A stretch of DNA of 64,000 nt from Shigella phage ESh27. Made by a program: the position numbers and the translations under genes. Below the pieces are notes generated by a model. That model was not told where the DNA came from, did no database searches, and was given only the letters and a program-made list of their open reading frames with translations. How positions within the stretch are numbered: the stretch's first letter is position 1; every line of letters starts with the position of its first letter. Of this stretch, positions 1 to 64,000 are shown one piece after another. The stretch lies in sequence record ON528737. One strand, 5' to 3'.

Positions 1-528
1 GTCTACAGGAATTTCGGTATGACTAAACATACTTTCTGTAGAATAATCCCATATTGAGCCGCCTGTACCAGAAGAAATACAACGAAGAGTAACTTTAGTA
101 TAAGGTGTAGTTATAACTAAATTACCTGCAACACCTTTAATAGAATCTAATGCTTGGATACTTAATGGGTTGTTTACAGAAATTGACCCGTTTGAATTTA
201 TAAATTCCACGGAATCACCGAGTTCACCTCTAGCAACAGTAACAATAACACCACCAGTAGAAGCATCTATGTCGTGTCTACTTCCTACTGGAACAGGGGT
301 GAAATAATCAGTAGGACCTCCTTTTTGGTAGTATCCAGTAGCATGGATTATTTGTCCATTTGGTCCTGTCCCATTAGCAGTTGCCATTTTTCGTTGGTCG
401 CCAAACGCATTGTAAATAGCATTTATATCATTGTTTATTTTAACACCGCCGTCAAAAAGGATATCGCCTGTAGAAGCGTTACCAATTTCGCCAACGTCAA
501 TCAATTGTTTTGGAGTTTGAATATACAT
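1..528 (-). CDS. 9: baseplate wedge / long tail fibre connector gp9, N-terminal part (gene runs off the window start)
   Basis: Minus-strand ATG at 528-526; N-terminus MYIQTPKQLIDVGEIGNASTGDI resembles T4 gp9; sits downstream of gene 8. Confidence 0.75.
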   Translation of the reverse strand, partial: MYIQTPKQLIDVGEIGNASTGDILFDGGVKINNDINAIYNAFGDQRKMATANGTGPNGQIIHATGYYQKGGPTDYFTPVPVGSRHDIDASTGGVIVTVARGELGDSVEFINSNGSISVNNPLSIQALDSIKGVAGNLVITTPYTKVTLRCISSGTGGSIWDYSTESMFSHTEIPVD

Positions 529-590
529 ATGGCTAATCCTTAATAGTTTATACTATTTATACACGAAAGGGAGACCGAAGTCTCCCTAAA

Positions 591-1595
591 TTAGAACATA
601 AACAAAATATTGATTTCTTCGGTTTGGTCCATTGCCATAATAATAGGTGGACGGTTTTCCATATAAATCATTTCACCCGAATGACGTTGTAAATCTCTGG
701 GGTCATAATAATCCTTTTCAGCTTTTATATTAGGGTCATTAGGACGGAGTTTAGCTTCCAACGGGTTTGTGATAATAGAAATTTGTCTAAATCCTTTATT
801 ACCAGGCAGTGCTGCATTAGGGAAATAAACTGAGTCTAAATAGGCTTTAAAACGAATTATGTTTGCTTTAACTCTATACACAAGGCCAAAATCATCTTGT
901 TGCCAGGTTAGATTGTTTTCATATCCCCAACGAGCAGGGTCTTCTTTAACTTCTTCCGGCCATGGAACGACTATATATTCATTAGTACATCGGTTTATAG
1001 ACACATCGGGTGGAATCTCATAAAGATACTCCCATATATATCCATCGCCAACTTCGATAATCCCTTCAGCATCTCCACGGCCTTCAGGAGGGGTTAAAGA
1101 CCTAACAGATGGAGTCCATTTACCGCCTAATTTAAGACATTCTTCTTTGTTGTCGAGAGACTCAATAGAACACATCCCAACGTCAGGAACATCTACGCAA
1201 CGGTATACTAACCATCCAGCTCCGACTTCAGTGGCATTATATGGGGCTGTATTACATACGACTATATCATTTATTTTGAATGTATAAGGGTCCGGATAAC
1301 GAATATCTCCCCAGTCACGTCTAGGAATAACCGAGTCTAACATAGATGGGATAACTTTAACTAAACCCATCATGTTAGTCCACATATCTGTTACACCTAA
1401 AACCGAGTCTGTTGGATACGGTGGGGCGAAGCCCACCTCATTTTCGTTAGCAGCCCATGGTTCAGACCGACCAAACGTTATAAAGATGGTGTTTTTATTA
1501 TCACCATCACCTATTGAATTGTAGAAATTCAACATTTTTTCAGTTCTAAATTTTGAAGTAACTATCGCACGATAGACAACACTTGAATCATTCAT
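591..1595 (-). CDS. 8: baseplate wedge subunit gp8
   Basis: 334-aa ORF, near-colinear with remembered T4 gp8 (MNDSSV...EINILF). Confidence 0.9.
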   Translation of the reverse strand: MNDSSVVYRAIVTSKFRTEKMLNFYNSIGDGDNKNTIFITFGRSEPWAANENEVGFAPPYPTDSVLGVTDMWTNMMGLVKVIPSMLDSVIPRRDWGDIRYPDPYTFKINDIVVCNTAPYNATEVGAGWLVYRCVDVPDVGMCSIESLDNKEECLKLGGKWTPSVRSLTPPEGRGDAEGIIEVGDGYIWEYLYEIPPDVSINRCTNEYIVVPWPEEVKEDPARWGYENNLTWQQDDFGLVYRVKANIIRFKAYLDSVYFPNAALPGNKGFRQISIITNPLEAKLRPNDPNIKAEKDYYDPRDLQRHSGEMIYMENRPPIIMAMDQTEEINILFMF

Positions 1596-4500
1596 CTAAT
1601 TTAACCTGCGGTGGATTAATCGGGTCTCTAGGATTTCCCACGTTATCTAACAATCTTTCATTAACAAGCTCTCTAAATCTAGAGAACGTTGTACCTGATG
1701 CATCAAATAATGGGCTCATCGGCTTGCGTCGTTCGGACGGTAATTGTCCTTGGAAAATAGAGTTATCATTTTCTTCATTATAATTTGCAGGTAAAGGGTA
1801 TTCGATACCGGCATAAGGACCAGCATCATAAATTACTTCACCTGTAACAGGATTGAATTCTACATTACCTTGAGGGTCTAAACGAGCGACGCGGTCTGCA
1901 TATTCAGTAGGCAGTCCGGAATCCCACTTATAATTTTTATATTTATTAATAATAGTTTCAACATGTTTAAGCGTTAATCCTGTATTAATAAACATTGTTA
2001 ATAAGGTTATTGCAATAAATCCAAATCCTACCGGATGTACAAAACGTAGTACGTCAGATTTCCAACGAGAGGATGGAAGATTTGACTTTATTTTCATGAC
2101 GTAATAAGCTCTACCACGATTAAAATAATCGATAGTGTTTTGGGCAAGTTCTTTACCTTTAATACCGCGAACTATTTCACCTTCAAAATCTGCTAGTCTT
2201 TCGGCTTTTACTTCTTGACCGACTAAAAGCCTACCTAAAAGGTTATGAATAGTCACAGTCCATTGTAATTTACCTTTAGAATAGCTTCTTTCCAAATATG
2301 TAACATTACATCTACCTGTAGCGGTGTATATAGTTTGTCCAACCAAATCTTCACTTATGGAATCAGATTGAATTATGATATCATACTCTGTTCCAGCAGA
2401 TGACTCGATTTCCACTTCAACGTCTTCGTTATAAAGAACTTTAAACAAAAACTTATACGACGCTTCAGTTCCTTTAGTAGAATAAAAATCATAACTTCTA
2501 GACTCAAAGAACCTAGAAACTAAATCACGTTTCTCGGCATTCAAATAAATGTTCCGTTTATAAATTTCAGACCAAAGATATTCCCACGCGTGTTCTTCTC
2601 GTGGGTATTTATTTTTAATCAAATTCAATAAGTTATTATAATGAGTCCCGTATCCGTCAGAAAGATATTGAATATACGCTTCACAAAACGCTTCAAAGTT
2701 TGTATTATCCAACAGATAAGACTCTGGCATCATTGTAGTGAGTAATGGGCGTAAATCCGGGTCAGCTAGACCTGTCTCTTCAACAGGAACCCAAGAAGTT
2801 TCTTTTTCTTGGTTTTGTAATGAGGCGGTCAAAAATACGTTAGTGGGCTTCCAAATTATAGAAACGTTATCTCTAACACGATAACTAAAATCGTAATATG
2901 AAATTATTTCACCTGATGATTTATAAAACAACATACCAGATGCGTATTTTTTAAATCCAGTGAATTCTATATTCGGCATAACAATCTTACAATCACCATC
3001 ATTCCAGTATTCATGAACTTTACGATCAGGTGAAGTGCTAGGGTGGCTTTCCACTACCTTTGTATAAAGCAAATCAGAATAAATCACTACCGCTCTATCA
3101 GAGTTATTAATCCAAGAACGTGTGCCTGATTTTCTAGAATAACTAAAGAAAGGTTCTGCATAATACTGCATAGGAGTTGGTGAAAAAGTTTCCCAATTAC
3201 TTTCTTCGTTTGATGCGAAAATCATCATATGGTAATGTTTATCTGCGAGCCATTCTCTAGGATATTCATACTTAACTGCTCCTAAAAGTCCATACTTAGA
3301 TTGCGTTTCTGGGTCGTCAACAACATCAGATTCTAAAAATTTAAAATTACTAGAAGAGATATAAAGCTCAACACCATCAGTAGACATATTGGTGAAAGCC
3401 GGTTCTATACGACGGCGTTCTTCTTCGGTATTACCAAATATCCTTTTAAATGTTCCAGCGTCATGGTCTAAAACGTATACACCTTTATCAACGGAATCTA
3501 AAATAGGCTTTGTTCTTGGGTCGTCATTAACGTTTTCGACTTCACCAATAATAAGAGCGAATATTCTCCCACCAACAGAATCCATTTTATAACAAACTGC
3601 TTTAGGGTTGCCTGTTATTGTAAACGTCTCAGGTTCAAACAACCGTTCGGAATAGGTCGGAGATAATGGATCTGAATCAATAGGAGCGTTACTGGTTTTA
3701 ACGAAGCGAACTTTATCTCTGGCCGCAATATAAACATAGTCATCATTACAAGTAATAGCTTCTGCAATACGTGATACGTTTCCTGGTAATGACGCGTATG
3801 TACCGAAAATCTCTACATCAAAACCTAAATTTAATTGGTCCCCAATTTTAGCAAATGTTACATCTTGTGAACTGAAACGAACATCATCAGCAGACCAACG
3901 AATATCGGATGATTTACGCCCGTAAAAAATCTTATCATAGCCGAGCAAATACGTCGTATATTCTGATTGGTAATATACGGTTCGTGAAAGTGGATATCCT
4001 ACACGGTCATTAAGCAATTTAACCGCTTTCCATGTTTGGCCTTTATCATTAGACACTTTTACAATAGGTTGGAATCTTTCAAAAAGGTAAAGAATTCCTT
4101 CAGATTCCATTAGATATACTCGATTTATATCTTTACATACATCCTGGATATGCCCCTGGATTTCATGATACTGATTTTCACCAATTATAAAATTTCTAAT
4201 CGATGACACATCGGTGTATGCAGGACTAAATTGGAACGACTCGCTCATCAGTGCTGCCATGATCGTGTCATTATTAAAATCAACGTAGTTTGTATTATTT
4301 TTTGTAAATTTTTCAGAAATAAACTCGTTAGCTAATTGCATTTCAATCATATGTTGGAATGTGTAAGCGTTTATTTCAAATGTTTCAAACTCTTCGGTGT
4401 ATCTCCAATCAGACTGCTCAAATCCCTCCGCTGCTGTAGCCACACGCATCATATATGTTGTTAATGAATTTAAACCAGACTCAAAGAAATTGTTATCAGC

Positions 4501-4686
4501 TGTATATCCTAAATTAGTCCATCTATAGCTATTACGGGGAATTGCTTCCCCGTTAGCTGTTTTGGTCTCAGCTATTTCCACAAAATAGTAGAAATTAGCG
4601 CCAACCTCATCCCAGCGAATTTGAACTTGGTTTGCGGACAATTTAGATAATCTGAGACTCGTGACTGCTGGCGCTTTTACTGTCAT
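1588..4686 (-). CDS. 7: baseplate wedge initiator gp7
   Basis: 1032-aa ORF, same length as T4 gp7; position between genes 6 and 8. Confidence 0.9.
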   Translation of the reverse strand: MTVKAPAVTSLRLSKLSANQVQIRWDEVGANFYYFVEIAETKTANGEAIPRNSYRWTNLGYTADNNFFESGLNSLTTYMMRVATAAEGFEQSDWRYTEEFETFEINAYTFQHMIEMQLANEFISEKFTKNNTNYVDFNNDTIMAALMSESFQFSPAYTDVSSIRNFIIGENQYHEIQGHIQDVCKDINRVYLMESEGILYLFERFQPIVKVSNDKGQTWKAVKLLNDRVGYPLSRTVYYQSEYTTYLLGYDKIFYGRKSSDIRWSADDVRFSSQDVTFAKIGDQLNLGFDVEIFGTYASLPGNVSRIAEAITCNDDYVYIAARDKVRFVKTSNAPIDSDPLSPTYSERLFEPETFTITGNPKAVCYKMDSVGGRIFALIIGEVENVNDDPRTKPILDSVDKGVYVLDHDAGTFKRIFGNTEEERRRIEPAFTNMSTDGVELYISSSNFKFLESDVVDDPETQSKYGLLGAVKYEYPREWLADKHYHMMIFASNEESNWETFSPTPMQYYAEPFFSYSRKSGTRSWINNSDRAVVIYSDLLYTKVVESHPSTSPDRKVHEYWNDGDCKIVMPNIEFTGFKKYASGMLFYKSSGEIISYYDFSYRVRDNVSIIWKPTNVFLTASLQNQEKETSWVPVEETGLADPDLRPLLTTMMPESYLLDNTNFEAFCEAYIQYLSDGYGTHYNNLLNLIKNKYPREEHAWEYLWSEIYKRNIYLNAEKRDLVSRFFESRSYDFYSTKGTEASYKFLFKVLYNEDVEVEIESSAGTEYDIIIQSDSISEDLVGQTIYTATGRCNVTYLERSYSKGKLQWTVTIHNLLGRLLVGQEVKAERLADFEGEIVRGIKGKELAQNTIDYFNRGRAYYVMKIKSNLPSSRWKSDVLRFVHPVGFGFIAITLLTMFINTGLTLKHVETIINKYKNYKWDSGLPTEYADRVARLDPQGNVEFNPVTGEVIYDAGPYAGIEYPLPANYNEENDNSIFQGQLPSERRKPMSPLFDASGTTFSRFRELVNERLLDNVGNPRDPINPPQVKLDE

Positions 4687-6653
4687 TGTGAAATAGGCTC
4701 CAAATCTATGGTTAAATATTGTGGACGTAAGTCATTTTCAAATACAATTAATGACCCGTCTTTAGTAAAGATAACATCATCAGCTGGGTCTGAATAGAGT
4801 TCAATAGTTTGAACTTCAAACCTATCAGATGTTAAATCAATTTTAGCTATATTCCAATAAATTGAATCAGCCGGATAATTTACTTCACCTATAGAGTAAT
4901 ATTTGTTTCTTCCGTCCGTAACATGAAGTTTATTAAAATCGTCACCAGTATATGGTTGAATATAAGCATTTTCCATAACGTCGCCATCTGCAAACGGGCC
5001 AATGATAACTTGTCCAATGCCACGGTCATTTCTATCTGAACCTACAATGCGAACATCGTATTTAATGGTAGCTTCCGTTTCAGGGTCAACGCGTAAACTA
5101 TCAAATGAAAACACGTTAGATTCTAATGTTCTATCTTTAATCTGGTTATTGTATTTAATACCTGTTTCAGGTGTTTTGTAGAAGTTCTGTACCTCGCGAA
5201 CCATTTGAATAGTCGCAGATGAACCAATGATAGAAATGTCTGCGTCATCGACATACGTTAGCATTTTAGATTTTGCGAATGACGAGTTAAAAATTTCCAC
5301 GTCTTCAATATAATACCGGTCGATTTTATTAATAATTTGGCCTTCTAACCATTGTTCAGATTCCTGTAATTTGTTCAATGCATATGTAACGCGAATATTC
5401 ATTTTAATAAACAAATAATCAGGAGAAATAACAACAGGAGTTATCGTCCCTAAGTTATACTCATTAAGATAATTTTTAATATCGTCTCGTTGGACGGAAG
5501 TCAAATATAACCCAGACTTAGGTTTAGCAGCAATAAATGCGTACCCAGGCTTAGATGAATCCGTAAATGTCTGAACCGCTTGAATAATAGAACCAAATCG
5601 TTCAGAGACGAATGTGTCGTAATCGGTCGCTGTCACACATCGTTGTTGAGTTTCACGTTTAATTGTACCTAATTCACGGATACGTTCAATATCTTCAGGG
5701 TCGCCACCGCCATCCGCACCAACGAAGTCAGGGTTATTACTTGGGTTTTCATTAATTCCAATAACTGTGATATTAGCTAATGTATCAGCATAAGAGAATC
5801 CTACTGCACCATTTGCTTCAGCACCATTAGTAGAAATATATTCAATTACTATTTTAGAACCCTGGACAGGTTTAAGGCCGCCAATGTAGTTAGATGTTAA
5901 AGCACCTTCTGACGTGTTAATAGAGATTTCACCTTCACCAAAATAAAATTCAGTGTTCCCGTCAACAGTTTCTCGCATATAATAAATGGTTGAAGTAGAA
6001 CCAGCATGAACCATCGATTTGCGAGTCCAGTTAATCCATTCTGCTCCGTCAACATACAATTTAACCAAATTACGGTCAATGTTCTTATCACGAATAATGA
6101 TAGGTTTTAATTTATCAAATGTTAATTCAGTACGAACAATACGTCCCTGAGCTAACCTAAGACGTGGGAAATATTGATTATTTTTGTCTTTAACTACAAT
6201 GACGTCTTCAGTGGAAACAAAGTTATATGGATTTACAGAAGTACCTTTAGCATACGCCAGGAAACGAGTACCACGTGGAATAGTGATATAGTTTCTATTT
6301 AATGCATCCGTACATGTGAGCATAATTTCTGTTTGTGCTGCCGATTTAGATGCAGGCAGATATCCATTATCCTGAGCCGCTTGTACAACGGAACTGCGCA
6401 AGTTAGCAGTACGCATAAAGCTTTCATACACTGCACTATTACTGAACTGTTGGATATAAAGAGTATTATATGCTAAAAGGTCACACAATACGTTTAAACG
6501 CGAACCTTCAAAATCATAATCAAGAAATTCGTTCTGTCCATTGAGCCATTCGATTATATTTGTTTTAATTTCGGCAAATGTGCCCCCGATAAAAATTTCG
6601 GGAATAGCATTCGCCGTTCTGACTAACTGATAATTTACAGGAGTGTTTGCCAT
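4683..6653 (-). CDS. 6: baseplate wedge subunit gp6
   Basis: Start set at internal MANTPVNYQ (T4 gp6 N-terminus); ORF track extends 19 codons upstream. Confidence 0.88.
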   Translation of the reverse strand: MANTPVNYQLVRTANAIPEIFIGGTFAEIKTNIIEWLNGQNEFLDYDFEGSRLNVLCDLLAYNTLYIQQFSNSAVYESFMRTANLRSSVVQAAQDNGYLPASKSAAQTEIMLTCTDALNRNYITIPRGTRFLAYAKGTSVNPYNFVSTEDVIVVKDKNNQYFPRLRLAQGRIVRTELTFDKLKPIIIRDKNIDRNLVKLYVDGAEWINWTRKSMVHAGSTSTIYYMRETVDGNTEFYFGEGEISINTSEGALTSNYIGGLKPVQGSKIVIEYISTNGAEANGAVGFSYADTLANITVIGINENPSNNPDFVGADGGGDPEDIERIRELGTIKRETQQRCVTATDYDTFVSERFGSIIQAVQTFTDSSKPGYAFIAAKPKSGLYLTSVQRDDIKNYLNEYNLGTITPVVISPDYLFIKMNIRVTYALNKLQESEQWLEGQIINKIDRYYIEDVEIFNSSFAKSKMLTYVDDADISIIGSSATIQMVREVQNFYKTPETGIKYNNQIKDRTLESNVFSFDSLRVDPETEATIKYDVRIVGSDRNDRGIGQVIIGPFADGDVMENAYIQPYTGDDFNKLHVTDGRNKYYSIGEVNYPADSIYWNIAKIDLTSDRFEVQTIELYSDPADDVIFTKDGSLIVFENDLRPQYLTIDLEPISQ

Positions 6654-6661
6654 TTTAATTC

Positions 6662-6955
6662 CTATTTTATAAAGACTTTTGACGAGGCCTGAGAAACAGT
6701 GTCCCCGCATGAAATTGGGTCAGCCATTTGAACGGCCTTTTTACCGGTGACATATACTTTAGATGTACGAGGTTCAGTAACACCACCATGAGTCTCGTAC
6801 GGTTTTTTAATTTCTGTATGAGGTGTTATTTGGTCTCCTGCTACAAGAACAGGAATACCGCCGGTGAATACTTTAGATTGAGAAGCATTAATTACTGTAG
6901 GAGGCCATGCTTCATGACCTGTTGTAACGCACTGGTCGTAACTTAATCCAGACAT
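6662..6955 (-). CDS. 5.4: PAAR-repeat spike tip protein gp5.4
   Basis: 97 aa from [19 protein letters not shown]; matches remembered T4 gp5.4. Confidence 0.85.
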
Positions 6956-6957
6956 TT

Positions 6958-7473
6958 TTATGGCCTCGCATAAACATAGTTTCGTAATTGTTGAGCCCAT
7001 TTGCTCCAATTTCCTACTATAGTTTTTGTATAAACCTTAGTAAGAGTTTTTTGTACCGGAGCTGGCGGAGGTTCTATACTAGAGTCACTTCTTGAGCCGC
7101 CTGATGAACCTTCTTCTTGGTAGTTATAAATCATTTCAACCGTATAACTAAATACTTTACGGAGGTTCTGAGGAGCTCTCCACAAATATAGTTGAGTGCT
7201 TTGGTCTTGTGGTAAATCTTCCCATGAAGATGCAGTTTTAAAATCATCGTTTAATCGATATTTCAATGCATCTGAAGAAAAGCTAAATACGCTTTCGTAT
7301 GTTCCATATAAGTGATTACCGTCAACTGTAATGCCTTGTGTTGGTTCATAATCTATTATATTTATTGACACCAAAGTTTCGGTAGTTTCTAACTGCGGAG
7401 TAAAAAGGACGTCAATAGACGCCCCTTCCATGTCTTCTCCTAAGTCGGTATTTAAAGGAAGTATTTGTGCCAT
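6958..7473 (-). CDS. 5.1: gp5.1-like protein
   Basis: 171-aa ORF between gene 5 and 5.4, T4 synteny. Confidence 0.6.
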
Positions 7474-7476
7474 ATA

Positions 7477-9210
7477 TTACCCAATATCAATACGAGACCC
7501 GTCAACAGTATATTGTCCTGAAGCTATTGAGCTCATTGTAGTCATTGTCTCCGACCAATTACCAGCAACAGTCATATCAACATTACCATTAACCGTCCAT
7601 TTAACATTACCATTGACAGTATAGTCATGATTCCCTTCGACCTGAGTTTTAGCATCACCTTTAACAAGAATATCTGCATTTCCGTCAACAACTATTTTGA
7701 TATTACCCTTAACGTAAAGAGTTCCATCACCTTCAACAGTTTTAGTTTGGTTACCGCGAATAAAGATTGTGTCATTGCCGTCTATTTGATGGAGGCGGTC
7801 TGCCATGTTATAATATATTTCGTTAGCACCAACGTTAACAAGTTTATCACCAGAAACCAGGAAATTCCCATCACCGTTAGTGATGTCAAAAAGGTCTTCT
7901 ACAGTTTTACGAGTGCGACGCCCGGATGGAGAAACTTCCTCATACGACCCTGTTGGATGAACTAAGCGATAACGTTCGTTACCTGGAGTGTCGTCAAACT
8001 CTTGGATATGACCGCTTTCTGTTTCCATAGCATGAACATACGGGTATTCACCACGATAACTTGATTCAGGTTCTTTAAAAAGGATACGCGAATCTAATGG
8101 AACAGGAGGACCAGCCGGGTCTTCTGGATCGGTATTTCTAGTAACTAAATCGGCACCGACTCCTGGTGAAGGTGGTGTTTTAACAGGAACGCCATATGAT
8201 TCCATGTTACCAGTTAAAATAATTGTTGTTACACGTGAAGCACGCCCTTTAGTCTGTTGGAACCATAACGAATCGCGCCCGGATTTGTATGCGGTTTTCC
8301 AATCGCCTGTGGCCATTGCTTTAAGCATAGTATTGAATTTTGCTACACCGCCAACGCCCATTTGGAAGCACATGTTTTCTAATGCCATTTGGCGAGACCT
8401 ATTCATTTTGGCATAAACAGGTCCTACTTTAGAATTAGAACGAATGTCTTTCTGCATCTTAGCAAGGTCCTTCTCAAATAGAGCTGTTGCTTCTTCTAAT
8501 GTAATAGTCCCGGGATTTCCTGTTACTTCACGCCCTACTTGATCTGATAACAATTTATTAATTCGAGTCATGTCTCGGGTCTTTTCCATTACGATAAGGT
8601 GTCCAATACCTACTGTAGGATACCCTAGATGGTCCCAATAAACTTTATCACGAAGACCTTCATCACGACGTAACATTTCTGTTATTGTAAAATTAGGGTC
8701 ATCATCTTCTGGAATATTTGCTAAATCTGTATCATCTGGGTTTATACCATAATCTAAGTTGTTATCTTGAATTACGTTAGAATTCGAATAATAACCAGCT
8801 TCACCACCTTGGTTTAATACGTTCGTATCATTACCTAAACGTCGTGGATATTGACCTGTAGGGTCGGAAAAACCTTCGAGTCTATTAGGCTTTTCACGTA
8901 CTATTCCGCCATATGTACCAAGTACAATACCGTTTGTTTTCCATTTGTCTAAGAAATGACCATATACTCGAGTTCCTTCGACAGGGCCTGTAACAGAACC
9001 ACCAATACCCGACATTGATGCCGATGTAATAGGTTGAATAACAGTCATCCATGGAAGTTTTTCGGTAGGAATACCTTGTACGTCACCTTGTGCTCTCTGC
9101 GCAGGATGAAGTCCTACGACTCGTACTCGAACACGCCCTTGTTTCAATGGGTCCATTCTGTCCTCGACAACACCCACGAACCAATTAAGGCTACTGCTAA
9201 TCATTTCCAT
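7477..9210 (-). CDS. 5: baseplate hub / tail-associated lysozyme gp5
   Basis: 577 aa; internal T4-lysozyme-like segment (YWDHLGYPTVGIGHL...); C-terminal VxGxxxVxG beta-helix repeats. Confidence 0.9.
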   Translation of the reverse strand: MEMISSSLNWFVGVVEDRMDPLKQGRVRVRVVGLHPAQRAQGDVQGIPTEKLPWMTVIQPITSASMSGIGGSVTGPVEGTRVYGHFLDKWKTNGIVLGTYGGIVREKPNRLEGFSDPTGQYPRRLGNDTNVLNQGGEAGYYSNSNVIQDNNLDYGINPDDTDLANIPEDDDPNFTITEMLRRDEGLRDKVYWDHLGYPTVGIGHLIVMEKTRDMTRINKLLSDQVGREVTGNPGTITLEEATALFEKDLAKMQKDIRSNSKVGPVYAKMNRSRQMALENMCFQMGVGGVAKFNTMLKAMATGDWKTAYKSGRDSLWFQQTKGRASRVTTIILTGNMESYGVPVKTPPSPGVGADLVTRNTDPEDPAGPPVPLDSRILFKEPESSYRGEYPYVHAMETESGHIQEFDDTPGNERYRLVHPTGSYEEVSPSGRRTRKTVEDLFDITNGDGNFLVSGDKLVNVGANEIYYNMADRLHQIDGNDTIFIRGNQTKTVEGDGTLYVKGNIKIVVDGNADILVKGDAKTQVEGNHDYTVNGNVKWTVNGNVDMTVAGNWSETMTTMSSIASGQYTVDGSRIDIG

Positions 9211-9785
9211 TATGCAATCTCCATCTCACGAATCAAATCAGTAATAAACGAGTTTATATCTTCTTTTGCAACAATTTTTATTTTACGAAGTTTTTCATTA
9301 TCTAGTACAGCAGCTTCGTAAGTATCTACTGCAGCTAAAGGTCCTTTATATTGTGGATACTTACGAGCTTTATCGCCTTTATCATACCATACTAATGGCT
9401 CATCTGGATATGAAACTAAGTTATAAAATTTCTCGCGTTTTTCGTTAATATGATAAAGAATTTGGTCTCCGCCAGCATTTGCATATTTCTGAATAGACGC
9501 TTGATACGCTGCTTCCTGAGATGTAATCCAACCATAATACGGGTCGTAATTGTCATTACACATCAAAAGGACCCAGTATAATTGTGGATTACCATAAATG
9601 ATATTTGCTAGTTCTTCTGGGCGTGGAGAACCTTTAATATAATAAGTTTGTAATCTATAGTTGGTCGCAACACGTTTAAAGTACTCTTTATAATTACGAA
9701 ATATGTCTGTCATAGGAATAGTAGGTGCGTTCTTATTAATGGTTTTAGCACTATATCCTATTGGGTCGAAGAATGTAAATAACAA
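9210..9785 (-). CDS. 53: baseplate wedge protein gp53
   Basis: 191 aa MLFTFFDPIGY...; first codon is TTG at 9785-9783 preceded by AAGGAG. Confidence 0.85.
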   Translation of the reverse strand: MLFTFFDPIGYSAKTINKNAPTIPMTDIFRNYKEYFKRVATNYRLQTYYIKGSPRPEELANIIYGNPQLYWVLLMCNDNYDPYYGWITSQEAAYQASIQKYANAGGDQILYHINEKREKFYNLVSYPDEPLVWYDKGDKARKYPQYKGPLAAVDTYEAAVLDNEKLRKIKIVAKEDINSFITDLIREMEIA

Positions 9786-9812
9786 GATAGTCTCCTTCCA
9801 ATATAAAATTGG

Positions 9813-9820
9813 TATAAATA
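9813..9820 (+). promoter_or_regulatory. late promoter (TATAAATA) for gene 4
   Basis: TATAAATA 27 nt upstream of gene 4 ATG, followed by AAGGAGG. Confidence 0.5.
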
Positions 9821-9827
9821 ATAATAC

Positions 9828-9835
9828 TATTTATA
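9828..9835 (-). promoter_or_regulatory. late promoter (TATAAATA) for gene 53
   Basis: Reverse complement TATAAATA about 43 nt upstream of gene 53 start; divergent with gene 4 promoter. Confidence 0.5.
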
Positions 9836-9846
9836 AGGAGGACAAC

Positions 9847-10296
9847 ATGGCCTACTCTGGTAAATGGGTCCCAAAAAATTTAAAAAAATACCGTGGAGAC
9901 CATACCAAAATAACGTATCGTTCAAACTGGGAAAAATTCTTTTTCGAATGGTTGGATAAAAATCCAGAAATTATTGCATGGGGCAGCGAAACAGCAGTAA
10001 TTCCATATTTCTGTAACGCAGAAGGTAAGAAACGTCGATACTATATGGACATATGGATGAAAGATGCATCAGGTCAAGAGTTTTTTGTAGAAATAAAACC
10101 AAAGAAAGAAACTCAACCACCTATTAAGCCTGCAAATCTTACGACCGCGGCAAAGAAACGTTATATGAATGAAATATATACTTGGTCTGTGAACTGTGAC
10201 AAATGGAAAGCTGCCTCAGCTGTTGCTGAAAAGAGAAATATAAAATTTCGAGTTCTAACCGAAGACGGACTTAGGAAACTCGGATACAAGGGGTAA
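9847..10296 (+). CDS. 4: head completion protein gp4
   Basis: Start [11 protein letters not shown] after AAGGAGG; 149 aa like T4 gp4; upstream extension in ORF track rejected. Confidence 0.85.
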
Positions 10297-10298
10297 TT

Positions 10299-11120
10299 AT
10301 GAGCATATTCCAAATTATATCTGAAGGCGTACAAGCCCCTAAGATTGCTCAGTCTATGAATGAAAGAAAATGGATTGAGATAGGATTAGAATACAAGAAA
10401 GCTAAAGAGAAAGGAATCACTGCAAAAGCATTTGCAGAATCAAAAGGAATAAAATACTCGTCATTTACATCTGCAATGTCTAGATATGCATCATCTATTA
10501 AGACTGCACAGAAAATTGAAACGCTTGAATCTAAGCCTAAAAATAAACTCAATAAGCAAGAACGCCAGCTTCTGATGATAAACTCGTTTCGCAGTTCAAT
10601 ACGAGAAAAGATTAGAAATGAAGGTGCAGCAGTAAACAACAAATCATCCAAGTGGTTCGTTGAAACAATTAAGAAAAGTGTAAAAGGCCATAAAGTAGTC
10701 AAACCTACACCAGGCAAAATTTATACTTACGTGTATGATGCTAAACATAAAGATACTCTGCCGTATTGGGACCGATATCCTTTGATTATTTATTTAGGAT
10801 TAGGTAAACATAATTTGATGTATGGTCTAAACTTGCACTATATCCCGCCTAAAGCACGTCAACAGTTTCTTGAAGAATTGCTGAAGCAATATGCTAGCAC
10901 AACTACTATTACTAATAACACAAAGTTGAAGATAGACTGGAGCAAGGTGAAAGGATTTCAAGGTGCTGACAAAATGATTAAAGCATACCTACCAGGACAC
11001 ATTAGAGGAACAATAACAGAAATCGCTCCTAAAGACTGGGCTAACATAATCATGTTACCTACTCAACAGTTTATGTCAAAAGGAAAACGTTTCTCTGCGA
11101 ATACTGTTTGGAAATCTTAA
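10299..11120 (+). CDS. 2: DNA end protector protein gp2
   Basis: 273 aa, T4 gp2 size and position. Confidence 0.85.
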
Positions 11121-11222
11121 TTCTATTCTCTTCCGTTCTTCTGACATTCTGTTGAACCGGATTAATGGAAGAGACCTAAAACCATTATACTGCATTTTTA
11201 TTAAAGCGTTTTTGAGGTGCTT

Positions 11223-11807
11223 ATGACTCGTCCAGCGAGACAGATTTTTAACCAAACAAATATAACAAACTTTGTTGTGGATATCCCGGATAGTACACGA
11301 ACTTCAGGTTTTGTGCTCAATGCCCAAACGGCTCCATTACCTGGTGTGAGAATTCCTGTTGTTGAAACTGTGACAGGCACAATGGGGTTAGGACGTGCAA
11401 TGCGTGCAGGCACTACATTTGAATATGACCCTTTTGTTGTACGATTTATAGTTGATGAAGACATGACGTCCTGGATGAACATGTATAAATGGATGCTCAG
11501 CACTAATAACTATATAACAGGTCATAATACAGCCCATGCCGATGGTCCTGAGTTTGTTACTTTGCACATTTTAAACAACAATAAGACAGAAGTAGTTTTG
11601 ACGGCAAATTTCTATAAACCATGGATTTCCGATTTGAGCGAAATTGAATTTAGTTACACTGAAGACTCTGACCCTGCCGTTACTTGCGTAGCAACTATTC
11701 ACTACGCGTATATGACGATAGAAAAAGACGGCGAAGTCATTGTATCTCAACAACCACATCAGGCGGTCGAATCTAAATCCATTTCTAGACACCCTTCCTT
11801 GCGCTAA
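11223..11807 (+). CDS. 3: tail completion / sheath stabiliser gp3
   Basis: Position between genes 2 and 1; ATG at 11223 chosen over upstream GTG. Confidence 0.7.
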   Translation: MTRPARQIFNQTNITNFVVDIPDSTRTSGFVLNAQTAPLPGVRIPVVETVTGTMGLGRAMRAGTTFEYDPFVVRFIVDEDMTSWMNMYKWMLSTNNYITGHNTAHADGPEFVTLHILNNNKTEVVLTANFYKPWISDLSEIEFSYTEDSDPAVTCVATIHYAYMTIEKDGEVIVSQQPHQAVESKSISRHPSLR

Positions 11808-11861
11808 TCGCTTCTAGCTCCGTATGTTATAATCGTTCATAAATTATATGAGGAAAAACCT

Positions 11862-12596
11862 ATGGAGCTAATCTTTTTAAGCGGCATCAAACGTAGTGGT
11901 AAAGACACTACTGCTGATTACATCAATTCAAACTTTAAATCCATAAAATATCAATTAGCATATCCAATTAAAGACGCTCTAGCAATAGCTTGGGAGCGTA
12001 AACATACCGAAAACCCTGATGTATTCACCGAGTTGAAATATGAATACTTTGAAGGCATTGGATACGATCGTGAAACACCATTAAATCTCAATAAATTGGA
12101 TGTTATTGAATTAATGGAAGAAACGCTAATTTATTTACAACGACAATACCTGCCAATTAATGGTGTTAACGTATTATCATCACTAGAAGGTGGATATTCA
12201 TATCTAGATATTAAACCGTACGAAGCCCTGCGTGAAGCTATAAATAATATCAACGACACATGGTCGATCCGCCGTCTTATGCAAGCCCTCGGTACGGATG
12301 TTGTCGTTAATTTATTTGACCGTATGTATTGGGTTAAGCTTTTTGCATTAAACTATATGGATTATATTGGAAGTGATTTCGATTACTACGTTGTGACCGA
12401 TACACGACAAGTCCATGAAATGGAAACCGCTAGAGCGATGGGTGCTACAGTTATTCATGTGGTTCGCTCTGGTACGGAATCCACTGATAAACATATTACA
12501 GAAGCTGGGTTGCCTATTGAAGAAGGCGACTTAGTTATTACAAACGACGGCTCGTTAGAAGAGCTTTATTCTAAAATTGAAAAAATCTTAAGGTAA
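11862..12596 (+). CDS. 1: deoxynucleoside monophosphate kinase gp1
   Basis: 244 aa; LIFLSGIKRSGKDTTADYI P-loop and ...GATVIHVVR...LVITNDGSLEEL match T4 gp1. Confidence 0.92.
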   Translation: MELIFLSGIKRSGKDTTADYINSNFKSIKYQLAYPIKDALAIAWERKHTENPDVFTELKYEYFEGIGYDRETPLNLNKLDVIELMEETLIYLQRQYLPINGVNVLSSLEGGYSYLDIKPYEALREAINNINDTWSIRRLMQALGTDVVVNLFDRMYWVKLFALNYMDYIGSDFDYYVVTDTRQVHEMETARAMGATVIHVVRSGTESTDKHITEAGLPIEEGDLVITNDGSLEELYSKIEKILR

Positions 12597-12600
12597 TAAA

Positions 12601-13286
<686 letters not shown>

Positions 13287-13299
13287 TTTTCACAAAACA

Positions 13300-13334
13300 G
13301 TTTACATAAGGATGATGATGTGTTACTATCATCC
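13300..13334 (+). promoter_or_regulatory. early promoter (GTTTAC -35, TACTAT -10) with inverted repeat GGATGAT/ATCATCC
   Basis: -35 at 13300-13305, -10 at 13324-13329, 18-nt spacer. Confidence 0.5.
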
Positions 13335-13363
13335 TATCAAATAAACAACCTCAAGGAAATAAA

Positions 13364-13675
13364 ATGAAAACCTATCAAGAATTCATCGCGGAAGCTACTA
13401 AAGCGGATAAAAATTTTGTTATTAACACTAATGGCCCATTAGATGATGAATACGCTAATGCTATTATTAAGTCAATTTCTAATCAAGGCGTTGAAGTAAC
13501 AAATTTCGAATATAAGAAAAATGATACTTATATGGTAATTAGTATCAAAAAAGGTTCAAAGGCCAAAATTAAATCTGCGTTTGGTGTTATGCGAGTTGAC
13601 CAAATTGATAATCATGATTTTTCACAAACTGGGGTTAAACGCCAGAACACTATTTCATCTAAAGGCATAAAATAG
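13364..13675 (+). CDS. internal-protein-like protein with capsid targeting sequence (IPI position)
   Basis: N-terminus MKTYQEFIAEA equals the T4 internal-protein CTS; 103 aa; adjacent to 57B as ipI is in T4. Confidence 0.7.
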   Translation: MKTYQEFIAEATKADKNFVINTNGPLDDEYANAIIKSISNQGVEVTNFEYKKNDTYMVISIKKGSKAKIKSAFGVMRVDQIDNHDFSQTGVKRQNTISSKGIK

Positions 13676-13711
13676 TTTACATCTTGGTAGGACTATGTTA
13701 TAGTAGTCCTA
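13675..13711 (+). promoter_or_regulatory. early promoter cassette with palindrome TAGGACTA-N8-TAGTCCTA over the -10
   Basis: GTTTAC 13675-13680, TATAGT 13699-13704; 37-bp element repeated at 33491-33527. Confidence 0.5.
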
Positions 13712-13736
13712 ACAAAACAACAAAATGGAACCTAAA

Positions 13737-14000
13737 ATGAAAACTTTCAACGAATTCATCTCAGAATCGTCTGGTGTGAAAATTAACAAAGCGGTCAATC
13801 AGGTTATTGCTGATATTCTTAATTTGTATAACATTGACTTAACTCCGCATATCACGCTTGGTAACAAACGAAACTTTTTCATATTTGACACATCCGAACT
13901 TGACGAAAATCAGTTCAATAACATTCAACGTTTTGCGAATGATAAAGGTCTTCGACATGAGCCTGGTGGCTATAAAAAATACGCAATATATTTGAAATAA
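13737..14000 (+). CDS. internal-protein-like protein with CTS
   Basis: N-terminus MKTFNEFISES; start moved to the CTS methionine. Confidence 0.6.
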   Translation: MKTFNEFISESSGVKINKAVNQVIADILNLYNIDLTPHITLGNKRNFFIFDTSELDENQFNNIQRFANDKGLRHEPGGYKKYAIYLK

Positions 14001-14002
14001 AG

Positions 14003-14039
14003 GTATACAAGCCTATATGGATATGTTATAGTAGTCCTA
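14003..14039 (+). promoter_or_regulatory. early promoter cassette (variant -35 GTATAC, -10 TATAGT, TAGTCCTA arm)
   Basis: Shares ...tgttatagtagtccta core with 13675 and 33491 cassettes. Confidence 0.45.
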
Positions 14040-14069
14040 TCAAAACAAATGAGTAAATGGAGAAATAAA

Positions 14070-14255
14070 ATGAAACGCGCTGAACTGATTCGTAATGTTG
14101 CTGTAGTAATTGCTTCAATGGCTTTTAGTTTTTCGATGTTTGTAGGATTCATTTGCGGACTACTGACAACAACCGAAAATTCTATCTCATTGGTAGTAGC
14201 ATTTCTAATCGGTTTAATCGCTATTGTTATGGATAAAATTGCAAAAGGTGAGTAA
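14070..14255 (+). CDS. small hydrophobic membrane protein
   Basis: GGAG then ATG at 14070; two hydrophobic stretches. Confidence 0.5.
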   Translation: MKRAELIRNVAVVIASMAFSFSMFVGFICGLLTTTENSISLVVAFLIGLIAIVMDKIAKGE

Positions 14256-14618
14256 ATGAAATATCATGTATATGCAGATTTTGAAGCAAATCCTTCTAAA
14301 GACCCTGATTGTCGTTTGATACGTAGACCATTTGATTCGGCATCTCAAGCATGGGCTTGGATTAAAACTTGTACTCCTTCTTACACTTTCTTTGAAGTGG
14401 TAGATGATAACGGTGTTCTGCATCCAGAACCTACAGAAACTATTAATTTCCTTCTGTTTGCTGGTTATGACTGTTATCCTCTTGGTGGTATTGATGATCT
14501 TGTTGCTACAGGAAAAACTGTTGAAGCTCTTCGCGAAATTTATAAAAACGCAGAAGAAAATTTTGACTGGTATCATATTGTTGATGCTCATAGCTTTGAA
14601 GTGGTGGAACATTCATGA
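14256..14618 (+). CDS. hypothetical protein
   Basis: 120-aa ORF, tightly packed with neighbours. Confidence 0.6.
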   Translation: MKYHVYADFEANPSKDPDCRLIRRPFDSASQAWAWIKTCTPSYTFFEVVDDNGVLHPEPTETINFLLFAGYDCYPLGGIDDLVATGKTVEALREIYKNAEENFDWYHIVDAHSFEVVEHS

Positions 14619-14905
14619 TTCTTTATGCTAAAGTGTCATCTATTGAGAACGGATACGAAAGCGACCAACGTGCAGCTAAAGCACTAGTTGATGACTACGG
14701 TATTCTGACTAACTTTGAGGTTGAAAAGGTTTATATCGACCGTTCATCTTCGCAAGTTAAATTACTCTGTGAAGATGATAAATTTAACACAGTTAACTTT
14801 GATTTCTTTATTGAAACAGAAAAAGGCCCTCTTGAATACAATATTTTCAAGAATCCTTTGAAATTACGTTGCATTGAATATAATTACATTAATATGGTAC
14901 GGTGA
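14615..14905 (+). CDS. hypothetical protein
   Basis: 96-aa ORF, ATGA overlap with upstream gene. Confidence 0.55.
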   Translation: MILYAKVSSIENGYESDQRAAKALVDDYGILTNFEVEKVYIDRSSSQVKLLCEDDKFNTVNFDFFIETEKGPLEYNIFKNPLKLRCIEYNYINMVR

Positions 14906-14909
14906 GTAA

Positions 14910-15425
14910 ATGAATATTTGTTTAGGCAGTACAATTCCTAAGGGTTATGTAATTGATGTCACTACCTATGAAAATGATGGTGACAACTATAAAACCAAAA
15001 CATTGTTTGAAGTGGAAGAGCATGAGCTCCAACAGTTTAAATATCTTTTGAAGAAATTTAAGAGTCGTCATTCTAGCACTAAAGCTGAACGTTACTGTGG
15101 TAATACACCATTCAGTGATTGCTCGCTTTTAATCTATGAATACTTGGTTGAAGGATTGTTCTCAGACCAGCTTTATCCAGAATTCATTAAAAAGGTCTTT
15201 GATATTGAAGTCGACCTCGGTAATAAATCTGAAGAAGATGAATCACGTGTATTTGACCTGTTCCGTGAGAATGGATATTTAGTATCAGAAGGTCTCATTG
15301 ATATTCTTGGCCATGCTTCTGAATATTATGATTATGATTTCTTGCGTGTAGTCGAATGTGTTGAATTTGCTTATATTGAAGAAGAAATCGTTTTGCCAAC
15401 TGTTAAAATGATTGATTTGCTTTAA
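14910..15425 (+). CDS. hypothetical acidic protein
   Basis: 171-aa ORF. Confidence 0.6.
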   Translation: MNICLGSTIPKGYVIDVTTYENDGDNYKTKTLFEVEEHELQQFKYLLKKFKSRHSSTKAERYCGNTPFSDCSLLIYEYLVEGLFSDQLYPEFIKKVFDIEVDLGNKSEEDESRVFDLFRENGYLVSEGLIDILGHASEYYDYDFLRVVECVEFAYIEEEIVLPTVKMIDLL

Positions 15426-15504
15426 GAATTATGTGTTATTATTAATTCATACCCTCTATTACCAAAGGTGCTCTAAAGTGCCTTTCATAATAGAAAGTTA
15501 TTTA

Positions 15505-15576
15505 GGCCCTGTAGCTCAATGGGAGAGCTGTCAGCTCATAACTGATAGGTAGCTGGATCGAAACCAGCCAGGGTCA
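15505..15576 (+). tRNA. tRNA with CAT anticodon (Met, or AUA-reading Ile if lysidine-modified as in T4)
   Basis: Hand-folded cloverleaf: acceptor GGCCCTG/CAGGGTC, D stem GCTC/GAGC, anticodon loop CTCATAA, T stem GCTGG/CCAGC, then ACCA. Confidence 0.85.
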
Positions 15577-15601
15577 CCAAACAATTTATGAGAATAACAC
15601 T

Positions 15602-16135
15602 ATGAGAAGCGATGTAGATTGGGACCAAATTAATTTGGCCATTAAAAAGGGCTTAATTGGTCATTATAATTTTGAAATGACTAAAGAACTTATCGAAAAG
15701 GTGGCCTATCTTAAAATTGTGGATAAAGAAAATTTTCTTTTAAAGTCAAGAGCAAAACAACAAGCTATTTGGCGAGTGTTTTGTAGAACTGCTGCTTTAA
15801 ATCTCTTAAAATTTAAAGATGAGTTTGATATAGAAAAAAGCCACCGTCAGGCATTTGTTTATATAATGGCTGACACTAAAAATCCAAATTATTATAAAAT
15901 AGGAAGAAGTATAGAACCTGATATAAGAGCTTTATCAGCAAATACATTTTCTCCATTTAAAAGTTTTAAAATACTATCATTTAGATATTCTCAAGATGCG
16001 GTTGAACTCGAAAAATACTTACATTCAATTTATGAATCTGACCATGTAAACGGTGAATGGTTTTTCTTCCATGATATAAATTCTATAATTAGAAAATTAG
16101 ATTCAAAATCTACTAAATTTGATATACCACTGTGA
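15602..16135 (+). CDS. GIY-YIG superfamily (T5orf172-like) domain protein, putative nuclease
   Basis: FVYIMADTKNPNYYKIGRS...LEKYLHSIY...EWFFF resembles the T5orf172 motif; sits by the tRNA like T4 segB. Confidence 0.6.
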   Translation: MRSDVDWDQINLAIKKGLIGHYNFEMTKELIEKVAYLKIVDKENFLLKSRAKQQAIWRVFCRTAALNLLKFKDEFDIEKSHRQAFVYIMADTKNPNYYKIGRSIEPDIRALSANTFSPFKSFKILSFRYSQDAVELEKYLHSIYESDHVNGEWFFFHDINSIIRKLDSKSTKFDIPL

Positions 16136-16142
16136 GGAAAAT

Positions 16143-16487
16143 ATGAAAGGTAATGTTTACTTAGTAGTTCATGATTTAACGTTTTATTTTAACGAACAGG
16201 ATACAGTTATTTCCGACCGGTTGATTAATTCGTTATATCAACACGCTGATTACGTTTATTTTCAAAATGAATTCGGACATTGGAAGTTCATTAAAAACCG
16301 TTCTGGGTTAACTAGTTTTGAATACTTTGACCGTAAAGACCTTTTAAACGAAATCCCATTGCAACATCGGTTCCAGAAACGCGAATCATTATATTATTGC
16401 CGTCATATATCAAACGCTGAATGTGTTGATGAAGTAATTAATCTATGGCGTAGACGTAGAGAACAAATTGATGATATGTCAAAATAA
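16143..16487 (+). CDS. hypothetical protein
   Basis: GAGGAAA then ATG at 16143. Confidence 0.55.
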   Translation: MKGNVYLVVHDLTFYFNEQDTVISDRLINSLYQHADYVYFQNEFGHWKFIKNRSGLTSFEYFDRKDLLNEIPLQHRFQKRESLYYCRHISNAECVDEVINLWRRRREQIDDMSK

Positions 16488-16649
16488 GAAGCCGGGTCGC
16501 TACCGGCAAGTCGTCGGACTGATGTTCCCTGAGTAAGGACTGGTCTTAATAAATCTTTACTATTTGTTAATATCCCCTTACATCACAGCAGAAACGGCGC
16601 ACAGAATTATCGATTCGAGGAAATATCTTTGCCGTAAGCCGAGTAGCGT

Positions 16650-16750
16650 TTTTGACGGAACGTTCGGATATGGTCGAGATATGGCCTTTTAAAAATATTG
16701 AGTAGCGTCAACTGCTTAATAACCGGGTTCGAATCCCGGCGTTTCGTACA
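16650..16750 (+). ncRNA. candidate tRNA-like or stable RNA (unresolved)
   Basis: Canonical T-arm CCGGG-TTCGAAT-CCCGG at 16723-16739 in a 270-nt ORF-free stretch; could not fold a full cloverleaf by hand. Confidence 0.2.
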
Positions 16751-16799
16751 AACACTTGCCTTAGCAGGTGGAACCCCGACAAGGTTGCCTCAAGGCTTA

Positions 16800-16826
16800 G
16801 CCCCTTCCGAAAGGTTGGGGCTTTTT
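16800..16826 (+). terminator. rho-independent terminator (repeat copy 1)
   Basis: GCCCCTTCCGAAAGGTTGGGGC hairpin plus T5; identical element at 32378 and 33001. Confidence 0.6.
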
Positions 16827-16916
16827 AGTTTGAATCACTCAGAGAATGCTGTTACTGATAATACCAAAGTAATAAATAATTAATAACAAACCGATAAATT
16901 ATTTCAAGGATTTTAA

Positions 16917-17480
16917 ATGAAAACCTATGCCGAATTTTTAACCGAAGCAGCAAAATTACCATCTGAAGCAGATCTTACTAAAGTATTCTTCTACTTGGAT
17001 CCAAAAGACCGTGGCGATTTTCTTAAGTGGAAAGCTAAAGCTATTGAAATGTATAGCATCGATACTAGTTCTTTTACGATGAGTCAAGAAAATAGTTTCA
17101 ATAAAGCGTTTTTCAAAATTTCTAAGAAACTGGCAGCTGGCACACAGGTTCCTAAATCCGCCTTAGCTACTCCTGAACGTGCACCTGTTAAAATTTCTAA
17201 GAATATGTTTGACACTAAAAAATATGTCAATGCTTTGAATAAAGCTCTTGATGCATTGGATGATGCAAAGAAGGCAGCCCGTGATCTTCAAGACGTGTAC
17301 ACTGATTTTGATCGTAAAACTAAAGGTTCTATTTCAAATAGCGAACGCAATAGTGTAAGTGTTTATTCTGATAGCCTTGATGTTCTTGGCGATGCGTATA
17401 CCGAAATTAAAAATCGTATTAACACTGCATCTAAGCTAAAAGCTGCTGCCGAAGCTATAATAACTAAACTAGGTAAATAA
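16917..17480 (+). CDS. internal-protein-like protein with CTS
   Basis: N-terminus MKTYAEFLTEA; 187 aa. Confidence 0.7.
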   Translation: MKTYAEFLTEAAKLPSEADLTKVFFYLDPKDRGDFLKWKAKAIEMYSIDTSSFTMSQENSFNKAFFKISKKLAAGTQVPKSALATPERAPVKISKNMFDTKKYVNALNKALDALDDAKKAARDLQDVYTDFDRKTKGSISNSERNSVSVYSDSLDVLGDAYTEIKNRINTASKLKAAAEAIITKLGK

Positions 17481-17486
17481 TTTTAA

Positions 17487-17512
17487 GCCCTATCTAAATG
17501 ATAGGGCTTTTT
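17487..17512 (+). terminator. rho-independent terminator
   Basis: GCCCTATC-TAAAT-GATAGGGC hairpin followed by TTTTT. Confidence 0.6.
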
Positions 17513-17582
17513 GGTATCTAGGCCTTTCCTCTCCCTGTCCTAGAATTCCCCAAAACTTTTTAAAAATTTTTTTCACAAAACT

Positions 17583-17612
17583 GTTTACATCCCTGTTCTT
17601 CCGTGGTACTAT
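17583..17612 (+). promoter_or_regulatory. early promoter (GTTTAC / TACTAT)
   Basis: 18-nt spacer; downstream ATCAACTAC leader motif. Confidence 0.5.
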
Positions 17613-17653
17613 ACAACTATCAACTACCGATACAGAAAAACTTGGAGAATGAA

Positions 17654-17917
17654 ATGGATAATTACGGTGAACTGTTCAACTTCTTTATGAAATGCGTTCC
17701 AGAAGATTTCGGACGTACGGTGAATGATATTAAAGTTATCGGTCCTGAACACCCTGTGTATGAAACCTATGCAGTAATGGGTAACGAAGATGGACAGTGG
17801 TATACAATTAAAGTTGTGATTAATATGTTCTCAGCTGAAGGTTACGCCAAATCGTCTACCAAAGTTTACCATGATAATGTCGAAATCGCTGAAGAATATT
17901 TCGATAATATGAAATAA
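17654..17917 (+). CDS. hypothetical protein
   Basis: Start MDNYGELF after GGAGAA; upstream in-frame ATG lies before the predicted transcript start. Confidence 0.55.
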   Translation: MDNYGELFNFFMKCVPEDFGRTVNDIKVIGPEHPVYETYAVMGNEDGQWYTIKVVINMFSAEGYAKSSTKVYHDNVEIAEEYFDNMK

Positions 17918-17974
17918 ATGCGTACATGGGCTTATGATTGAGATATTATGAGCCCTATTAATGAGGAGAATATT

Positions 17975-18280
17975 ATGAGTCTTTACACTGAACTGAATAA
18001 AAAATCTGAAGAATCTTCTGAAACTATTTTTAAAAACGTGCAAAAGCGTATTTTAGAAAAGACGTATAATGCTGCAGCTAAAGGTGAAAAATCTTGCCAG
18101 TTTCCGATGAGGTGTTCTTCAGATTTATGCGCAAACACTATTGAATGGCTGGAAAGTGAAGGTCTTACGGTAGAGAAAAACCCGGCGACTTCTATTGACA
18201 GTGAATCATATATTAGTATTTCTTGGGATAAACCTCGTACGAATGAAGGACACTACAAGTTGTTAAGTTGGAAAAATTAA
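17975..18280 (+). CDS. hypothetical protein
   Basis: GAGGAGAA then ATG at 17975. Confidence 0.55.
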   Translation: MSLYTELNKKSEESSETIFKNVQKRILEKTYNAAAKGEKSCQFPMRCSSDLCANTIEWLESEGLTVEKNPATSIDSESYISISWDKPRTNEGHYKLLSWKN

Positions 18281-18288
18281 AAATAATG

Positions 18289-18318
18289 ATGTACAAACAC
18301 CAAGGATGGTGATACTAT
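18289..18318 (+). promoter_or_regulatory. early promoter (variant -35, TACTAT -10, CACCA/TGGTG repeat)
   Basis: Same downstream ATCAACTAC...GAGGAG leader as other cassettes. Confidence 0.45.
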
Positions 18319-18347
18319 AGACTTATCAACTACAGAGGAGAAACAAA

Positions 18348-18575
18348 ATGGCTAAAGTTAGTATTGATGTCGTTGATTATGAATACACCGAAGAAGTTAT
18401 TCGCAACCGACACCCTGAAGTTCGTATCGATTCAGTCCAAGATTCCAAGTTCTGGACAACTGAGCTTAATCTGAGTGGTCCTTATGAAGCTGTTAAGAAG
18501 TTCATGGTTGAAGAATATTGCGAAGGCATGCACCCAGAAGACGCCAAGTTTTATGTCAATTTGATTAAAAAATAA
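18348..18575 (+). CDS. hypothetical protein
   Basis: 75-aa ORF after GAGGAGAAACAAA. Confidence 0.6.
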   Translation: MAKVSIDVVDYEYTEEVIRNRHPEVRIDSVQDSKFWTTELNLSGPYEAVKKFMVEEYCEGMHPEDAKFYVNLIKK

Positions 18576-18623
18576 TTTACAAACTCTTGAGAGCAGAGTA
18601 TAATGCTCTCGTTGGATAATAAA
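18575..18623 (+). promoter_or_regulatory. early promoter cassette (TATAAT -10 inside GAGAGCA/TGCTCTC palindrome), repeat copy A
   Basis: 41 bp 18583-18623 identical to 48207-48247. Confidence 0.5.
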
Positions 18624-18645
18624 CCACCAATTGAAAGGTAATAAT

Positions 18646-19239
18646 ATGAACACACTGAAGAAACTTGTTGAATTCATTCGCACTAAACTGGGTACTGCTA
18701 TGGCTAAAAATCTGACTGTCGAAGAACAGTATAACGCAGCCGCAGATAAGTTGATTACCCAAATCAAAGAACTAAAAACGGCTTCTATTAAATCTATTAA
18801 TGAAGAAAAACGTATTCGCGAACTTGTTAATGAAAAGAACAAGCAAGCCGCTTCTAAGGAACGTGAAATTCGTAAGCTCCTGGCTGAAGGACAAGATGTT
18901 ACCATGCATGCTAAGCTTGGACTTCTGTATCGTCGAACCGCCGAACAACTTAATACAAAAGCTGACGGGTATGCCGCTATGCGAATTGAAATTGCTCGTA
19001 AGGTGGTTGAACTTGACGATGCTCGTCAGAACCTGGCAATCAAACTTGAATACATCCGCGAAACTCGAGCAGCCAATGCCCTTGGTATCTCTACAGCTGA
19101 TGATGTAATTGAAATTGCTGCACTGACTAAGGTTGATATCGAAGACACTCTGACTCGTGTTGAAACATTCAATGGCACTCCAGCCGGTGTTGAAACCACT
19201 TCTGCTGATGTACAAGAATATATTAACTCTTTGAAATAA
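18646..19239 (+). CDS. hypothetical coiled-coil protein
   Basis: 197 aa, charged heptad-like sequence; AAAGG then ATG at 18646. Confidence 0.6.
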
Positions 19240-19247
19240 AATAATAC

Positions 19248-19269
19248 GGAGGACTCCGGTCCTCCTTTT
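19248..19269 (+). terminator. rho-independent terminator
   Basis: GGAGGAC-TCCG-GTCCTCC hairpin then TTTT. Confidence 0.55.
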
Positions 19270-19288
19270 GGATAATAAAGGAGTTAAC

Positions 19289-19891
19289 ATGCGAAACCAA
19301 AATAATGATATTGACTCAATGTTCGAAGAGTTCCGAGATAAGGTAAATCCACCTACGTCTTTAGTTGATTCATTACGATATGTTGCAACTGGACGTAAAT
19401 GGTATTGGTCGTCTTCTTATGAGACTACTGAGAAAACGGCTAGCCATAGCAGAAAATCTTTATTAGCCCCAGGTATTATGATTCATGATATCGGAGCTAT
19501 TGCTAAACTAGTTGCAGACCATGATATTAGATTCACTGATTTCGTTGCTCCTACGTGGTCTGTTTGTTGTTTAAACACTGAATGGGAATATATCAGCGAA
19601 CGCTCTGAAGATTATTATGGTTTTAGAGATAAGCTTTTAAGGTCTAACATGTTTTATATCGATACTGAAGTTCTAGTCGATAATAAAAAATATTACTTTA
19701 CGTTAATCGTCGATTCTGAAACTATGTATGAAGGCAAGCCTTTGCTTAAAAGAGTTGATGCTTTAAGTGCTATTGATGCGCTTTATGAAACTATGGTTGT
19801 TAGTCCTAATTTCACTAACAATTTAATCCTTGAGCAATTTATTATGGAATGTAGAGAATATGTCAAAGCCAACCCTGTACATGCCAATTAA
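19289..19891 (+). CDS. hypothetical protein
   Basis: AAAGGAG then ATG at 19289. Confidence 0.6.
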   Translation: MRNQNNDIDSMFEEFRDKVNPPTSLVDSLRYVATGRKWYWSSSYETTEKTASHSRKSLLAPGIMIHDIGAIAKLVADHDIRFTDFVAPTWSVCCLNTEWEYISERSEDYYGFRDKLLRSNMFYIDTEVLVDNKKYYFTLIVDSETMYEGKPLLKRVDALSAIDALYETMVVSPNFTNNLILEQFIMECREYVKANPVHAN

Positions 19892-20255
19892 GCCCTGGGC
19901 ATACGAATACAAACGTAAATTAATCCCAAATGAAGTACTATTTGGCCCTATTTTAGCTTTAGCATTTTTAATCTTTATGATTATAGGAGCTGTTTTAGAT
20001 TCCAACAAAGTTATATCGTCTGATGCAGCGTTTTCATTAATGTTCGTCGCACCACTTATTGTACCGTTTTTATTAATGCCTATTAATTGGGCAGGATATT
20101 GGCACCAAGGCCGTCATCACAGAGCCCGATTAAGAGAATGGAAAGTTCAGTGTGCAAAAGCCCAAGCTCAGTATGATGAAGCTGTTAAAAAATATGAATA
20201 TGAAGAAGCCATGGAATTCGTTAAGGAGATAAGATGCAAAAGCCTCAACTCTTAA
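19860..20255 (+). CDS. membrane protein (start uncertain)
   Basis: Hydrophobic segments; overlaps upstream gene end; ATG at 19860 or 19881. Confidence 0.45.
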   Translation: MSKPTLYMPIKPWAYEYKRKLIPNEVLFGPILALAFLIFMIIGAVLDSNKVISSDAAFSLMFVAPLIVPFLLMPINWAGYWHQGRHHRARLREWKVQCAKAQAQYDEAVKKYEYEEAMEFVKEIRCKSLNS

Positions 20256-20593
20256 CCGTATGGCCTTCTCTTGGTGAGAACATTCTAATTTTTATTATGA
20301 GTATTGGCATGGGATTTGCCTTTGGATTAGTTGGATTTATTATTGACGGCGTTGTGTTAGGATTTATAGGGAACACTGGTGGATTCACAGACCAATGGCA
20401 GGACTTACGGTATACCCAAGCCTTTGCATCCATCGCATCGTTTTGTACTGTAGCCTATTTTTACTACGATTTTATAAACCATAACAAGAAAAATAAAAAA
20501 GTTTACGCTTCTCAAATGATTAGTTATAATGAACTTCTAGCTAGACGTGAAAATGAAACAATCGAAAACTTTATTAAGGAATGTAGAAAATGA
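20234..20593 (+). CDS. membrane protein
   Basis: 119 aa with two hydrophobic helices. Confidence 0.55.
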   Translation: MQKPQLLTVWPSLGENILIFIMSIGMGFAFGLVGFIIDGVVLGFIGNTGGFTDQWQDLRYTQAFASIASFCTVAYFYYDFINHNKKNKKVYASQMISYNELLARRENETIENFIKECRK

Positions 20594-20895
20594 GTAAGAT
20601 TATTGAAATTAAAGTACCAGAGTTTAATGATGCCAAATCCGCTTCAGATGCAATTTATAAACTTCTGAATCAAGCTGAACGTATCGAAGAAGAAGCAACA
20701 AAGATCGCAGACCAATATGCCGTATCATTTTCTGTAGGTGATTATGGTAGCGGTCGTACTTATTATCCTAAGGGTGAAATTGTATCCCAGTGGATGAAAG
20801 ATGAAATTGAAAATAATGGTGGCGATGTTAAGCGTGAAGGTAATGGTTACGTTATTACTGAAGGTGCTTGGGTTTCGTCTTCTGCGTTGTGCTAA
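20590..20895 (+). CDS. small protein, C-terminal GWVSSSxxC family, paralog A
   Basis: Ends ...ITEGAWVSSSALC; AAGGAA-type RBS. Confidence 0.6.
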   Translation: MSKIIEIKVPEFNDAKSASDAIYKLLNQAERIEEEATKIADQYAVSFSVGDYGSGRTYYPKGEIVSQWMKDEIENNGGDVKREGNGYVITEGAWVSSSALC

Positions 20896-20904
20896 GGAAT
20901 CATT

Positions 20905-21177
20905 ATGTCTAAAGAACAAACCGAACTGGCTGAAGCCGTAGCAAAAATCTATGCAGCTATTGAGGCTGCCAAAGAAATTGCTAATAAACAAAACACAACA
21001 TTCGACTTGTATCCAGCTTATGGCATGGGTGGAACCTATCATTCACCAGGACATCTTAAAGCCGATCTTGAACGTTGTACAAAAAACGGCTATGCTGAAT
21101 GGGCTGACGTTTACCAATATGACTACAACCTGAGCCTTGAAGATGGCGGTTGGGTTGCATCTTCTCACACTTGTTAA
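20905..21177 (+). CDS. small protein, C-terminal GWVSSSxxC family, paralog B
   Basis: Ends ...EDGGWVASSHTC. Confidence 0.6.
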   Translation: MSKEQTELAEAVAKIYAAIEAAKEIANKQNTTFDLYPAYGMGGTYHSPGHLKADLERCTKNGYAEWADVYQYDYNLSLEDGGWVASSHTC

Positions 21178-21186
21178 GGAAATCAT

Positions 21187-21384
21187 ATGTCTCGCGAATT
21201 AGATTGTGCTGTACGTACGGCAGTAGCTGCTCTGGAAAACCTGTTCCAGATTGCAACCGAAGAGCGTGAAGAAGTTACATTGTGGATTGAAGATAACGCA
21301 GGTCTGAATCTCCAGGACGCGATCTCATTATCCAATAATAGCATTACTGTTCAAGGCTGGGTATCATCTAGTTATTCTTGCTAA
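21187..21384 (+). CDS. small protein, C-terminal GWVSSSxxC family, paralog C
   Basis: Ends ...TVQGWVSSSYSC. Confidence 0.6.
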   Translation: MSRELDCAVRTAVAALENLFQIATEEREEVTLWIEDNAGLNLQDAISLSNNSITVQGWVSSSYSC

Positions 21385-21388
21385 AACA

Positions 21389-21425
21389 GTTTACAACAAG
21401 ATAGGGCTATGTTATAGTAGTCCTA
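21389..21425 (+). promoter_or_regulatory. early promoter cassette (GTTTAC / TATAGT / TAGTCCTA arm)
   Basis: Same core as the 13675 cassette with one arm mismatch. Confidence 0.5.
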
Positions 21426-21446
21426 TCAAATTAAATGGAGTCCACA

Positions 21447-21686
21447 ATGATTTATTACGAAAGTATCGGAACCGAAGTAGTTGCTAAAACTATTACTCGT
21501 GAAAGGTTTGCAAAGATATTCGATATGCGTTATAAAAAATCTGAACACAAAGGCATCCGATTCGAAGATGCGCACTGTACAATTTGTCCTTATAATGAAG
21601 ACATAAACGGTACAATCGTTCCGTTGGTAGAGGCTTCACATGATGACCTCTGGGATGAATATAATATCGCATGTCGTGAAATTTAA
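21447..21686 (+). CDS. hypothetical protein
   Basis: GGAG then ATG at 21447. Confidence 0.55.
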   Translation: MIYYESIGTEVVAKTITRERFAKIFDMRYKKSEHKGIRFEDAHCTICPYNEDINGTIVPLVEASHDDLWDEYNIACREI

Positions 21687-21711
21687 GTAATCTAAATTTG
21701 AGGAAATTATT

Positions 21712-22668
21712 ATGATGTTAGTTATTGGTTCTCGTGCACTTCACTATCACGGCCTTATTGATTCTAGCGCTATCAAAAATAGTGATTGGGACTTTATTGC
21801 GGACCAAGGTTCTTGGAATGCATTCAAAAATCAAATGATGGGTGTATATGTTCACCAAGATAACCCTGATGTCCAAGTTTTCAAATGCTTCCATAATGGA
21901 CGCGAAACTCATTTTGAAGCATATATTGTTCCGGCAATCACTAATGTCCGTGAATTAGTCGGTGAACTCACTCCTGAAGATTTCACGTCTTCTTATGACC
22001 TTTTAAAATATGCCAAGAAAAATTTGACTAAAGACCGTTTGAACGGGTTTTACTGGGCAACTCCTGAGATGTGCCTTGCAATTAAGATGTCCCATCGTTT
22101 CAAGAAAAATAATCCATTCTTTTTAAAGACTATGAACCATATTCAGTATCTTCGTGGTAAAGGTGTTACACTGAACGATGAACTTACTGAAATTATGCTG
22201 AAACGCCAGAAAGAAACCTTGAACTATGCCCACCCAGTTCTTGACACTTCTAAAAGCGCATTCTTTAAAGATGACATCTATACATATGACCATGATACTA
22301 TTCACGAAGCCATTGCACTAACAGACCGTCCAGCGTATACATTTTATATGAAAGATGGTTCTGAAGTCATGACCTCACGCGAGAAGTTCGAATCATTACC
22401 AGAAATGGTCAAATTGGCCGGTGTATACGAAGAATCATGTGTACTAGCATTAGAACGTTCTCAGATTCCTAATGACTTTAAAATTAACCCTGAAGCCAGT
22501 TTCATGATGGCATTAGAAAAAGTCTGTACAAGCATCACCTCGGGTTGGTTCCGTGAGTATGCCTGGGAAAACTACAGCAAAGTAGTAAGTATGTACCAAA
22601 GCTTAGGACATGATGATTACGTCAAACGTTTCAAACAAAATTTCCATATGGTAAAACCTTTCAAATAA
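21712..22668 (+). CDS. hypothetical protein, possible nucleotidyltransferase fold
   Basis: 318 aa; N-terminal IGSRAL...SDWDF resembles a loosened GS...DxD motif; assignment weak. Confidence 0.6.
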   Translation: MMLVIGSRALHYHGLIDSSAIKNSDWDFIADQGSWNAFKNQMMGVYVHQDNPDVQVFKCFHNGRETHFEAYIVPAITNVRELVGELTPEDFTSSYDLLKYAKKNLTKDRLNGFYWATPEMCLAIKMSHRFKKNNPFFLKTMNHIQYLRGKGVTLNDELTEIMLKRQKETLNYAHPVLDTSKSAFFKDDIYTYDHDTIHEAIALTDRPAYTFYMKDGSEVMTSREKFESLPEMVKLAGVYEESCVLALERSQIPNDFKINPEASFMMALEKVCTSITSGWFREYAWENYSKVVSMYQSLGHDDYVKRFKQNFHMVKPFK

Positions 22669-22680
22669 CTTCACAAAACT

Positions 22681-22717
22681 GTTTACACAATTATAGGACT
22701 ATGTTATAGTAGTCCTA
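22681..22717 (+). promoter_or_regulatory. early promoter cassette with perfect palindrome TAGGACTA-N8-TAGTCCTA
   Basis: GTTTAC 22681-22686, TATAGT 22705-22710. Confidence 0.5.
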
Positions 22718-22738
22718 TTAAAACATGAGGAGAATATT

Positions 22739-23044
22739 ATGAAATTATCCGAAACCAACCGAATTGGCCTTTTAACGATACTTACATCACCTTTTTATGC
22801 TGTGCTTTCTGTTGCAGTATTACAAAAGGCCTATGGCATGGACGGTGTTCCTGGTTGTGTATTTTTATCACCATTTTTGTTATTCGTTGGTGCTCTGTTA
22901 TTATACGCGACAACAGGTTTCGACCATAATGTTTGGGTCAAGTTTAAACGTAGATTAACTGAAGAAGAACACGCTGAAGCTCGTAAAAAAGCTATTGAAT
23001 CAACAGATTTAGAAAATTTTGTTAAAGAATGTCGAGGAAAATAA
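22739..23044 (+). CDS. membrane protein
   Basis: 101 aa, two hydrophobic helices. Confidence 0.6.
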   Translation: MKLSETNRIGLLTILTSPFYAVLSVAVLQKAYGMDGVPGCVFLSPFLLFVGALLLYATTGFDHNVWVKFKRRLTEEEHAEARKKAIESTDLENFVKECRGK

Positions 23045-23045
23045 T

Positions 23046-23732
23046 ATGAATAGTTCTAAAGTGTTTAATAGTCAAGCTCGTGCAGTAGGTGGTTTTGCTC
23101 ACGATATTAAGAATGACGAAATCAAAAATGAACCTATGTTCTTTAACTGTGATTTGAGTTTTGCTTGGGATAATGGTGGCCCAATCACTCGTAGCTTTAT
23201 TGCCAATCTCCCAATTGATTGGACTAATCAACATGTTGTATTCGATTCTCGGGTTCATATGCTGATGCCTGGTTGGTATCCTGCTATTCCTGGTTATCAC
23301 CATGACGATGTACCACGCCCAGATATTCCAACAGGACAACATTTTATTACTGCAGGACAACCTGATTATGACAATCCTCGCTATTTGTCTGAACATATTC
23401 TTGGTCTTGTTAACGCTGATGTGTGTCCTACTCATTTTGCAACAGGAACTGCAGAGTTCAGTCAGATTCCTGATGGCGAACTTATCTATCGCCAGTGGCA
23501 CAAAGAAGTCCTCGAAAAAATTGAAAAAGGTGAACTAGAGAAATGGGAAGCTCCAGATCGTACTCTTCTTCAGTTTGATTGGCAAACATGGCACACTGGT
23601 TCTCGTGCAATTAGTAACGGATGGCGTTGGTTCGGACGTGTATCTCGTAATACAGACCGAGTTAAAAAGATTACCAATGAAATTCGTGTCAATGCTCAAG
23701 TTTATCTGGAATTCCCTATGGAAGGCTGGTAA
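23046..23732 (+). CDS. hypothetical protein (His/Trp-rich)
   Basis: GAGGAAAA then ATG at 23046; 228 aa. Confidence 0.6.
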   Translation: MNSSKVFNSQARAVGGFAHDIKNDEIKNEPMFFNCDLSFAWDNGGPITRSFIANLPIDWTNQHVVFDSRVHMLMPGWYPAIPGYHHDDVPRPDIPTGQHFITAGQPDYDNPRYLSEHILGLVNADVCPTHFATGTAEFSQIPDGELIYRQWHKEVLEKIEKGELEKWEAPDRTLLQFDWQTWHTGSRAISNGWRWFGRVSRNTDRVKKITNEIRVNAQVYLEFPMEGW

Positions 23733-24223
23733 TGATTAACAAAACATATTGGTCTAATATAGACGATGGCAACGAAGGTATTTCGTACTATTCAGTGGAT
23801 TGGACAGGATGTCCATCCTACTTAGTGAAACGTATTTGTCAAGAATTTAAAATCGACCAGCCAGCAGGTATTATCGTGAACAGATACATTAATGGATATC
23901 AACCTATCGATGAAGTAATAAGAACAACTCAAGCCGAGCTTGAAAAGTTTTTCAATAAGTGCCAATGGATAACAGGATGGATTATATTTGTACCGTCGGT
24001 ATGGTTTTTTAGTACTAAAGTAAGTGCCTTTGCCATACCAGATATTATCGCTATATTATTAGCATCTACTATCGTAAGTATTATTGGTGGTATTATTGGT
24101 GGAGGTACTATAGGCATCATTATTAATCTTGTTAAAAGTAGTTTACAGGAACGTAAAGACAAGATAAAGGCCAAGAATAATGAAGTTGAACGTTTTATTA
24201 CCGAATGCAGGAATTTGAGATGA
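23732..24223 (+). CDS. membrane protein with glycine-zipper segment
   Basis: IIGGIIGGGTIGIII hydrophobic Gly-rich helix. Confidence 0.6.
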   Translation: MINKTYWSNIDDGNEGISYYSVDWTGCPSYLVKRICQEFKIDQPAGIIVNRYINGYQPIDEVIRTTQAELEKFFNKCQWITGWIIFVPSVWFFSTKVSAFAIPDIIAILLASTIVSIIGGIIGGGTIGIIINLVKSSLQERKDKIKAKNNEVERFITECRNLR

Positions 24224-24456
24224 GTATAGCAATTTACATTAAATCAGAATCGTGTGATAGTTATCTGTACACATATGATAAAGATGTGTCAGAAGAAAAA
24301 ATCAAAGACGATCTTAATATGGACCTTGATTTGTTCCGTCCTATTGCAGATTACAAACTTGCGGTCTCTAATAGTGAAAGTCCATCTAAAGAAACACGCA
24401 TTGAAGAATTTATGTCCGAATTAATGGCCAAATCATGGGACCGAGATGATGAGTAA
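24220..24456 (+). CDS. hypothetical acidic protein
   Basis: ATGA start/stop overlap with upstream gene. Confidence 0.5.
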   Translation: MSIAIYIKSESCDSYLYTYDKDVSEEKIKDDLNMDLDLFRPIADYKLAVSNSESPSKETRIEEFMSELMAKSWDRDDE

Positions 24457-24904
24457 GAAAAATAAAGTGAAAGAGCTATCAGCCGGTATTATTTTCCTTA
24501 CCGAAGATAAAGAGTTATTCATGGGCCGTGTAACTGGTTCTCGTCCTAAAGGTTCTTTAGCTCATCGGTGGGATATTCCTAAAGGCCGTGTCGAACCCGG
24601 CGAATCTCCTATCGAAGCCGCTATTCGTGAATGCGAAGAAGAAACTGGGTTTACACAATATGACCCTGCCTTCCTGAAAGACCTAGGTGAACATCATTAC
24701 TCAGACAATAAGAATATTCATCTGTTCCTATATACCATCCCTGTAGAGCACGAGCAATTCAGAAACAGTGTTTGTAATTCCTATCATACATTCCCGGACG
24801 GACGACAGATTCCTGAATTTGATGCATTCGCTTTAATTAAACCTTCTCAATGGGAATATGTGATGGGCAAATCATTATATAAGGTGCTCACTACCATCCT
24901 ATAA
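24446..24904 (+). CDS. nudE: Nudix hydrolase NudE
   Basis: Nudix box GRVEPGESPIEAAIRECEEETG; 152 aa; adjacent to gene e. Confidence 0.85.
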   Translation: MMSKKNKVKELSAGIIFLTEDKELFMGRVTGSRPKGSLAHRWDIPKGRVEPGESPIEAAIRECEEETGFTQYDPAFLKDLGEHHYSDNKNIHLFLYTIPVEHEQFRNSVCNSYHTFPDGRQIPEFDAFALIKPSQWEYVMGKSLYKVLTTIL

Positions 24905-24910
24905 GTAATA

Positions 24911-24938
24911 AATACCTCCTATAAACGTGGGAGGTATT
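24911..24938 (+). promoter_or_regulatory. hairpin pairing the lysozyme SD with an upstream arm; late-promoter-like TATAAACG in the loop
   Basis: AATACCTCC (24911-19) / GGAGGTATT (24930-38) inverted repeat. Confidence 0.5.
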
Positions 24939-25427
24939 ATGAATATATTTGAAATGCTTCGTAATGACGAAGGTCTTAGACTGACTTTATACAAAGACAC
25001 CGAAGGCTTTTGGACGATTGGCATAGGCCATTTGGTAACAAAGGACCCGTCTTTAGCCGTAGCTAAAGCTGAACTTGATAGAATGATCGGTCGTAAATGC
25101 AACGGTACAATTACCCTTGATGAGGCTGAAAAGCTATTTAATGAAGATGTTGATAAAGCCGTTCGCGGAATCTTGGGTAATGCTAAACTTAAACCGGTAT
25201 ATGATTCTTTAGATGCAGTTCGTCGATGTGCATTGGTCAATATGGTCTTCCAAATGGGTGTAGCAGGCGTTGCTGGTTTTACTAATTCTCTTCGTATGCT
25301 TCAACAGAAACGTTGGGACGAAGCGGCAGTAAATCTAGCCCAATCTAAATGGTATCGTCAGACACCTAATCGCGCGAAACGCGTAATCTCAACATTTAAA
25401 ACAGGAACTTGGAAAGCGTATATATGA
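24939..25427 (+). CDS. e: endolysin (T4 lysozyme)
   Basis: MNIFEMLR...DEAEKLFN...[22 protein letters not shown] matches T4 lysozyme. Confidence 0.96.
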
Positions 25428-25705
25428 AAACATATAGTGAATTTTTATCAGAATCTATTCTTAACGAAGCTACTGACACATTTGCAACTAAGCTAGGTGC
25501 AGCTTTGGTTGAAGCTGAAAGTCTATTAGCACGTATTTCTGAACTTGCTAGTAAGATAGATACTCGCAAATTTGAGCGCACCAGTGATATCGTTAAGCTT
25601 GAAGCACTGTTGCGTATGTGCGATAAACCAGAAGAAATCGCTAAGAACGGCTCGCTGATGAAACAACGTCTTGAAAAATATATTTCAGGCGCTTCAGAAA
25701 AATAG
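25424..25705 (+). CDS. internal-protein-like protein with CTS
   Basis: N-terminus [11 protein letters not shown]; ATGA overlap with gene e stop. Confidence 0.7.
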
Positions 25706-25706
25706 T

Positions 25707-25760
25707 GTTTACTTCCTCCAAGGACTTTGATACTATACATTCATCAACTACTTGGAGGAA
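25707..25760 (+). promoter_or_regulatory. early promoter inside a 10-bp inverted repeat that includes the denV SD
   Basis: GTTTAC 25707-12, TACTAT 25731-36; arms TTCCTCCAAG (25714-23) / CTTGGAGGAA (25751-60). Confidence 0.55.
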
Positions 25761-25763
25761 ATT

Positions 25764-26177
25764 ATGACTCGTATCAATTTAACACTTGTTTCTGAACTGA
25801 CTGACCAACATCTTATGGCTGAGTATCGTGAATTACCACGCGTATTTGGTGCAGTCCGTAAACATGTTCAAAACGGTAAACGTGTAAAGGATTTTAAAAT
25901 CTCTCCGACATTTATCTTAGGCACGGGTCACGTAACATTCTTTTACGACAAACTCGAATTTTTACGTTTACGTCAAATCGAGCTAATCACTGAATGCTTG
26001 AAACGTGGTTTCAAAATCAAGGACACGACAGTCCAGGATATTTCCGACATCCCTGCCGAATTTCGTAATAATTATGTCCCGTCCGAAGCGTCCATTGCGA
26101 TAAGTCAAGCACGCTTAGATGAAAAAATTGCTCAACGTCCGACTTGGTACAAATACTATGGTAAATCAATTTACTAA
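25764..26177 (+). CDS. denV: endonuclease V (pyrimidine dimer DNA glycosylase)
   Basis: [34 protein letters not shown]... matches T4 DenV. Confidence 0.96.
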
Positions 26178-26183
26178 GGAAAA

Positions 26184-26444
26184 ATGAAAATGTATCAAGA
26201 ATTTATCACTGAAGCAGATGCCAAAGGTCCTAAATTTAAAGTTAAAGCTTTCATTGGTGATGCGGAAGACTTTGGCTCGTTAAAACGTAATGGGTATTCT
26301 TTCTTAGGTGGCGATGGTAAAGAAATCAACACCTATGCAAAACGTAGTGAAATTGCTTATGTTGTAGCAAGCCCTAAAGTAGATGCTGACGATATTGGAT
26401 ACGATTTTAACAACTTCGGAATTATTTCTGGCGGTAAAGCTTAA
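26184..26444 (+). CDS. internal-protein-like protein with CTS
   Basis: N-terminus MKMYQEFITEA; 86 aa. Confidence 0.65.
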   Translation: MKMYQEFITEADAKGPKFKVKAFIGDAEDFGSLKRNGYSFLGGDGKEINTYAKRSEIAYVVASPKVDADDIGYDFNNFGIISGGKA

Positions 26445-26446
26445 AT

Positions 26447-26478
26447 TGTTTACGCTTAAGTATTAATATGGTATAATT
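26447..26478 (+). promoter_or_regulatory. early promoter (GTTTAC / TATAAT)
   Basis: Followed by the CTATCAAAACAA leader motif. Confidence 0.45.
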
Positions 26479-26507
26479 ACTCTATCAAAACAAACAAGGA
26501 AACAAAA

Positions 26508-27086
26508 ATGAAAACATATAAAGAATTTATCGCCGAGGCCTTTGCAGGAAAAGTCCAAGGCATTAATAAGGACGAGTGGAATTATCGTGGCGGAAACGGC
26601 TTTGACCCTAAAACTGCTCCTATTGAACGGTACTTAGCTACAAAGGCTTCCGACTTTAAAGCCTTCGCTTGGGAAGGACTTCGCTGGCGTAACGATCTAA
26701 ATATTGAAGTTGATGGTCTTAAATTTGCTCATATTGAAGATGTTGTTGCTAGTAACTTAGACGCAGCTTTTGTTAAAGCCGACAGTGACCTTCGTCGCTG
26801 GAATTTAAAACTGTTCTCTAAACAAAAAGGCCCGAAGTTTGTGCCTAAAGCAGGTAAATGGGTCATTGATAATAAATTGGCTAAAGCTGTCAACTACGCT
26901 GGTCTTGAATTTGCCAAGCATAAATCATCATGGAAAGGTCTTGACGCAATGGCTTTCCGTAAAGAATTTGCCGATGTTATGGCTAAAGGCGGCTTTAAGG
27001 CAGAAATAGATACCTCTAAAGGTACGTTTAAAGACGCTAATGTTCAGTACGCTTACGCCGTTGCTAATGCAGCCCGTGGTAATTAA
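26508..27086 (+). CDS. internal-protein-like protein with CTS (IPIII-sized)
   Basis: N-terminus MKTYKEFIAEA; 192 aa. Confidence 0.7.
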   Translation: MKTYKEFIAEAFAGKVQGINKDEWNYRGGNGFDPKTAPIERYLATKASDFKAFAWEGLRWRNDLNIEVDGLKFAHIEDVVASNLDAAFVKADSDLRRWNLKLFSKQKGPKFVPKAGKWVIDNKLAKAVNYAGLEFAKHKSSWKGLDAMAFRKEFADVMAKGGFKAEIDTSKGTFKDANVQYAYAVANAARGN

Positions 27087-27088
27087 TA

Positions 27089-27110
27089 AGGCCTATACTT
27101 AGGCCTATTT
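27089..27110 (+). terminator. terminator-like hairpin
   Basis: AGGCCT-ATACTT-AGGCCT then ATTT, directly after the stop codon. Confidence 0.4.
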
Positions 27111-27264
27111 ACATTCAACTAAAATGGGAACAACCTGGACCTCATTATTCTATGAGGGATTCCCGCCAACCTGTAATAAGGTCGAGCCCAAGTGCGGTAA
27201 TGGGTAAATACAGAAACGGACAAGTCATGCGCCATGGAATGGCCCAAACCTTAAGAGAAATAAT

Positions 27265-27804
27265 ATGAGAACATTTTTAACTGGACCTTATCTATCCCTG
27301 ATGAATGCTTTTACACACCATTCTGATGCTAGAGTAGAAGAAATTTGTAAGAACGGTTATACCCCACCATTTGAAGATGTACTCAAGCAGTACTGTACAC
27401 TTCGTTTAGACGGCGGCAGACAATCAGGTAAATCAATTGCTGTGACTAACTTTGCTGCTAATTGGCTGTATGATGGTGGAACAGTTATTGTTCTTTCTAA
27501 TACTTCAGCTTATGCTAAAATTTCTGCTGGCAACATTGAAAAAGAATTTTCGCGTTATTCTAGCGACGATATTCGATTCCGTTTATTTACTGATTCTGTT
27601 CGTAGTTTTATTGGCAATGAAGGTTCTAAATTCCGTGGATTAACGCTTTCTCGTATTCTGTATATAATTGACGAGCCTATTAAAGCTCCTGATATGGATA
27701 AGATTTACAATGTCCATATTAAAACAGTCCAACACTGCTGTAAAAGCAAATATTGCAACGGCGGTATTGCTCGTCCTCAATTTTTTGTGATTGGAATGCA
27801 ATGA
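27265..27804 (+). CDS. small P-loop NTPase
   Basis: Walker A GGRQSGKS and Walker B ILYIIDE. Confidence 0.6.
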   Translation: MRTFLTGPYLSLMNAFTHHSDARVEEICKNGYTPPFEDVLKQYCTLRLDGGRQSGKSIAVTNFAANWLYDGGTVIVLSNTSAYAKISAGNIEKEFSRYSSDDIRFRLFTDSVRSFIGNEGSKFRGLTLSRILYIIDEPIKAPDMDKIYNVHIKTVQHCCKSKYCNGGIARPQFFVIGMQ

Positions 27805-28109
27805 TGACCACTATTGAAGTTTTTGAGTATTGTTATAACAGCCCAGTATGCAATAAAAGGGCTCTTGTAGAAAATTACGAGATTTACCATTTTAAACCTA
27901 AACGATATCGTTTGACTAAAGGTCCGTTCGCAGGGCAGCAGGTTCTTTGTACTGCTCCTAATGCACGGTTGATGACTAGTATTCCACATTTCAAAATGGA
28001 ATTTATTGATGGGCCATTTAAGGGATTAATCACTCAAAGTTTAATGGCGTTTAATTCCGACCCATTTTTGATTAAAGAAAAAACTTGGATAAATTTATTT
28101 TCTAATTGA
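27801..28109 (+). CDS. hypothetical protein
   Basis: ATGA overlap with upstream gene. Confidence 0.5.
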   Translation: MMTTIEVFEYCYNSPVCNKRALVENYEIYHFKPKRYRLTKGPFAGQQVLCTAPNARLMTSIPHFKMEFIDGPFKGLITQSLMAFNSDPFLIKEKTWINLFSN

Positions 28110-28115
28110 GGTTAT

Positions 28116-28478
28116 ATGAAAGCATATCAAATTCTTGAAGGTGCACATAAAGGCACTATTTATTTTGAAGACGGTACTCAAGCCCGGATTATTGTCTCTA
28201 AGACTTTTAAAGAAGACGCTATTGTAGACTCAGAAATTTTCTACGGTTTGAATGCCCGTGAAATTGAAATTGAACATCAACCTAAAGTTAAAATTGAAGG
28301 TGGTCAACACCTGAACGTTAACGTTCTGCGTCGTGAAACTCTGGAAGATGCAGTTAAGCATCCGGAAAAATATCCGCAGCTGACCATCCGTGTATCCGGT
28401 TATGCAGTTCGCTTTAACTCTCTGACTCCGGAACAGCAGCGCGACGTTATCGCTCGTACCTTTACTGAGAGTCTATAA
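28116..28478 (+). CDS. autonomous glycyl radical cofactor (GrcA/YfiD-like)
   Basis: C-terminus ...[60 protein letters not shown] with the RVSGY glycyl radical motif. Confidence 0.85.
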
Positions 28479-28702
28479 TGGCTAAATTGATTATAGAAGG
28501 GTCTGAAGATGTTTTAAAATGTTTTGCCGCCTGGTTTAGTTGCTCAGGCGAGCAATCATTCATTGAAGCATTTAGAATGGGTGATATTACTGGAAACTAT
28601 CCGACAACTGATATCACTGTACGTGGATACGGTATTAATGAGCCTATCCAATTGGTCGAATATGACCTTGCCACCGATGAGGAAATTCCTTATGTCGATT
28701 GA
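28478..28702 (+). CDS. hypothetical protein
   Basis: 74-aa ORF; overlapping alternative-frame ORF 28524-28958 not preferred. Confidence 0.45.
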   Translation: MAKLIIEGSEDVLKCFAAWFSCSGEQSFIEAFRMGDITGNYPTTDITVRGYGINEPIQLVEYDLATDEEIPYVD

Positions 28703-28958
28703 AGACATCAAAGGCTACAAGCCGCATACCGATGATAAAATTGGTAAAGTGAACGCTATTAAAGATGCTGAAGTCCGTCTTGGATTGTTGTTTGATGCTC
28801 TGATTGAAGAAGCATATATCTTGAAAGAAAATGAAACAGAGCAACAAACCAAAGAAGATATGGATGCAGTGCAGGCTCTTAAGTATGCTAAGCAACATCT
28901 AAAAGAAGCCAGCATGTGGGCATGCCGCGCAGTATTTCGACCTGAGGAAAAATACTAA
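28692..28958 (+). CDS. hypothetical protein
   Basis: ATG at 28692 overlaps upstream stop. Confidence 0.45.
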   Translation: MSIEDIKGYKPHTDDKIGKVNAIKDAEVRLGLLFDALIEEAYILKENETEQQTKEDMDAVQALKYAKQHLKEASMWACRAVFRPEEKY

Positions 28959-29173
28959 TGGCTTCTACTATTACTGGGTTATTGGACTTCCAGGAAAAGG
29001 TCAACAAAATTTGTAGTGAATACTTAAAGTATCTTGAAGAAGACCTTGAAGATTGTAAAGAAGAAGGCGAAGAAGACTATGCTGACCAGCGTCGTCGCCA
29101 AATCGAAGAGATGAGGCATTTCGCCGATATGGTATCTAAAGAATCTTGGGCTTTAACTCCATTTTATCAATAA
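28958..29173 (+). CDS. hypothetical acidic protein
   Basis: 71-aa ORF. Confidence 0.5.
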   Translation: MASTITGLLDFQEKVNKICSEYLKYLEEDLEDCKEEGEEDYADQRRRQIEEMRHFADMVSKESWALTPFYQ

Positions 29174-29177
29174 AGTA

Positions 29178-29228
29178 GTTTACTTCTCCTCTAGTTGTGT
29201 TACTATAGACCTGTCAACTAGAGGAGAA
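29178..29228 (+). promoter_or_regulatory. early promoter inside a perfect 14-bp inverted repeat that includes the regB SD
   Basis: GTTTAC 29178-83, TACTAT 29201-06; arms TTCTCCTCTAGTTG (29184-97) / CAACTAGAGGAGAA (29215-28). Confidence 0.55.
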
Positions 29229-29234
29229 ATCAAA

Positions 29235-29693
29235 ATGACTATCAATTCGGAAGTTTTTATCCGCCGTAATAAACTCCGTCGAATCTTTGAAACGGAGTTC
29301 CGCAAAATAAATGCCGGTATAAAAGATGCTGCAAAGTCTCTTGGACTACCAGGCTTTCATATCAAGTATTCTCAACATCTCTTAGATCGTGCCATCCAGA
29401 GAGAAATAGATGAGAATTACGTTTTTGAATTATTTCGTAAAGTAAAAAATCACGTTAAAGAAGTTGCAGAATTTTTATCAATGCCGGCACGTCCAGATGT
29501 TGATGAAGATTTTGTCGAAGGTGTCGAATATCGCCCAGGCCGTTTAGAAATAACTGATGGAAATCTTTGGTTAGGCCTTACAGTTTGTCGCGAAAATCCG
29601 GCATTCAAAATGAAGACTCTTCAATGTAGAATGGCTATTATTAACAGTAAACGACTACCAGGAAAAGCTTCTAAAGCAGTGATTAAAATCTAG
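29235..29693 (+). CDS. regB: RegB site-specific endoribonuclease
   Basis: MTINSEVFIRRNKLRR...LDRAIQREIDE...RMAIINSKRLPGKASKAVIK matches T4 RegB. Confidence 0.92.
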   Translation: MTINSEVFIRRNKLRRIFETEFRKINAGIKDAAKSLGLPGFHIKYSQHLLDRAIQREIDENYVFELFRKVKNHVKEVAEFLSMPARPDVDEDFVEGVEYRPGRLEITDGNLWLGLTVCRENPAFKMKTLQCRMAIINSKRLPGKASKAVIKI

Positions 29694-29701
29694 AGGTAAA
29701 C

Positions 29702-30244
29702 ATGAGAAAAGCACTACTCGCTGGTCTATTTGCTCTTTCGTTATCAGCACATAGCTCCGAGCATACTTTTAGTAATGTCCAACTCGATAACTTGAATTAT
29801 GCTTATCAGTTTGGGGAACAGTTTTCTAAGGACGGAAAATTTAAAACGCATGAAAATATGCATAAGAAAGGACTTGGATACATAATGGCCGCAATACTAT
29901 GGCAGGAATCATCTGCCGGTGTTAATCTTAAAGATAAGAAAGGTCACCATGCGTATGGAATGTTCCAAAACTATCTACCAACAATGAGGGCAAGAATTAA
30001 CCAGCTTGGTTATAATATGACTGATGCCCAAATTAAGAAAATGCTATCTAAGCGGTCTAATTCAGCCAGATGGGCTTATATCGAATTTTCTTATTGGTTA
30101 AATATACATAACGGGGATATAAGAAAAGCTATATCCTCATATAATGCGGGATGGAAGACAAGTGCTGGAAGTAAATATGCTTCTGAAGTCCTAGAAAAGG
30201 CTAATTACCTTAAATCAAATAAACTACTGGAAGTAAAAGAATGA
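29702..30244 (+). CDS. secreted lytic-transglycosylase-like (SLT domain) protein
   Basis: Signal peptide MRKALLAGLFALSLSAHS; QESS and SYNAG motifs. Confidence 0.65.
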   Translation: MRKALLAGLFALSLSAHSSEHTFSNVQLDNLNYAYQFGEQFSKDGKFKTHENMHKKGLGYIMAAILWQESSAGVNLKDKKGHHAYGMFQNYLPTMRARINQLGYNMTDAQIKKMLSKRSNSARWAYIEFSYWLNIHNGDIRKAISSYNAGWKTSAGSKYASEVLEKANYLKSNKLLEVKE

Positions 30245-30588
30245 CCAAAATGTTGGCTTTAATAGTTGGCTTGGTTTCATTTAACGCTCTTGCTAATACT
30301 ACATATACTGATGTAACGGAGTATATAAACAGAACGGCGTCTGATTATTGTGGTAAAAGTCAAGAGTGTAAAGTAGATTTTTCACAAAAATTGTTATACG
30401 CATATAAAGACGGAGAAAAAGATGGGGCGTCTAGTAGGTTCAAGGCGTCTACCTTAATTAAACGATATCATAAAAAATGGCAAATATTAGAATGCTCGGT
30501 GGCGGAACCTAAAGATAAGGCAGCATGCAATTCTATGGTGGACCGTCTAGTTGACTCTTATACTAGAGGACTTGCAGCAAGTGATTAA
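30241..30588 (+). CDS. secreted cysteine-containing small protein
   Basis: Signal peptide MTKMLALIVGLVSFNALA; 115 aa. Confidence 0.55.
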   Translation: MTKMLALIVGLVSFNALANTTYTDVTEYINRTASDYCGKSQECKVDFSQKLLYAYKDGEKDGASSRFKASTLIKRYHKKWQILECSVAEPKDKAACNSMVDRLVDSYTRGLAASD

Positions 30589-31045
30589 AAACTATATCAA
30601 GGGCGATATTGTCGCCCTGTTTTCTAAAGGTAATAATATTGCTCATGGGTGTAATTGTTTTCATACAATGGGCGCAGGTGTAGCAGGACAATTAGCAAAG
30701 GCGTATCCAAAAATTCTGGAAGCTGATAAACTTCAAACTGTATATGGAGATGAGTCTAAACTCGGATCTTATTCAGTTTATGAAAAATATTTTAAGACCC
30801 ATAAAGCTTATTGCTTTAATCTTTATACACAGTTTGAGCCGGGACCTAATTTTGAGTACTCTGCTTTAATGAATTGTATAATAGAATTAAATGAATTCGG
30901 AAAAAATAAGATAACAAAGCCTGTAATTTATATGCCAAGAATTGGTGCAGGTATTGGTGGCGGAAACTGGGATGTCATCGAAGAGATTTTAGATACGTAT
31001 TCCACTAAACTAGAAATTGTGATTGTTGATTGGGAACCTAAATGA
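30581..31045 (+). CDS. macro-domain-like protein (putative ADP-ribose binding or processing)
   Basis: GDIV...NIAHGCNC...MGAGVAG and ...PRIGAGIGGG pattern; GTG start at 30581 after AGAGGA. Confidence 0.55.
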   Translation: MIKNYIKGDIVALFSKGNNIAHGCNCFHTMGAGVAGQLAKAYPKILEADKLQTVYGDESKLGSYSVYEKYFKTHKAYCFNLYTQFEPGPNFEYSALMNCIIELNEFGKNKITKPVIYMPRIGAGIGGGNWDVIEEILDTYSTKLEIVIVDWEPK

Positions 31046-31224
31046 AATTGACTAAAGAAGAGAAAGCTAAACTGTTCGAACTTATCCATGACCTATTGGA
31101 TGAGCAAGCAGCCACTAATGCGTATGATGAATATGCTCCTTTAACAGATGAAGAATATCAAACATTGTTGGAATCATTTGACAGGAAAGAACAAGAACTC
31201 ATTGACTATGTGAATTCACTATAA
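31042..31224 (+). CDS. hypothetical acidic protein
   Basis: 60-aa ORF. Confidence 0.45.
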   Translation: MKLTKEEKAKLFELIHDLLDEQAATNAYDEYAPLTDEEYQTLLESFDRKEQELIDYVNSL

Positions 31225-31233
31225 GGGACTCTT

Positions 31234-31815
31234 ATGGCTAGTTTAATTTTTACCTATGCCGCTATGAACGCCGGTAAGTCTGCTTCATTACTTACCGCCG
31301 CACATAACTATAAAGAACGTGGCATGGGTGTATTAGTTCTTAAACCGGATATTGATACTCGTGATTCAAAAGGTGAAATAGTCTCTCGTATTGGTATTCG
31401 TCAGGATGCCAATATAATTACAAAAGACATGGATATCTTTGAATTCTATAAATGGGCTGCAGCACAAAAGGATATTCACTGTGTATTTGTTGATGAAGCT
31501 CAGTTCTTAACTACTGAAAAGGTGTATCAGCTTAGTCGTATTGTTGACGTATACAATGTGCCGGTAATGGCATACGGACTACGAACAGATTTTAAAGGTA
31601 ATCTATTTGAAGGTTCTCAAGCATTAATGGCTATTGCCGATAAGCTTGTTGAACTTAAAGGTGTCTGTCATTGTGGTAAAAAGGCCACTATGGTAGCTAG
31701 AGTCACGGAAGATGGACTTCCAATTACAGACGGTGGACAAATTGAAATTGGTGATACTGATAGATATGTGTCATTATGCCGGAAGCATTGGAATGATTTG
31801 ACAGGGTTGTTATAA
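31234..31815 (+). CDS. tk: thymidine kinase
   Basis: P-loop AAMNAGKSASLL, VDEAQF, C-terminal zinc ribbon CHCGKKA...LCRKHW; 193 aa. Confidence 0.92.
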   Translation: MASLIFTYAAMNAGKSASLLTAAHNYKERGMGVLVLKPDIDTRDSKGEIVSRIGIRQDANIITKDMDIFEFYKWAAAQKDIHCVFVDEAQFLTTEKVYQLSRIVDVYNVPVMAYGLRTDFKGNLFEGSQALMAIADKLVELKGVCHCGKKATMVARVTEDGLPITDGGQIEIGDTDRYVSLCRKHWNDLTGLL

Positions 31816-31842
31816 ATACTAATATCTAACCAAGAGGTATAT

Positions 31843-32055
31843 ATGCAGCAATTAAACGAAAGACAACTTCGTAATCTTACTGTAACCCAATTGGATGAAA
31901 TCCGAAGAGAATTAGGACATTCTATTTCTCATTTAAACGAGGATATCCGTCAAACTGGTTCTAAAGCTGATTATACACGCAAGCGCAAGCTGGAAAAATA
32001 CCTCGCAGATGTTAAGGCCGTTCAAAGGCGAAAAATAAATACTGGCCAAAATTAA
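31843..32055 (+). CDS. hypothetical basic protein
   Basis: 70-aa ORF between tk and rI. Confidence 0.5.
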
Positions 32056-32067
32056 CAGGAGGCCTAT

Positions 32068-32370
32068 ATGGCCTTAAGAGCGATAGCCATTGTGGCGATG
32101 CTGGGGTTTTTTGCAGCAACGACTCCTATTGTTGGTACTGCATATGTTGACCCGTACTTTGATAACTTTATGGAATCAGGGATTAAAAACGTATATACTT
32201 TGTTCGAAATTCAAAATGTTGAGAATTCTGAAAAATTTTATAAGTATATGGCAAAGCATTACAAAAATAGCCCCTGTGATGATGCATTTGAATGCCAGGA
32301 ACAAGGCATAAAAACTGCCAGACAATTTGCCGAGTTCATGAAAATAAAATTAGAGCCTACATCTATCTAA
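32068..32370 (+). CDS. rI: lysis inhibition regulator RI
   Basis: Signal anchor MALRAIAIVAMLGFF..., VDPYFDNFMESGI..., ~100 aa, resembles T4 RI. Confidence 0.82.
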   Translation: MALRAIAIVAMLGFFAATTPIVGTAYVDPYFDNFMESGIKNVYTLFEIQNVENSEKFYKYMAKHYKNSPCDDAFECQEQGIKTARQFAEFMKIKLEPTSI

Positions 32371-32377
32371 TTTACTA

Positions 32378-32404
32378 GCCCCTTCCGAAAGGTTGGGGCT
32401 TTTT
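32378..32404 (+). terminator. rho-independent terminator (repeat copy 2)
   Basis: Same GCCCCTTCCGAAAGGTTGGGGC-T5 element. Confidence 0.6.
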
Positions 32405-32437
32405 GTATAAATATCCTTGTAAACTAAGAGAGGATAT

Positions 32438-32995
32438 ATGAAATTTTTAAAATATGTAAGTTGGGTTGTTCTTGTTCCTATAGATTGGATCGCAGCGATT
32501 TTGGCAATTATTCTAGCACCATTTGTAGTTCCATTCCATAGTGAAAAAACCGGTAAACTACCTTATGGCTTTAACTGGATGATGACTTACGATAATCCTA
32601 TCGATGGTGACCGTGGCCATGTTGAACGTTGGTCTAAAATACGTAAAATTCCTGTTATAGGTAAATATGCTCAACGCGTAGCTTGGCTATGGCGAAACAA
32701 AGCATATAATTTTTCGTATCATGTTTTAGGGCGTGAAGCTTCATCAGAATGGCACTATAAAGGCAACACCGAAACTAAATCTGGTTCTCCTGACCCAGCA
32801 CATCATGGATACCTTTTAGTTTGGAATGAGTCTGCATGGGGATTATTCGCTGCTATACCTTATCTTAAGGTCGGCGGTATTACATTTTATCTGCGCGTTT
32901 ACTGTGGTTGGAAACTTAAGAGTCTTTTGAGTCGTCCTATTCCACGCGCAATGCTTTCATTCCATATCAACCCTTTACGATATTACAAAAACTAA
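32438..32995 (+). CDS. membrane-anchored hypothetical protein
   Basis: N-terminal hydrophobic helix; 185 aa. Confidence 0.6.
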   Translation: MKFLKYVSWVVLVPIDWIAAILAIILAPFVVPFHSEKTGKLPYGFNWMMTYDNPIDGDRGHVERWSKIRKIPVIGKYAQRVAWLWRNKAYNFSYHVLGREASSEWHYKGNTETKSGSPDPAHHGYLLVWNESAWGLFAAIPYLKVGGITFYLRVYCGWKLKSLLSRPIPRAMLSFHINPLRYYKN

Positions 32996-33000
32996 TCAAA

Positions 33001-33028
33001 GCCCCTTCCGAAAGGTTGGGGCTTTTTT
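33001..33028 (+). terminator. rho-independent terminator (repeat copy 3)
   Basis: Same GCCCCTTCCGAAAGGTTGGGGC element, T6. Confidence 0.6.
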
Positions 33029-33038
33029 GTATCTATCA

Positions 33039-33090
33039 GTTTACTTCTCCTCAGGTTGTGTTATAGTAGACCTTACTTACTAGAGGAGAA
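33039..33090 (+). promoter_or_regulatory. early promoter with TTCTCCTC / GAGGAGAA inverted repeat spanning the SD
   Basis: GTTTAC 33039-44, TATAGT 33062-67. Confidence 0.55.
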
Positions 33091-33094
33091 CGTT

Positions 33095-33274
33095 ATGTCA
33101 CGTAAAGAAAAAATTTCTAAGTTAATGTTTTTGATTGAAGAGTACGCTAACGCTGTATCTGATTGGGAAAATGCCCATGGGTGTGAAGACGGTGATATCG
33201 ATATCAATAAGGCAATGAAAAAGATGGCCGACTCCCACACCGAATTGCAAATGTATGTTAACGAGATTATGTGA
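33095..33274 (+). CDS. hypothetical protein
   Basis: GAGGAGAA then ATG at 33095. Confidence 0.55.
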   Translation: MSRKEKISKLMFLIEEYANAVSDWENAHGCEDGDIDINKAMKKMADSHTELQMYVNEIM

Positions 33275-33281
33275 GGATATT

Positions 33282-33491
33282 ATGCTTTACGATTATACTG
33301 GAAAATCTGAAGACGGCGTACTTGAACTTTTACCTGAAAGCGCTGAAGATGATGATATGACGACGGTGATGTTTTGTAAAAATGGCCCTGGGGATAAGGG
33401 ATGGATTTATCTTCGTCAAGAAAATGACCTAATTGTTTTGGACCCTAAACAAGTTGAAGAGCTTTATCAACATTTAAAACACAATCGGTAG
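33282..33491 (+). CDS. hypothetical acidic protein
   Basis: GAGG then ATG at 33282. Confidence 0.55.
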   Translation: MLYDYTGKSEDGVLELLPESAEDDDMTTVMFCKNGPGDKGWIYLRQENDLIVLDPKQVEELYQHLKHNR

Positions 33492-33527
33492 TTTACATCT
33501 TGGTAGGACTATGTTATAGTAGTCCTA
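33491..33527 (+). promoter_or_regulatory. early promoter cassette, 37-bp repeat of 13675-13711
   Basis: Identical gtttacatcttggtaggactatgttatagtagtccta. Confidence 0.5.
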
Positions 33528-33548
33528 CTAAAACAAACGGAGAACAAA

Positions 33549-33659
33549 ATGAAACTTTTGCTTATCGCTTATGTTGTAGTACAATACAATTATCCGATGT
33601 TTACGTATAACATGGTAAACGGTGTAATGAATCTTATTGAAGCGAGTATGGTAAAATGA
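33549..33659 (+). CDS. small hydrophobic ORF (36 aa)
   Basis: GGAGAA then ATG; below ORF-track length cutoff. Confidence 0.3.
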   Translation: MKLLLIAYVVVQYNYPMFTYNMVNGVMNLIEASMVK

Positions 33660-33835
33660 CCCGTGAACAAGCTAATAAATTGATGGAACTTATCCGTAAC
33701 TTGCGTGAAGCCGATACTGATTTGAATGATGTAGCTCATTGCGAAGTAAATGGTGGCGACGAGTTCTATGAAAAACAGGTTGATGCTTGTCTGAATGATT
33801 TGGTGAATTTTGTTGAAACTTTAATTGGTGAATAA
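33656..33835 (+). CDS. small ORF (59 aa)
   Basis: ATGA overlap with upstream small ORF. Confidence 0.35.
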   Translation: MTREQANKLMELIRNLREADTDLNDVAHCEVNGGDEFYEKQVDACLNDLVNFVETLIGE

Positions 33836-33836
33836 T

Positions 33837-34367
33837 ATGAAAACTGTAATTGAAACAACTGAGCTGTTTGGCGATTTATGTATCGAAAAACGTGGTTATG
33901 CTTACGTTCTGACACAAGAAGATGATGCTGTTACTATTCTTCCTATGGAACTGGACAAGATTTTGAAACTCAATCCACCAGGCCATGCATCTGTAATTAA
34001 CATTGACGAAGACCTTCAAGTTCGTTTTTATCACGGACTTTATAGTGGGGTTAATATCGAAACTGAAGACGAATGTTTTTCTATTAATAATTGGAAAACA
34101 TTCGTCACTAAGGTGAAAGAATTCATGGAATCTGAACCAGTCAAAAAGGCCAAACTTCAATGGTCTAAATGCCGTAATGCTTTTATTACAAATCTGGTCA
34201 ACCCTGACTCTACAACGGTCCTGAGCGTTAATCCTTCTTATGAAGACGGCGATGTCGTAGTTATTCGCCAAATTGATGACCTTCGTCAACATATCGTTAC
34301 ATTAGACAAAGATGAAGCAGTTGCTCTTAAAGCTTATCTTGATTCTATTATCCCGACTTTGAAATAA
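33837..34367 (+). CDS. hypothetical protein
   Basis: ATG at 33837 directly after upstream stop. Confidence 0.6.
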   Translation: MKTVIETTELFGDLCIEKRGYAYVLTQEDDAVTILPMELDKILKLNPPGHASVINIDEDLQVRFYHGLYSGVNIETEDECFSINNWKTFVTKVKEFMESEPVKKAKLQWSKCRNAFITNLVNPDSTTVLSVNPSYEDGDVVVIRQIDDLRQHIVTLDKDEAVALKAYLDSIIPTLK

Positions 34368-34376
34368 GGAATTATT

Positions 34377-34850
34377 ATGATTATCAATGAAAACTCTTGG
34401 CATTTTAAAATTTATGCAGCGTTCAATAGTACATGGAATCGTCCGAAAACGTTGTGTGCTTATTTTTGGAAAACGTTAATCCCGGTATTGGCTGTTTCAA
34501 TTATTGGATTTGCGATTTTAGCAGCAGTCATAATCATTGGCCATGAAATTTTAACTAAATTCTTTGTTTTTAGCAGTCTATGGACATTAGTTCCAGCCTC
34601 AATTGGTGTAGGCATTTTAATTGTAGCAGTCATGGCTCTTATTTCTGTTGGGTTGATAATTGGTCCGTCTTGGTTGTTAGACAAATATAACGACAGAAAA
34701 TATTATAAAGAAATTGAGCTCATTGCACAAAACCAAGAACGAATTAAAAATGGACTTGAGCCTATTGAACGTAAGAAATCATTAATAGGTGAATACCTTA
34801 AATCTCGTAAAGAAAAAGTCTGTCCTACTCTTGAATATAAGGCTAAATGA
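34377..34850 (+). CDS. membrane protein
   Basis: Multiple hydrophobic helices; 157 aa. Confidence 0.6.
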   Translation: MIINENSWHFKIYAAFNSTWNRPKTLCAYFWKTLIPVLAVSIIGFAILAAVIIIGHEILTKFFVFSSLWTLVPASIGVGILIVAVMALISVGLIIGPSWLLDKYNDRKYYKEIELIAQNQERIKNGLEPIERKKSLIGEYLKSRKEKVCPTLEYKAK

Positions 34851-35836
34851 TGAAAACAATTATGAAAGGCTACTTTGGTAGCCACCTTTATGGAACGTCT
34901 ACTCCTGAATCTGACGTCGATTTTAAAGAAATTTATGTCCCTCATGCTCGTGATATCTTGACCGGTAACGTTAAAGAACATATGAGCAAGAACACGAATA
35001 ACACATCTTCTAAGAACACAAAAGACGACGTGGACCATGAGTTGTATAGTCTCAAATATTTCTTTAAACTAGCTGCAGATGGTGAAACTGTCGCATTAGA
35101 TATGCTTCACACTCCACCAAGTCTAGTAGTTAAATCTGATTTGCCTGATGTATGGAAGTATATTCAAGACAACAGGTCTCGTTTCTATACCACTAACATG
35201 AAATCTTATTTAGGGTATGTCCGTAAGCAAGCTTCTAAATATGGCGTCAAGGGTTCTCGTCTGGCTGTTCTCCGCCAAGCCCTTAAACGTTCTAATGAAT
35301 GGGGACAATACTTTGATAATGGTGCAGTAATTCGTTTATCACATATGAAGAATGTTCTGCCTGTAGGTGAATTTGCTTCATGGGTTGAAACTGAAAACGA
35401 GAAAACAGGTAAGCAAACATTCTATAGTCTGTTGGACCGTAAATTCCAAGACACGTTAACCAATAAAGAGTTCAATGCCATCCTGGTTAAACTTGAAGAG
35501 AACTACGGTGAACGTGCTCGTAAGGCAGAAGCCAATGAAGGTATTGATTGGAAAGCATTGAGTCACGCATGCCGTGGTGGACTTCAGCTCTTAGAAATTT
35601 ACAAAACCGGCGACCTGGTTTACCCGCTTCAGGATGCTCCATTTATTCTCGATGTTAAGCTTGGTAAACATACGTTTAAAACCGTACAGGAATTCCTAGA
35701 AGATATCGTCGACCAAGTTGAACATGCCGCAGAACAAGCCGCTAAGAATGGTATGCAGCAAAAAGTAGATATGAGTTTCTGGGATGACTTCCTTGAGCAA
35801 GTCTACTTAGAAAACCACAATTCATACTATAAATGA
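34847..35836 (+). CDS. nucleotidyltransferase-fold protein (Pol-beta superfamily)
   Basis: N-terminal GSHLYGTSTPESDVDF fits hG[GS]x3Gx5SDhDh; 329 aa with helical C-terminal region. Confidence 0.7.
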   Translation: MMKTIMKGYFGSHLYGTSTPESDVDFKEIYVPHARDILTGNVKEHMSKNTNNTSSKNTKDDVDHELYSLKYFFKLAADGETVALDMLHTPPSLVVKSDLPDVWKYIQDNRSRFYTTNMKSYLGYVRKQASKYGVKGSRLAVLRQALKRSNEWGQYFDNGAVIRLSHMKNVLPVGEFASWVETENEKTGKQTFYSLLDRKFQDTLTNKEFNAILVKLEENYGERARKAEANEGIDWKALSHACRGGLQLLEIYKTGDLVYPLQDAPFILDVKLGKHTFKTVQEFLEDIVDQVEHAAEQAAKNGMQQKVDMSFWDDFLEQVYLENHNSYYK

Positions 35837-35839
35837 TAA

Positions 35840-35856
35840 GGGCCTTCGGGCCCTTT
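35840..35856 (+). terminator. hairpin terminator
   Basis: GGGCC-TTCG-GGCCC then TTT. Confidence 0.5.
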
Positions 35857-35883
35857 AGGGGGTCAAAATATTTTTAAAAAGTA

Positions 35884-35912
35884 GTGTACATGCTTTTAGG
35901 ATATGTTATTAT
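35884..35912 (+). promoter_or_regulatory. early promoter (GTGTAC / TATTAT)
   Basis: 17-nt spacer; followed by the CTATCAAAACAAGAGG leader. Confidence 0.45.
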
Positions 35913-35940
35913 AGACCTATCAAAACAAGAGGAAAACAAA

Positions 35941-36159
35941 ATGAAAACCAAAATGTTAGAAATGATTCGTGAAGCTGGTGATAAAGGTCTTATGGTTAAC
36001 ACTCGTGATGCAGACCAACGTCAAGCATTCGGTGAACTGAAAGCTAAAGGTCTAGTTAAAGCATCCTTGGGAATCGGTAACGCATTACGAGTCACTTTGA
36101 CTCCTGCTGGTAAAGCAATGTTCTTTCAACCTCTTACCAAAAAATCTCGTCGCAAATAA
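35941..36159 (+). CDS. small basic protein, possible winged-helix DNA-binding
   Basis: 72 aa; GAGGAAAA then ATG; fold assignment is a guess. Confidence 0.5.
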   Translation: MKTKMLEMIREAGDKGLMVNTRDADQRQAFGELKAKGLVKASLGIGNALRVTLTPAGKAMFFQPLTKKSRRK

Positions 36160-36161
36160 TT

Positions 36162-36190
36162 GTTTACTTTTGCTTTAAACATGTTATTAT
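36162..36190 (+). promoter_or_regulatory. early promoter (GTTTAC / TATTAT)
   Basis: 17-nt spacer. Confidence 0.5.
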
Positions 36191-36229
36191 AGACCTATCG
36201 AAACGAAATGAGTAAATTTGGAGAATAAA

Positions 36230-37210
36230 ATGTTCAACGTTCAAATCAAAAAAGGTATCTATCGTAATAACGAAATCTCTGGTTCTTATGTTGCCACAAA
36301 GACATGGTTCCCGGCAAAGCTTAATCCTGAATGTTCCCACTTAGGTGACGGTAAAATTTTCGTTATGATTGATGGTTCTGAACGTGGAGTATGGGTCTTC
36401 AAATCAGACATCGTAATGGAAGGAGTTGAGACATCACCAGTTGCAGTTATTGAAAGCGCTGAAGATATGAAAACTCGTATCAACAAACGCTTTAAAGTAA
36501 TGAACATGATGACGAATGGCATTATCGATGGCAAAATTCGTTCACTCATTATTTCAGGTGCAGCAGGTATTGGTAAGACGTATTCTCTGGATAAAGCACT
36601 TAATAATGCTAATGATAATGGTTTCATCAAATACAAAAGCATTAATGGCAAAATCTCTGGTATTGGCCTTTACGAACAACTTTGGCTCAACCGTGATGCA
36701 GACAGCGTTCTCTTAATCGATGACGTTGACGTATTCTCAGATATGGATATCTTGAACCTTCTTAAAGCAGCATTAGATACTGGCGATAAACGCAAAGTTT
36801 GCTGGAGCACTGCATCATCTTATCTTGATGATAAGGGTATCGATAAAGAATTTGAGTTTGAAGGTACTATCGTTTTCATTACAAACGTTGATATCGATAA
36901 AGAGTTAGAACGCGGTTCGAAACTTGCTCCACACCTTCAAGCTTTAGTATCTCGTTCAGTGTATTTGGACCTTGGAGTACACTCTAATGAAGAGATTATG
37001 GTCCGAGTTGAAGATGTAATATTATCTACTGACATGATGCAGAAACGTGGTCTGACTGATGCTGAAACGTATAAAGCATTGTCCTGGATGAAGGCTAACA
37101 TATCTCGTCTTCGCAATGTATCATTACGTACGGCTCTTTATGTAGCAGATTTTATTTCAACTGATAAAGACGGTTGGGAGGAAATCTCCGAAGTAACTTT
37201 ACTGAAATAA
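36230..37210 (+). CDS. AAA+ family ATPase
   Basis: Walker A GAAGIGKT, Walker B VLLIDDVD, sensor-1-like FITN; 326 aa. Confidence 0.7.
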   Translation: MFNVQIKKGIYRNNEISGSYVATKTWFPAKLNPECSHLGDGKIFVMIDGSERGVWVFKSDIVMEGVETSPVAVIESAEDMKTRINKRFKVMNMMTNGIIDGKIRSLIISGAAGIGKTYSLDKALNNANDNGFIKYKSINGKISGIGLYEQLWLNRDADSVLLIDDVDVFSDMDILNLLKAALDTGDKRKVCWSTASSYLDDKGIDKEFEFEGTIVFITNVDIDKELERGSKLAPHLQALVSRSVYLDLGVHSNEEIMVRVEDVILSTDMMQKRGLTDAETYKALSWMKANISRLRNVSLRTALYVADFISTDKDGWEEISEVTLLK

Positions 37211-37348
37211 ACTTACAGGAAGTCCTGAGGTAACAAAAGCCATAAAGATGAATAATCATATGGCTTACCTCAAAGAAGGACACCAGGAACCTACTGAGGG
37301 CATAGAAATATTTAAAAATAATGATGTACAAATCAAAGAGGATATGTT

Positions 37349-37636
37349 ATGGATTTTATGCAAAAAATTAAAGCCGCAGTCGAACTCTATGCTCATCGTA
37401 TGGTTAGTTCTACGATGCAATATAGCGAGGATGTTCGCCAGGACTCTTCCTTGAAAGGAAAAACTAAAGCCTTAATTACCTTAGATCGTTTGCAAAAGAA
37501 TGCCCTAGAGATGCTCCAGTACGACAAGGGTGTATATAAGAAAGAACAGGAAGAGAAACTTAAATCTGAAAAATTACAAAAAATCCCGAAGTCTGTTTGG
37601 TTCAGTGGAAAAAATACCGAAAAAAGTTTCTTTTAG
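37349..37636 (+). CDS. hypothetical basic protein
   Basis: AGAGGA then ATG at 37349. Confidence 0.5.
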   Translation: MDFMQKIKAAVELYAHRMVSSTMQYSEDVRQDSSLKGKTKALITLDRLQKNALEMLQYDKGVYKKEQEEKLKSEKLQKIPKSVWFSGKNTEKSFF

Positions 37637-37638
37637 TT

Positions 37639-37672
37639 GTTTACAAGGTCTATGGTTATGTTATTATAGACC
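37639..37672 (+). promoter_or_regulatory. early promoter with GGTCTAT/ATAGACC inverted repeat
   Basis: GTTTAC 37639-44, TATTAT 37662-67. Confidence 0.5.
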
Positions 37673-37694
37673 TATCAACTACTGGAGGTAAAAC

Positions 37695-38222
37695 ATGAAC
37701 GCTAAAGATATTTTCAACCTGGTAAATTATAACGACGGTAAATTTAAATCTGAAGCACAAAGCAAGTTCTTTAATGACGTTGCTTATGGTAACGAGATTA
37801 CCGTGGACGGAGGTCAGATTTTCAAATCTCGCTGGAATTGGATTGTTATCATCGATTCGATTGGAATTGTGGAAGTCTACAAAAACACTAACAAAAAACG
37901 TACATTATTCTGGTCTCGTGAAACTAACGAGCAGTACAAAAAGGATAAAGCATCTCGTTTATCCAAAGTAACCAAGGAAGATATCGAGTTTATCAAGAAA
38001 GATATCGAGATGTACGAAAATTTAATCGCTGAAGACCAGGCAGTACTCGATAAGTTTGATGAAATTAAAGCTTCTCGTGAAATCCCTGACTTCATGAAAG
38101 AAACAGTAAACGAACGATACGCTCTCACTTCAGAACGTATTGCAAACTATACAAAACAGAAATCAGAACGTATTAGTACTCTTCGGAAATTTGAAGAACG
38201 TTTAAAGACGGTTCACGCATAA
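37695..38222 (+). CDS. hypothetical protein
   Basis: 175-aa ORF after CTGGAGG. Confidence 0.6.
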   Translation: MNAKDIFNLVNYNDGKFKSEAQSKFFNDVAYGNEITVDGGQIFKSRWNWIVIIDSIGIVEVYKNTNKKRTLFWSRETNEQYKKDKASRLSKVTKEDIEFIKKDIEMYENLIAEDQAVLDKFDEIKASREIPDFMKETVNERYALTSERIANYTKQKSERISTLRKFEERLKTVHA

Positions 38223-38284
38223 ACGCTTTACCCAAGGACGGGTTATAATGGTTTTGAGTTCCAATTCAATCTGAGGAAATAGTT

Positions 38285-39280
38285 ATGAGCATTACATCTG
38301 ATGCGGTAAAACATGAAATTAACGGTTTATGTGCTTCACAGATTAAAGTGTGGTTTAAAGACCATAACGATCGCAGAGCACTTAATTATGAGCAAATTGC
38401 TATCCAAGTTCATCAATTACTGACTAGTAAATTTGATTTTCATATGCCGTCTGAAATCTATACTAATCTGCCGCGAGCACTTATTAAAGCGTGTAAAGGT
38501 TATGGAAAATCAATGGCTGATGGAATCTTCAGCGCGCTGAATAAACTTAACGTTCTGTCGATGATTAACTCTAACAACATCCTGCGTAATCTAGGACGTA
38601 CTGATTTGTTCGGTCGTGAACAGTGTAAAATGCCTTTGAAATGGATCGTTGCTCATCTTAACGAGAACCAAACACGTTTTATGGCTGTAACAGCACGTTT
38701 ACAAATGGGCCTAGATCGTCAGATGAACTTTAAAACTCATCCACGTTATTCAGGTTCAACAGACTTTTATAAATGCGAGCTTCAAAAGGTCGGTGGCAAA
38801 ACTGTCTTAGTAGTTCGTGTAACGTTTGAAGGACGACGTCAAGGATATTTTGACATAATCGGCTCTGGACTTAAACATTGCGGATTTATCGACGAAGTTG
38901 ATATCAAGCGAGACGGCATTGGATACCGTATTGGATATGTTTGTACTCTTAAAGAAGAGATTTCAGGACCAGCACCAGGACTAAAAGACGTTAGATATAA
39001 AGACGAGCTCGTCGAAGAAATAAAAGAAGTTGAATATGATATCAACCAAGAAGATGCTCTTAAAGACCTTATTGATGAACTGAACCAAGACGTTATTCCG
39101 GTTCAGAAATTTGAATCAAAACATGCTGAGCAAATCAAATACTTTGAAGCTTTGATTAACGAACTTAATGTAACTATTCAACAGACCGACGATGAAATCT
39201 CACGATTGGCCGGATTGAACGGCAAAAATAAAACAGAACGAGCTAATCTTATTCAAGTAGTAAAACTTCTTAAGGAATGA
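38285..39280 (+). CDS. hypothetical protein with C-terminal coiled coil (triplet member 1)
   Basis: 331 aa; last ~60 aa heptad-like. Confidence 0.6.
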   Translation: MSITSDAVKHEINGLCASQIKVWFKDHNDRRALNYEQIAIQVHQLLTSKFDFHMPSEIYTNLPRALIKACKGYGKSMADGIFSALNKLNVLSMINSNNILRNLGRTDLFGREQCKMPLKWIVAHLNENQTRFMAVTARLQMGLDRQMNFKTHPRYSGSTDFYKCELQKVGGKTVLVVRVTFEGRRQGYFDIIGSGLKHCGFIDEVDIKRDGIGYRIGYVCTLKEEISGPAPGLKDVRYKDELVEEIKEVEYDINQEDALKDLIDELNQDVIPVQKFESKHAEQIKYFEALINELNVTIQQTDDEISRLAGLNGKNKTERANLIQVVKLLKE

Positions 39281-39309
39281 TGTACAACCAAGGATGGTTG
39301 GAGTATAAT
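39281..39309 (+). promoter_or_regulatory. early promoter cassette (core ACAACCAAGGATGGTTGGAGTATAAT)
   Basis: 26-bp core repeated at 40304-40329. Confidence 0.45.
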
Positions 39310-39335
39310 AAATTTTTCAACATGAGGAATATAAA

Positions 39336-40295
39336 ATGGCTCCTATTACACGTAGAGAACTTATCAAAGAATTTACCTCGAACGCATATACCCCAGGACC
39401 TAATCCTATCCGTATGCCTGTAAAGACACCTGAAGAGATTGAGGAAATCTGTTCATATTATGGGATTAATTCTCGTAAGTTTACTCAATTTGAATGTGTT
39501 ACTAACACACCCGTTAAAGAGTTCATTAAAAATGGTGAGTTCAGCCGTTTACTGGCCAAACAGAAACTTCGTAATTTTTGTATTGGCGGTTATGGACAAT
39601 ATTTCGCTAAGCAGTTCCGGAATAACCTTAACAATCTGATGGCCATTGCTTCTCGTATTCGTCCTCAAGCAATTAACATGAAACATTTGAAATATACTTA
39701 CGATAAGTTGGAAATCATGGTTATCAGTGAGAACGAGTTCACTCTTACGTATAAACCTAAGAATGATAACGTTGCTCGTGTATTCCACCAAGCGTTGGAA
39801 GTTTTAGGTGATAATATCCACGAGATTAAAGCAATTTATTCTCGTGAGCTTAATATTATCGACGTTATCAAGAATAAGGGCCATATCGCTATCCAGGCTC
39901 GTGTATCTATTGGTAAAAAGGTTCCTGCGCCATGGTGGCACAAAGACTCTGAATACTATCAAAATCTTAAAAAGGAAAATGCATTGTTTGAAGGCAATAT
40001 TACAGCAACACCAGTCGGTAATGCAGAGGTTCTAGGCGCATATTCTCCGGCACAATCTGGTATGTTTAAAGGTTTGCCAAATGTGTGCAAACTGTCGGCA
40101 GTAAAACTAAATGTTTCTAATGACCTTCTTCCGGCTGAAGATTATCATTACAATCAAATCAAGGCTACTGTAGACCAACTGTCTGCTGAACTTGATAAGG
40201 CACAAGCTAAGCTTCGTGATGCTCAACAGGTGGTGACCAATCTCCAGTTGCAGTACTCTAAACTTTTTAACGCAATGAATGCATTAAAATCATAA
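39336..40295 (+). CDS. hypothetical protein with C-terminal coiled coil (triplet member 2)
   Basis: 319 aa. Confidence 0.6.
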   Translation: MAPITRRELIKEFTSNAYTPGPNPIRMPVKTPEEIEEICSYYGINSRKFTQFECVTNTPVKEFIKNGEFSRLLAKQKLRNFCIGGYGQYFAKQFRNNLNNLMAIASRIRPQAINMKHLKYTYDKLEIMVISENEFTLTYKPKNDNVARVFHQALEVLGDNIHEIKAIYSRELNIIDVIKNKGHIAIQARVSIGKKVPAPWWHKDSEYYQNLKKENALFEGNITATPVGNAEVLGAYSPAQSGMFKGLPNVCKLSAVKLNVSNDLLPAEDYHYNQIKATVDQLSAELDKAQAKLRDAQQVVTNLQLQYSKLFNAMNALKS

Positions 40296-40299
40296 ATCA

Positions 40300-40329
40300 G
40301 TTTACAACCAAGGATGGTTGGAGTATAAT
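40300..40329 (+). promoter_or_regulatory. early promoter cassette (GTTTAC / TATAAT), copy of 39281 core
   Basis: GTTTAC 40300-05, TATAAT 40324-29. Confidence 0.5.
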
Positions 40330-40357
40330 GAATCTATCTTAACGAGAGGAAAATATT

Positions 40358-41302
40358 ATGACGCGTTCACATTACATTGAATACTTTGCCGGTCTTATCG
40401 CTAACGTTCGTGCCCAGCGCGCCGTTGGTGCACTAGGATTTGATGTTCCACACCGAGATGTAGTAAGTGGTATTCTTCGCGATTTTGGTACATACACAGG
40501 CCAAGAAAACCATATCTGTAAAGATACTCAGAATGCGTATTCTCATTCATTAGGGACACTGCTTCAATGGTTCAAACGTTCTCGTTTATTATCTTCTACT
40601 GTAGCTCGCGATAACATTAAAAACTTTATGAAGCCGAGCTTTATTAAATCTGTGACATCTAAAACCGATTTGGTTGAATTCACTATTGTTAATGATGTTA
40701 AAAAGGCTCATTTGGCCGATTGGTTATCTACCATTCCTGAAACTAAATTTGCCGATAAATTTGCTTGTGAATTCAACAACCAAGTGAATATGCTTTTTAA
40801 ACATTCTCGTAAATTATTCACAGGCGGTGATGGTCGTACAAATAAAGTTCATGTTAAAGATTGGGTTACTGCAGTATTCAAACCAACCGGTAATGGTAAC
40901 GCATCATTATCAATTGATATCCAGGTTCCTTATTACTACTCACGTAATCTCGGTACCATGAAAGCCGAAGAAATTAATAAGCACAACAAAACCGTTCGTT
41001 CATTGTCTTATAAACTCCTTGTGATGTTACAGACTATGGATGTTGTTGAAATGTTTGACGAAACCGAAGATAACGGTTCAATGTTATTCAGTTCTCGAAT
41101 TCGAATTAAACTGAAGAACCCTAATGTGTTTAAGCCTATTAAAGAACCTAAAGCAGAAAAGGTCGATATCATGGCTGAAGAACGTGAGTACCTCAAATCT
41201 CGTCTGAAAGAAGTCGAAGCCCAGATTGCAGAACAAACTAAATCGTTAAAAGCTCTGAATGCGAAAGCTGACGGTTTACGAAATGCCATTGAGGTGTTAT
41301 AA
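40358..41302 (+). CDS. hypothetical protein with C-terminal coiled coil (triplet member 3)
   Basis: 314 aa. Confidence 0.6.
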   Translation: MTRSHYIEYFAGLIANVRAQRAVGALGFDVPHRDVVSGILRDFGTYTGQENHICKDTQNAYSHSLGTLLQWFKRSRLLSSTVARDNIKNFMKPSFIKSVTSKTDLVEFTIVNDVKKAHLADWLSTIPETKFADKFACEFNNQVNMLFKHSRKLFTGGDGRTNKVHVKDWVTAVFKPTGNGNASLSIDIQVPYYYSRNLGTMKAEEINKHNKTVRSLSYKLLVMLQTMDVVEMFDETEDNGSMLFSSRIRIKLKNPNVFKPIKEPKAEKVDIMAEEREYLKSRLKEVEAQIAEQTKSLKALNAKADGLRNAIEVL

Positions 41303-41607
41303 TGAACTTACGTCTTTTAGAGGATATTGATATGAACACTAATCACAGCTTAGTTAAGTTTATTGATGATAGTTCAAAGATTGAATTTGTTCAGCGAGAT
41401 AAAATCCACGGTGAAGAAGAGTTCGTTCCTCCAGCATGGAACGAAATAATGAAAATGGTTGAACGACGTGAAAATGCTGCCAAATCGGCAGCAAAACATC
41501 CATGTCCGGAATGTGGAACTATCCAAGTCCAATTGGTTAACTGGACCACTGATAACTTGAAATTGAAATGCCGTAAATGCTTCCACAAATTTGAGAGAAC
41601 ATTATAA
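41302..41607 (+). CDS. zinc-ribbon protein
   Basis: CPECG...CRKC four-cysteine motif. Confidence 0.55.
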   Translation: MNLRLLEDIDMNTNHSLVKFIDDSSKIEFVQRDKIHGEEEFVPPAWNEIMKMVERRENAAKSAAKHPCPECGTIQVQLVNWTTDNLKLKCRKCFHKFERTL

Positions 41608-42020
41608 TGAGATATAGCCTTCGTTGTTTTATCGCAGCTTTAGTTTTTGCTGTTATTCCATTCATTTGGAACAGCCAGAATACTTACATGGAAACTAAAG
41701 TAATTCCTGTGGAGGTAGTGGAATTAATCTCAGGCCAATCTACAGGAAAATATTCTAAATTAGAATTTATTGCAGTCTATAAAGACGAGCAAGGACGAGT
41801 TTTTGACAGGCATGTATCACCGTCATTTTATACGCTTCTGAATAAAGGTGATACGATAGCTATAGAAATTCGTGAGATGGATATTCAACAAAATAGTAAA
41901 GATAACCTGATTTGGTTCTTTGGTACAGTGTTGTTGGTTTCTATCTGTATCACAGGTTTTATTACATGTATTGTATTGGGTGTTAATTGCTTAATTGACG
42001 AAAGGAAAAATAATGTTTAA
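41607..42020 (+). CDS. membrane protein
   Basis: N- and C-terminal hydrophobic helices. Confidence 0.55.
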   Translation: MRYSLRCFIAALVFAVIPFIWNSQNTYMETKVIPVEVVELISGQSTGKYSKLEFIAVYKDEQGRVFDRHVSPSFYTLLNKGDTIAIEIREMDIQQNSKDNLIWFFGTVLLVSICITGFITCIVLGVNCLIDERKNNV

Positions 42021-42276
42021 AGTGTACGGGTATGACTCTACTATTCATAAATGCATTTATTGTGATAACGCGAAACGATTGCTGACTGTTAAGAAACAGC
42101 CGTTCGAATTCATTAACGTGATGCCAGAAAAAGGTGTGTTCGATGATGAGAAAATTGCTGAGCTTCTGGTTAAGCTTGGACGTGAATCACAAGTTGGATT
42201 GACTATGCCTCAGGTGTTTGCTCCTGATGGAACTTCGATCGGTGGCTTTGACCAACTACGAGAATATTTTAAATGA
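42013..42276 (+). CDS. nrdC: glutaredoxin (T4 thioredoxin NrdC)
   Basis: MFKVYGYDSTIHKCIYCDNAKRLL... matches T4 NrdC. Confidence 0.92.
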   Translation: MFKVYGYDSTIHKCIYCDNAKRLLTVKKQPFEFINVMPEKGVFDDEKIAELLVKLGRESQVGLTMPQVFAPDGTSIGGFDQLREYFK

Positions 42277-42629
42277 CATATTCATTAAATCTTAAAGATT
42301 TCCAAGATGTATACGAAGTTTGTGCCAATGAACTTGGTCCTGATGCTCCAACTATTATTGAAGTTTTAAATGTGCTCCCTTCATCATTAGCTTACGAAGC
42401 CAAATCATGGGGTTGGAACGACACTGTCGTTCGTGATGACCTTTACGTCCTGATGAACGATATGATGGTTAAAAAGGCAGAACCGGTTGCACCAATGGTT
42501 ACCATTACCGTTGAAGAATATAATCGCCTGCAAGCCATTGAAGAGCTTCTGTGGAACATTGAATGTGACCTTCCGTCAGGGCTAGAATCCTGGATTGATT
42601 ATGAAGAGCTCAATAAACTCCGGGGTTAA
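42273..42629 (+). CDS. hypothetical protein
   Basis: 118-aa ORF, ATGA overlap. Confidence 0.6.
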   Translation: MTYSLNLKDFQDVYEVCANELGPDAPTIIEVLNVLPSSLAYEAKSWGWNDTVVRDDLYVLMNDMMVKKAEPVAPMVTITVEEYNRLQAIEELLWNIECDLPSGLESWIDYEELNKLRG

Positions 42630-42757
42630 ACCATGGTATTCGGCTCGATGGGAGACTGTCGAGCCAGACGTCGAAACGGTTTACAACGGCGAAGAACCAT
42701 GTTATGATGAACCTTCAATAAATGAATTAATTGATATGGAAATGGGAAGAGATTATT

Positions 42758-42928
42758 ATGCAAGTTAAATTATTGTACCGTTTATTAAAAAACGGCAAAC
42801 ATGATTGGTATTTGCTTATTAAAACCGATCCGAATTTTTTCTCTGGACAACCATTTACAGTTCGTCCTACTAAACGTCAGCTTCGCAAAGCTAAACGTTC
42901 TCATCGTAACTTTTATAAAGTTTACTAA
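42758..42928 (+). CDS. small basic protein
   Basis: ATG at 42758. Confidence 0.45.
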   Translation: MQVKLLYRLLKNGKHDWYLLIKTDPNFFSGQPFTVRPTKRQLRKAKRSHRNFYKVY

Positions 42929-42967
42929 ATTATAAATACCCTTATCTATTTAAGGTAAGGGTTTATC

Positions 42968-43441
42968 ATGTTATTATCAGGCGCAAAATATAAAGAAGAA
43001 AAACAAAAATTTTATGATGCACAGAACGGTAAGTGTCCTATTTGCCGCCGTGAATTAGACTCTGATGTTCAAGGTAACCATCTTGACCACGACCATGAAT
43101 TAAACGGGCCAAAAGCCGGTAGAGTTCGTGGATTACTCTGTAATCTGTGCAACGCAGCAGAAGGTCAAATGAAGCATAAGTTCAACCGTTCCGGTTTGAA
43201 AGGTCAAAACGTTGATTACTTAGAATGGCTTGAAGCTCTTCTTGCTTATTTGAAACAAGATTATTCTGATAATAATATCCATCCTAATTTTGTTCCGGAT
43301 AAAACTAAAGAGTTCTCAAGACTAGGTAAAGAGGAAATGATGACCGAGATGCTTCAAAGAGGATTTGAATATAATGAATCTGATACTAAAACACAATTAA
43401 TAGCTTCATTCAAAAAGCAGCTTAGAAAGAGTTTAAAATGA
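42968..43441 (+). CDS. 49: endonuclease VII (Holliday junction resolvase)
   Basis: 157 aa; ...CPICRREL...HLDHDHELNGPKAGRVRGLLCNLCNAAEG... matches T4 gp49. Confidence 0.92.
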   Translation: MLLSGAKYKEEKQKFYDAQNGKCPICRRELDSDVQGNHLDHDHELNGPKAGRVRGLLCNLCNAAEGQMKHKFNRSGLKGQNVDYLEWLEALLAYLKQDYSDNNIHPNFVPDKTKEFSRLGKEEMMTEMLQRGFEYNESDTKTQLIASFKKQLRKSLK

Positions 43442-45255
43442 AAATTGAAAAAGAAATTGAAGGATTAATTTATAAAACTAATAAAGACCTTTTAAACGAG
43501 AATGCTAATAAAGATTCTCGTGTTTTTCCAACTCAACGGGACCTTATGGCTGGTATTGTGTCTAAGCACATTGCCAAAAATATGGTCCCGTCTTTTATTA
43601 TGAATGCGCATGAAAGTGGAATTATCCACATGCATGATATTGATTATTCTCCTGCTCTTCCATTTACTAATTGCTGTTTAGTCGATTTAAAGGGGATGCT
43701 TGAGAATGGTTTTAAATTAGGCAATGCTCAAATCGAAACGCCTAAATCAATTGGTGTTGCTACTGCAATTATGGCACAAATTACTGCACAAGTTGCTTCC
43801 CATCAATACGGCGGAACGACTTTTGCTAATGTAGATAAAGTACTTTCTCCTTATGTTAAACGCACCTATGCAAAACATATTGAGGACGCAGAAAAATGGC
43901 AAATCGCTGATGCGTTGAATTATGCTCAATCTAAAACAGAAAAAGACGTATACGATGCATTCCAAGCTTATGAATATGAAGTAAATACTCTCTTTAGTTC
44001 AAATGGACAAACGCCTTTTGTAACAATTACATTTGGTATGGGAACCGATTGGACTGAACGAATGATTCAGAAAGCAATTCTGAAAAATCGGATTAAAGGT
44101 CTTGGACGTGATGGGATAACTCCTATTTTCCCTAAACTTGTTATGTTCATTGAAGAAGGTGTTAATCTTTATAAAGATGATCCAAATTATGATATTAAAC
44201 AACTTGCGTTAGAATGTGCAAGCAAAAGAATGTATCCTGACATCATTTCGGTTAAGAATAATAAAGCTATTACTGGTTCTTCAGTTCCAGTTTCTCCAAT
44301 GGGTTGCCGTAGTTTCTTGAGTGTGTGGAAAGATTCGACCGGTAATGAAATTCTTGATGGACGTAATAATCTAGGTGTTGTAACGCTGAATCTTCCTCGC
44401 ATCGCGTTAGATTCTTATATTGGAACACAGTTCAATGAACAGAAATTTGTTGAGCTATTTAATGAACGAATGGATCTGTGCTTTGAAGCCTTGATGTGCA
44501 GAATTAGTTCTTTAAAGGGTGTTAAAGCAACTGTAGCTCCTATTCTTTACCAAGAAGGTGCATTCGGTGTTCGTCTTAAACCTGATGATGATATAATTGA
44601 GTTATTTAAAAACGGTAGAAGTTCAGTGTCTTTAGGATACATTGGTATTCATGAATTGAATATTCTTGTTAGTCGTGATATTGGACAAGAAATTTTAACT
44701 AAAATGAATGCTCATCTTAAACAGTGGACTGAAAGAACTGGATTTGCTTTTAGTTTATATTCGACTCCTGCTGAAAACCTTTGTTATCGCTTCTGTAAAC
44801 TTGATACAGAAAAATACGGAAGTGTAAAAGATGTTACCGATAAAGGCTGGTACACTAATAGTTTCCACGTTTCAGTAGAAGAAAATATTACTCCGTTTGA
44901 AAAGATTTCTCGTGAAGCGCCATATCATTTCATTGCGACAGGTGGTCACATTTCTTATGTTGAACTTCCTGATATGAAAAATAACCTAAAAGGTCTTGAG
45001 GCTGTCTGGGATTATGCTGCACAACATTTAGATTATTTTGGTGTTAATATGCCAGTGGATAAATGTTTTACATGCGGAAGTACTCATGAAATGACTCCTA
45101 CTGAAAACGGATTTGTTTGTTCAGTTTGCGGAGAAACTGATCCTAAAAAGATGAACACTATAAGAAGGACGTGCGGTTATTTGGGAAATCCGAACGAACG
45201 CGGATTTAATCTCGGTAAAAATAAAGAAATCATGCATAGGGTTAAACACCAATGA
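43438..45255 (+). CDS. nrdD: anaerobic ribonucleoside-triphosphate reductase
   Basis: 605 aa continuous ORF; C-terminal zinc ribbon and glycyl radical motif RRTCGY. Confidence 0.92.
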   Translation: MKIEKEIEGLIYKTNKDLLNENANKDSRVFPTQRDLMAGIVSKHIAKNMVPSFIMNAHESGIIHMHDIDYSPALPFTNCCLVDLKGMLENGFKLGNAQIETPKSIGVATAIMAQITAQVASHQYGGTTFANVDKVLSPYVKRTYAKHIEDAEKWQIADALNYAQSKTEKDVYDAFQAYEYEVNTLFSSNGQTPFVTITFGMGTDWTERMIQKAILKNRIKGLGRDGITPIFPKLVMFIEEGVNLYKDDPNYDIKQLALECASKRMYPDIISVKNNKAITGSSVPVSPMGCRSFLSVWKDSTGNEILDGRNNLGVVTLNLPRIALDSYIGTQFNEQKFVELFNERMDLCFEALMCRISSLKGVKATVAPILYQEGAFGVRLKPDDDIIELFKNGRSSVSLGYIGIHELNILVSRDIGQEILTKMNAHLKQWTERTGFAFSLYSTPAENLCYRFCKLDTEKYGSVKDVTDKGWYTNSFHVSVEENITPFEKISREAPYHFIATGGHISYVELPDMKNNLKGLEAVWDYAAQHLDYFGVNMPVDKCFTCGSTHEMTPTENGFVCSVCGETDPKKMNTIRRTCGYLGNPNERGFNLGKNKEIMHRVKHQ

Positions 45256-45722
45256 ATTATGATAGATTTTATCCTTGCGATTTTGTGAATGGCCCTGGTT
45301 GCAGGGTCGTTCTTTTCGTTACAGGTTGTTTGCATAAATGCGAAGGGTGTTATAATAAATCAACATGGAATGCTAGAAATGGTATTCCATTCACCGGTGA
45401 AACACTAGAACAATTAATTGAATGTTTGAATAATGATTATATAGAAGGATTAACTATAACCGGAGGTGACCCTCTCTATCCTGACAACCGAGATGTTATT
45501 CATTCTGTGGTTCAAACTATTAAAAATATTTATCCAAATAAAAGCATTTGGTTGTGGACAGGATATAAGTTTGAAGATATTAAACAACTAGAAATGCTTA
45601 AATATGTTGATGTTATTATTGATGGGAAGTATGAGAAAAATCTTCCGACCAAAAAGCTGTGGCGAGGATCAGATAATCAGCGACTTTGGTCAAATACCAA
45701 TGGGGTGTGGAAACATGATTAA
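45252..45722 (+). CDS. nrdG: anaerobic RNR activating enzyme (radical SAM)
   Basis: CDFVNGPGCRVVLFVTGCLHKCEGCYN cysteine cluster; 156 aa. Confidence 0.9.
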   Translation: MNYDRFYPCDFVNGPGCRVVLFVTGCLHKCEGCYNKSTWNARNGIPFTGETLEQLIECLNNDYIEGLTITGGDPLYPDNRDVIHSVVQTIKNIYPNKSIWLWTGYKFEDIKQLEMLKYVDVIIDGKYEKNLPTKKLWRGSDNQRLWSNTNGVWKHD

Positions 45723-45836
45723 ATTGAACTACATTATGGATACTATAAATGATATGATTTTTCATTTTGGTCCGGAATTTTATTCGCAATATAGTTTAGT
45801 GCTTATCAATGCTTGGTTAATTAATTAAGGGTAAAT

Positions 45837-46052
45837 ATGTATAAATTTCGTAAAGGTTTAGCTGATTTTCTTACAACTGTAACGTTCTTTTTGTTTATGG
45901 CAGTTGGAGCTATTTTTCTTATTCCTTTTACTGGTATATTTTTCGTGATTAGTTTAATTTCTCCGGAAAAGGGTTTATCCTCCAGCGAATTCAATGAACG
46001 TTTGGACAAAATTACTAATAAACTGAATTCTGTTCTTGATAAAAAGGCTTAA
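45837..46052 (+). CDS. small membrane protein
   Basis: 71 aa, two hydrophobic helices. Confidence 0.5.
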   Translation: MYKFRKGLADFLTTVTFFLFMAVGAIFLIPFTGIFFVISLISPEKGLSSSEFNERLDKITNKLNSVLDKKA

Positions 46053-46054
46053 TT

Positions 46055-46372
46055 ATGATTAGTTTTGAGCAGTACGTGGTAGAGAGTTGGAATGGGTTTG
46101 ATATGTTCGGTAATGACTATTATTTTTACGAATGTGGTCTAAATCCTAGTTTTTGGGCTGGACGTGAACGAGATCTCGAAGAAATTAACGCTCGTGCCGA
46201 ATTGTTAGGTGAACTGCCTACGGTTTATTTTACCTTTGATGCATCTGGATTTGTTATCCAGGTTTATTTTCCTGAAGAAAACTCTGGCGAGGATTCTGTT
46301 AATCCTCCTTATTGGGCTTACCAAGGAATTATTTCTCGTGGAACAAAACTCGAACTTAAAGAACAAGATTGA
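46055..46372 (+). CDS. hypothetical protein
   Basis: 105-aa ORF. Confidence 0.5.
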   Translation: MISFEQYVVESWNGFDMFGNDYYFYECGLNPSFWAGRERDLEEINARAELLGELPTVYFTFDASGFVIQVYFPEENSGEDSVNPPYWAYQGIISRGTKLELKEQD

Positions 46373-46661
46373 AATTTATGGCATCCCTGAAGAAGTTGGA
46401 CGTTGTCCAGGATGTTATACTGTTACAAAACTTTTAAAGGAGCTCAATGCTCCTTATACATTTTATAAAGTCCTCACTAATAATGGTAAGATTGAATATG
46501 ACCGACCTTTAATCGTATCTCTTGCTAAACGTGCAGGATTCACTTCACTTAATATTCGTTATCCTGTCATATTTTTAAATGATAAGAAACAAAAGAATAT
46601 TGCAGAGTTTAAAAAGTCCTTGATTTCATTAGGATACGACTCTGATATCATAGAAGATTGA
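46338..46661 (+). CDS. nrdH: glutaredoxin-like protein (NrdH-like), probable GTG start
   Basis: KIEIYGIPEEVGRCPGCYTV redox motif; only in-frame start with an RBS is GTG at 46338. Confidence 0.6.
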   Translation: MEQNSNLKNKIEIYGIPEEVGRCPGCYTVTKLLKELNAPYTFYKVLTNNGKIEYDRPLIVSLAKRAGFTSLNIRYPVIFLNDKKQKNIAEFKKSLISLGYDSDIIED

Positions 46662-46685
46662 CCAGGTGCCGCCTGGTCTTCTTTA
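46661..46685 (+). terminator. hairpin terminator
   Basis: ACCAGG-TGCCG-CCTGGT then a T-rich tract. Confidence 0.4.
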
Positions 46686-46769
46686 TCCTATTTCTAATAT
46701 AATCCATTAGAATCTTCACTTCACTATCTCCTTGTGCCCCTCTCAAATCGAAAATATTTTCATAAAACA

Positions 46770-46798
46770 GTTTACATCCTCGATAGATATGTTAAGAT
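46770..46798 (+). promoter_or_regulatory. early promoter (GTTTAC / TAAGAT)
   Basis: 17-nt spacer; upstream A-rich tract. Confidence 0.45.
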
Positions 46799-46827
46799 TA
46801 ACACCATCTACCACAGAGGAAAACAAA

Positions 46828-47010
46828 ATGACAATTGAAGATAAAGAAATTAAGGTTGACCAGTACTATTCTGTCAATGGTAATGCAGTACGGATAACCA
46901 GAATTTCAAGCCTGGATGTTTGGTATCGTTCAATCAAATATCCAGAAATTGGTGAACTGCTTTGTGACCGTGGTATCTTCTGTTCAATCGCGAAGGAAAT
47001 TAAACTATGA
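46828..47010 (+). CDS. hypothetical protein
   Basis: GAGGAAAA then ATG at 46828. Confidence 0.45.
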   Translation: MTIEDKEIKVDQYYSVNGNAVRITRISSLDVWYRSIKYPEIGELLCDRGIFCSIAKEIKL

Positions 47011-47255
47011 TTAGTTTAGATTCAAAGAAAGTTGTTCTAACCCTTAAAGTTAATGATGAGCGACCGGTATTCGTTACCATTTCAGATTTGCATGTTGAAA
47101 TTGCTAACGGCGTCCGTACTTATCAAACGTCTAAAACACATTGGGACTATATCCCAATGTTGACGCTTACTCAGCGTTTAGAATCAATCGGTCTTAAAGA
47201 CCTTTCAGTAAGTGAAGTGAATTTTATCAAACGCATTGTATCAATCAACCTCTGA
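47007..47255 (+). CDS. hypothetical protein
   Basis: 82-aa ORF, ATGA overlap. Confidence 0.5.
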   Translation: MISLDSKKVVLTLKVNDERPVFVTISDLHVEIANGVRTYQTSKTHWDYIPMLTLTQRLESIGLKDLSVSEVNFIKRIVSINL

Positions 47256-47262
47256 GGTACTT

Positions 47263-47556
47263 ATGGGTAAAACATATCGTCGTAAAGATTTGAAAGTTCG
47301 CGATTACGACTATTTTGGTAAGCGTAAAGCTCCTGATGGTGTTAGCCACAAAGACATGGTTGAAAACATCTTCCGCTCAGATAAATGGAAACGTATGAAA
47401 GGCGTTGATTCTGAAGTCAAGAACGAAATGAATCGACAACTCCGCAAAGAAGTTCGTAAGTTGAAAAAGGATGTTTACAGTAAAGAAGAGTATGATTATA
47501 ATACTTCTCATACTGAAGCCAAACGTAAAGCTAACGAATGTTATCGTTACAGTTGA
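47263..47556 (+). CDS. hypothetical basic protein
   Basis: GAGGT then ATG at 47263. Confidence 0.5.
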   Translation: MGKTYRRKDLKVRDYDYFGKRKAPDGVSHKDMVENIFRSDKWKRMKGVDSEVKNEMNRQLRKEVRKLKKDVYSKEEYDYNTSHTEAKRKANECYRYS

Positions 47557-47563
47557 GGAAATT

Positions 47564-47695
47564 ATGAATATCAAACGCTGGCTTTTTAAGCAAGGGTTCT
47601 ACACTTTAAATGCTACTCCAAAAGGCGATACAACTAAGTGGTCAGTAACTGACTGGATTAAATTTATTGATGAAAATGGCAATTGGGAAATTTAA
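47564..47695 (+). CDS. small ORF (43 aa)
   Basis: GAGGAA then ATG at 47564. Confidence 0.35.
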   Translation: MNIKRWLFKQGFYTLNATPKGDTTKWSVTDWIKFIDENGNWEI

Positions 47696-47896
47696 ATGAA
47701 TCCTGAATCTATGTTATCTCAAAAACTTCGTGAAGAACGTGCCGAATTCTTTGCCAATATGAAACTCAACGGTGTTGAGGATGAAGACTTTTTACGCTGG
47801 TTCTGGATTTACAAATACAAAGAATGCCAACATGCTGTACTATTGACTTGTGCAGTTATGTACGAAGGCTGGAAAGGCGCTAAAAAGTTCGGTTAA
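47696..47896 (+). CDS. hypothetical protein
   Basis: 66-aa ORF. Confidence 0.5.
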   Translation: MNPESMLSQKLREERAEFFANMKLNGVEDEDFLRWFWIYKYKECQHAVLLTCAVMYEGWKGAKKFG

Positions 47897-47898
47897 TA

Positions 47899-47938
47899 AT
47901 GTACAACGATAGGAAGACATGTTATTATCTTCCTATCG
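47899..47938 (+). promoter_or_regulatory. early promoter with perfect 11-bp inverted repeat CGATAGGAAGA/TCTTCCTATCG around the -10
   Basis: -35 ATGTAC 47899-904, -10 TATTAT 47923-28. Confidence 0.5.
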
Positions 47939-47959
47939 TCTTAAAATGAGGAAAATATC

Positions 47960-48199
47960 GTGGCCCAAGAATTAGATTTTATCAAATTCAAAAAACACCT
48001 CGACGTTAAAATTGGGGATTCAATTGTTAGGATTGAGTATGACATTTTAACAGATGCTATTACTGTTAGATGTGATGGAAATAGTTTCAGCTTCGATACA
48101 ACCGAAAACAAATACCCAATCTATAAAGGCATCTTTGATATGGGTGTTGATATTACTCCACGTGATACAAATTACTTACTTTTCATGCTTAAAAAATAG
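47960..48199 (+). CDS. hypothetical protein, GTG start
   Basis: GAGGAAA then GTG at 47960. Confidence 0.45.
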   Translation: MAQELDFIKFKKHLDVKIGDSIVRIEYDILTDAITVRCDGNSFSFDTTENKYPIYKGIFDMGVDITPRDTNYLLFMLKK

Positions 48200-48247
48200 T
48201 GTACAGACTCTTGAGAGCAGAGTATAATGCTCTCGTTGGATAATAAA
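48199..48247 (+). promoter_or_regulatory. early promoter cassette, repeat copy B of 18583-18623
   Basis: 41-bp identity; -35 GTGTAC 48199-204, TATAAT 48223-28. Confidence 0.5.
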
Positions 48248-48265
48248 ATAACCGAGGAAAATAAT

Positions 48266-48598
48266 ATGTCTACTAAAATCAAAAACGTAGTTAATTCTTT
48301 CGCTTTCGATAAAGTTGTTGCTCTTCTGGAATCCGGCAATATTGTTACTCCTCAAGTTCTTGACGCGTGGGAATTCCGTCTTTATGAAATCATGCAAAAA
48401 CACGACCAGAAAATTGGACGTAATTCTATTCGTGAAATTCTAGTACAATATATTCTTTCTGAATTTGACGTTGCTGCATTTGGTGTTGAATCTAAAGCTT
48501 ATCAGAAACATGAAATCTCTGAAAAGACTATCCGTCGTATGAAAAATCAACGTAAGAAAAAATTCGTTGACCTGAAAATTGTTAAGGCGGTAAAATGA
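48266..48598 (+). CDS. hypothetical protein
   Basis: GAGGAAAA then ATG at 48266. Confidence 0.55.
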   Translation: MSTKIKNVVNSFAFDKVVALLESGNIVTPQVLDAWEFRLYEIMQKHDQKIGRNSIREILVQYILSEFDVAAFGVESKAYQKHEISEKTIRRMKNQRKKKFVDLKIVKAVK

Positions 48599-48822
48599 GC
48601 GTATTAACAGAAACTTTGATTAATGACCTGCGTCTAGCTGGTTACGAAGTTGGTACAAATAGTCTAGGTCTTCCTCAGATTGAAGGGCCTGGATTTATTC
48701 TAGAATACGAATTCAAACAATGGTGGTTATATGCTACGGTTGACGATGCGTTGAATATTGATTTCGTTGACCAATTTGATTCGTTGGATGCTGCCTTATT
48801 TGCAGCGAAGGAATTAGAATGA
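48595..48822 (+). CDS. hypothetical acidic protein
   Basis: 75-aa ORF, ATGA overlap. Confidence 0.5.
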   Translation: MSVLTETLINDLRLAGYEVGTNSLGLPQIEGPGFILEYEFKQWWLYATVDDALNIDFVDQFDSLDAALFAAKELE

Positions 48823-48911
48823 AACTATCTCGAATTGCTATAACCGAAGAAAAGTTTGGTGAATTTTAAGTCGTCAACTTTATGAAAGTTACGTATCTTT
48901 GATAGTATCTC

Positions 48912-48957
48912 GTGCTTTAAGATAGGTCTCTAAATATTATGATATAATAGACCTATG
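48912..48957 (+). promoter_or_regulatory. candidate promoter with ATAGGTCT/AGACCTAT inverted repeat upstream of gene 55
   Basis: TATAAT at 48944-49; -35 assignment uncertain. Confidence 0.35.
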
Positions 48958-48977
48958 AATTGAGCCAAGAGGTACTT

Positions 48978-49535
48978 ATGACTGAACAAAAACCTAAAAA
49001 TAACTATGTGAATAATAAAGAGCTTCTCGCTGCTATAATCGAGTGGAAAAAGGAGCTCTTAAATAATAAAGACCCAAACAAAATTATTCGTCAGAATGAT
49101 ACCATAGGTTTAGCAATTATGCTTATCGCCGAAGGCCTGTCCAAACGTTTCAACTTTTCAGGATATACCCAGTCTTGGAAGCAGGAGATGATTGCAGATG
49201 GGATTGAAGCCTCTATTAAGGGACTTCATAATTTCGACGAAACTAAGTACAATAACCCACATGCATACATAACTCGAGCTTGTTTTAATGCTTTTGTCCA
49301 ACGTATCAAAAAAGAACGTAAGGAAGTTGCAAAGAAATATAGTTACTTCGTTCATAATGTCTACGACAGTCATGACGATGATATGGTAGCGTTGGTAGAT
49401 GAAACGTTTATTCAAGACATCTACGATAAAATGACGCATTATGAAGAATCCGCTTATAAAGCTCCTGGGGCTGAAAAGAAGGAAGTTGTTAGCGATTCGC
49501 CTAGTTTGGATTTTTTATATGAGGATGACAATTGA
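48978..49535 (+). CDS. 55: late-transcription sigma factor gp55
   Basis: 185 aa from [17 protein letters not shown]...; ...[24 protein letters not shown]... matches T4 gp55. Confidence 0.92.
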
Positions 49536-49734
49536 CATCTCTAACTACTTAGAAGAACCTTTTGACGAAGCAATCCCTTATTTGGTAAAACTGTTGGGTC
49601 GTGAATTTAAAATTAATTTTGACATCGACCCTTTGAACCCACATGACGTGTCATTTTCGATAAATGGGACTCCAGTTGAGTACGAGTTCTGTATTGAAGA
49701 GGATGGACGTTTTTATTTTAATTTAATGAGATAA
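49519..49734 (+). CDS. hypothetical protein (start uncertain)
   Basis: Overlaps the end of gene 55. Confidence 0.4.
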
Positions 49735-49735
49735 T

Positions 49736-50059
49736 ATGACTACCGAGATTATTGAAAATAAAGAAGCAGAAGATGCAGTAGCTAAAATGCTACAAGAAAT
49801 ACAAAAGAAAAATGAAGCTGAAGCACGTAAAAAATCCGAAAAGATTCTTAAAAAGAATCGTTTCGAACTAAATCGACTTTATGCTCATGCTCAAGAAGCA
49901 GCAATTCAAAACAACTTCGAAGCTTACGAATATGCTATTAAGAAATCTCGGGATATTCTACGACAACCATATAATGACAAGTTAATTAAAATCCAGTGGG
50001 TTACTACTCGTCAGGCTATTGAGGACATTATTAATGGCGCTAGTTCAAACAAAGTTTAA
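49736..50059 (+). CDS. hypothetical protein
   Basis: 107-aa ORF. Confidence 0.5.
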   Translation: MTTEIIENKEAEDAVAKMLQEIQKKNEAEARKKSEKILKKNRFELNRLYAHAQEAAIQNNFEAYEYAIKKSRDILRQPYNDKLIKIQWVTTRQAIEDIINGASSNKV

Positions 50060-50240
50060 ACGTCTGAATCTGAACGCAGGGTTCACCCTTAAATTGGGAG
50101 GTCCTCTTTGTGTTAAAATTTCCGAAAAGGAATATCACGACGGTTCTATTACAGAAATTTGTCCGCCTATTGTAAAGGCAGACCCAAAACAACTCGTGTG
50201 GGTTGATTCATTTCAAGTTAAGAAATGGTGGAAACGATGA
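50034..50240 (+). CDS. hypothetical basic protein
   Basis: ATG at 50034 overlapping upstream gene end. Confidence 0.4.
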   Translation: MALVQTKFKRLNLNAGFTLKLGGPLCVKISEKEYHDGSITEICPPIVKADPKQLVWVDSFQVKKWWKR

Positions 50241-50330
50241 TAACTTGGACAGGTGGCTAATGAAAGACGAACACCCGGATTTTTAAGCTTATGAATGACA
50301 AATACGAAAAAGTTTAAGGGGTCATATGAA

Positions 50331-50504
50331 TGACGAATTTGACGGATTTTGATAAGATTAAATCTGATAAAAATGAGATGATACTTCAATTTGAAGCCGC
50401 TCGTATTAAAGCAGAAAATGAAGGTACTATTACCCGTAAGAAAATCAAGTTCAGGTATAGTCACGAACCTCTATACGGTGTATTAATTGGAAAGGAAGCC
50501 TAGT
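50331..50504 (+). CDS. small ORF (57 aa)
   Basis: AAGGGG then ATG at 50331; below ORF-track cutoff. Confidence 0.35.
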
Positions 50505-50519
50505 GCTTCCTTTTTTTTT
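50494..50519 (+). terminator. rho-independent terminator
   Basis: GGAAGC-CTAGT-GCTTCC then T9. Confidence 0.6.
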
Positions 50520-50566
50520 GCTTTATATTCTGGATGATAAAATGAACCAACTAATGAGGAAAACAT

Positions 50567-50710
50567 ATGATTATATTTTTAGGTGTGACTATATTGATAT
50601 TAGCCTTCTATCTATTCACTAGGGCGTGTTGGATAGGTTTCTTTAGTACCCCAGATGGATTAATTTCTGTGGTTTTATTTTGCATTGCGATAACGGCGTT
50701 AGACTTATGA
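50567..50710 (+). CDS. small hydrophobic ORF (47 aa)
   Basis: GAGGAAAA then ATG; stop overlaps gene 47 start. Confidence 0.35.
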   Translation: MIIFLGVTILILAFYLFTRACWIGFFSTPDGLISVVLFCIAITALDL

Positions 50711-51726
50711 AAATTTTACATTTAGGTGACTTCCATATCGGCGTTAAACAGGACGACCCATGGGTTCAAGATATTCAACGTGATGGTATTCGTCAAGCAA
50801 TTGAATACTCTAAGAAACACGGGATTAAAACTTGGATTCAGTACGGTGATTGGTTTGACGTCCGTAAAGCAATTACACATCGTACAATGGAATTCAATCG
50901 TGAAATCGTTGATATGATTTCTAAAGCAGGCATTCACGTTCATGTCACGATAGGAAACCATGACATGGCGTTTAAGAATACAATAACACCTAACACTGTT
51001 TCTGAATTGTTAACACAATTTGAAAACTTTACTATTTACGAACATCCAACTACTGTAGATTTTGACGGATGTCTGATTGATATCGTTCCGTGGATGTGTG
51101 AAGAAAATACAGGTGAAATCTTAGAGCATATCAAGACTTCTTCTGCTGCGTATTGTGTTGGACACTGGGAACTGAACGGCTTCTATTTCTATAAAGGAAT
51201 GAAGTCTCATGGGCTTGAACCTGATTTCTTAAAGACCTATAAACAAGTCTGGTCCGGCCACTTCCACACAATCTCTGAAGCTGCTAACGTCAAATATATT
51301 GGGACACCATGGACCCTTACTGCAGGTGACGAGAATGATCCTCGCGGATTCTGGGTATTTGACACTGATGTTGAACGTATGGAATTTATTCCTAATGAAA
51401 CAACATGGCATCGACGAATCACTTATCCGTTTAAAGGCAAAATTAATTATTCTGATTATACTAATCTAGCCGTACGTGTTATAGTATCAGAAATTGATTC
51501 AGAGTTGACTAAGTTTGAATCTGAACTTGAAAAAGTAGTTCACTCTCTTCGTATGGTTTCTAAAGTTGATAACAGTGTTGAATCTGATGACGACCAGGAA
51601 ATCGAGATTAAATCACTTCAAGATATCATTAAAGAATATATTGACGCGATTCCAGATATCTCAGACGAAGACAGAGAAGCGCTGGTCAAATATTCCAACG
51701 AACTTTATATTGAGGCAACACAATGA
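50707..51726 (+). CDS. 47: recombination endonuclease subunit gp47 (Mre11-like)
   Basis: MKILHLGDFHIG... and GNHD phosphoesterase motifs. Confidence 0.9.
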   Translation: MKILHLGDFHIGVKQDDPWVQDIQRDGIRQAIEYSKKHGIKTWIQYGDWFDVRKAITHRTMEFNREIVDMISKAGIHVHVTIGNHDMAFKNTITPNTVSELLTQFENFTIYEHPTTVDFDGCLIDIVPWMCEENTGEILEHIKTSSAAYCVGHWELNGFYFYKGMKSHGLEPDFLKTYKQVWSGHFHTISEAANVKYIGTPWTLTAGDENDPRGFWVFDTDVERMEFIPNETTWHRRITYPFKGKINYSDYTNLAVRVIVSEIDSELTKFESELEKVVHSLRMVSKVDNSVESDDDQEIEIKSLQDIIKEYIDAIPDISDEDREALVKYSNELYIEATQ

Positions 51727-51980
51727 CTTTAGATGAATTTAACAATGCTGGGCTCGGGCTTGAAGTTGAAATAGACGTTAAAGATGATGATGGATTCGAG
51801 AACACCATCAAGTATTGGATTGAGCCATTACGTGTTGAAGACAATGAAGTTAAAGCAGTTCATGTTTGTACCGACTGGGCTATTGAATTTAGCTTTAACA
51901 TAATGGACAATGATACTCCTGGCTCTATTCTTAAAATGGCTGAAGCGTGTATTGAGGATGCGTATAATGACGAAGACTGA
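51723..51980 (+). CDS. hypothetical acidic protein
   Basis: 85-aa ORF between 47 and 46. Confidence 0.5.
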   Translation: MTLDEFNNAGLGLEVEIDVKDDDGFENTIKYWIEPLRVEDNEVKAVHVCTDWAIEFSFNIMDNDTPGSILKMAEACIEDAYNDED

Positions 51981-52206
51981 TTATGAAATCCATCGTCATG
52001 AATTTAGTATTGGCGACGGTTATATTGGTATCGTTGAATGGACTGAGAATTACGAGGAATCAACTCCTCGTTTCTTTGGAACAATGTATGTTACATGTGA
52101 GTACGCACCAGGTGTTGTTATGTATGCAGAACTAGATGAATATTTTGCTGATAGGGATGACATGTTAAAATATGTAGAGGACTTCATTCGAAGAGAATAC
52201 ATATGA
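51967..52206 (+). CDS. hypothetical protein
   Basis: ATG at 51967. Confidence 0.5.
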   Translation: MTKTDYEIHRHEFSIGDGYIGIVEWTENYEESTPRFFGTMYVTCEYAPGVVMYAELDEYFADRDDMLKYVEDFIRREYI

Positions 52207-53891
52207 AATCATTTAAATTAAATCGTGTTCGTTATCAAAACATCATGTCGGTAGGTGGGAATCCTATCGATATCCAATTAGATAAAGTCCAAAAGACATT
52301 AATCACTGGTAAAAATGGCGGTGGTAAATCTACGATGTTAGAAGCCATTACTTTCGGACTTTTCGGTAAACCATTTCGTGATGTTAAGAAAGGACAAATC
52401 ATTAATAGCACGAACAAGAAAGAGCTCTTAGTTGAGCTTTGGATGGAATTCGATGATAAAAAATACTTCATTAAACGTGGCCAAAAGCCCAATATTTTCG
52501 AAATCTCCGTTAACGGTGTTCGTCTTGATGAATCTGCCAGCAGTCGCGACTTCCAAGAAGAATTTGAACGTAGCATCGGAATGTCATACGCGTCTTTTAA
52601 ACAGATCGTTGTGCTTGGGACGGCAGGGTATACCCCTTTCATGGCTCTTAGCACCCCTGCTCGTAGAAAACTTGTCGAAGACCTTTTAGAAGTCGGCACA
52701 CTTGCTGAAATGGATAAAATCAATAAGTCTCAAGTTCGCGAACTTAATTCCCAGGGACAAGTTCTCGATGCCAAGAAAGATGGTATTATCCAACAAATTA
52801 AGATTTATAACGAGAATATCGAACGCCAAAAGAAATTATCTGGCGATAATGTAGCACGTCTACAGAATATGTATGACGACCTAGCCAAAGAAGCTCGTTC
52901 ATTAAAAGCAGAAATTGAAGAAGCTAATGAGCGTCTACTTAATATCGTTCTTGACGAAGACCCTACTGAGGCATTCAACAAGATCGGACAAGAAGCATTC
53001 TTGATTAAATCTAAAATCGACTCATATAACAAAGTTATTAAGATGTATCATGATGGCGGCACGTGTCCTACTTGCGCATCACAATTGCACCAGGGTGACC
53101 CTATTGTCTCTAAGATTACCGATAAGCTTCATGAATGTAATCACTCATTCGAGCAACTTACCTGTCACAGAGATAATCTGAGTGTCCTAGTGGACGAATA
53201 TAGAGCTAACGTTAAGACTAAACAGGACCTTGCATCTGATATTCGTACAAAGAAACAAACAATGATTGCCACTATTGATAAAGCTAAGAAAGTTAAAGCT
53301 GCAATAGAGCAAGCCTCGGCTGAATTTATCGACCATGCCGATGAGATAGCTTTGCTTCAAAAAGAACTTGATAAAATCATTAAAACAAAATCGGATATCG
53401 TTCTTGAAAAATACCATCGTGGTATTATCACAGATATGTTAAAAGATTCTGGTATTAAAGGTGCTATCATTAAAAAATATGTGCCTCTGTTCAACAAGCA
53501 GATTAACCATTATCTTAAAATCATGGAAGCTGATTATGTGTTTTCTATTGACGAAGAATTCAATGAATCTATAAAATCACGCGGACGTGAAGATTTTAGT
53601 TATGCTTCATTTAGTCAAGGTGAAAAAGCACGTATCGATATCGCATTGTTGTTTACATGGCGAGATATTGCTGAAAAGGTTTCTGGTGTTAGAATCAATA
53701 CATTAATTATGGACGAAGTCATGGATTCCGCGACTGATTCTGAAGGTATTAAAGCTATTTCAACAATTCTTAACTCTCTAACCGATGCAAACGTGTTTAT
53801 AATTAGTCACAGAGACCATGACCCACAAGCTTATGGACAACATCTTCAGATGAGCAAAGTTGGACGATTTACTGTAATGACTGTTTCATAA
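52203..53891 (+). CDS. 46: recombination endonuclease subunit gp46 (Rad50-like ATPase)
   Basis: 562 aa; Walker A GKNGGGKST, central coiled coil with CPTC zinc hook, C-terminal LIMDEV. Confidence 0.9.
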   Translation: MKSFKLNRVRYQNIMSVGGNPIDIQLDKVQKTLITGKNGGGKSTMLEAITFGLFGKPFRDVKKGQIINSTNKKELLVELWMEFDDKKYFIKRGQKPNIFEISVNGVRLDESASSRDFQEEFERSIGMSYASFKQIVVLGTAGYTPFMALSTPARRKLVEDLLEVGTLAEMDKINKSQVRELNSQGQVLDAKKDGIIQQIKIYNENIERQKKLSGDNVARLQNMYDDLAKEARSLKAEIEEANERLLNIVLDEDPTEAFNKIGQEAFLIKSKIDSYNKVIKMYHDGGTCPTCASQLHQGDPIVSKITDKLHECNHSFEQLTCHRDNLSVLVDEYRANVKTKQDLASDIRTKKQTMIATIDKAKKVKAAIEQASAEFIDHADEIALLQKELDKIIKTKSDIVLEKYHRGIITDMLKDSGIKGAIIKKYVPLFNKQINHYLKIMEADYVFSIDEEFNESIKSRGREDFSYASFSQGEKARIDIALLFTWRDIAEKVSGVRINTLIMDEVMDSATDSEGIKAISTILNSLTDANVFIISHRDHDPQAYGQHLQMSKVGRFTVMTVS

Positions 53892-53945
53892 ACGCTTTAA
53901 CACGATGTGGTCATTATAACCACATCAAATTAAATGGAGAACAAC

Positions 53946-54134
53946 ATGGAGTATTCAACCGGACAACATCTTCTTGTTGTCCCTGAAATTAAAAAATATG
54001 TTTTGACCAATACGTTTTCAGGTGAAGAACATATTGTTACTGAACAAATGCTCAAATCTGCTTTTAAAGATGAGTATAATAAAATAATGTCTAATCGCAA
54101 TTCCGCATGGACAGTTACCGACTTCTACGAATAA
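53946..54134 (+). CDS. 45.2: gp45.2-like small protein
   Basis: 62 aa, positional equivalent of T4 45.2. Confidence 0.55.
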   Translation: MEYSTGQHLLVVPEIKKYVLTNTFSGEEHIVTEQMLKSAFKDEYNKIMSNRNSAWTVTDFYE

Positions 54135-54146
54135 GAGAGAAATAAT

Positions 54147-54563
54147 ATGTTTACTACTGCTAAAGGTTTTACCGCTGCTGATCTGAAAGTTACTTCTATC
54201 CGTACTGACGCTAACCCGCATAACCATAATCGTGTTCGTAAAGCATGGGTCCTGCATTGTGATGACGCAAGTGCTAAAAAGCTTCAATCTTTGCCACAAG
54301 AAACTCGTTTTATGATTTATGGTTTTATTGATAATGATGTATCTGATATGTGGATTCATCTGATGCGTAAGCACTATAAAGATTCTATTGAAGCCGGTGG
54401 AAAAATCGTTCTTGATAAAGATGGTTCTGAGCGCCTGGAAGATTTCTACTGTGTTGATGCCGACGAACAACTAATTGCAGCCGGCGAAATTGTTGCTTCT
54501 AAAATTCCAGAATATATTGAATCACTGCCTGAAGCTATTAAAAAGCAGATGGTTGCTGCATAA
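54147..54563 (+). CDS. rpbA: RNA polymerase binding protein RpbA (by position)
   Basis: 138 aa between 45.2 and 45, T4 synteny. Confidence 0.55.
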   Translation: MFTTAKGFTAADLKVTSIRTDANPHNHNRVRKAWVLHCDDASAKKLQSLPQETRFMIYGFIDNDVSDMWIHLMRKHYKDSIEAGGKIVLDKDGSERLEDFYCVDADEQLIAAGEIVASKIPEYIESLPEAIKKQMVAA

Positions 54564-54603
54564 TAAATTTGTTAAACTTTGAATTGTCTTGAAAGGAAAT
54601 AAA

Positions 54604-55290
54604 ATGAAACTGTCTAAAGATACTATCGCTATTCTGAAAAACTTTGCCTCTATTAACTCCGGCATTCTGCTGAGTCAAGGTAAATTTATTATGACCCGTG
54701 CAGTTAATGGCACCACTTATGCTGAAGCAAATATCTCTGATGAAATTGATTTTGACGTAGCACTTTATGATTTGAATAGCTTCTTAAGCATTCTGAGTCT
54801 AGTGTCTGATGATGCTGAAATTTCAATGCACACCGATGGCAATATTAAAATTGCAGATACACGTTCCACAGTTTATTGGCCTGCTGCTGACAAGAGCACC
54901 ATTGTTTTTCCTAATAAGCCAATTCAATTCCCAGTGGCTTCTGTGATTACTGAAATTAAAGCTGAAGACCTTCAACAATTGCTTCGAGTTTCACGTGGTC
55001 TTCAGATTGATACAATTGCTATTACAAATAAAGATGGTAAAATTGTTATCAACGGTTATAATAAAGTTGAAGATTCTGGACTAACTCGTCCTAAGTATTC
55101 TTTGACTCTTACCGATTATGATGGCTCTAATAACTTCAACTTCGTAATCAATATGGCTAATATGAAAATTCAGCCGGGTAATTATAAAGTAATGTTGTGG
55201 GGAGCTGGTGATAAAGTTGCAGCTAAGTTTGAAAGCTCTCAAGTAAGTTATGTTATTGCAATGGAAGCCGATTCTACTCACGACTTCTAA
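54604..55290 (+). CDS. 45: sliding clamp gp45
   Basis: 228 aa MKLSKDTIAILKNFASINSGILL...; matches T4 gp45. Confidence 0.92.
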   Translation: MKLSKDTIAILKNFASINSGILLSQGKFIMTRAVNGTTYAEANISDEIDFDVALYDLNSFLSILSLVSDDAEISMHTDGNIKIADTRSTVYWPAADKSTIVFPNKPIQFPVASVITEIKAEDLQQLLRVSRGLQIDTIAITNKDGKIVINGYNKVEDSGLTRPKYSLTLTDYDGSNNFNFVINMANMKIQPGNYKVMLWGAGDKVAAKFESSQVSYVIAMEADSTHDF

Positions 55291-55365
55291 GTCAAAGCTT
55301 TACGTTTAATGTAGTACGATTATGGAGGAGAAATCCTCCAGATTAATGATAATGAGGAAAATTAC

Positions 55366-56328
55366 ATGATTACTATCAATTCCAAAGAACACATTCTAGA
55401 ACAGAAATATCGTCCTTCTTCCATTGACGAATGTATTCTGCCTGCGTATGACCATGAAACATTCAAGTCTTTAGTATCTAAAGGAAAACTTCCTCATATT
55501 ATTTTGCACTCTCCTTCTCCTGGTACAGGTAAAACAACCGTAGCAAAAGCATTATGTAATGATATCAATGCCGAAATGATGTTCGTCAACGGTTCTGATT
55601 GTAAGATTGATTTTGTGCGTGGTCCGTTAACTGCATTCGCTCGTTCAGTCTCAATGGAAGGCAAGCCTAAAGTTATTGTTATTGATGAATTTGACCGTAG
55701 TGGCCTTGCTGAATCACAACGTCACCTTCGTACATTCATGGAAGAATTCTCTAGTAACTGCTCTATTATTATCACTGCTAACAATATTGACGGAATTATT
55801 GAACCATTACGTAGCCGTTGTCGAGTTATCGAATTCGGTCGTCCAACCGAAGAAGATAAAATCTCGATGATGAAGAAAATGATTCATCGTATGGTTGAAA
55901 TCTGTAAGAACGAAAATATCGAAATCGCTGATATGAAAGTTGTTGCAGCTCTGGTTAAAAAGAACTTCCCGGACTTTCGTCGCACAATCGGCCAATTAGA
56001 CCAGTACTCGTCTAAAGGTGTTCTTGATGCAGGTATTCTGTCTATTGTAACTAATGACCGTGGCACAGTCTCTGATGTTATCGAAGCAATGAAGAACAAA
56101 GATATCAAACAGCTTCGTGCATTAGCTCCAAAATATGCTGCAGATTATTCGTGGTTCATCGATAAATTAGTTTCAGAATGTTATGACCAAGTTGCACCTG
56201 GTAAAAGTATTATTTTGCTTTACGAAATTGCAGGCGAAAATAATAAGTTTCATGGACTAGCAAGTAATATTGAATTACATGTTATGTATATGCTTCTTCA
56301 ACTGACCTGTGAACTGACTTGGAAATAA
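55366..56328 (+). CDS. 44: clamp loader large subunit gp44
   Basis: Walker [10 protein letters not shown], Walker B VIVIDEFD; 320 aa. Confidence 0.92.
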
Positions 56329-56329
56329 T

Positions 56330-56893
56330 ATGAACTTATTCGATGATGACGTCCAGCTTAACGAGCACCAAATTGCATGGAAGTCTAATGACGCTGATGC
56401 GATTCAAAAATGTGCTGATATGTTTAAAGAAAAACCTGAGAATGAATTCTTTAAAATCATTAATGCTATTAACGAAAAGAAATCTATGTCAATTGCTCAG
56501 GTCGACTACTCAAAATTTATGGTTGAGAACTCATTATCCCAGTTCCCAGAATGTATGCCAGCCGTTTACATGATGAACTTAGTCGGTTCTGAATTAAGTG
56601 ATGAAGCGCACTTCAACTATATGATGGCGGCAATTCCGCGTGGTCGTCGATTCTCTAAATGGGCTAAACTAGTCGAAGACACTTCAGAGTTACTAGTTAT
56701 CAAACTGTTGATGAAACATTACACAATCAACATGAATGATGCTACCGAGTATAAGCGGCTCCTTGAAAAAAATAACAAGCTGCCAATAGTCCTTAAAGAA
56801 CTGAAGGCCATGGTCACTGATGAGTTTCTCAAAGAAGTTACTAAAAACGTAAAAGAACAAAAACAATTTAAAAAATTAGCATTGGAATGGTAA
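56330..56893 (+). CDS. 62: clamp loader small subunit gp62
   Basis: 187 aa, T4 gp62 size and sequence. Confidence 0.88.
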
Positions 56894-56895
56894 AA

Positions 56896-57264
56896 ATGAT
56901 TGAAATTAAATTGAAGAACCCTGAAGATTTTCTGAAAGTCAAAGAGACTTTGACCCGTATGGGCATCGCTAATAACAAAGATAAAGTCCTTTACCAGTCT
57001 TGTCATATCCTCCAAAAGCAAGGTAAGTACTATATTGTCCACTTTAAAGAAATGTTGCGAATGGATGGACGCCAGGTTGATATTGACGGCGAAGACTATC
57101 AACGACGCGATTCTATTGCTCAGTTGCTTGAAGACTGGGGACTGATTGTTATTGAAGACTCTGCTCGTGAAGATCTATTTAGCCTGACTAATAACTTCCG
57201 AGTCATCTCTTTTAAACAGAAAGATGACTGGACTTTGAAAGCAAAATATACAATTGGTAATTAA
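56896..57264 (+). CDS. regA: translational repressor RegA
   Basis: 122 aa MIEIKLKNPEDFLKVKETLTRMGIANNKDKVLYQSCHILQK... matches T4 RegA. Confidence 0.92.
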   Translation: MIEIKLKNPEDFLKVKETLTRMGIANNKDKVLYQSCHILQKQGKYYIVHFKEMLRMDGRQVDIDGEDYQRRDSIAQLLEDWGLIVIEDSAREDLFSLTNNFRVISFKQKDDWTLKAKYTIGN

Positions 57265-57271
57265 AGCAATG

Positions 57272-57289
57272 GGACTTCGGTCCCATTTG
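57272..57289 (+). promoter_or_regulatory. stable UUCG-loop hairpin upstream of gene 43 (terminator or regulatory RNA element)
   Basis: ATGGGAC-TTCG-GTCCCAT followed by TTGGAGTATAAT. Confidence 0.4.
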
Positions 57290-57345
57290 GAGTATAATAA
57301 GTTCATCAACAAACAAAAGACAATAACTCGTCTAAAGGAAATTAA

Positions 57346-60057
57346 ATGAAAGAATTTTACTTAACGGTTGAACAGATCGGTGATTCAATTTTTGAACGTT
57401 ACATCGATTCTAATGGCCGTGAACGTACTCGTGAAGTAGAATATAAACCATCATTGTTTGCTCATTGTCCAGAAAGTCAGGCTACGAAATATTTCGATAT
57501 CTACGGTAAGCCGTGTACTCGTAAGTTGTTCGCTAATATGCGTGATGCCTCCCAATGGATTAAACGCATGGAAGATATCGGTCTTGAAGCACTTGGCATG
57601 GACGATTTCAAATTGGCGTATTTGTCTGACACTTATAATTATGAAATCAAATACGACCATACAAAAATTCGTGTGGCTAACTTCGACATCGAAGTAACAT
57701 CTCCGGATGGGTTCCCTGAGCCGTCACAAGCAAAACGTCCTATTGATGCTATCACTCATTATGACTCAATTGATGACAGGTTTTATGTATTTGACCTTTT
57801 GAATTCTCCATATGGTAATGTGGAAGAATGGTCTATCGAAATTGCAGCTAAGCTTCAAGAACAAGGTGGTGATGAAGTTCCATCCGAAATTATTGATAAA
57901 ATCATTTATATGCCGTTCGATAACGAAAAAGAATTGTTGATGGAATATCTCAACTTCTGGCAACAGAAAACTCCTGTCATTTTAACCGGATGGAACGTTG
58001 AGTCATTTGATATTCCATATGTGTATAACCGAATCAAGAATATTTTTGGCGAATCTACTGCGAAACGTTTATCACCACATCGTAAAACTCGTGTTAAAGT
58101 TATCGAAAACATGTATGGTTCTCGTGAAATCATTACATTGTTTGGTATCTCTGTTCTTGATTACATTGACCTTTACAAAAAATTCTCTTTTACCAATCAA
58201 CCGTCGTATTCTCTGGATTACATTTCAGAATTTGAATTGAACGTTGGTAAACTGAAATATGACGGCCCTATTTCTAAGCTTCGTGAAAGCAATCACCAAC
58301 GATATATTTCTTATAACATCATCGACGTGTATCGTGTATTGCAAATTGATGCTAAACGCCAGTTCATCAACTTGAGTTTGGACATGGGTTATTATGCTAA
58401 GATACAGATTCAATCTGTGTTCAGCCCAATTAAAACTTGGGACGCTATTATTTTTAATAGCCTTAAAGAGCAGAACAAGGTGATTCCACAAGGTCGTTCG
58501 CATCCAGTTCAACCTTACCCAGGCGCTTTTGTTAAGGAACCTATTCCAAATCGATACAAATATGTAATGAGTTTCGACCTTACATCTCTGTATCCAAGCA
58601 TCATTCGCCAAGTGAATATTAGCCCGGAAACAATAGCAGGAACGTTTAAAGTAGCTCCATTGCATGATTATATTAACGCAATCGCTGAACGTCCTTCAGA
58701 TGTGTACAGTTGCTCTCCTAATGGCATGATGTATTATAAAGACCGTGACGGTGTAGTTCCAACTGAAATCACTAAGGTCTTTAATCAACGTAAAGAACAT
58801 AAAGGTTACATGCTTGCAGCTCAACGTAATGGTGAAATAATTAAAGAGGCATTGCATAATCCTAATCTTTCTGTTGATGAACCATTAGATGTTGATTATC
58901 GTTTCGACTTCACTGACGAGATTAAAGAAAAGATTAAAAAGTTGTCTGCTAAATCTCTTAATGAAATGCTGTTTAGAGCTCAACGTACTGAAGTTGCAGG
59001 TATGACTGCACAAATTAACCGTAAATTGCTCATCAACTCGCTTTATGGTGCACTTGGCAACGTTTGGTTCCGTTATTATGATTTGCGTAATGCTACTGCA
59101 ATCACAACATTCGGGCAAATGGCTTTACAGTGGATTGAACGTAAAGTTAATGAATATCTGAATGAAGTTTGTGGTACAGAAGGTGAAGCTTTCGTTCTTT
59201 ATGGTGATACAGACTCTATTTACGTATCTGCTGATAAAATTATCGATAAGGTTGGTGAATCTAAATTCCGTGATACCAACCATTGGGTAGACTTCTTAGA
59301 TAAGTTCGCTCGTGAACGTATGGAACCTGCTATTGATAGAGGTTTCCGTGAAATGTGTGAATACATGAACAATAAACAACACTTAATGTTCATGGACCGA
59401 GAAGCTATCGCTGGTCCTCCGCTCGGTTCTAAAGGTATTGGCGGATTTTGGACTGGTAAGAAACGTTATGCATTAAACGTGTGGGATATGGAAGGTACTC
59501 GTTACGCTGAGCCTAAACTCAAAATCATGGGTCTCGAAACACAGAAATCTTCGACCCCAAAAGCAGTACAGAAAGCTCTTAAAGAATGTATTCGACGTAT
59601 GCTTCAGGAAGGTGAAGAATCATTACAAGAATATTTTAAAGAGTTTGAAAAAGAATTCCGTCAATTGAATTATATTAGCATCGCGTCGGTATCTTCTGCG
59701 AATAACATTGCTAAATATGACGTAGGTGGATTCCCGGGTCCCAAATGCCCGTTCCATATTCGTGGAATTCTGACGTATAACCGGGCTATCAAAGGTAATA
59801 TCGATGCACCACAAGTTGTAGAAGGTGAAAAAGTATATGTTCTGCCTTTACGTGAAGGAAACCCGTTCGGTGATAAATGTATCGCATGGCCTTCTGGTAC
59901 TGAAATCACAGATTTAATTAAAGACGACGTACTTCATTGGATGGACTACACGGTTCTCCTTGAGAAGACATTTATTAAACCACTTGAAGGATTCACATCA
60001 GCAGCGAAACTCGATTACGAGAAGAAAGCATCTCTATTCGATATGTTCGATTTTTGA
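57346..60057 (+). CDS. 43: DNA polymerase gp43 (family B, RB69-type)
   Basis: 903 aa; exo FDIEV, DLTSLYPSII, YGDTDS; N-terminus MKEFYLTVEQIGDSIFERYIDSNGRE as remembered for RB69 gp43. Confidence 0.97.
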   Translation: MKEFYLTVEQIGDSIFERYIDSNGRERTREVEYKPSLFAHCPESQATKYFDIYGKPCTRKLFANMRDASQWIKRMEDIGLEALGMDDFKLAYLSDTYNYEIKYDHTKIRVANFDIEVTSPDGFPEPSQAKRPIDAITHYDSIDDRFYVFDLLNSPYGNVEEWSIEIAAKLQEQGGDEVPSEIIDKIIYMPFDNEKELLMEYLNFWQQKTPVILTGWNVESFDIPYVYNRIKNIFGESTAKRLSPHRKTRVKVIENMYGSREIITLFGISVLDYIDLYKKFSFTNQPSYSLDYISEFELNVGKLKYDGPISKLRESNHQRYISYNIIDVYRVLQIDAKRQFINLSLDMGYYAKIQIQSVFSPIKTWDAIIFNSLKEQNKVIPQGRSHPVQPYPGAFVKEPIPNRYKYVMSFDLTSLYPSIIRQVNISPETIAGTFKVAPLHDYINAIAERPSDVYSCSPNGMMYYKDRDGVVPTEITKVFNQRKEHKGYMLAAQRNGEIIKEALHNPNLSVDEPLDVDYRFDFTDEIKEKIKKLSAKSLNEMLFRAQRTEVAGMTAQINRKLLINSLYGALGNVWFRYYDLRNATAITTFGQMALQWIERKVNEYLNEVCGTEGEAFVLYGDTDSIYVSADKIIDKVGESKFRDTNHWVDFLDKFARERMEPAIDRGFREMCEYMNNKQHLMFMDREAIAGPPLGSKGIGGFWTGKKRYALNVWDMEGTRYAEPKLKIMGLETQKSSTPKAVQKALKECIRRMLQEGEESLQEYFKEFEKEFRQLNYISIASVSSANNIAKYDVGGFPGPKCPFHIRGILTYNRAIKGNIDAPQVVEGEKVYVLPLREGNPFGDKCIAWPSGTEITDLIKDDVLHWMDYTVLLEKTFIKPLEGFTSAAKLDYEKKASLFDMFDF

Positions 60058-60097
60058 TATAATGCCATGGACGGTAAACTAATTAAATGAGAGAAAT

Positions 60098-60733
60098 ATG
60101 AAAACTACTCCTATTACTATCGCTATTGACGCAATCATAAAACAAGCTTCTTCTTTGGCCGCTATGGCCAAAGTAATTAGTCAAAACCCTGCTCGTTATA
60201 ATGTTATTCTAGAAACACTTCGACGCCCTGGACTGAGTAATTATGAAAGTCGTGTAATTATTACAGGTGTTGGTAAGAACGCTAATATCGCAACTAAAGC
60301 TTCTGAGACATTTGCTTCACTCGGTATCCCAAGTATGTACTTGAACACCGGGCATTATTCTCACGGTGATGCAGGATTTATTGCGCCTAATGATGTGTTG
60401 ATTCATATTAGTCGTTCTGGTAAGACTGAAGAAATGATAGGTGTTGCTAAACATCTTCGTATGATTCGTCCTCAGGTTAAACAGATTCTGTTACATTGTA
60501 ACCCTGACATTCCACAAGAATACGAAGCTCTTTTTGATTATACGTTCTGTACCGGTATCGCGGTAGAAGTTGACGAGAACTCTTTAGCTCCGACTATGTC
60601 CACTACATTGTTGTTAGCGCTTATCGATACGTTTGCTATCAACCTTTCGTCTGAACGTGGATTTACCTCTAATGACTTCCTTAAGTTCCACCCTGGCGGT
60701 GCACTAGGTGCCATGTTACGAGGCGAACAATGA
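60098..60733 (+). CDS. SIS-domain sugar phosphate isomerase, KdsD/GutQ-type (putative D-arabinose-5-phosphate isomerase)
   Basis: VIITGVGKNANIATKASETFASLGIPS...HGDAGFIAPNDVLIHISRSGKTEE...LAPTMSTTLLLALIDTFA...HPGGALG pattern of API SIS domains. Confidence 0.8.
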   Translation: MKTTPITIAIDAIIKQASSLAAMAKVISQNPARYNVILETLRRPGLSNYESRVIITGVGKNANIATKASETFASLGIPSMYLNTGHYSHGDAGFIAPNDVLIHISRSGKTEEMIGVAKHLRMIRPQVKQILLHCNPDIPQEYEALFDYTFCTGIAVEVDENSLAPTMSTTLLLALIDTFAINLSSERGFTSNDFLKFHPGGALGAMLRGEQ

Positions 60734-60873
60734 AAGCAATAACAATAGGACTTTTACTATTGATGCTTGTCATGACTATCTACTGGAGCTTAACGGCTCC
60801 GGTAATGATTCCAACACTTGTAATTGGATGGATTATGATTGGTCTACAGGCAAAGTATGAATGCTTTAACTAG
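60730..60873 (+). CDS. small hydrophobic ORF (47 aa)
   Basis: ATGA overlap with isomerase stop; two hydrophobic stretches. Confidence 0.35.
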   Translation: MKAITIGLLLLMLVMTIYWSLTAPVMIPTLVIGWIMIGLQAKYECFN

Positions 60874-60914
60874 AATAGTGTACAATACACCTACTTACCA
60901 ATGAGGACTTCAAC

Positions 60915-62600
60915 ATGAAAAAAGCTGTTATTCTTGGTGCTGGATTGGCAACTCGTTTATATCCAATTACTCACCATATTCCAAAAGTTCTTGTGAACTA
61001 TAAACAAGACACTATTCTGAGCAATTTGTATACAATTTATTCTGACCTTGGCGCAGATGAAATTATTGTAGTAGTTCATTCAAAATTTGCTGAAACCGTT
61101 CGAGCTTATTGTGAGCAAGAAGGGTTCAATGTGACTATTCGTACAGTTGATGAAGCGTATGGTTCTGCTTATGCTCTTGCTAAATTACACAAAGATTTAG
61201 ACGGCCATAACGTAGTTGTTAACTGGTGCGATATTATTCCTGATTTTGGTTCATGGTCTTGGAATGTTAACGCAATCTATGTTAAGGGTGATGAATGTCG
61301 ATATAATTTCGATGGTGAAAATATCACTAACGTAGGTTCAACAGGCGGTAATGTTGTAGGAATTTATCAGTTCAAAGACTGGGAATTCTATATGGGTTCT
61401 ACTGATGAGGAAATTCATGAATACTGCAAAGGACGTGATTTCGTAGAATTCCTTTACAGCAGCGCATTCAATAAATCAGAGCTTATGAATCTAATTGATT
61501 TAGGTGATATGCCTAAACTTGAAAAAGCTCATGAAGTTCGTGAACTTAATCGTAGTTTTAATGCAGTTGAAATTGGTGAAGAAACTGTAACTAAATTCGC
61601 ATTAACTGAACAAGGTCGAGCTCTTCAAAAAGATGAGATTTCATGGTATTTGAAAGTGAAATCAGATTCAGTCCCTCAGTTAGTTTCTGTTAATGAAAAT
61701 AACTTTGAAATGGAACGCATTAAAGGTAAGCCAGCATTTGAATATATTAAATCCAAATCAAGTCTTGCTCGTCCACAAATTGTTGATGCAATTTTAGATG
61801 CACTGAAATTCAGCACAGACATTTATTTTGTAAGTCCTGAAACTGTTCGTCGTGATTTCACTAAAGAATTCTATACGAAAGTTATTGATCGTTGTGAAAG
61901 CATTCAACCATTGATTGATTCATTTGGTAAAATCACACATGTGAACTACACTAAGATTGGACGTCTGAAGCCAATGCTGAAACAAGCTTTAGAACATCTT
62001 ATTCGTTATCATAACCGTTCTCAGGGACAGTACTCTGTTATTCATGGTGACCCAAACTTCAGTAATACTATGATTACCGATAACGGCGAAGTCAAGTTTA
62101 TCGACCCTCGTGGATATTTTGGTGAAACCAAGATTTACGGGCCAAAATTGTATGATGAAGCTAAAGTGCTTTATGCTGTTTCAGGTTATGATGAATTCAA
62201 CGCTAATCCGACCTGGGGCCAGTTTATTATTGATGAAACAACTTGTAATGTGACTATTAACATCAATCCATTAGTTTACAAATATGGAAAGATGAGTTCG
62301 TTTAACGAGTATCATCATTTGGCAGTGGCAATTATCTGGATTGCATTAGGTGGTTATTTCAAGAATAATCCACTTAAAGCGGTAGCCGCATATTATAAAG
62401 GTATGGAACTTCTAACTAAGCAATTACGTAACATGGGCCGTGTACTTCAAGATGGCTCTATTAGTTATGACGTAGCAGAACCTGTAACGGCTACTCTGAT
62501 TACAAAAAATCCTGGTAAATGGGTACTAACTGATAAAGAAACTGGTGTTTCCTATCGTCCAATCGGTGGCGATATCACTCATCAATGGGAACGAATCTAA
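60915..62600 (+). CDS. bifunctional sugar-1-phosphate nucleotidyltransferase / sugar kinase (APH-fold)
   Basis: N-terminal ILGAGLATRLYPIT (RmlA-like G-x-G-T-R-L); C-terminal HGDPNFSN...FIDPRG kinase motifs; 561 aa. Confidence 0.75.
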   Translation: MKKAVILGAGLATRLYPITHHIPKVLVNYKQDTILSNLYTIYSDLGADEIIVVVHSKFAETVRAYCEQEGFNVTIRTVDEAYGSAYALAKLHKDLDGHNVVVNWCDIIPDFGSWSWNVNAIYVKGDECRYNFDGENITNVGSTGGNVVGIYQFKDWEFYMGSTDEEIHEYCKGRDFVEFLYSSAFNKSELMNLIDLGDMPKLEKAHEVRELNRSFNAVEIGEETVTKFALTEQGRALQKDEISWYLKVKSDSVPQLVSVNENNFEMERIKGKPAFEYIKSKSSLARPQIVDAILDALKFSTDIYFVSPETVRRDFTKEFYTKVIDRCESIQPLIDSFGKITHVNYTKIGRLKPMLKQALEHLIRYHNRSQGQYSVIHGDPNFSNTMITDNGEVKFIDPRGYFGETKIYGPKLYDEAKVLYAVSGYDEFNANPTWGQFIIDETTCNVTININPLVYKYGKMSSFNEYHHLAVAIIWIALGGYFKNNPLKAVAAYYKGMELLTKQLRNMGRVLQDGSISYDVAEPVTATLITKNPGKWVLTDKETGVSYRPIGGDITHQWERI

Positions 62601-62986
62601 TGCACCGTGTAGAAAACATGCTTAATCTTTGTTTTGATGTCGATGATTGTATAACAGAGTGGAATAACAATCGTGATTATGTGAACTTCAAACCGGACGT
62701 CGAAATGGTGTCCGCCATTAATGCCCTGTATGATGCAGGGCACACCATAACGCTTTACACGGCTCGTGGTATGAAGTCTGTAGGACCTGGTCGTATAGCA
62801 ATTGACATTCTCCCGAGTCTGATTCAGAACTTGGAAAACATTGGTTTGAAGTACCATAATTTGCTAACACATAAACCAGTATATGATTGGATTATCGACG
62901 ACAAAGCTATGCGTCCTGACGAATTCAAAGCTCTTATGAATAAAGGCGAATTCGAAACATTTAAATCATATAAACCGAATCTATAA
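62600..62986 (+). CDS. HAD-superfamily phosphatase-like protein
   Basis: N-terminal LCFDVDDCIT resembles HAD motif I; start set at ATG overlapping upstream stop. Confidence 0.55.
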   Translation: MHRVENMLNLCFDVDDCITEWNNNRDYVNFKPDVEMVSAINALYDAGHTITLYTARGMKSVGPGRIAIDILPSLIQNLENIGLKYHNLLTHKPVYDWIIDDKAMRPDEFKALMNKGEFETFKSYKPNL

Positions 62987-63043
62987 TAATTTAAGTAAGA
63001 CCTGCAAAAACCATCGCATCAATTAACGTGAGATGCAAAAAAA

Positions 63044-64000
63044 ATGAATACTTTTAAAATCGGAACGAATTTTGATTTAGCTCTTCTTGATAAAATCGTA
63101 GAGCTCAATAAAACCTATCCTAATAGCTTGATAAACGAAGTATATGGCTCTACAAGAGAAATGGCTTTTGTAGCAGCCAGACCTGATTTTAGGCTTCCTG
63201 ACGTCGACAAAAAGATGTTAGAAGACTATGTTAAACGTTGTAACGAATTAGGTATTTGCTTTAACTATACACTCAACACGATAAATCCTGGTTCAAAAAG
63301 AGAACTAGTTGAGTGGAAGAAGAAAGCTATTCAGGATTATGTTCAGTATCTTTGGTCAATAGGCGTATGGCGTATTACTATCGCTAACCCTGTTGTTATG
63401 GAAATTGTTCGTGAAGTCAATAAAGATATTGAGATTGAAGTTTCAACAATTCTACATGTTGATGCCGTAACTCAAATCAAATACTTACACGACCAATATA
63501 ACATCAAAAAGGTCTGCTGTGGAATTCATAAGAACCGTTCAGTTTCTTTCCTGAAGCGTGCAGCAGAGTTTTGCAATAAGAACAATATAATATTTGAAGT
63601 TCTTGTAAATGAGTTCTGTTCTAATGCTGGTAAAGGGTATACAACACATTGTAGCTATCGTGACTCTTGCTATATTTTCCATAGTACTGATGTTACAGCT
63701 GATGATGCTAAATCCTTAAATGGATATCCAATGCAACACTGCATTAAAGCTCGTGATACAGACCCATTTAACTGGCTGAGAACTCGTTTTGTTCGTCCTC
63801 AAGATTTGAAACTTTATAATGATATTGGTATCACTCAATTCAAAGTTTCAGGACGTACAGGTAGCACAGACTACATTTTGAAAGTTCTTGAAGCATACGC
63901 TTCTGAAAAGTTTGAAGGTAATTTGTTAGAACTGTGGAAGCCTTTAGAGACTATTTTCACTCTTGAAAATGAGACTGAGTTTTCACATACAGTAAATATT
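63044..64000 (+). CDS. U32-family-like protein (partial, runs off window end)
   Basis: No stop before 64000; ...YTLNT..., ...IANPVVMEIVRE..., Cys-rich EFCSNAGKGYTTHCSYRDSC recall the U32 family; assignment tentative. Confidence 0.45.
   Translation, partial: MNTFKIGTNFDLALLDKIVELNKTYPNSLINEVYGSTREMAFVAARPDFRLPDVDKKMLEDYVKRCNELGICFNYTLNTINPGSKRELVEWKKKAIQDYVQYLWSIGVWRITIANPVVMEIVREVNKDIEIEVSTILHVDAVTQIKYLHDQYNIKKVCCGIHKNRSVSFLKRAAEFCNKNNIIFEVLVNEFCSNAGKGYTTHCSYRDSCYIFHSTDVTADDAKSLNGYPMQHCIKARDTDPFNWLRTRFVRPQDLKLYNDIGITQFKVSGRTGSTDYILKVLEAYASEKFEGNLLELWKPLETIFTLENETEFSHTVNI

Follow-up and report, generated by a model that had tools for sequence, protein, structure and literature searches.

Host-identical grcA sequence in the vs.6 gene of a T-even Shigella phage and its probable origin by repeated host-to-phage gene conversion

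Results

The vs.6 locus

The window, which is the whole 64-kb stretch of Shigella phage ESh27 DNA analysed here (record ON528737), is part of a T-even phage genome (Straboviridae, Tevenvirinae). An open reading frame from ATG to TAA that encodes 120 amino acids occupies exactly positions 28116-28478 on the plus strand. The gene order vs.8-vs.7-vs.6-vs.5 is that of T4, and the neighbouring vs.8, vs.7 and vs.5 match their respective PHROGs. The locus contains the following features.

27804-28109, plus strand: vs.7 open reading frame, adjoining vs.6 upstream
28108-28111, plus strand: Shine-Dalgarno sequence GAGG, 4 nt 5' of the ATG, read from the sequence
28116-28478, plus strand: vs.6, Y06I ortholog, autonomous glycyl-radical cofactor (phage GrcA), 120 aa; assigned from the open reading frame, blastn, Pfam, PDB, PHROG and synteny
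28116-28293, plus strand: phage-type 5' portion, codons 1-59, an AT-rich, diverged GrcA N-region
28294-28468, plus strand: host-derived tract, 175 nt identical to E. coli grcA, residues 61-117; an exact match with mismatches at 28293 and 28469
28389-28403, plus strand: RVSGY motif, residues 92-96, from a motif search and alignment to GrcA and PflB
28469-28478, plus strand: phage-specific gene end, GAG AGT CTA TAA, with three synonymous third-position differences from E. coli
28478-28702, plus strand: vs.5 open reading frame, whose ATG overlaps the vs.6 TAA (TAATG)

The tract at 28294-28468 covers the coding sequence of the complete PFL-type glycyl-radical domain (residues 61-117). Within it, Gly95 (28398-28400) aligns with Gly102 of GrcA and Gly734 of PflB, the glycines at which the radical resides in those proteins (PMC8683613). 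The GAGG of vs.6 overlaps the TGA stop codon of the upstream vs.7. A promoter and terminator scan revealed no promoters around vs.6 above shuffled expectation.

Protein identity and function

A blastn search of 50,697 phage records returned full-length matches to vs.6 in 865 records. The window allele is of the Mosigvirus type (98.9% nucleotide identity to Mosigvirus vB_EcoM_G53), unlike that of T4 (93.9%), in whose record the matching gene is annotated as "Vs.6 conserved hypothetical protein". The predicted protein matches PHROG 1209, the group of T4 vs.6, over its full length (residues 1-120; 8.9e-63), and its gene lies between vs.7 and vs.5. Like the window protein, T4 Vs.6 has 120 residues; the C-terminal 60 are identical, the genes flanking it are the same and the 5' junction described below is shared. 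The two proteins differ at eight amino acids, all in the N-terminal 60 residues, and the last three codons differ by synonymous changes.

Similarity to GrcA and to pyruvate formate-lyase is equally clear. Pfam Gly_radical is matched with E = 2.1e-18, the domain spanning residues 59-101 or beyond, and a phmmer search matched residues 21-120 to E. coli GrcA (PDB 6OWR; E = 1.8e-42). The earlier note, made from the DNA letters, had claimed that the C-terminal ~60 residues match enterobacterial GrcA, RVSGY included; residues 61-120 indeed share 100% identity with residues 68-127 of E. coli GrcA. Like E. coli GrcA (YfiD), Vs.6 is a small, stand-alone glycyl-radical protein with its own ribosome-binding site and stop codon and a PFL-type RVSGY loop, and homology reaches beyond the PFL-like domain into the N-terminal region. 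Unlike GrcA, it is seven residues shorter, with an N-terminal half that is strongly diverged and AT-rich, and its gene is part of a phage operon with overlapping genes, whereas E. coli grcA lies between ung and eamB. TIGR04365 (IPR011140), the NCBIfam equivalog for GrcA, was the best-scoring family, but the score of 160.1 bits falls below the curated cut-off of 170 because the N-terminal half is diverged. By the strict NCBI rule, Vs.6 is a close relative of GrcA and not automatically an equivalog. Residues 57-120 also align with residues 696-759 of PflB (E = 2.6e-26), in the C-terminal domain (PDB 1H16, 2PFL) that carries the same RVSGY loop; Vs.6 is a separate 14-kDa protein, whereas the PflB domain belongs to an 85-kDa enzyme. 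This domain is the part that a spare-part protein replaces (PMC8683613).

Judging by homology and synteny, the phage gene is the ortholog of vs.6 (T4 protein Y06I), a phage version of the spare-part protein GrcA/YfiD. According to the account of Wagner et al. 2001 (pmid 11444864) given in PMC8683613, both YfiD and Y06I receive a glycyl radical from PFL activase, and each forms a complex with oxygen-cleaved PFL in which activity is restored; the two were the only validated spare-part proteins when PMC8683613 was written. The earlier suggestion that the gene could rescue an oxygen-damaged host glycyl-radical enzyme agrees with this activity of the T4 ortholog, and the protein of the present allele probably shares it. 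In an infected cell, oxygen would cleave host PflB at the radical glycine, the host activase PflA would place a glycyl radical on Vs.6, and Vs.6 would dock on the truncated PflB in place of the lost C-terminal domain, restoring activity. Production of fermentative acetyl-CoA, ATP and formate could in this way be kept up in a cell unable to express its own genes.

Base composition and codon usage

The 3' DNA had been described as more GC-rich than its phage surroundings, and it is. The G+C content of the last 183 nt of the gene is 0.486, compared with 0.34 in the 5' half and 0.371 in the whole window, and a value that high is reached by only 0.07% of all 183-nt windows. The claim that CTG, CGT and CCG codons set the 3' half apart is right for two of the three. 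CTG accounts for five of six leucine codons in the tract versus 11% in phage genes, and CCG for all three proline codons versus 16%; CGT is uninformative, being the phage's own favoured arginine codon (52%). A scan of composition and codon usage, which the note had proposed as a check, gave a similarly divided answer: G+C, CTG and CCG stand out, whereas the GC3 of the tract, 0.42, exceeds the phage background by just z = 1.6, and by a phage-codon likelihood score the 3' half ranks at the 20th percentile among windows of 60 codons. The unremarkable score is explained by the many A/T-ending preferred codons that highly expressed E. coli genes share with T-even phages. Codon usage was dropped as primary evidence on account of these last two values; identity at the DNA level is decisive instead.

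A tract of host DNA inside a phage gene

Comparison with enterobacterial grcA by nucleotide BLAST, the other check proposed, gave a stronger result than the claim of a host-like 3' half had anticipated. Over the 3' two-thirds of vs.6, chromosomal grcA was matched in all 5,426 complete E. coli genomes searched. The exact run with E. coli grcA extends from 28294 to 28468 (175 of 175 nt) and is bounded by mismatches at 28293 and 28469, so that the DNA is E. coli sequence letter for letter; in a codon alignment, the phage and E. coli agree from GAA GGT GGT (Glu61) through the fourth-last codon. Identity across the tract is at least 99% in 5,156 of the 5,426 genomes. The rest of the window (1-25000, 24000-28290, 28490-53489 and 39001-64000) gave no megablast match in the same 5,426 genomes, and the tract is the sole host-identical DNA within the 64-kb window. 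As in mosaic genes of the psbA type, a segment of host composition and host identity lies with sharp junctions inside phage-type sequence.

The source and direction of the transfer can be deduced from comparison among hosts. Over a 173-nt core, identity is 100% to E. coli, 98.8% to another Escherichia species, 92.5% to Citrobacter, 86-88% to Klebsiella and 83% to Salmonella and Yersinia. The DNA of pflB is only ~80% identical to the tract, which identifies grcA, not pflB, as the donor. E. coli grcA has a G+C content that fits its own genome, and it differs from Salmonella grcA equally in both parts (84.6% identity in the 5' part, 84.2% in the 3' part). This equal divergence marks it as an ordinary, vertically inherited host gene, indicating that transfer was from host to phage.

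The 5' half of the gene has a different history. It has a GC3 of 0.22, no DNA alignment to E. coli grcA was obtained 5' of about 28248, and the 60 nt preceding the tract are only ~50% identical to grcA. The N-terminal halves of the proteins are nonetheless homologous (37% identity over 41 aa by BLASTP; E = 5e-7 as a single comparison), as can be seen from the phage peptide ARIIVSK-FKEDAIV...REIEIE and its GrcA counterpart ARCIVAK-FAEDEVV...REVPVE. The gene is thus a grcA homolog throughout, with a 5' part that is old and adapted to the phage and a 3' part that is young. That it is chimeric, with a phage-like 5' half, had been recognised in the earlier note. Its further proposal of recent acquisition holds for the host-like 3' part; the gene itself seems to be old, its 3' domain having been overwritten by host sequence.

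Age of the tract in phages of E. coli

An alignment of the window phage with T4 shows flanks of 66-93% identity, 100% identity over 28286-28465, and then ~77% within the next 90 nt. Divergence at synonymous sites between the two phages is distributed as follows.

denV, vs.8, vs.7, vs.5, vs.4, vs.3, regB, vs.1 and vs: pS 0.42-0.73, pooled 0.61
vs.6 codons 1-60: pS 0.28 (dN of the 5' portion 0.06)
vs.6 codons 61-117: 0 of 43.3 synonymous sites changed
vs.6 last three codons: three synonymous differences

Even at 0.28, the lowest rate in the neighbourhood, the probability that none of 43 sites has changed works out at ~7e-7. Given unchanged synonymous sites between diverged flanks, the tract appears to be much younger than the split between Mosigvirus and Tequatrovirus, or to have been kept refreshed. 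The claim that the host-like part is recent is borne out by the absence of any difference from E. coli and of any synonymous change from T4, while flanking genes approach saturation.

The E. coli-type tract is widespread. It was found at 95-100% identity in 643 phage records, from Escherichia, Shigella, Yersinia and a few Salmonella phages; the remaining matches comprised two records at 90-95% and 107, mostly of the Klebsiella type, below 90%. Tequatroviruses labelled "Yersinia" carry the E. coli tract. Some copies in E. coli phages are up to 4% removed from the host sequence, so any refreshment from the host is less than overwhelming. Among 14 such copies, 20 distinct tract variants were found, and all 20 are synonymous, suggesting that purifying selection keeps the residues of the glycyl-radical domain exactly host-like. 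All 14 have the same 5' junction (phage GTT AAA ATT | GAA GGT; host GTT CGC GTT | GAA GGT), which is compatible with one capture event as well as with a junction placed by the end of homology. The balance of 10 AT-to-GC and 8 GC-to-AT changes in the phage copies is uninformative about AT-ward drift as a sign of age. Of the tract variants, 17 of 20 are also present in some bacterium, versus 11 expected, a comparison that is non-discriminating since E. coli is near-invariant there.

Klebsiella and Raoultella phages

Host alleles of the K. variicola/K. pneumoniae-complex type were obtained from a protein search followed to the encoding contigs and from a metagenome scan. Five of the contigs (L186-L190) have flanks 86-96% identical to a K. 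variicola genome, indicating that they are bacterial chromosome; the taxonomy of the metagenomic Klebsiella-like alleles rests on the similarity of their flanks to this one genome. The phage sample is small and consists of seven Jiaodavirus-type Klebsiella/Raoultella phages. In these, the tract has a G+C content of 0.53-0.58 versus 0.36 in the 5' halves, encodes the Klebsiella-type LLDAVEH in place of LEDAVKH, and is up to 97.7% identical to K. pneumoniae-complex grcA in bacterial context. The tract of phage PMBT63 matches a Klebsiella allele (L189) without mismatch over 143 nt. In the full phage collection, a Klebsiella-allele tract is present at 95% identity or more in 105 records and at 90-95% in 34 more, essentially all from Klebsiella and Raoultella phages.

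The tract and the 5' half have diverged differently among the seven phages. Tracts are 88-98% identical and 5' halves 93-100%, and PMBT63 and KMI11 are identical over the 5' 180 nt and have five differences in the tract. Many of the tract differences are also found in hosts, as 18 of 30 segregating phage variants are polymorphisms of nine Klebsiella/Raoultella alleles. This proportion exceeds the 15% expected under an any-base null (P = 3e-8) and the 39% expected under a transition-only null (P = 0.016); under the latter, conservative null the signal of shared polymorphism is only modestly significant. Raoultella phage Ra_O-2 shares five SNPs with a divergent allele (L191), and three of these recur in the sole Raoultella-labelled sequence, L041, from a MAG. 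KMI11 shares a Pro-to-Ser change (LTSEQQ) with a K. variicola allele. Shared polymorphisms and incongruent divergence of segments, by which multiple exchange events are recognised in psbA-type genes, are both seen in this small sample. Sister genera that carry the tract of their own host, together with a mosaic of host alleles within one genus, point to repeated host-to-phage transfer.

Tract replacement is restricted to some phage lineages. The phage collection contains no record with a tract more than 90% identical to that of Salmonella grcA. Homologs in the E. coli phage RB49, Karamvirus, Aeromonas phages, T5-like phages and RaK2 have a phage-like composition and no fresh host tract, being 65-80% identical to host alleles with a G+C step of 0.00-0.05, and those of Slopekvirus and Pseudotevenvirus are intermediate (82-85% identity; G+C step of 0.05-0.11). 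Sufficient identity must presumably already be present before conversion can begin.

Discussion

Repeated gene conversion and its alternatives

The results are probably best explained by repeated host-to-phage gene conversion of the glycyl-radical domain of vs.6, combined with purifying selection on a protein that serves as a spare part for PflB; we hold this reading with considerable confidence. The phage lineage would be a long-standing carrier of a diverged grcA homolog, whose 3' part, encoding the PFL-type domain, would have been replaced again and again by the grcA of the current host through homologous recombination during infection. T-even replication proceeds through recombination, and T4 geneticists routinely rescue markers from cloned homologous DNA that contains cytosine. 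Where homology in vs.6 is good, fragments of the degrading host chromosome could convert the tract. Because conversion must begin and end in homologous sequence, the tract would have fixed borders. Its 5' edge would lie where the conserved EGGQHLN domain begins, and its 3' edge would fall 7-20 nt short of the stop codon, where the start of vs.5 overlaps (TAATG) and the host has no related sequence past the stop. After a move to a new host, convertants would be favoured by selection for a domain that fits the host's PflB and is recognised by its PflA; the same selection would purge non-synonymous drift. From the population patterns, conversion may be ongoing and frequent today, and it may be adaptive and not a neutral by-product. 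With somewhat less confidence, we think it more likely than not that the 3' domain evolves in concert with host grcA. Chromosomal host DNA would then enter virulent T-even genomes in nature at a rate sufficient to hold ~170 nt host-identical and to rewrite them after host shifts, with E. coli, the K. pneumoniae complex and Raoultella as the hosts concerned.

A single recent capture of E. coli grcA, spread through Tequatrovirus and Mosigvirus by phage-phage recombination and accompanied by a separate capture in Klebsiella phages, would account for the 5' breakpoint common to the 14 E. coli-phage copies and for their private synonymous variants, which are expected after one event. Exchange between phages near the gene is also plausible, since the 5' half of vs.6 is less diverged from T4 than the neighbouring genes are. 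However, divergence between T4 and the window phage resumes at once outside the tract, and phage-phage breaks would have been needed within 10 nt of both of its ends. Moreover, tract diversity among Klebsiella phages exceeds that of the 5' halves, and the tracts are mosaics of host alleles with host SNPs that include an amino-acid variant, which calls for several independent host donors. We consider the single capture improbable, though it is the strongest of the alternatives. Host read contamination leading to a chimeric assembly consensus deserves mention since phage preparations are often contaminated with host DNA, but the same tract and junctions recur in 643 independent records, including T4, T2, the RB series and recent isolates. 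The junctions also lie within one intact open reading frame, which ends in 10 nt of phage-specific sequence, and the vs.5 start that overlaps it is phage-specific too. The chance of such an artefact is negligible. Convergence, in which selection for host-optimal codons or for a feature of the mRNA produced the match without DNA transfer, draws some support from strong purifying selection on the 57 encoded residues and from the codon bias of host grcA. Yet E. coli, Citrobacter and Salmonella encode the same or nearly the same peptide with similar codons and differ at 7-17% of tract positions, and this comparison between species effectively refutes convergence. The general codon score of the tract is ordinary for the phage, Klebsiella phages match Klebsiella alleles SNP by SNP, and convergence cannot account for a sharply bounded match at 175 of 175 bases. 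We regard it as scarcely credible.

A further alternative concerns function. Vs.6 might be a spare part for the phage's own NrdD, or be activated by phage NrdG, instead of serving host PflB. Both phage proteins are encoded 15 kb downstream in the window.

43438-45255: NrdD (Pfam NRDD, 4.4e-171)
45252-45722: NrdG

Like PFL, NrdD is cleaved by oxygen at its radical glycine. The only hints of a link are the placement of the vs.6 homolog in the jumbo phage RaK2, with nrdD on one side and nrdG on the other, and the speculation of Nolan et al. 2006 (PMC1524935) that nucleotide metabolism is involved. Against such a role, Vs.6 has no significant similarity to the NrdD of the window (BLASTP E = 4.3), and its radical loop is IRVSGYAV, of the PFL type, whereas that of NrdD is RRTCGYLG. 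The domain is residue for residue that of host GrcA, with the strong match to PflB given above, and the T4 ortholog works with PFL and PFL-AE according to PMC8683613. The proposal in the earlier note that the gene could rescue the phage's NrdD is not upheld by these comparisons, and we judge it very unlikely.

Relation to known systems

Patchy G+C along the psbA and psbD genes of cyanophages has been attributed to exchange of segments between host and phage (PMC1484495; Zeidner et al. 2005, Sullivan et al. 2006). Like these, vs.6 is a host-derived metabolic gene of T4-like phages with G+C that varies in patches along its length, and the evolutionary pattern is of a known kind that differs in degree and setting. 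Unlike in psbA and psbD, the tract in vs.6 is 100% host-identical and has fixed ends that match one protein domain. Transfer also appears to be one-way, from host to phage; the phages are virulent coliphages, and the host species is tracked across phage genera. No description of host-tracking conversion of vs.6 was found in the literature searched; older papers beyond it may have remarked on the DNA identity between T4 vs.6 and yfiD.

The DNA of T-even phages is chemically modified, and these phages destroy host DNA. The usual view is that they seldom take up host sequence. A domain-sized stretch of letter-perfect host DNA in hundreds of virulent T-even isolates, with a Klebsiella version in Klebsiella phages, is for this setting noteworthy. 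If conversion is recurrent, the tract would offer a quantifiable handle on recombination between lytic phages and host chromosomes in nature. It would mark recent host use, which could aid host prediction for therapeutic T4-like phages, and would provide a clean case of selection for the exact fit of a phage part to PflB and PflA. If the domain does evolve in concert with host grcA, the tract would be a built-in record of the species in which a phage recently replicated and a natural example of a phage copying a plug-compatible part from each host.

The gene and its biochemical function are already known through the T4 ortholog, and the window adds nothing new on function. Annotation is uneven all the same: PHROG 1209 is labelled "unknown function", and many GenBank records call vs.6 a "hypothetical protein" or, wrongly, "pyruvate formate-lyase".

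Host-identical sequence and phage hosts

The E. coli-type tract of vs.6 is present in Yersinia phage PYps32T (L096) and in other Tequatroviruses named for Yersinia or Salmonella, where it is 99.4% identical to E. coli grcA and 83% identical to Yersinia grcA. The isolation hosts of phages carrying this tract include Yersinia pseudotuberculosis or Salmonella. The E. coli-type sequence in these phages therefore suggests that E. coli was their recent natural host. Outside the vs.6 tract, 183-nt stretches with a G+C content of at least 0.486 occur in the window only at 8969-9182, 16625-16828, 24520-24706, 42524-42707 and 52514-52697. None of the five gave a megablast match to the E. coli genomes, indicating that they are not additional host-identical patches.

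The genome record titled Vagococcus sp. WN89Y (L032), and so labelled as a Gram-positive, holds an enterobacterial-type grcA with 91% protein identity to that of E. coli, which is probably due to contamination or mislabelling. In Klebsiella sp. WOUb02 (L023), a grcA copy lies on a large replicon annotated as a plasmid ('plasmid unnamed4', 275 kb).

Gene context of vs.6 and its homologs

The following features were noted elsewhere in the window.

26184-27086: two ORFs (starts MKMYQEFI... and MKTYKEFI...) resembling internal head proteins
27089-27106: perfect 7-bp G+C-rich hairpin (AGGCCTA...TAGGCCT), directly past the second of these ORFs (26508-27086)
42968-43441: endonuclease VII gene, directly upstream of nrdD
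43438-45722: nrdD and adjoining nrdG, 15 kb downstream of vs.6

The anaerobic ribonucleotide reductase NrdD is 605 aa long with the radical loop RRTCGYLG, and NrdG is its activase. Since both NrdD and Vs.6 are encoded, the phage has two glycyl-radical proteins of different types. In the Klebsiella jumbo phage RaK2 (L094), the vs.6 homolog (354-716) is flanked by nrdD and nrdG, unlike the vs.6 neighbourhood in T-even phages. The RaK2 homolog lacks the host-like tract and is AT-rich over its full length.

The two ORFs that look like internal head proteins are placed between denV and vs.8, whereas T4 (L002) has ipIII and ipII upstream of denV. Over about 26650-27085, an IMG/VR contig (L099) matches the window at 93-100% identity, but its vs.6 and the sequence beyond resemble T4, which makes it a local phage-phage mosaic. 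The hairpin has a terminator-like score on both strands, and its region contains 6 terminator-like sites compared to 1.7 expected.

Despite biochemical work from 2001, the label of PHROG 1209 reads 'unknown function', and in many GenBank phage records vs.6 is named 'hypothetical protein' or misnamed 'pyruvate formate-lyase' or 'formate acetyltransferase'.

Follow-up and report, generated by a model that had tools for sequence, protein, structure and literature searches.

Background

The closest described counterparts of the genes analysed here are those of phage T4. T4 tk.4, also called adfM (anti-DarT factor, macrodomain), was the single significant match in a DarTG2 transposon screen, and a clean tk.4 knockout rendered the phage DarTG2-sensitive (bioRxiv 10.1101/2025.11.20.689424, a preprint of November 2025). 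A macro fold has been reported for T4 AdfM, whose AlphaFold model matches the macro domain of M. tuberculosis DarG (bioRxiv 10.1101/2025.11.20.689424). In TaqDarG, K80 is equivalent to the catalytic lysine of human TARG1, and the K80A variant is inactive (PMC5179494).

The two genes that precede tk.4 in T4 have been described separately. Vs is known as a modifier of host valyl-tRNA synthetase (ValRS), a role established by the classical T4 genetics and biochemistry of Muller and Marchin (1975 and 1977), as relayed in PMC8076793. The SLT similarity of vs.1 was already pointed out in 2006 (PMC1524935). For T4 in M9, vs was depleted (log2FC -2.19, adjusted p 0) and vs.1 shifted the same way (log2FC -0.87, p 0.0055, adjusted p 0.155). 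A polar effect on vs could account for the reduced insertion counts in vs.1.

The locus is a Mosigvirus version of a T4 early block

We analysed a stretch of 64,000 nucleotides from Shigella phage ESh27 (sequence record ON528737), referred to below as the window. The DNA is ~98% identical to known Mosigvirus phages, and the whole stretch belongs to a T4-like Mosigvirus. Positions 29702-31045 hold three co-directional, overlapping genes, with regB on the 5' side and tk on the 3' side:

29235..29693, + strand: regB endoribonuclease, upstream context (Pfam REGB_T4, 5.9e-69; PHROG 1323)
29702..30244, + strand: vs.1 ortholog, 180 aa, predicted exported GH23/SLT-like lytic transglycosylase (PHROG 600, 3.9e-67)
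30241..30588, + strand: vs ortholog ('valyl-tRNA synthetase modifier', PF26829), 115 aa (PHROG 1256, 2.9e-35)
30581..31045, + strand: tk.4/adfM ortholog, macro-domain protein, 154 aa, GTG start (Pfam Macro; identity to T4)
31042..31224, + strand: tk.1-like small protein (DUF7438), downstream context (Pfam DUF7438, 2.1e-15)
31234..31815, + strand: tk thymidine kinase, downstream context (Pfam TK, 3.1e-56)

An earlier note on this DNA had placed three open reading frames between regB and tk. Their coordinates are exactly as it gave them, and the Pfam REGB_T4 and TK families identify the flanking genes. The anatomy that it described, with two predicted exported proteins, one of them SLT-like, followed by a macro-domain protein starting with GTG, also stands; what it missed is that these genes are T4 vs.1, vs and tk.4. 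The encoded proteins are 83% (Vs.1), 67% (Vs) and 84% (Tk.4) identical to those of T4, and the gene order is the same in T4, IME08, VR26 and F48. The interval corresponds, in Mosigvirus form, to the conserved T4 early block regB-vs.1-vs-tk.4-tk.

The start of vs overlaps the stop of vs.1 (ATGA), and the tk.4 GTG overlaps the 3' end of vs by 8 nt. Across 70 phage loci, vs lies downstream of vs.1 in 64 and immediately adjacent to it in 56; the tk.4 gene is likewise present at 56 of the 70 vs.1 loci. The vs.1-vs pair is kept in Acinetobacter phages without regB and tk.4, and vs and vs.1 are inherited as a pair. Taken as a whole, we regard as probable a model in which this block encodes an exported GH23 protein (Vs.1), an exported Vs and an eraser of DarT2 adducts (Tk.4). 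With protection of T4 from DarTG2 by its macro-domain gene already known, the finding is largely ordinary, apart from the export-like look of the classical Vs protein.

Tk.4 is a macro-domain protein with a divergent active site

The GTG start that had been considered probable for the macro-domain gene is well placed. In alignment, GTG 30581 falls on the T4 Tk.4 ATG (VIKNYIKGD versus MIVKYIKGD in T4), and it has a GAGG 11 nt upstream. The same GTG start is common to the other Mosigvirus loci, whereas 34 other loci, like T4, have ATG at this position. TTG 30551 was rejected as a start codon: it is internal to vs, lacks a Shine-Dalgarno sequence and shows no conservation.

A profile search bore out the macro-domain assignment, with Tk.4 scoring 28.2 bits against Pfam Macro (PF01661; cutoff 22) over profile positions 2-117 of 118. 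Its loops MGAG(V/I)A and PRIGAG(I)(G/A)GG correspond to RMGAGIA and PRIGCGL of TARG1 when aligned by MAFFT or HMM, and strict conservation of these ADP-ribose-binding loops extends to distant Tk.4 orthologs. Homology to the DarG macro domain and to human TARG1 (ALC1-like macro class) runs across the whole macro domain, with the ADP-ribose-binding loops shared. The PADLOC DarG model also matches the macro domain of Tk.4 (6.5e-9). The NCBIfam DarG model NF048014 gave 32.4 bits against a cutoff of 250 and aligned only over profile positions 4-148 of 338, and the C-terminal DarT-binding domain of DarG is absent from the 154-aa Tk.4. Identity of 84%, the same length, the position after vs and the same loops equate the ESh27 protein with T4 AdfM.

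We propose that Tk.4 would act in the cytoplasm as a stand-alone macro domain, most likely binding ADP-ribose joined through C1''. It would most likely strip off the ADP-ribose that DarT2 puts on thymidines of ssDNA, and this removal may allow phage replication to continue in DarTG2 hosts. The suggestion that a phage macro domain could counter ADP-ribosylation-based host defence, made in the earlier note, is directly supported, in the case of the T4 ortholog, by the genetics of the DarTG2 screen and the clean knockout. The phenotype belongs to T4, and we infer that it carries over to the Mosigvirus Tk.4. With respect to the macro domain, ESh27 carries the same gene as T4, a proposed own eraser of DarTG2 DNA ADP-ribosylation, and the value of the observation lies in confirmation.

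The residues at the catalytic positions differ from those of DarG and TARG1. The position of the catalytic Lys (TARG1 K84, TaqDarG K80) is occupied by Gln in all five MAFFT-aligned Tk.4 orthologs and in the consensus of an 8-sequence Tk.4 profile set against TARG1. TARG1 Asp125, which resolves the lysyl-ADPr intermediate, is replaced by Gly in ESh27 and T4 and by Ala in IME08, VR26 and F48. BT1257 also has Gln at the position of TARG1 K84. Because a plasmid tblastn search for a DarG sequence returned only stand-alone macro proteins and macro-SLOG fusions, none of them annotated as DarG, the equivalence of K80 was taken through TARG1 and the literature. Given Gln and Gly or Ala at these catalytic positions, Tk.4, if it is a DNA de-ADP-ribosylase, must therefore differ in chemistry from DarG. 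The replacement of Lys by Gln suggests either that thymidine de-ADP-ribosylation proceeds by chemistry other than DarG's or that the real substrate is a different one.

A different substrate would be expected if Tk.4 were a Poa1p-type phosphatase or hydrolase of soluble ADP-ribose derivatives (ADP-ribose-1''-phosphate, O-acetyl-ADP-ribose or cyclic ADPR-type signals) with no part in DNA repair, the DarTG2 phenotype being indirect. The solved structures closest to Tk.4 by sequence are Bacteroides BT1257 (1.2e-10) and the yeast ADP-ribose-1''-phosphate phosphatase Poa1p (1.2e-8, in two stretches), which both outrank TARG1 and DarG (~1e-3). This reading is also favoured by the loss of the catalytic Lys-Asp pair of TARG1 and DarG, by the T4 annotation of Tk.4 as an A1pp phosphatase and by a comparative-genomics review in which phage macro domains are argued to act mostly on small ADPr derivatives (PMC9503650). 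The substrate of Poa1p, however, is a soluble tRNA-splicing metabolite, whereas T4 genetics, where tk.4 alone was significant in the DarTG2 screen and its clean removal left the phage sensitive (bioRxiv 10.1101/2025.11.20.689424), point to a DNA adduct. The product of DarT2 is a DNA adduct, and the literature searched describes no soluble ADPr signal for DarTG. Production of ADP-ribose-1''-phosphate is also not known for T4-type RNA repair. Overall, we consider a Poa1p-type role quite unlikely.

Alternatively, Tk.4 might neutralise DarT2 without catalysis, in that it binds the toxin or masks ADP-ribosylated DNA. There is precedent in AdfB, the ICP1 antitoxin mimic, through which a phage counters DarT by direct binding (PMC11481870), and the presence of Gln in place of the Lys needed for DarG activity would fit such a function. 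Several observations speak against it. The ADP-ribose-binding loops are strictly conserved across distant orthologs, and the isolated macro domain of TaqDarG carrying K80A does not inhibit DarT (PMC5179494). Furthermore, at 154 aa, Tk.4 is without the DarT-binding C-terminal domain of DarG (32 bits versus the NCBIfam cutoff of 250). A non-catalytic function thus seems very unlikely, and removal of ADP-ribose from DNA is the reading that we prefer.

Vs.1 and Vs carry predicted signal peptides

The two genes upstream of tk.4 encode proteins with N-termini typical of Sec substrates, and the first of them has a predicted catalytic residue:

29702..29755, + strand: predicted Sec signal peptide of Vs.1, MRKALLAGLFALSLSAHS (heuristic analysis)
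29906..29908, + strand: codon of Glu69 of Vs.1, the predicted catalytic Glu in the WQESS motif (invariant in a 60-sequence alignment)
30241..30294, + strand: predicted Sec signal peptide of Vs, MTKMLALIVGLVSFNALA then N (heuristic analysis)

Signal peptides were called by an n/h/c heuristic with a -3,-1 cleavage site or a lipobox, not by SignalP. Both N-termini have a K/R n-region, a hydrophobic core (Kyte-Doolittle 10-residue mean of 2.4 in Vs.1 and 2.8 in Vs) and small-residue cleavage sites, predicted at LSA/AHS in Vs.1 and between ALA and N in Vs. When a stricter version of the heuristic was applied to the 84 non-nested + strand open reading frames of at least 80 aa in the window, Vs.1 and Vs were the only two to pass. 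Of 58 full-length Vs.1 homologs, 54 have a signal-peptide-like N-terminus; among 54 distinct Vs homologs the count is 53-54, and four of these have the lipobox LSGC. The selectivity of the heuristic and the conservation in both homolog families support the two consecutive signal peptides that had been recognised from the sequence.

Vs.1 resembles GH23 enzymes

The SLT-domain motifs reported for the first protein (QESS, YNAG) are present in Vs.1, as WQES at residues 67-70 and YNAG at 147-150, along with GMFQ at 86-89. Among 116 Vs.1 homologs, WQES is kept in 115, GMFQ in 96 and YNAG in 114. Glu69 (E51 in the numbering of mature Vs.1) aligns with the E-S motif of EtgA and g-type lysozyme, proteins to which Vs.1 has weak profile similarity. 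The Pfam SLT model gave 19.2 bits for Vs.1, under its curated cutoff of 21.3; some Vs.1 homologs have a precomputed PF01464 match.

The predicted structure points to the same family. The AlphaFold model of Vs.1 has a pLDDT of 93.4, and its top 18 PDB matches in Foldseek are all GH23 enzymes (probability 0.96-1.0), with TM-scores of 0.5-0.57 for most top matches and modest E-values (best 0.018). The best fold matches are a GH23 chitinase, g-type lysozyme, MltD and Slt. Vs.1 thus has the E-S, G-x-F-Q and Y-N-A-G motifs and a predicted GH23 fold in common with Slt, MltD, EtgA and the goose-type lysozymes. We propose that Vs.1 would reach the periplasm via Sec and act there as a single-domain GH23 enzyme of the family-1 lytic-transglycosylase type, with Glu69 as the predicted catalytic residue in cutting peptidoglycan. 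Such a minimal, single-domain, early and, by prediction, freely secreted protein would be unlike virion-borne or lysis-cassette enzymes.

Vs.1 could instead be a module that binds peptidoglycan with no catalytic activity, or a g-type lysozyme that works by hydrolysis and not as a lytic transglycosylase. The Pfam SLT score below cutoff is compatible with either, as is the mixture of GH23 chitinase, g-type lysozymes and lytic transglycosylases among the top fold matches; since three enzyme types are mixed there, the fold does not decide the reaction chemistry. The catalytic Glu and the E-S, G-x-F-Q and Y-N-A-G motifs are, however, kept in nearly all 116 homologs, and this conservation counts against an inactive module. 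We judge these alternatives to an active lytic transglycosylase unlikely.

Predicted export of Vs conflicts with its accepted role

The second protein had been described as a secreted Cys protein. Its predicted signal peptide and its cysteines are borne out, but the protein is Vs, for which the accepted role is cytoplasmic. Vs has four invariant Cys (C37, C43, C85 and C96), and the mature part contains exactly four Cys in all 54 distinct family members. AlphaFold predicts mature Vs, of ~11 kDa, to be a 4-helix bundle (pLDDT 93.1). All Vs homologs have a precomputed match to PF26829. T4 Vs and ESh27 Vs share the same length, the four Cys and the C-terminal motif SMVDRLVDSYxRGL. The T4 protein is no different in character, and a periplasmic reading of it, based on signal peptide or lipobox and disulfide pattern, is not implied by its name.

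Searches for relatives of Vs led back to T4-like phages. An exhaustive profile search of 1.84 billion representatives recovered seven proteins and no cellular homolog; two distant relatives among the seven also lie in T4-like regB-vs.1-vs contexts. Foldseek of the Vs model against the PDB gave a best E-value no better than 0.4, and PDB sequence search, Pfam, NCBIfam and PADLOC returned no match informative about function. Resemblances to a DUF1311 protein and to a T6SS immunity protein were dropped as weak matches (probability ≤0.08).

We propose that Vs, translationally coupled to vs.1 through the ATGA overlap, may be an exported 11-kDa four-helix bundle. Its disulfides would be local (C37-C43 and C85-C96), each stapling one helical hairpin. 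Predicted export is in contradiction with ValRS as the accepted cytoplasmic partner, and no mention of Vs export was found in the literature searched.

One resolution of this conflict is that Vs is a cytoplasmic binder or modifier of host ValRS, that its hydrophobic N-terminus is no working export signal and that its place beside vs.1 is merely inherited gene order. The ValRS-modifying factor of the classical T4 literature is reportedly roughly 10 kDa, close to the ~11 kDa predicted for mature Vs. The ValRS role is backed by classical T4 genetics and biochemistry (cited in PMC8076793), and deletion of T4 vs reduced plaque numbers specifically in minimal medium, where amino-acid supply matters (bioRxiv 10.1101/2025.11.20.689424). 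Against this, the n/h/c-type N-terminus is kept in the 54 distinct Vs members even though the sequence there diverges freely, and four of them have the LSGC lipobox. The four Cys are positioned so as to tie helix 1 to helix 2 and helix 3 to helix 4, a periplasmic-type pattern, and vs adjoins the gene of the predicted exported Vs.1 even in Acinetobacter phages. In addition, T4 Vs with an N-terminal His tag formed inclusion bodies upon cytoplasmic expression, according to PMC8076793. We give this cytoplasmic reading a little less than an even chance.

It is possible, though doubtful, that Vs is instead a Sec-exported periplasmic protein (lipid-anchored in some phages) with four helices and two disulfides that works with Vs.1, for example by regulating, inhibiting or targeting it. 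In that case the ValRS effect would be due to Vs left unexported, to compartments having mixed in extracts or to wrong assignment of the open reading frame to the locus. T4 offers an example of such a protein in Spackle (Sp), a small, helical, periplasmic early protein with a signal peptide and a disulfide that binds gp5 lysozyme. The likeness of Vs to Spackle is a functional analogy only: fold searches and a Pfam scan found no similarity of Vs to lysozyme or transglycosylase inhibitors.

The predicted exported pair thus exposes an inconsistency in the textbook annotation of Vs. Should Vs prove periplasmic, both the biology of the vs locus and the way in which T4-like phages use a transglycosylase early and without lysis would have to be reconsidered. 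A cytoplasmic Vs would leave nothing out of the ordinary in the region.

Regulatory sequence features

A sigma-70 promoter scan gave eight sites versus 10.1 expected by chance, and thus no excess. A terminator-like element was found:

30600..30618, + strand: 8-bp G+C-rich hairpin followed by a U-run, inside the 5' end of tk.4 (terminator-like match)

T4, IME08 and VR26 share this hairpin. F48, L006, L007 and Aeromonas phage 31 lack it, including where they retain the peptide KGDIV.

Identity of the three genes between regB and tk

The block between regB and tk holds three genes, found by an ORF check where the earlier note, reading the sequence alone, had placed a secreted lytic transglycosylase, a secreted Cys protein, and a macro-domain protein:

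29702-30244, + strand, vs.1 (180 amino acids)
30241-30588, + strand, vs (115 amino acids)
30581-31045, + strand, tk.4 (154 amino acids)

In a megablast search of a phage collection, 664 records matched region 29200-31900, nearly all of them enterobacterial T4-like phages; Mosigvirus genomes (mar005p1, AlbertHofmann, ESh15, and others) matched with 100% coverage and ~98% identity. Gene names in the matching records were thymidine kinase, RegB endoribonuclease, valyl-tRNA synthetase modifier, and macro domain protein or phosphatase. The window order agrees with that of the T4 reference record (regB, vs.1, vs, tk.4, tk.3, tk.2, tk.1, tk), and regB-vs.1-vs-tk.4 recurs in IME08 (Dhakavirus), VR26 (Gaprivervirus), and Klebsiella phage F48. 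Together, the database matches and common gene order identify the three genes, at the sequence level, as orthologs of T4 vs.1, vs, and tk.4 (protein identities of 83%, 67%, and 84%, respectively). The vs.1/vs overlap is ATGA and the vs/tk.4 overlap is 8 nt. A single small gene (DUF7438, tk.1-like; 31042-31224) separates tk.4 from tk in the window, whereas T4 has three there, tk.1, tk.2, and tk.3 (T4 locus L002, 2847-3426).

As there is no new kind of system here, the block counts as already known. The earlier note did not recognize the classical genes; the part of its interpretation that stood is counter-defense, published for the T4 ortholog of the macro-domain protein. Public annotation is inconsistent (OR062947.1, L001 3969-4346, and others): some records label Vs 'valyl-tRNA synthetase', as though it were the enzyme itself, and in some Vs.1 appears as 'endoribonuclease' or 'RegB domain-containing'.

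Vs.1 is most likely an exported GH23 enzyme

Both Vs.1 (MRKALLAGLFALSLSAHS|SEH) and Vs (MTKMLALIVGLVSFNALA|NTT) begin with a predicted Sec signal peptide of textbook type. These calls come from a heuristic backed by conservation, not from SignalP. Under a stricter version (n-region positive, acidic residues absent, core hydrophobicity 2.2 or higher, -3,-1 site, polar continuation), the window's 84 + strand ORFs that are non-nested and 80 amino acids or longer yield just two that pass, the adjacent Vs.1 and Vs, in keeping with the earlier claim of two consecutive exported proteins. A signal-peptide-like N-terminus is conserved in 54 of 58 full-length Vs.1 homologs.

The similarity of vs.1 to SLT domains has been known since 2006 (PMC1524935). 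Vs.1 scores slightly under the Pfam SLT cutoff (19.2 versus 21.3 bits) and matches PHROG 600 (3.9e-67), which has no assigned function. All 119 homologs come from T4-like phages (of Enterobacteria, Aeromonas, Acinetobacter, and others). The Glu of WQESS, an A-x-G-x-x-Q segment, and Y-N-x-G are invariant in a 60-sequence alignment, and the three motifs of family-1 transglycosylases are found in 115, 96, and 114 of 116 homologs. Against PDB sequences, the Vs.1 profile gave weak matches only, to the T3SS transglycosylase EtgA and goose-type lysozymes, with the Glu and YNAG correctly aligned. For the AlphaFold model of the mature protein (pLDDT 93.4, pTM 0.89), the best 18 Foldseek matches in the PDB were all GH23 enzymes, among them Ralstonia GH23 chitinase, cod g-lysozyme, MltD, and Slt (top-group probability 0.96-1.0; E-values modest, from 0.018); Phi6 lysin and T7 core protein ranked lower. 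We conclude that Vs.1 is a GH23 enzyme of a single domain, predicted to be exported and most likely a lytic transglycosylase.

Vs is predicted to be periplasmic

The 'secreted Cys protein' is Vs, which matches PHROG 1256 "valyl tRNA synthetase modifier" (2.9e-35); its homologs carry PF26829 "ValRS_modifier". Across 37 aligned homologs the N-terminus diverges freely yet always keeps the n/h/c pattern, and four invariant Cys follow. We searched 70 viral loci encoding a Vs.1 relative with a Vs profile. In 64 the profile picked up a Vs gene 3' of vs.1, and in 56 of these the gene begins only a few bases from the vs.1 stop. Of the 54 distinct Vs sequences, 53 satisfy the signal-peptide test and the last falls just short (1.89; threshold 1.9); all 54 have exactly four Cys beyond residue 24, and in four a lipoprotein lipobox (LSGC) replaces the signal-peptidase-I site. 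A profile search run exhaustively over 1.84 billion representative proteins returned only seven family members. The two distant ones, one a lipoprotein, again show the vs.1-vs arrangement on T4-like contigs, with regB upstream in the single contig long enough to show it, and the pair is retained in Acinetobacter phages without regB and tk.4. Conservation over this broad family is limited to the four Cys, two Gly, and one Leu.

The AlphaFold model of mature Vs (pLDDT 93.1) is a four-helix bundle, for which fold searches returned nothing informative. The model places C37/C43 at the turn between helices 1 and 2 and C85/C96 at that between helices 3 and 4, so that each of the two helical hairpins would be held by a local disulfide of its own. 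The signal peptides or lipobox, four-Cys conservation, linkage to vs.1, and disulfide-compatible model all predict that Vs is a periplasmic protein. This location does not fit the binding of cytoplasmic ValRS ascribed to Vs. Nevertheless, that Vs is the classical valyl-tRNA synthetase modifier remains a serious possibility, to which we give slightly less than even chances. Deletion of T4 vs hurts plaque formation specifically in M9-glucose, fitting an amino-acid-supply function (bioRxiv 10.1101/2025.11.20.689424). His-tagged T4 Vs expressed in the cytoplasm was insoluble (PMC8076793), consistent with a requirement for oxidative folding. Our literature search found no paper discussing export of Vs.

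In the published HIDEN-SEQ data for T4 in M9 (Extended Data Table 6, sheet S8), log2FC was -2.19 for vs (adjusted p 0) and -0.87 for vs.1 (p 0.0055, adjusted p 0.155), a further drop for both from already low counts. Under competition in liquid LB (sheet S3), insertion reads for vs and vs.1 were 26.6 and 22.6, about ten times fewer than for the non-essential neighbors regB, vs.3, tk.4, and tk (128-652). This common pattern fits a joint function, or could reflect polarity of vs.1 insertions on vs. Should Vs prove to be exported and linked genetically to exported Vs.1, a long-standing T4 annotation would need revising; the family-wide evidence for export and for the tie to the transglycosylase is the sole point here deserving follow-up.

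Several other T4-like phages encode a third exported protein (135-141 amino acids) directly 3' of vs, making three secreted proteins in a row; a predicted signal peptide is followed by W-E/D-K/Q, and the mature part has two Cys. Its gene, absent from the window, lies in three numbered phage loci:

L006, 4724-5143
L007, 778-1185
L009, 3848-4273

Tk.4 is a macro domain with an altered active site

A profile search confirmed the proposed macro domain (Pfam Macro, 28.2 bits, cutoff 22); Tk.4 also matches PHROG 335 "phosphatase" (2.1e-66). DarG models match over the macro part only (PADLOC 6.5e-9; NCBIfam 32 bits versus a cutoff of 250). The best PDB-sequence matches are Bacteroides BT1257 (1.2e-10) and yeast Poa1p (1.2e-8), followed at ~1e-3 by Streptomyces SCO6735, human TARG1, and the Thermus and Mycobacterium DarG macro domains. 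By these profile and PDB-sequence matches, Tk.4 is classified as a stand-alone macro domain of the Poa1p/TARG1/DarG-like branch.

The decisive functional evidence is published T4 genetics, which supports the suggestion that the macro domain counters ADP-ribosylation-based defense. In a T4 transposon library on a DarTG2 host, tk.4 was the single significant hit; a clean knockout was DarTG2-sensitive, the gene was named adfM, and ADP-ribose removal from DNA was proposed as the mechanism (HIDEN-SEQ; bioRxiv 10.1101/2025.11.20.689424). We aligned Tk.4 with TARG1 (reference identical to PDB 2lgr) by MAFFT and by profile HMM. The ADP-ribose-binding loops are conserved, but in both alignments Tk.4 sequences carry Gln opposite TARG1 K84 and either Gly or Ala opposite D125; the K84 equivalent in TaqDarG is K80, and K80A is inactive (PMC5179494). 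With the loops kept and the catalytic lysine replaced, Tk.4 very likely binds ADP-ribose but, as aligned, cannot work through the lysine-based mechanism known from DarG and TARG1. It would either hydrolyse the bond between thymidine and ADP-ribose by a different chemistry, act on a soluble ADP-ribose substrate, or neutralize DarT2 non-catalytically.

Tk.4-like macro domains also coincide with genes labelled as SLOG family proteins on large plasmids of Bacillus thuringiensis and relatives (H83-H93), and a stand-alone copy, 44% identical, lies on the 137-kb E. coli plasmid CP057073.1 (19859-20305; H66), which may be a phage-plasmid.

Start of tk.4 and minor features

The probable GTG start proposed earlier, at 30581, aligns with the T4 Tk.4 ATG (VIKNYIKGD versus MIVKYIKGD) and has GAGG 11 nt upstream. 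GTG is common to the other Mosigvirus loci, and 34 other loci have ATG there. A TTG at 30551 was rejected as an artefact of listing ORFs mechanically. In at least one public record (OR062947.1) the macro gene begins at an internal ATG and so lacks 29 codons.

A 185-residue DUF7338 protein with an N-terminal transmembrane segment, which our heuristic did not score as a cleavable signal peptide, is encoded at 32438-32995, just 3' of an rI antiholin homolog (32068-32370).

Inside tk.4, 20 nt from its start, is an 8-bp G+C-rich hairpin followed by a U-run:

30600-30618, hairpin in tk.4 (GGGCGAUAUUGUCGCCC)
T4 locus L002, about 3850-3872, - strand, counterpart (also in L003 and L005)

It is absent in F48, L006, L007, and Aeromonas phage 31, even where other codons retain the KGDIV peptide, and present in T4, IME08, and VR26 with at most one loop-position change. 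The hairpin could be an intragenic terminator or stability element.

Follow-up and report, generated by a model that had tools for sequence, protein, structure and literature searches.

Three tandem nrdC-type genes of Shigella phage ESh27 appear to be whole-length paralogs of one superfamily and are candidate anti-defence genes

Some genes of the nrdC region of phage T4 and its relatives act against bacterial immunity. Srikant et al. 2022 (PMC9391042) have shown that a deletion mutant infects Dsr1 cells again when T4 nrdC.5 is provided in trans. In the same region of T4/T6, 49.2 inhibits OLD (PMC13096335) and nrdC.1 inhibits Septu (bioRxiv 10.1101/2025.11.20.689424). The genes nrdC.1 to nrdC.6 can be deleted from T4 (PMC9825161), and nrdC.3, nrdC.4 and nrdC.6 are uncharacterised early ORFs. 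Upstream of them lies PnrdC.7, a middle promoter dependent on MotA and AsiA with a mapped start at T4 coordinate 53325. In SPbeta-like phages, DSAD1 is reported to bind and block DSR2, a defence-associated sirtuin NADase. The hyperplastic regions of T4-type phages are also known for PeSL (promoter-early stem-loop) cassettes, which shuffle ORFans (Arbiol et al. 2010, PMC2839356; Comeau et al. 2014).

The window analysed here is a stretch of 64,000 nucleotides from Shigella phage ESh27 (sequence record ON528737), an RB69-like (Mosigvirus) T4-type phage with 96–97% identity to Mosigvirus genomes. As an earlier note on this DNA had stated, it contains three consecutive genes encoding 331, 319 and 314 aa, found as ORFs on the + strand at 38285–39280 (gene 1), 39336–40295 (gene 2) and 40358–41302 (gene 3). 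Their counterparts in T4 are nrdC.6, nrdC.5 and nrdC.3, and the order nrdC.10-.9-.8, array, nrdC.2-nrdC is the same in T4, Gaprivervirus and Dhakavirus. T4 has an nrdC.4-type copy that ESh27 lacks, and the nrdC.7-like membrane gene lies downstream of the array in ESh27 (41607–42020) but upstream of nrdC.6 in T4. The position of the array is kept in at least six genera while the copy number varies, with four copies in T4, three in Mosig-, Gapriver- and Dhakavirus, and one in Marfa- and Kanagawavirus. A superfamily HMM found no fourth paralog elsewhere in the 64-kb window.

Gene 1 belongs to the nrdC.6 family (precomputed Pfam tag PF26899; PHROG 2257, E 1.6e-127) and has 38% identity to T4 nrdC.6 across 127 aa (29% across 270 aa). 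Gene 2, of the nrdC.5 family, is a member of Pfam DUF7235 (PF23882; PHROG 2351), which it matches with 393 bits (cut-off 30, E 1.1e-117) over profile positions 1–307 of 307; T4 nrdC.5 scores 421 bits (E 5e-126), and the RB69 ortholog of gene 2 carries the name NrdC.5. The two proteins have in common the full-length DUF7235, the position in the nrdC array and a C-terminal hinge with coiled coil. However, they are only 24–25% identical, and of the two genes only gene 2 is immediately preceded by an early promoter of its own. Gene 3 is of the nrdC.3 family (precomputed Pfam tag PF26897; PHROG 1435), with 56% identity to T4 nrdC.3. Pfam, NCBIfam and PADLOC searches matched neither gene 1 nor gene 3 and added no further domain to gene 2. 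Taken together, genes 1–3 have 24–56% identity to T4, against 77–99% for most flanking genes; the flanking genes outside this range are the small accessory ORFs (nrdC.9-, nrdC.2- and nrdC.7-like, 34–50%). Compared with three other Mosigvirus genomes, dN/dS is 0.02–0.23 (gene 1 0.02–0.14), similar to flanking genes. The three ORFs are thus real genes under purifying selection, with no gene-wide positive selection within Mosigvirus.

The N-terminal regions had been said not to look alike. In pairwise comparison this holds, as BLASTP among the three proteins gives nothing significant (E 0.2–5), and profiles were therefore needed. Word-indexed homolog searches were patchy, returning four clusters for gene 1 and, for a seven-sequence alignment, no families beyond those of nrdC.3 and gene 1, so the subfamily sets were built from annotated phage genomes. 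Paralogy was then assessed by profile–profile comparison (local hhalign) with reversed and column-shuffled profiles as controls, and at this level the N-terminal regions are homologous. The nrdC.3 family aligns to the nrdC.4 family with a score of 80 (E 6e-11, 234 columns) and to the nrdC.5 family with 54.5 (E 4.5e-7, 262 columns), while nrdC.4 against nrdC.5 gives 47 (E 8e-6, 270 columns). The nrdC.6 family, represented here by gene 1, aligns to a merged nrdC.3/.4/.5/Marfa-type profile with a score of 70.5 (E 2e-9, 213 columns), covering gene 1 residues 74–331. Reversed profiles score 13–19 and the best of 40 column shuffles 15–23; overall, the controls give 12–23 against 40–80 observed. An unrelated 256-aa neighbour, used as a negative control, gives E values of 0.14–0.66. 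In Marfa- and Kanagawavirus, the single-copy member is preceded by a 256-aa gene, which was ruled out as part of the family (E > 0.1).

An intermediate form exists in Klebsiella phage Marfa, where a 315-aa protein combines an nrdC.3/4-like N-terminus with an nrdC.5-like tail, and this single-copy form of Klebsiella and Enterobacter phages belongs to the same full-length superfamily as nrdC.3/.4/.5/.6. For all three ESh27 genes the similarity spans both N-region and tail and is above the controls, although identity between subfamilies goes down to 13–20%. Judged by these profiles, genes 1–3 are whole-length, anciently duplicated tandem paralogs of one superfamily. The superfamily is restricted to T4-like phages; when the DUF7235 profile was run exhaustively as an HMM against 1.84 billion representatives, only nine clusters matched. 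While the gene family was already known, the literature search found no earlier description of the paralogy of nrdC.3/.4/.5/.6, which is thus not previously described in the literature searched.

The proposed shared plan starts with a basic, helical N-region carrying the motifs F-K-x-S-R-x-L-S...A...L-x-N-F-G and F...F..N....L...A.RL..G. Next come a small unit made of a beta-hairpin, a helix and a second beta-hairpin, then a linker that is variable and rich in indels, and the P-x-E-x-x-H hinge; an amphipathic helix of 45–55 residues forms the C-terminus. The motifs and their order are the same in all subfamilies, and the end of the helix is conserved (...L..A...LK). AF2 models of gene 2 (from a 50-sequence alignment) and gene 1 (from five sequences) have pLDDT values of 48.7 and 47.8 between them; the order of secondary-structure elements is alike in the two, both of low confidence, and at pLDDT 48–49 the common topology is only suggestive. 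Fold searches with models of pLDDT about 48 are likewise weak. Foldseek of BFVD returned only the same families and uncharacterised 300–370-aa proteins of other T4-like phages (E 1e-4 to 1e-3, TM 0.2–0.35), and against the PDB there was nothing at E <= 1e-3, the best matches being designed proteins and DesK with TM <= 0.31.

The coiled-coil tails, put at about 60 residues in the earlier note, are strong in genes 2 and 3, with a length of about 45–52, and weak in gene 1. In gene 2, the hinge (LPAEDYH) and coiled-coil helix comprise residues 263–319 (40122–40292, + strand); the tail has about 6.5 heptads without interruption, with the a/d string EYIVLLALAVLYLML, and its heptad a/d score of 0.92 (35-residue windows) was reached by 0 of 300 shuffles. 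AF2 predicts a single helix at 267–318 with pLDDT 65–84, the most confident part of the model. Gene 3 is similar, with hinge (KPIKEPKAE) and coiled-coil helix at residues 261–314 (41138–41299, + strand, also seen in the alignment), the a/d string VMRLLVIQLLALIL and a score of 0.81 (0 of 300 shuffles as high). Both genes have the four to five or more uninterrupted heptads in a helix by which a coiled coil was defined. The hinge (IPVQKFESKH) and helical tail of gene 1, placed by subfamily alignment at residues 271–331 (39095–39277, + strand), have heptads broken at GLNGKNK, low-confidence AF2 helices at 273–294, 302–308 and 316–330, and a score of 0.54 that is not above shuffles (68 of 300 as high). 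A sequence-profile search of the PDB with the superfamily profile retrieved only coiled-coil chains (Smc, DotF, APC, prefoldin, GCN4), all through C-terminal positions of the profile. From these predictions, the C-terminal helix would most likely form a parallel coiled coil, giving a dimer or trimer, and the proteins may thus oligomerise through it.

On balance, the array is probably a set of tandem, fast-diverging anti-defence paralogs that oligomerise via the C-terminal coil. Since a T4 family member disarms Dsr1, genes 1–3 are most likely host-range (anti-defence) genes; the proteins would be dispensable host-range factors. All three would be made before replication, gene 1 from a candidate MotA-dependent middle promoter plus read-through, and genes 2 and 3 from their own strong sigma-70 early promoters. 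The paralogs may differ in the host immune protein, or the allelic variant of one, that they neutralise through their diverged N-regions, and we assume that this target is bound directly; the model case would be T4 NrdC.5 against the SIR2/TPR NADase Dsr1. As gene 2 is so distant from T4 NrdC.5, the anti-Dsr1 activity itself may not be conserved. DSAD1, from another phage group, offers a parallel to the proposed mechanism, with DSR2 rather than Dsr1 as target; the likeness is one of function, and no relation in sequence or structure is claimed. The earlier suggestion of an effector family with a common docking or oligomerisation module holds in part, in the homology to the anti-Dsr1 gene nrdC.5 and in the C-terminal helical module, which is real.

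The proteins could instead be dimeric, basic nucleic-acid-binding factors for host takeover or regulation, joined by the coil, with the anti-Dsr1 effect of NrdC.5 being indirect (e.g. if the trigger came at a different time or level). The N-regions are basic, with a pI of 9.6–9.7, as would also suit nucleic-acid binding; over the N-terminal helical and beta parts the pI is 9.0–9.7 and the net charge +2 to +8, against neutral tails. Pre-replicative expression agrees with this reading too, and comparable T4 early proteins exist, such as MotB. Nevertheless, no DNA- or RNA-binding family was matched in Pfam, NCBIfam or PDB sequence profiles, and dispensability, variable copy number and extreme divergence between close phages are typical of host-range genes and not of regulators. 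The sole tested member, T4 nrdC.5, has a defence-specific phenotype, and overall we regard nucleic-acid binding as an unlikely main role. The proteins being basic (pI 7.6–9.4), the idea that they are DNA mimics was rejected.

Much less probable is a reading based on the earlier note, in which three unrelated globular effector domains would each have gained, by domain shuffling, one and the same coiled-coil module for docking or oligomerisation. Besides the lack of significant pairwise matches, it could draw on the hinge and helix being slightly the best conserved part between subfamilies (19.5% vs 13–17%), on the tail being the only part through which the DUF7235 profile and the Marfa-type protein are linked at library-wide significance, and on tail-only ORFs of 77–83 aa in metagenomes (P0108, P0110). 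However, the profile alignments include the N-regions, with scores 3–5 times any reversed or shuffled control, and run nearly end to end (262 and 213 columns), contradicting a fusion of unlike N-terminal domains to a common module. The identical motif order in all subfamilies and the matching predicted secondary structures of genes 1 and 2 also speak against shuffling, which is disfavoured.

Each gene had also been credited with its own early promoter, and this is the case for genes 2 and 3. The gene 2 promoter (39281–39309, + strand; TGTACA, 17 nt, TATAAT) has 10 of 12 sigma-70 consensus positions and the gene 3 promoter (40301–40329, + strand; TTTACA, 17 nt, TATAAT) has 11 of 12. An identical core common to the two had been given as 26 bp; it is 27 bp long (TACAACCAAGGATGGTTGGAGTATAAT) and occurs twice in the window, against zero expected. 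Upstream of gene 1, no sigma-70 site is called and there is no sigma-70 -35 element. The promoter there (38221–38249, + strand) has the box AAACGCTTTA at 38221–38230 and a -10 TATAAT at 38244–38249. By the published rule for MotA boxes, (a/t)3TGCTTtA at 12±1 bp from a -10 TAtaaT without a -35 element (PMC2988021), the box fits at 9 of 10 positions, with a C where the consensus has T (cGCTTTA), and the spacer is 13 nt. In T4, the orthologous element predicts a start at coordinate 53325, the mapped start of PnrdC.7, and for this reason the gene 1 promoter is classed by its sequence as a MotA-type middle promoter and not an early one. In both phages the element follows nrdC.8 and has the layout GCTTTA-hairpin-TATAAT, but PnrdC.7 drives nrdC.7-nrdC.6 in T4 while the ESh27 element drives the nrdC.6-type gene directly.

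All three promoters have a covarying 4–5 bp hairpin with the loop AAGGAY in the spacer. For gene 1 it is ACCC/GGGT with loop AAGGAC (38230–38243), and for gene 2 CAACC/GGTTG with loop AAGGAT (39285–39300), followed by GGAG (39300–39303); gene 3 repeats the gene 2 hairpin (40305–40320), again followed by GGAG. No + strand terminator is predicted between the genes. The arrangement resembles PeSL cassettes, which combine a repeated intergenic strong sigma-70-like promoter and stem-loop with flanking accessory ORFs and recombination footprints, and genes 2 and 3 do have the repeated sigma-70-like early promoter between accessory ORFs. In PeSL, however, the stem-loop is an adjacent GC-rich terminator, often GGGG...CCCC, whereas the ESh27 hairpin lies inside the -35/-10 spacer, has no T-run and in one copy sits in a MotA-type middle promoter. 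The exact label of classical PeSL was rejected, as there is no adjacent stable terminator stem-loop.

Traces of recombination are seen in phage moha, which has a 78-nt non-coding copy of the junction between the gene 2 3'-end and promoter upstream of gene 2, 91% identical. The 66-aa ORF of moha at this place is a small membrane protein, the family remnant being the non-coding DNA after that ORF. Compared with moha, dS is 0.47–0.55 for genes 1 and 2, 0.22 for gene 3 and 0.11–0.20 for flanking genes, and the raised values point to a mosaic history of genes 1 and 2. That these genes are ORFan cassettes, selfish or neutral and of little benefit to the phage, kept by promoter repeats that promote duplication and exchange, would agree with the repeats flanking the genes, the junction copy in moha, the known shuffling of ORFans by PeSL-type cassettes (PMC2839356) and the deletability of T4 nrdC.1-6, but is hardly probable given dN/dS values of 0.02–0.23 as in flanking genes, the constant array position in at least six genera and the benefit of T4 nrdC.5 demonstrated on a Dsr1 host (PMC9391042).

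If the array does consist of anti-defence paralogs, a bolder and distinctly tentative extension would be that nrdC.3-.6 are expandable immune-evasion cassettes, each directed against a different sensor (Dsr1/Avs7-type TPR proteins, other NADases). The promoter DNA might then serve as a homology patch for duplication or swapping, and, in RNA that reads through, the hairpin and the near-consensus RegB/S1 cleavage site after it, GGAGUAUAAU, might separate the cistrons and cap the 3' end of the upstream mRNA. The covarying hairpin inside the promoters may be a small element, peculiar to this family of genes, that acts in regulation or recombination, and this can be tested. The comparison corrects the picture of unrelated effectors with a common tail. 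Few counters to sirtuin-based defence are known, and T4 nrdC.5 is among them; if it forms one superfamily of common architecture with nrdC.3, nrdC.4 and nrdC.6, three more "dark matter" genes of T4 and their RB69-type counterparts would become candidate anti-defence proteins, and the conserved and variable regions of the superfamily would provide a rational map toward the target-binding surface.

The neighbourhood of the three genes is the T4 'nrdC region', and the 3.7 kb around the array share 96-97% identity with many Mosigvirus phages (RB69-like T4-type phages) of Escherichia and Shigella. The gene order starts with an nrdC.10-like P-loop ATPase (36218-37210), then nrdC.9-like and nrdC.8-like ORFs, followed by gene 1 (38285-39280, 331 aa), gene 2 (39336-40295, 319 aa) and gene 3 (40358-41302, 314 aa), the three ORFs being exactly as an earlier note had described them. 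Next come an nrdC.2-like zinc-ribbon ORF (41302-41607), an nrdC.7-like membrane protein of 137 aa (41607-42020), the NrdC thioredoxin, endonuclease VII and NrdD. Compared with three other Mosigvirus genomes, genes 1-3 have a dN/dS of 0.02-0.23, a range into which the flanking genes also fall; all three are genuine genes. Gene 3 shares 56% identity with T4 nrdC.3, and gene 1 shares 38% with T4 nrdC.6 across 127 aa. Gene 2 shares only 24-25% identity with T4 nrdC.5; both are full-length matches to Pfam DUF7235 (E 1e-117 for gene 2, 5e-126 for T4 nrdC.5), and the RB69 ortholog of gene 2 carries the name NrdC.5. The fourth T4 gene of similar size, nrdC.4, is absent in this phage, and Gaprivervirus and Dhakavirus have the.6,.5 and.4 types.

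Several neighbouring genes deserve mention in their own right. The nrdC.7-like protein is 41% identical to T4 nrdC.7 and lies downstream of the array, adjoining nrdC, whereas the T4 gene is located between nrdC.8 and nrdC.6; modules have been shuffled inside this region. The nrdC.10-like gene encodes a P-loop NTPase (GAAGIGKT) with weak matches to AAA_22, AAA_16 and STAND; it is highly conserved (77% identity to T4 nrdC.10, dN/dS 0.04-0.05). Here nrdD (43438-45255) is a single uninterrupted ORF of 605 aa, in contrast to T4, where a group I intron with I-TevII interrupts the gene.

The N-terminal regions had been described as unlike each other, and at the level of single sequences this is correct: pairwise BLASTP of the three proteins finds nothing significant. 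Profile comparison gives a different picture. Subfamily alignments, drawn from T4, three other Tequatrovirus-type genomes, Mosig-, Gapriver- and Dhakavirus genomes and database matches, were compared by hhalign, with reversed and column-shuffled partner alignments as calibration. The scores are 80.0 for nrdC.3 against nrdC.4 (E 6e-11, 234 columns), 54.5 for nrdC.3 against nrdC.5 (E 4.5e-7, 262 columns) and 47.1 for nrdC.4 against nrdC.5 (E 8e-6, 270 columns), and the nrdC.6 family of gene 1 aligns to the merged rest with 70.5 (E 2e-9, 213 columns). Reversed controls score 13-19, and the highest among 40 shuffles is 15-23. A 256-aa neighbour in Marfa-like and Kanagawavirus phages, used as a negative control, gives E 0.14-0.66. 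The gene 1 alignment spans residues 74-331 and reaches the C-terminus, and in the superfamily alignment the motifs and their order are common to all subfamilies, with 13-20% identity between subfamilies in each region (slightly highest in hinge and tail). The AlphaFold2 models of genes 1 and 2, both poor, share the order N-terminal helices, beta-hairpin, helix, beta-hairpin, disordered linker and C-terminal helix. We conclude that genes 1-3 are paralogs over their whole length. The alternative that different domains were joined to a common tail is disfavoured by near full-length profile alignments scoring above the controls. The family is effector-like, as had been proposed, but made of paralogs rather than of shuffled domains.

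The DUF7235 profile, run as an HMM exhaustively against 1.84 billion representative proteins, finds only nine clusters. One protein from this search, P0109 (315 aa, Klebsiella Marfa-like phages), combines an N-terminus like that of nrdC.3/.4 (MTRNE..., FFKHSRILSSIMARKRLSNFG) with a tail like that of nrdC.5, and is a natural intermediate. Both this protein and its Kanagawavirus relatives (335-338 aa) occur in single copy, just upstream of nrdC.2. The annotated T4 nrdC.6 (275 aa) is apparently truncated by a frameshift at about 51996-52140 (L001, the T4 locus from NC_000866, about 11997-12140), and the next frame continues ...FRLSGLSSKAKSEREKLIKIVDLLKS to a stop, matching the conserved family tail; in the related phages JEP6 and SholemSchwarzbard a 295-aa ORF is intact. 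In Bp7 (L006, 6962) and vB_EcoM_RZ (L007, 6962), the annotated nrdC.4 starts (ATGGAGTAT...) fall within the promoter (GGATGGAGTATAAT) and are probably mis-called; the downstream ATGAC(T/A)CGT, as in LQ5 and VR7, is likelier.

Coiled-coil tails of about 60 residues had been claimed for all three proteins. The tails are real, with a length of 45-55 residues, and the coiled coil is convincing in genes 2 and 3 only. When a/d hydrophobicity in the best register was scored in 35-residue windows against 300 shuffles per protein, gene 2 (0.92) and gene 3 (0.81) were matched by none of the shuffles, while the score of gene 1 (0.54) was matched by 68. A single helix (267-318) is the best-scored part of the gene 2 model; in the gene 1 model the tail helices are broken. 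Searched against the PDB, the superfamily profile matches only coiled-coil chains (Smc, DotF, APC, prefoldin, GCN4 chimeras), through C-terminal positions only. Two further products of the representative search, P0108 (83 aa) and P0110 (77 aa), are stand-alone ORFs with just the linker end, the P-x-E-x-x-H hinge and the coiled-coil tail of the family; they may represent either fragments of genes or mini-proteins in their own right.

Each gene had also been assigned its own early promoter, two of them with an identical 26-bp core. This holds for genes 2 and 3, which have canonical sigma-70 promoters (39281-39309 and 40301-40329) with 27 rather than 26 identical bases in common (two copies in the window against 0 expected). 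Gene 1 has no canonical sigma-70 promoter; instead, AAACGCTTTA is found 13 nt upstream of TATAAT, in agreement with the rule for MotA boxes in T4 middle promoters (Hinton 2010, PMC2988021). In T4 the orthologous element, CGCTTTATACCAAGGATGGTATAAT, is located between nrdC.8 and nrdC.7, and a start 7 nt past its -10 falls on T4 coordinate 53325, the same as the mapped start of the middle promoter PnrdC.7. The mapped start is that of T4, and the gene 1 element is the ortholog of this promoter.

All three promoters contain the decamer CCAAGGANGG, of which the 64 kb window has four copies where 0.2 would be expected. It is part of a family-specific hairpin inside the spacer between -35 (or MotA box) and -10, at 38230-38243, 39285-39300 and 40305-40320; the fourth copy (decamer at 18300, hairpin at 18296-18313) is upstream of a 75-aa ORF. 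The element is also found in T4 upstream of nrdC.7, nrdC.4 and nrdC.3, and in the compared loci L005-L011. In T4, Mosig-, Gapriver- and Dhakavirus, wherever a promoter immediately precedes a family member, or nrdC.7-nrdC.6 in T4, its spacer contains the element, and members without their own promoter (e.g. T4 nrdC.5 and nrdC.6) do not have it. The stem is 4-5 bp with a loop A(A/G)GGA(T/C), and its variants are compensatory (AACC/GGTT, AGCC/GGCT, ATCC/GGAT, TACC/GGTA, ACCC/GGGT, CCAC/GTGG). Among 12 distinct sequences, 93% of cells are paired against 61% in shuffles, with double changes at 4 of 5 pairs; shifting the partner by one column lowers pairing to 38-47%, and 8-mer copies elsewhere in the loci have no stem. 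It is worth noting that the stretch 18281-18575, with the fourth promoter (TGTACA..CACC-AAGGAT-GGTG..TACTAT) and its ORF (18348-18575, MAKVSIDVVDYEY...), is far from the nrdC array, and that this ORF is unrelated.

In early-type copies the hairpin is followed by GGAGTATAAT (given also as GGAGUAUAAU), as RNA a candidate RegB/S1 site close to the consensus GGAGRAYARAA (PMC1702504), with its GGAG at 39300-39303 and 40320-40323. Like PeSLs (PMC2839356), these cassettes are promoters that recur around accessory ORFs together with a stem-loop; the neighbouring terminator hairpin by which PeSLs are defined is absent. Phage moha (L008) has a 78-nt non-coding copy upstream of gene 2 (4919-4994 versus 5909-5986, 91% identical), duplicating the junction of the gene 2 3' end (..NAMNALKS and stop) and the downstream promoter, a footprint of recombination between promoter cassettes.

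What the proteins do is best approached through T4 relatives. Srikant, Guegler and Laub (2022, PMC9391042) found that T4 clones that had lost a block of non-essential genes do not infect ECOR17, that infection is restored by deleting dsr1 in the host or by supplying T4 nrdC.5 in trans, and that cloned dsr1 protects K-12. Dsr1, a SIR2 NADase, has a TPR sensor that reportedly recognises the phage major capsid protein (PMC12803255). Nearby in T4/T6, gp49.2 inhibits OLD (PMC13096335) and nrdC.1 inhibits Septu (bioRxiv 10.1101/2025.11.20.689424), and T4 nrdC.1-6 can be deleted (PMC9825161). The array itself behaves like host-range genes. Its copy number is 1 to 4 across genera, and genes 1-3 are 24-56% identical to T4 versus 77-99% for most flanking genes, with small accessory ORFs (nrdC.9-, nrdC.2- and nrdC.7-like) also low (34-50%). 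Against phage moha, dS in genes 1 and 2 is 2- to 4-fold the flank value, and in gene 3 (0.22) it is near the flank range. Searches of Pfam, NCBIfam, PADLOC, PDB sequences and fold libraries give no indication of what the N-regions are. They are basic (pI ~9.6), which leaves a nucleic-acid-binding role as the main rival explanation. Given the anti-defence literature and the host-range-like behaviour, binding to host immunity is the most likely mechanism: an early- or middle-expressed oligomeric protein would bind a host immune protein through its diverged N-region.

The anatomy described in the earlier note was thus largely correct, its interpretation half right. Genes 1-3 fall into a T4 gene set that is already known but poorly characterised, and of which a single member has a defined function. 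To this set, the present analysis adds paralogy, a common architecture and a covarying promoter hairpin, none of which we found described in the literature searched.
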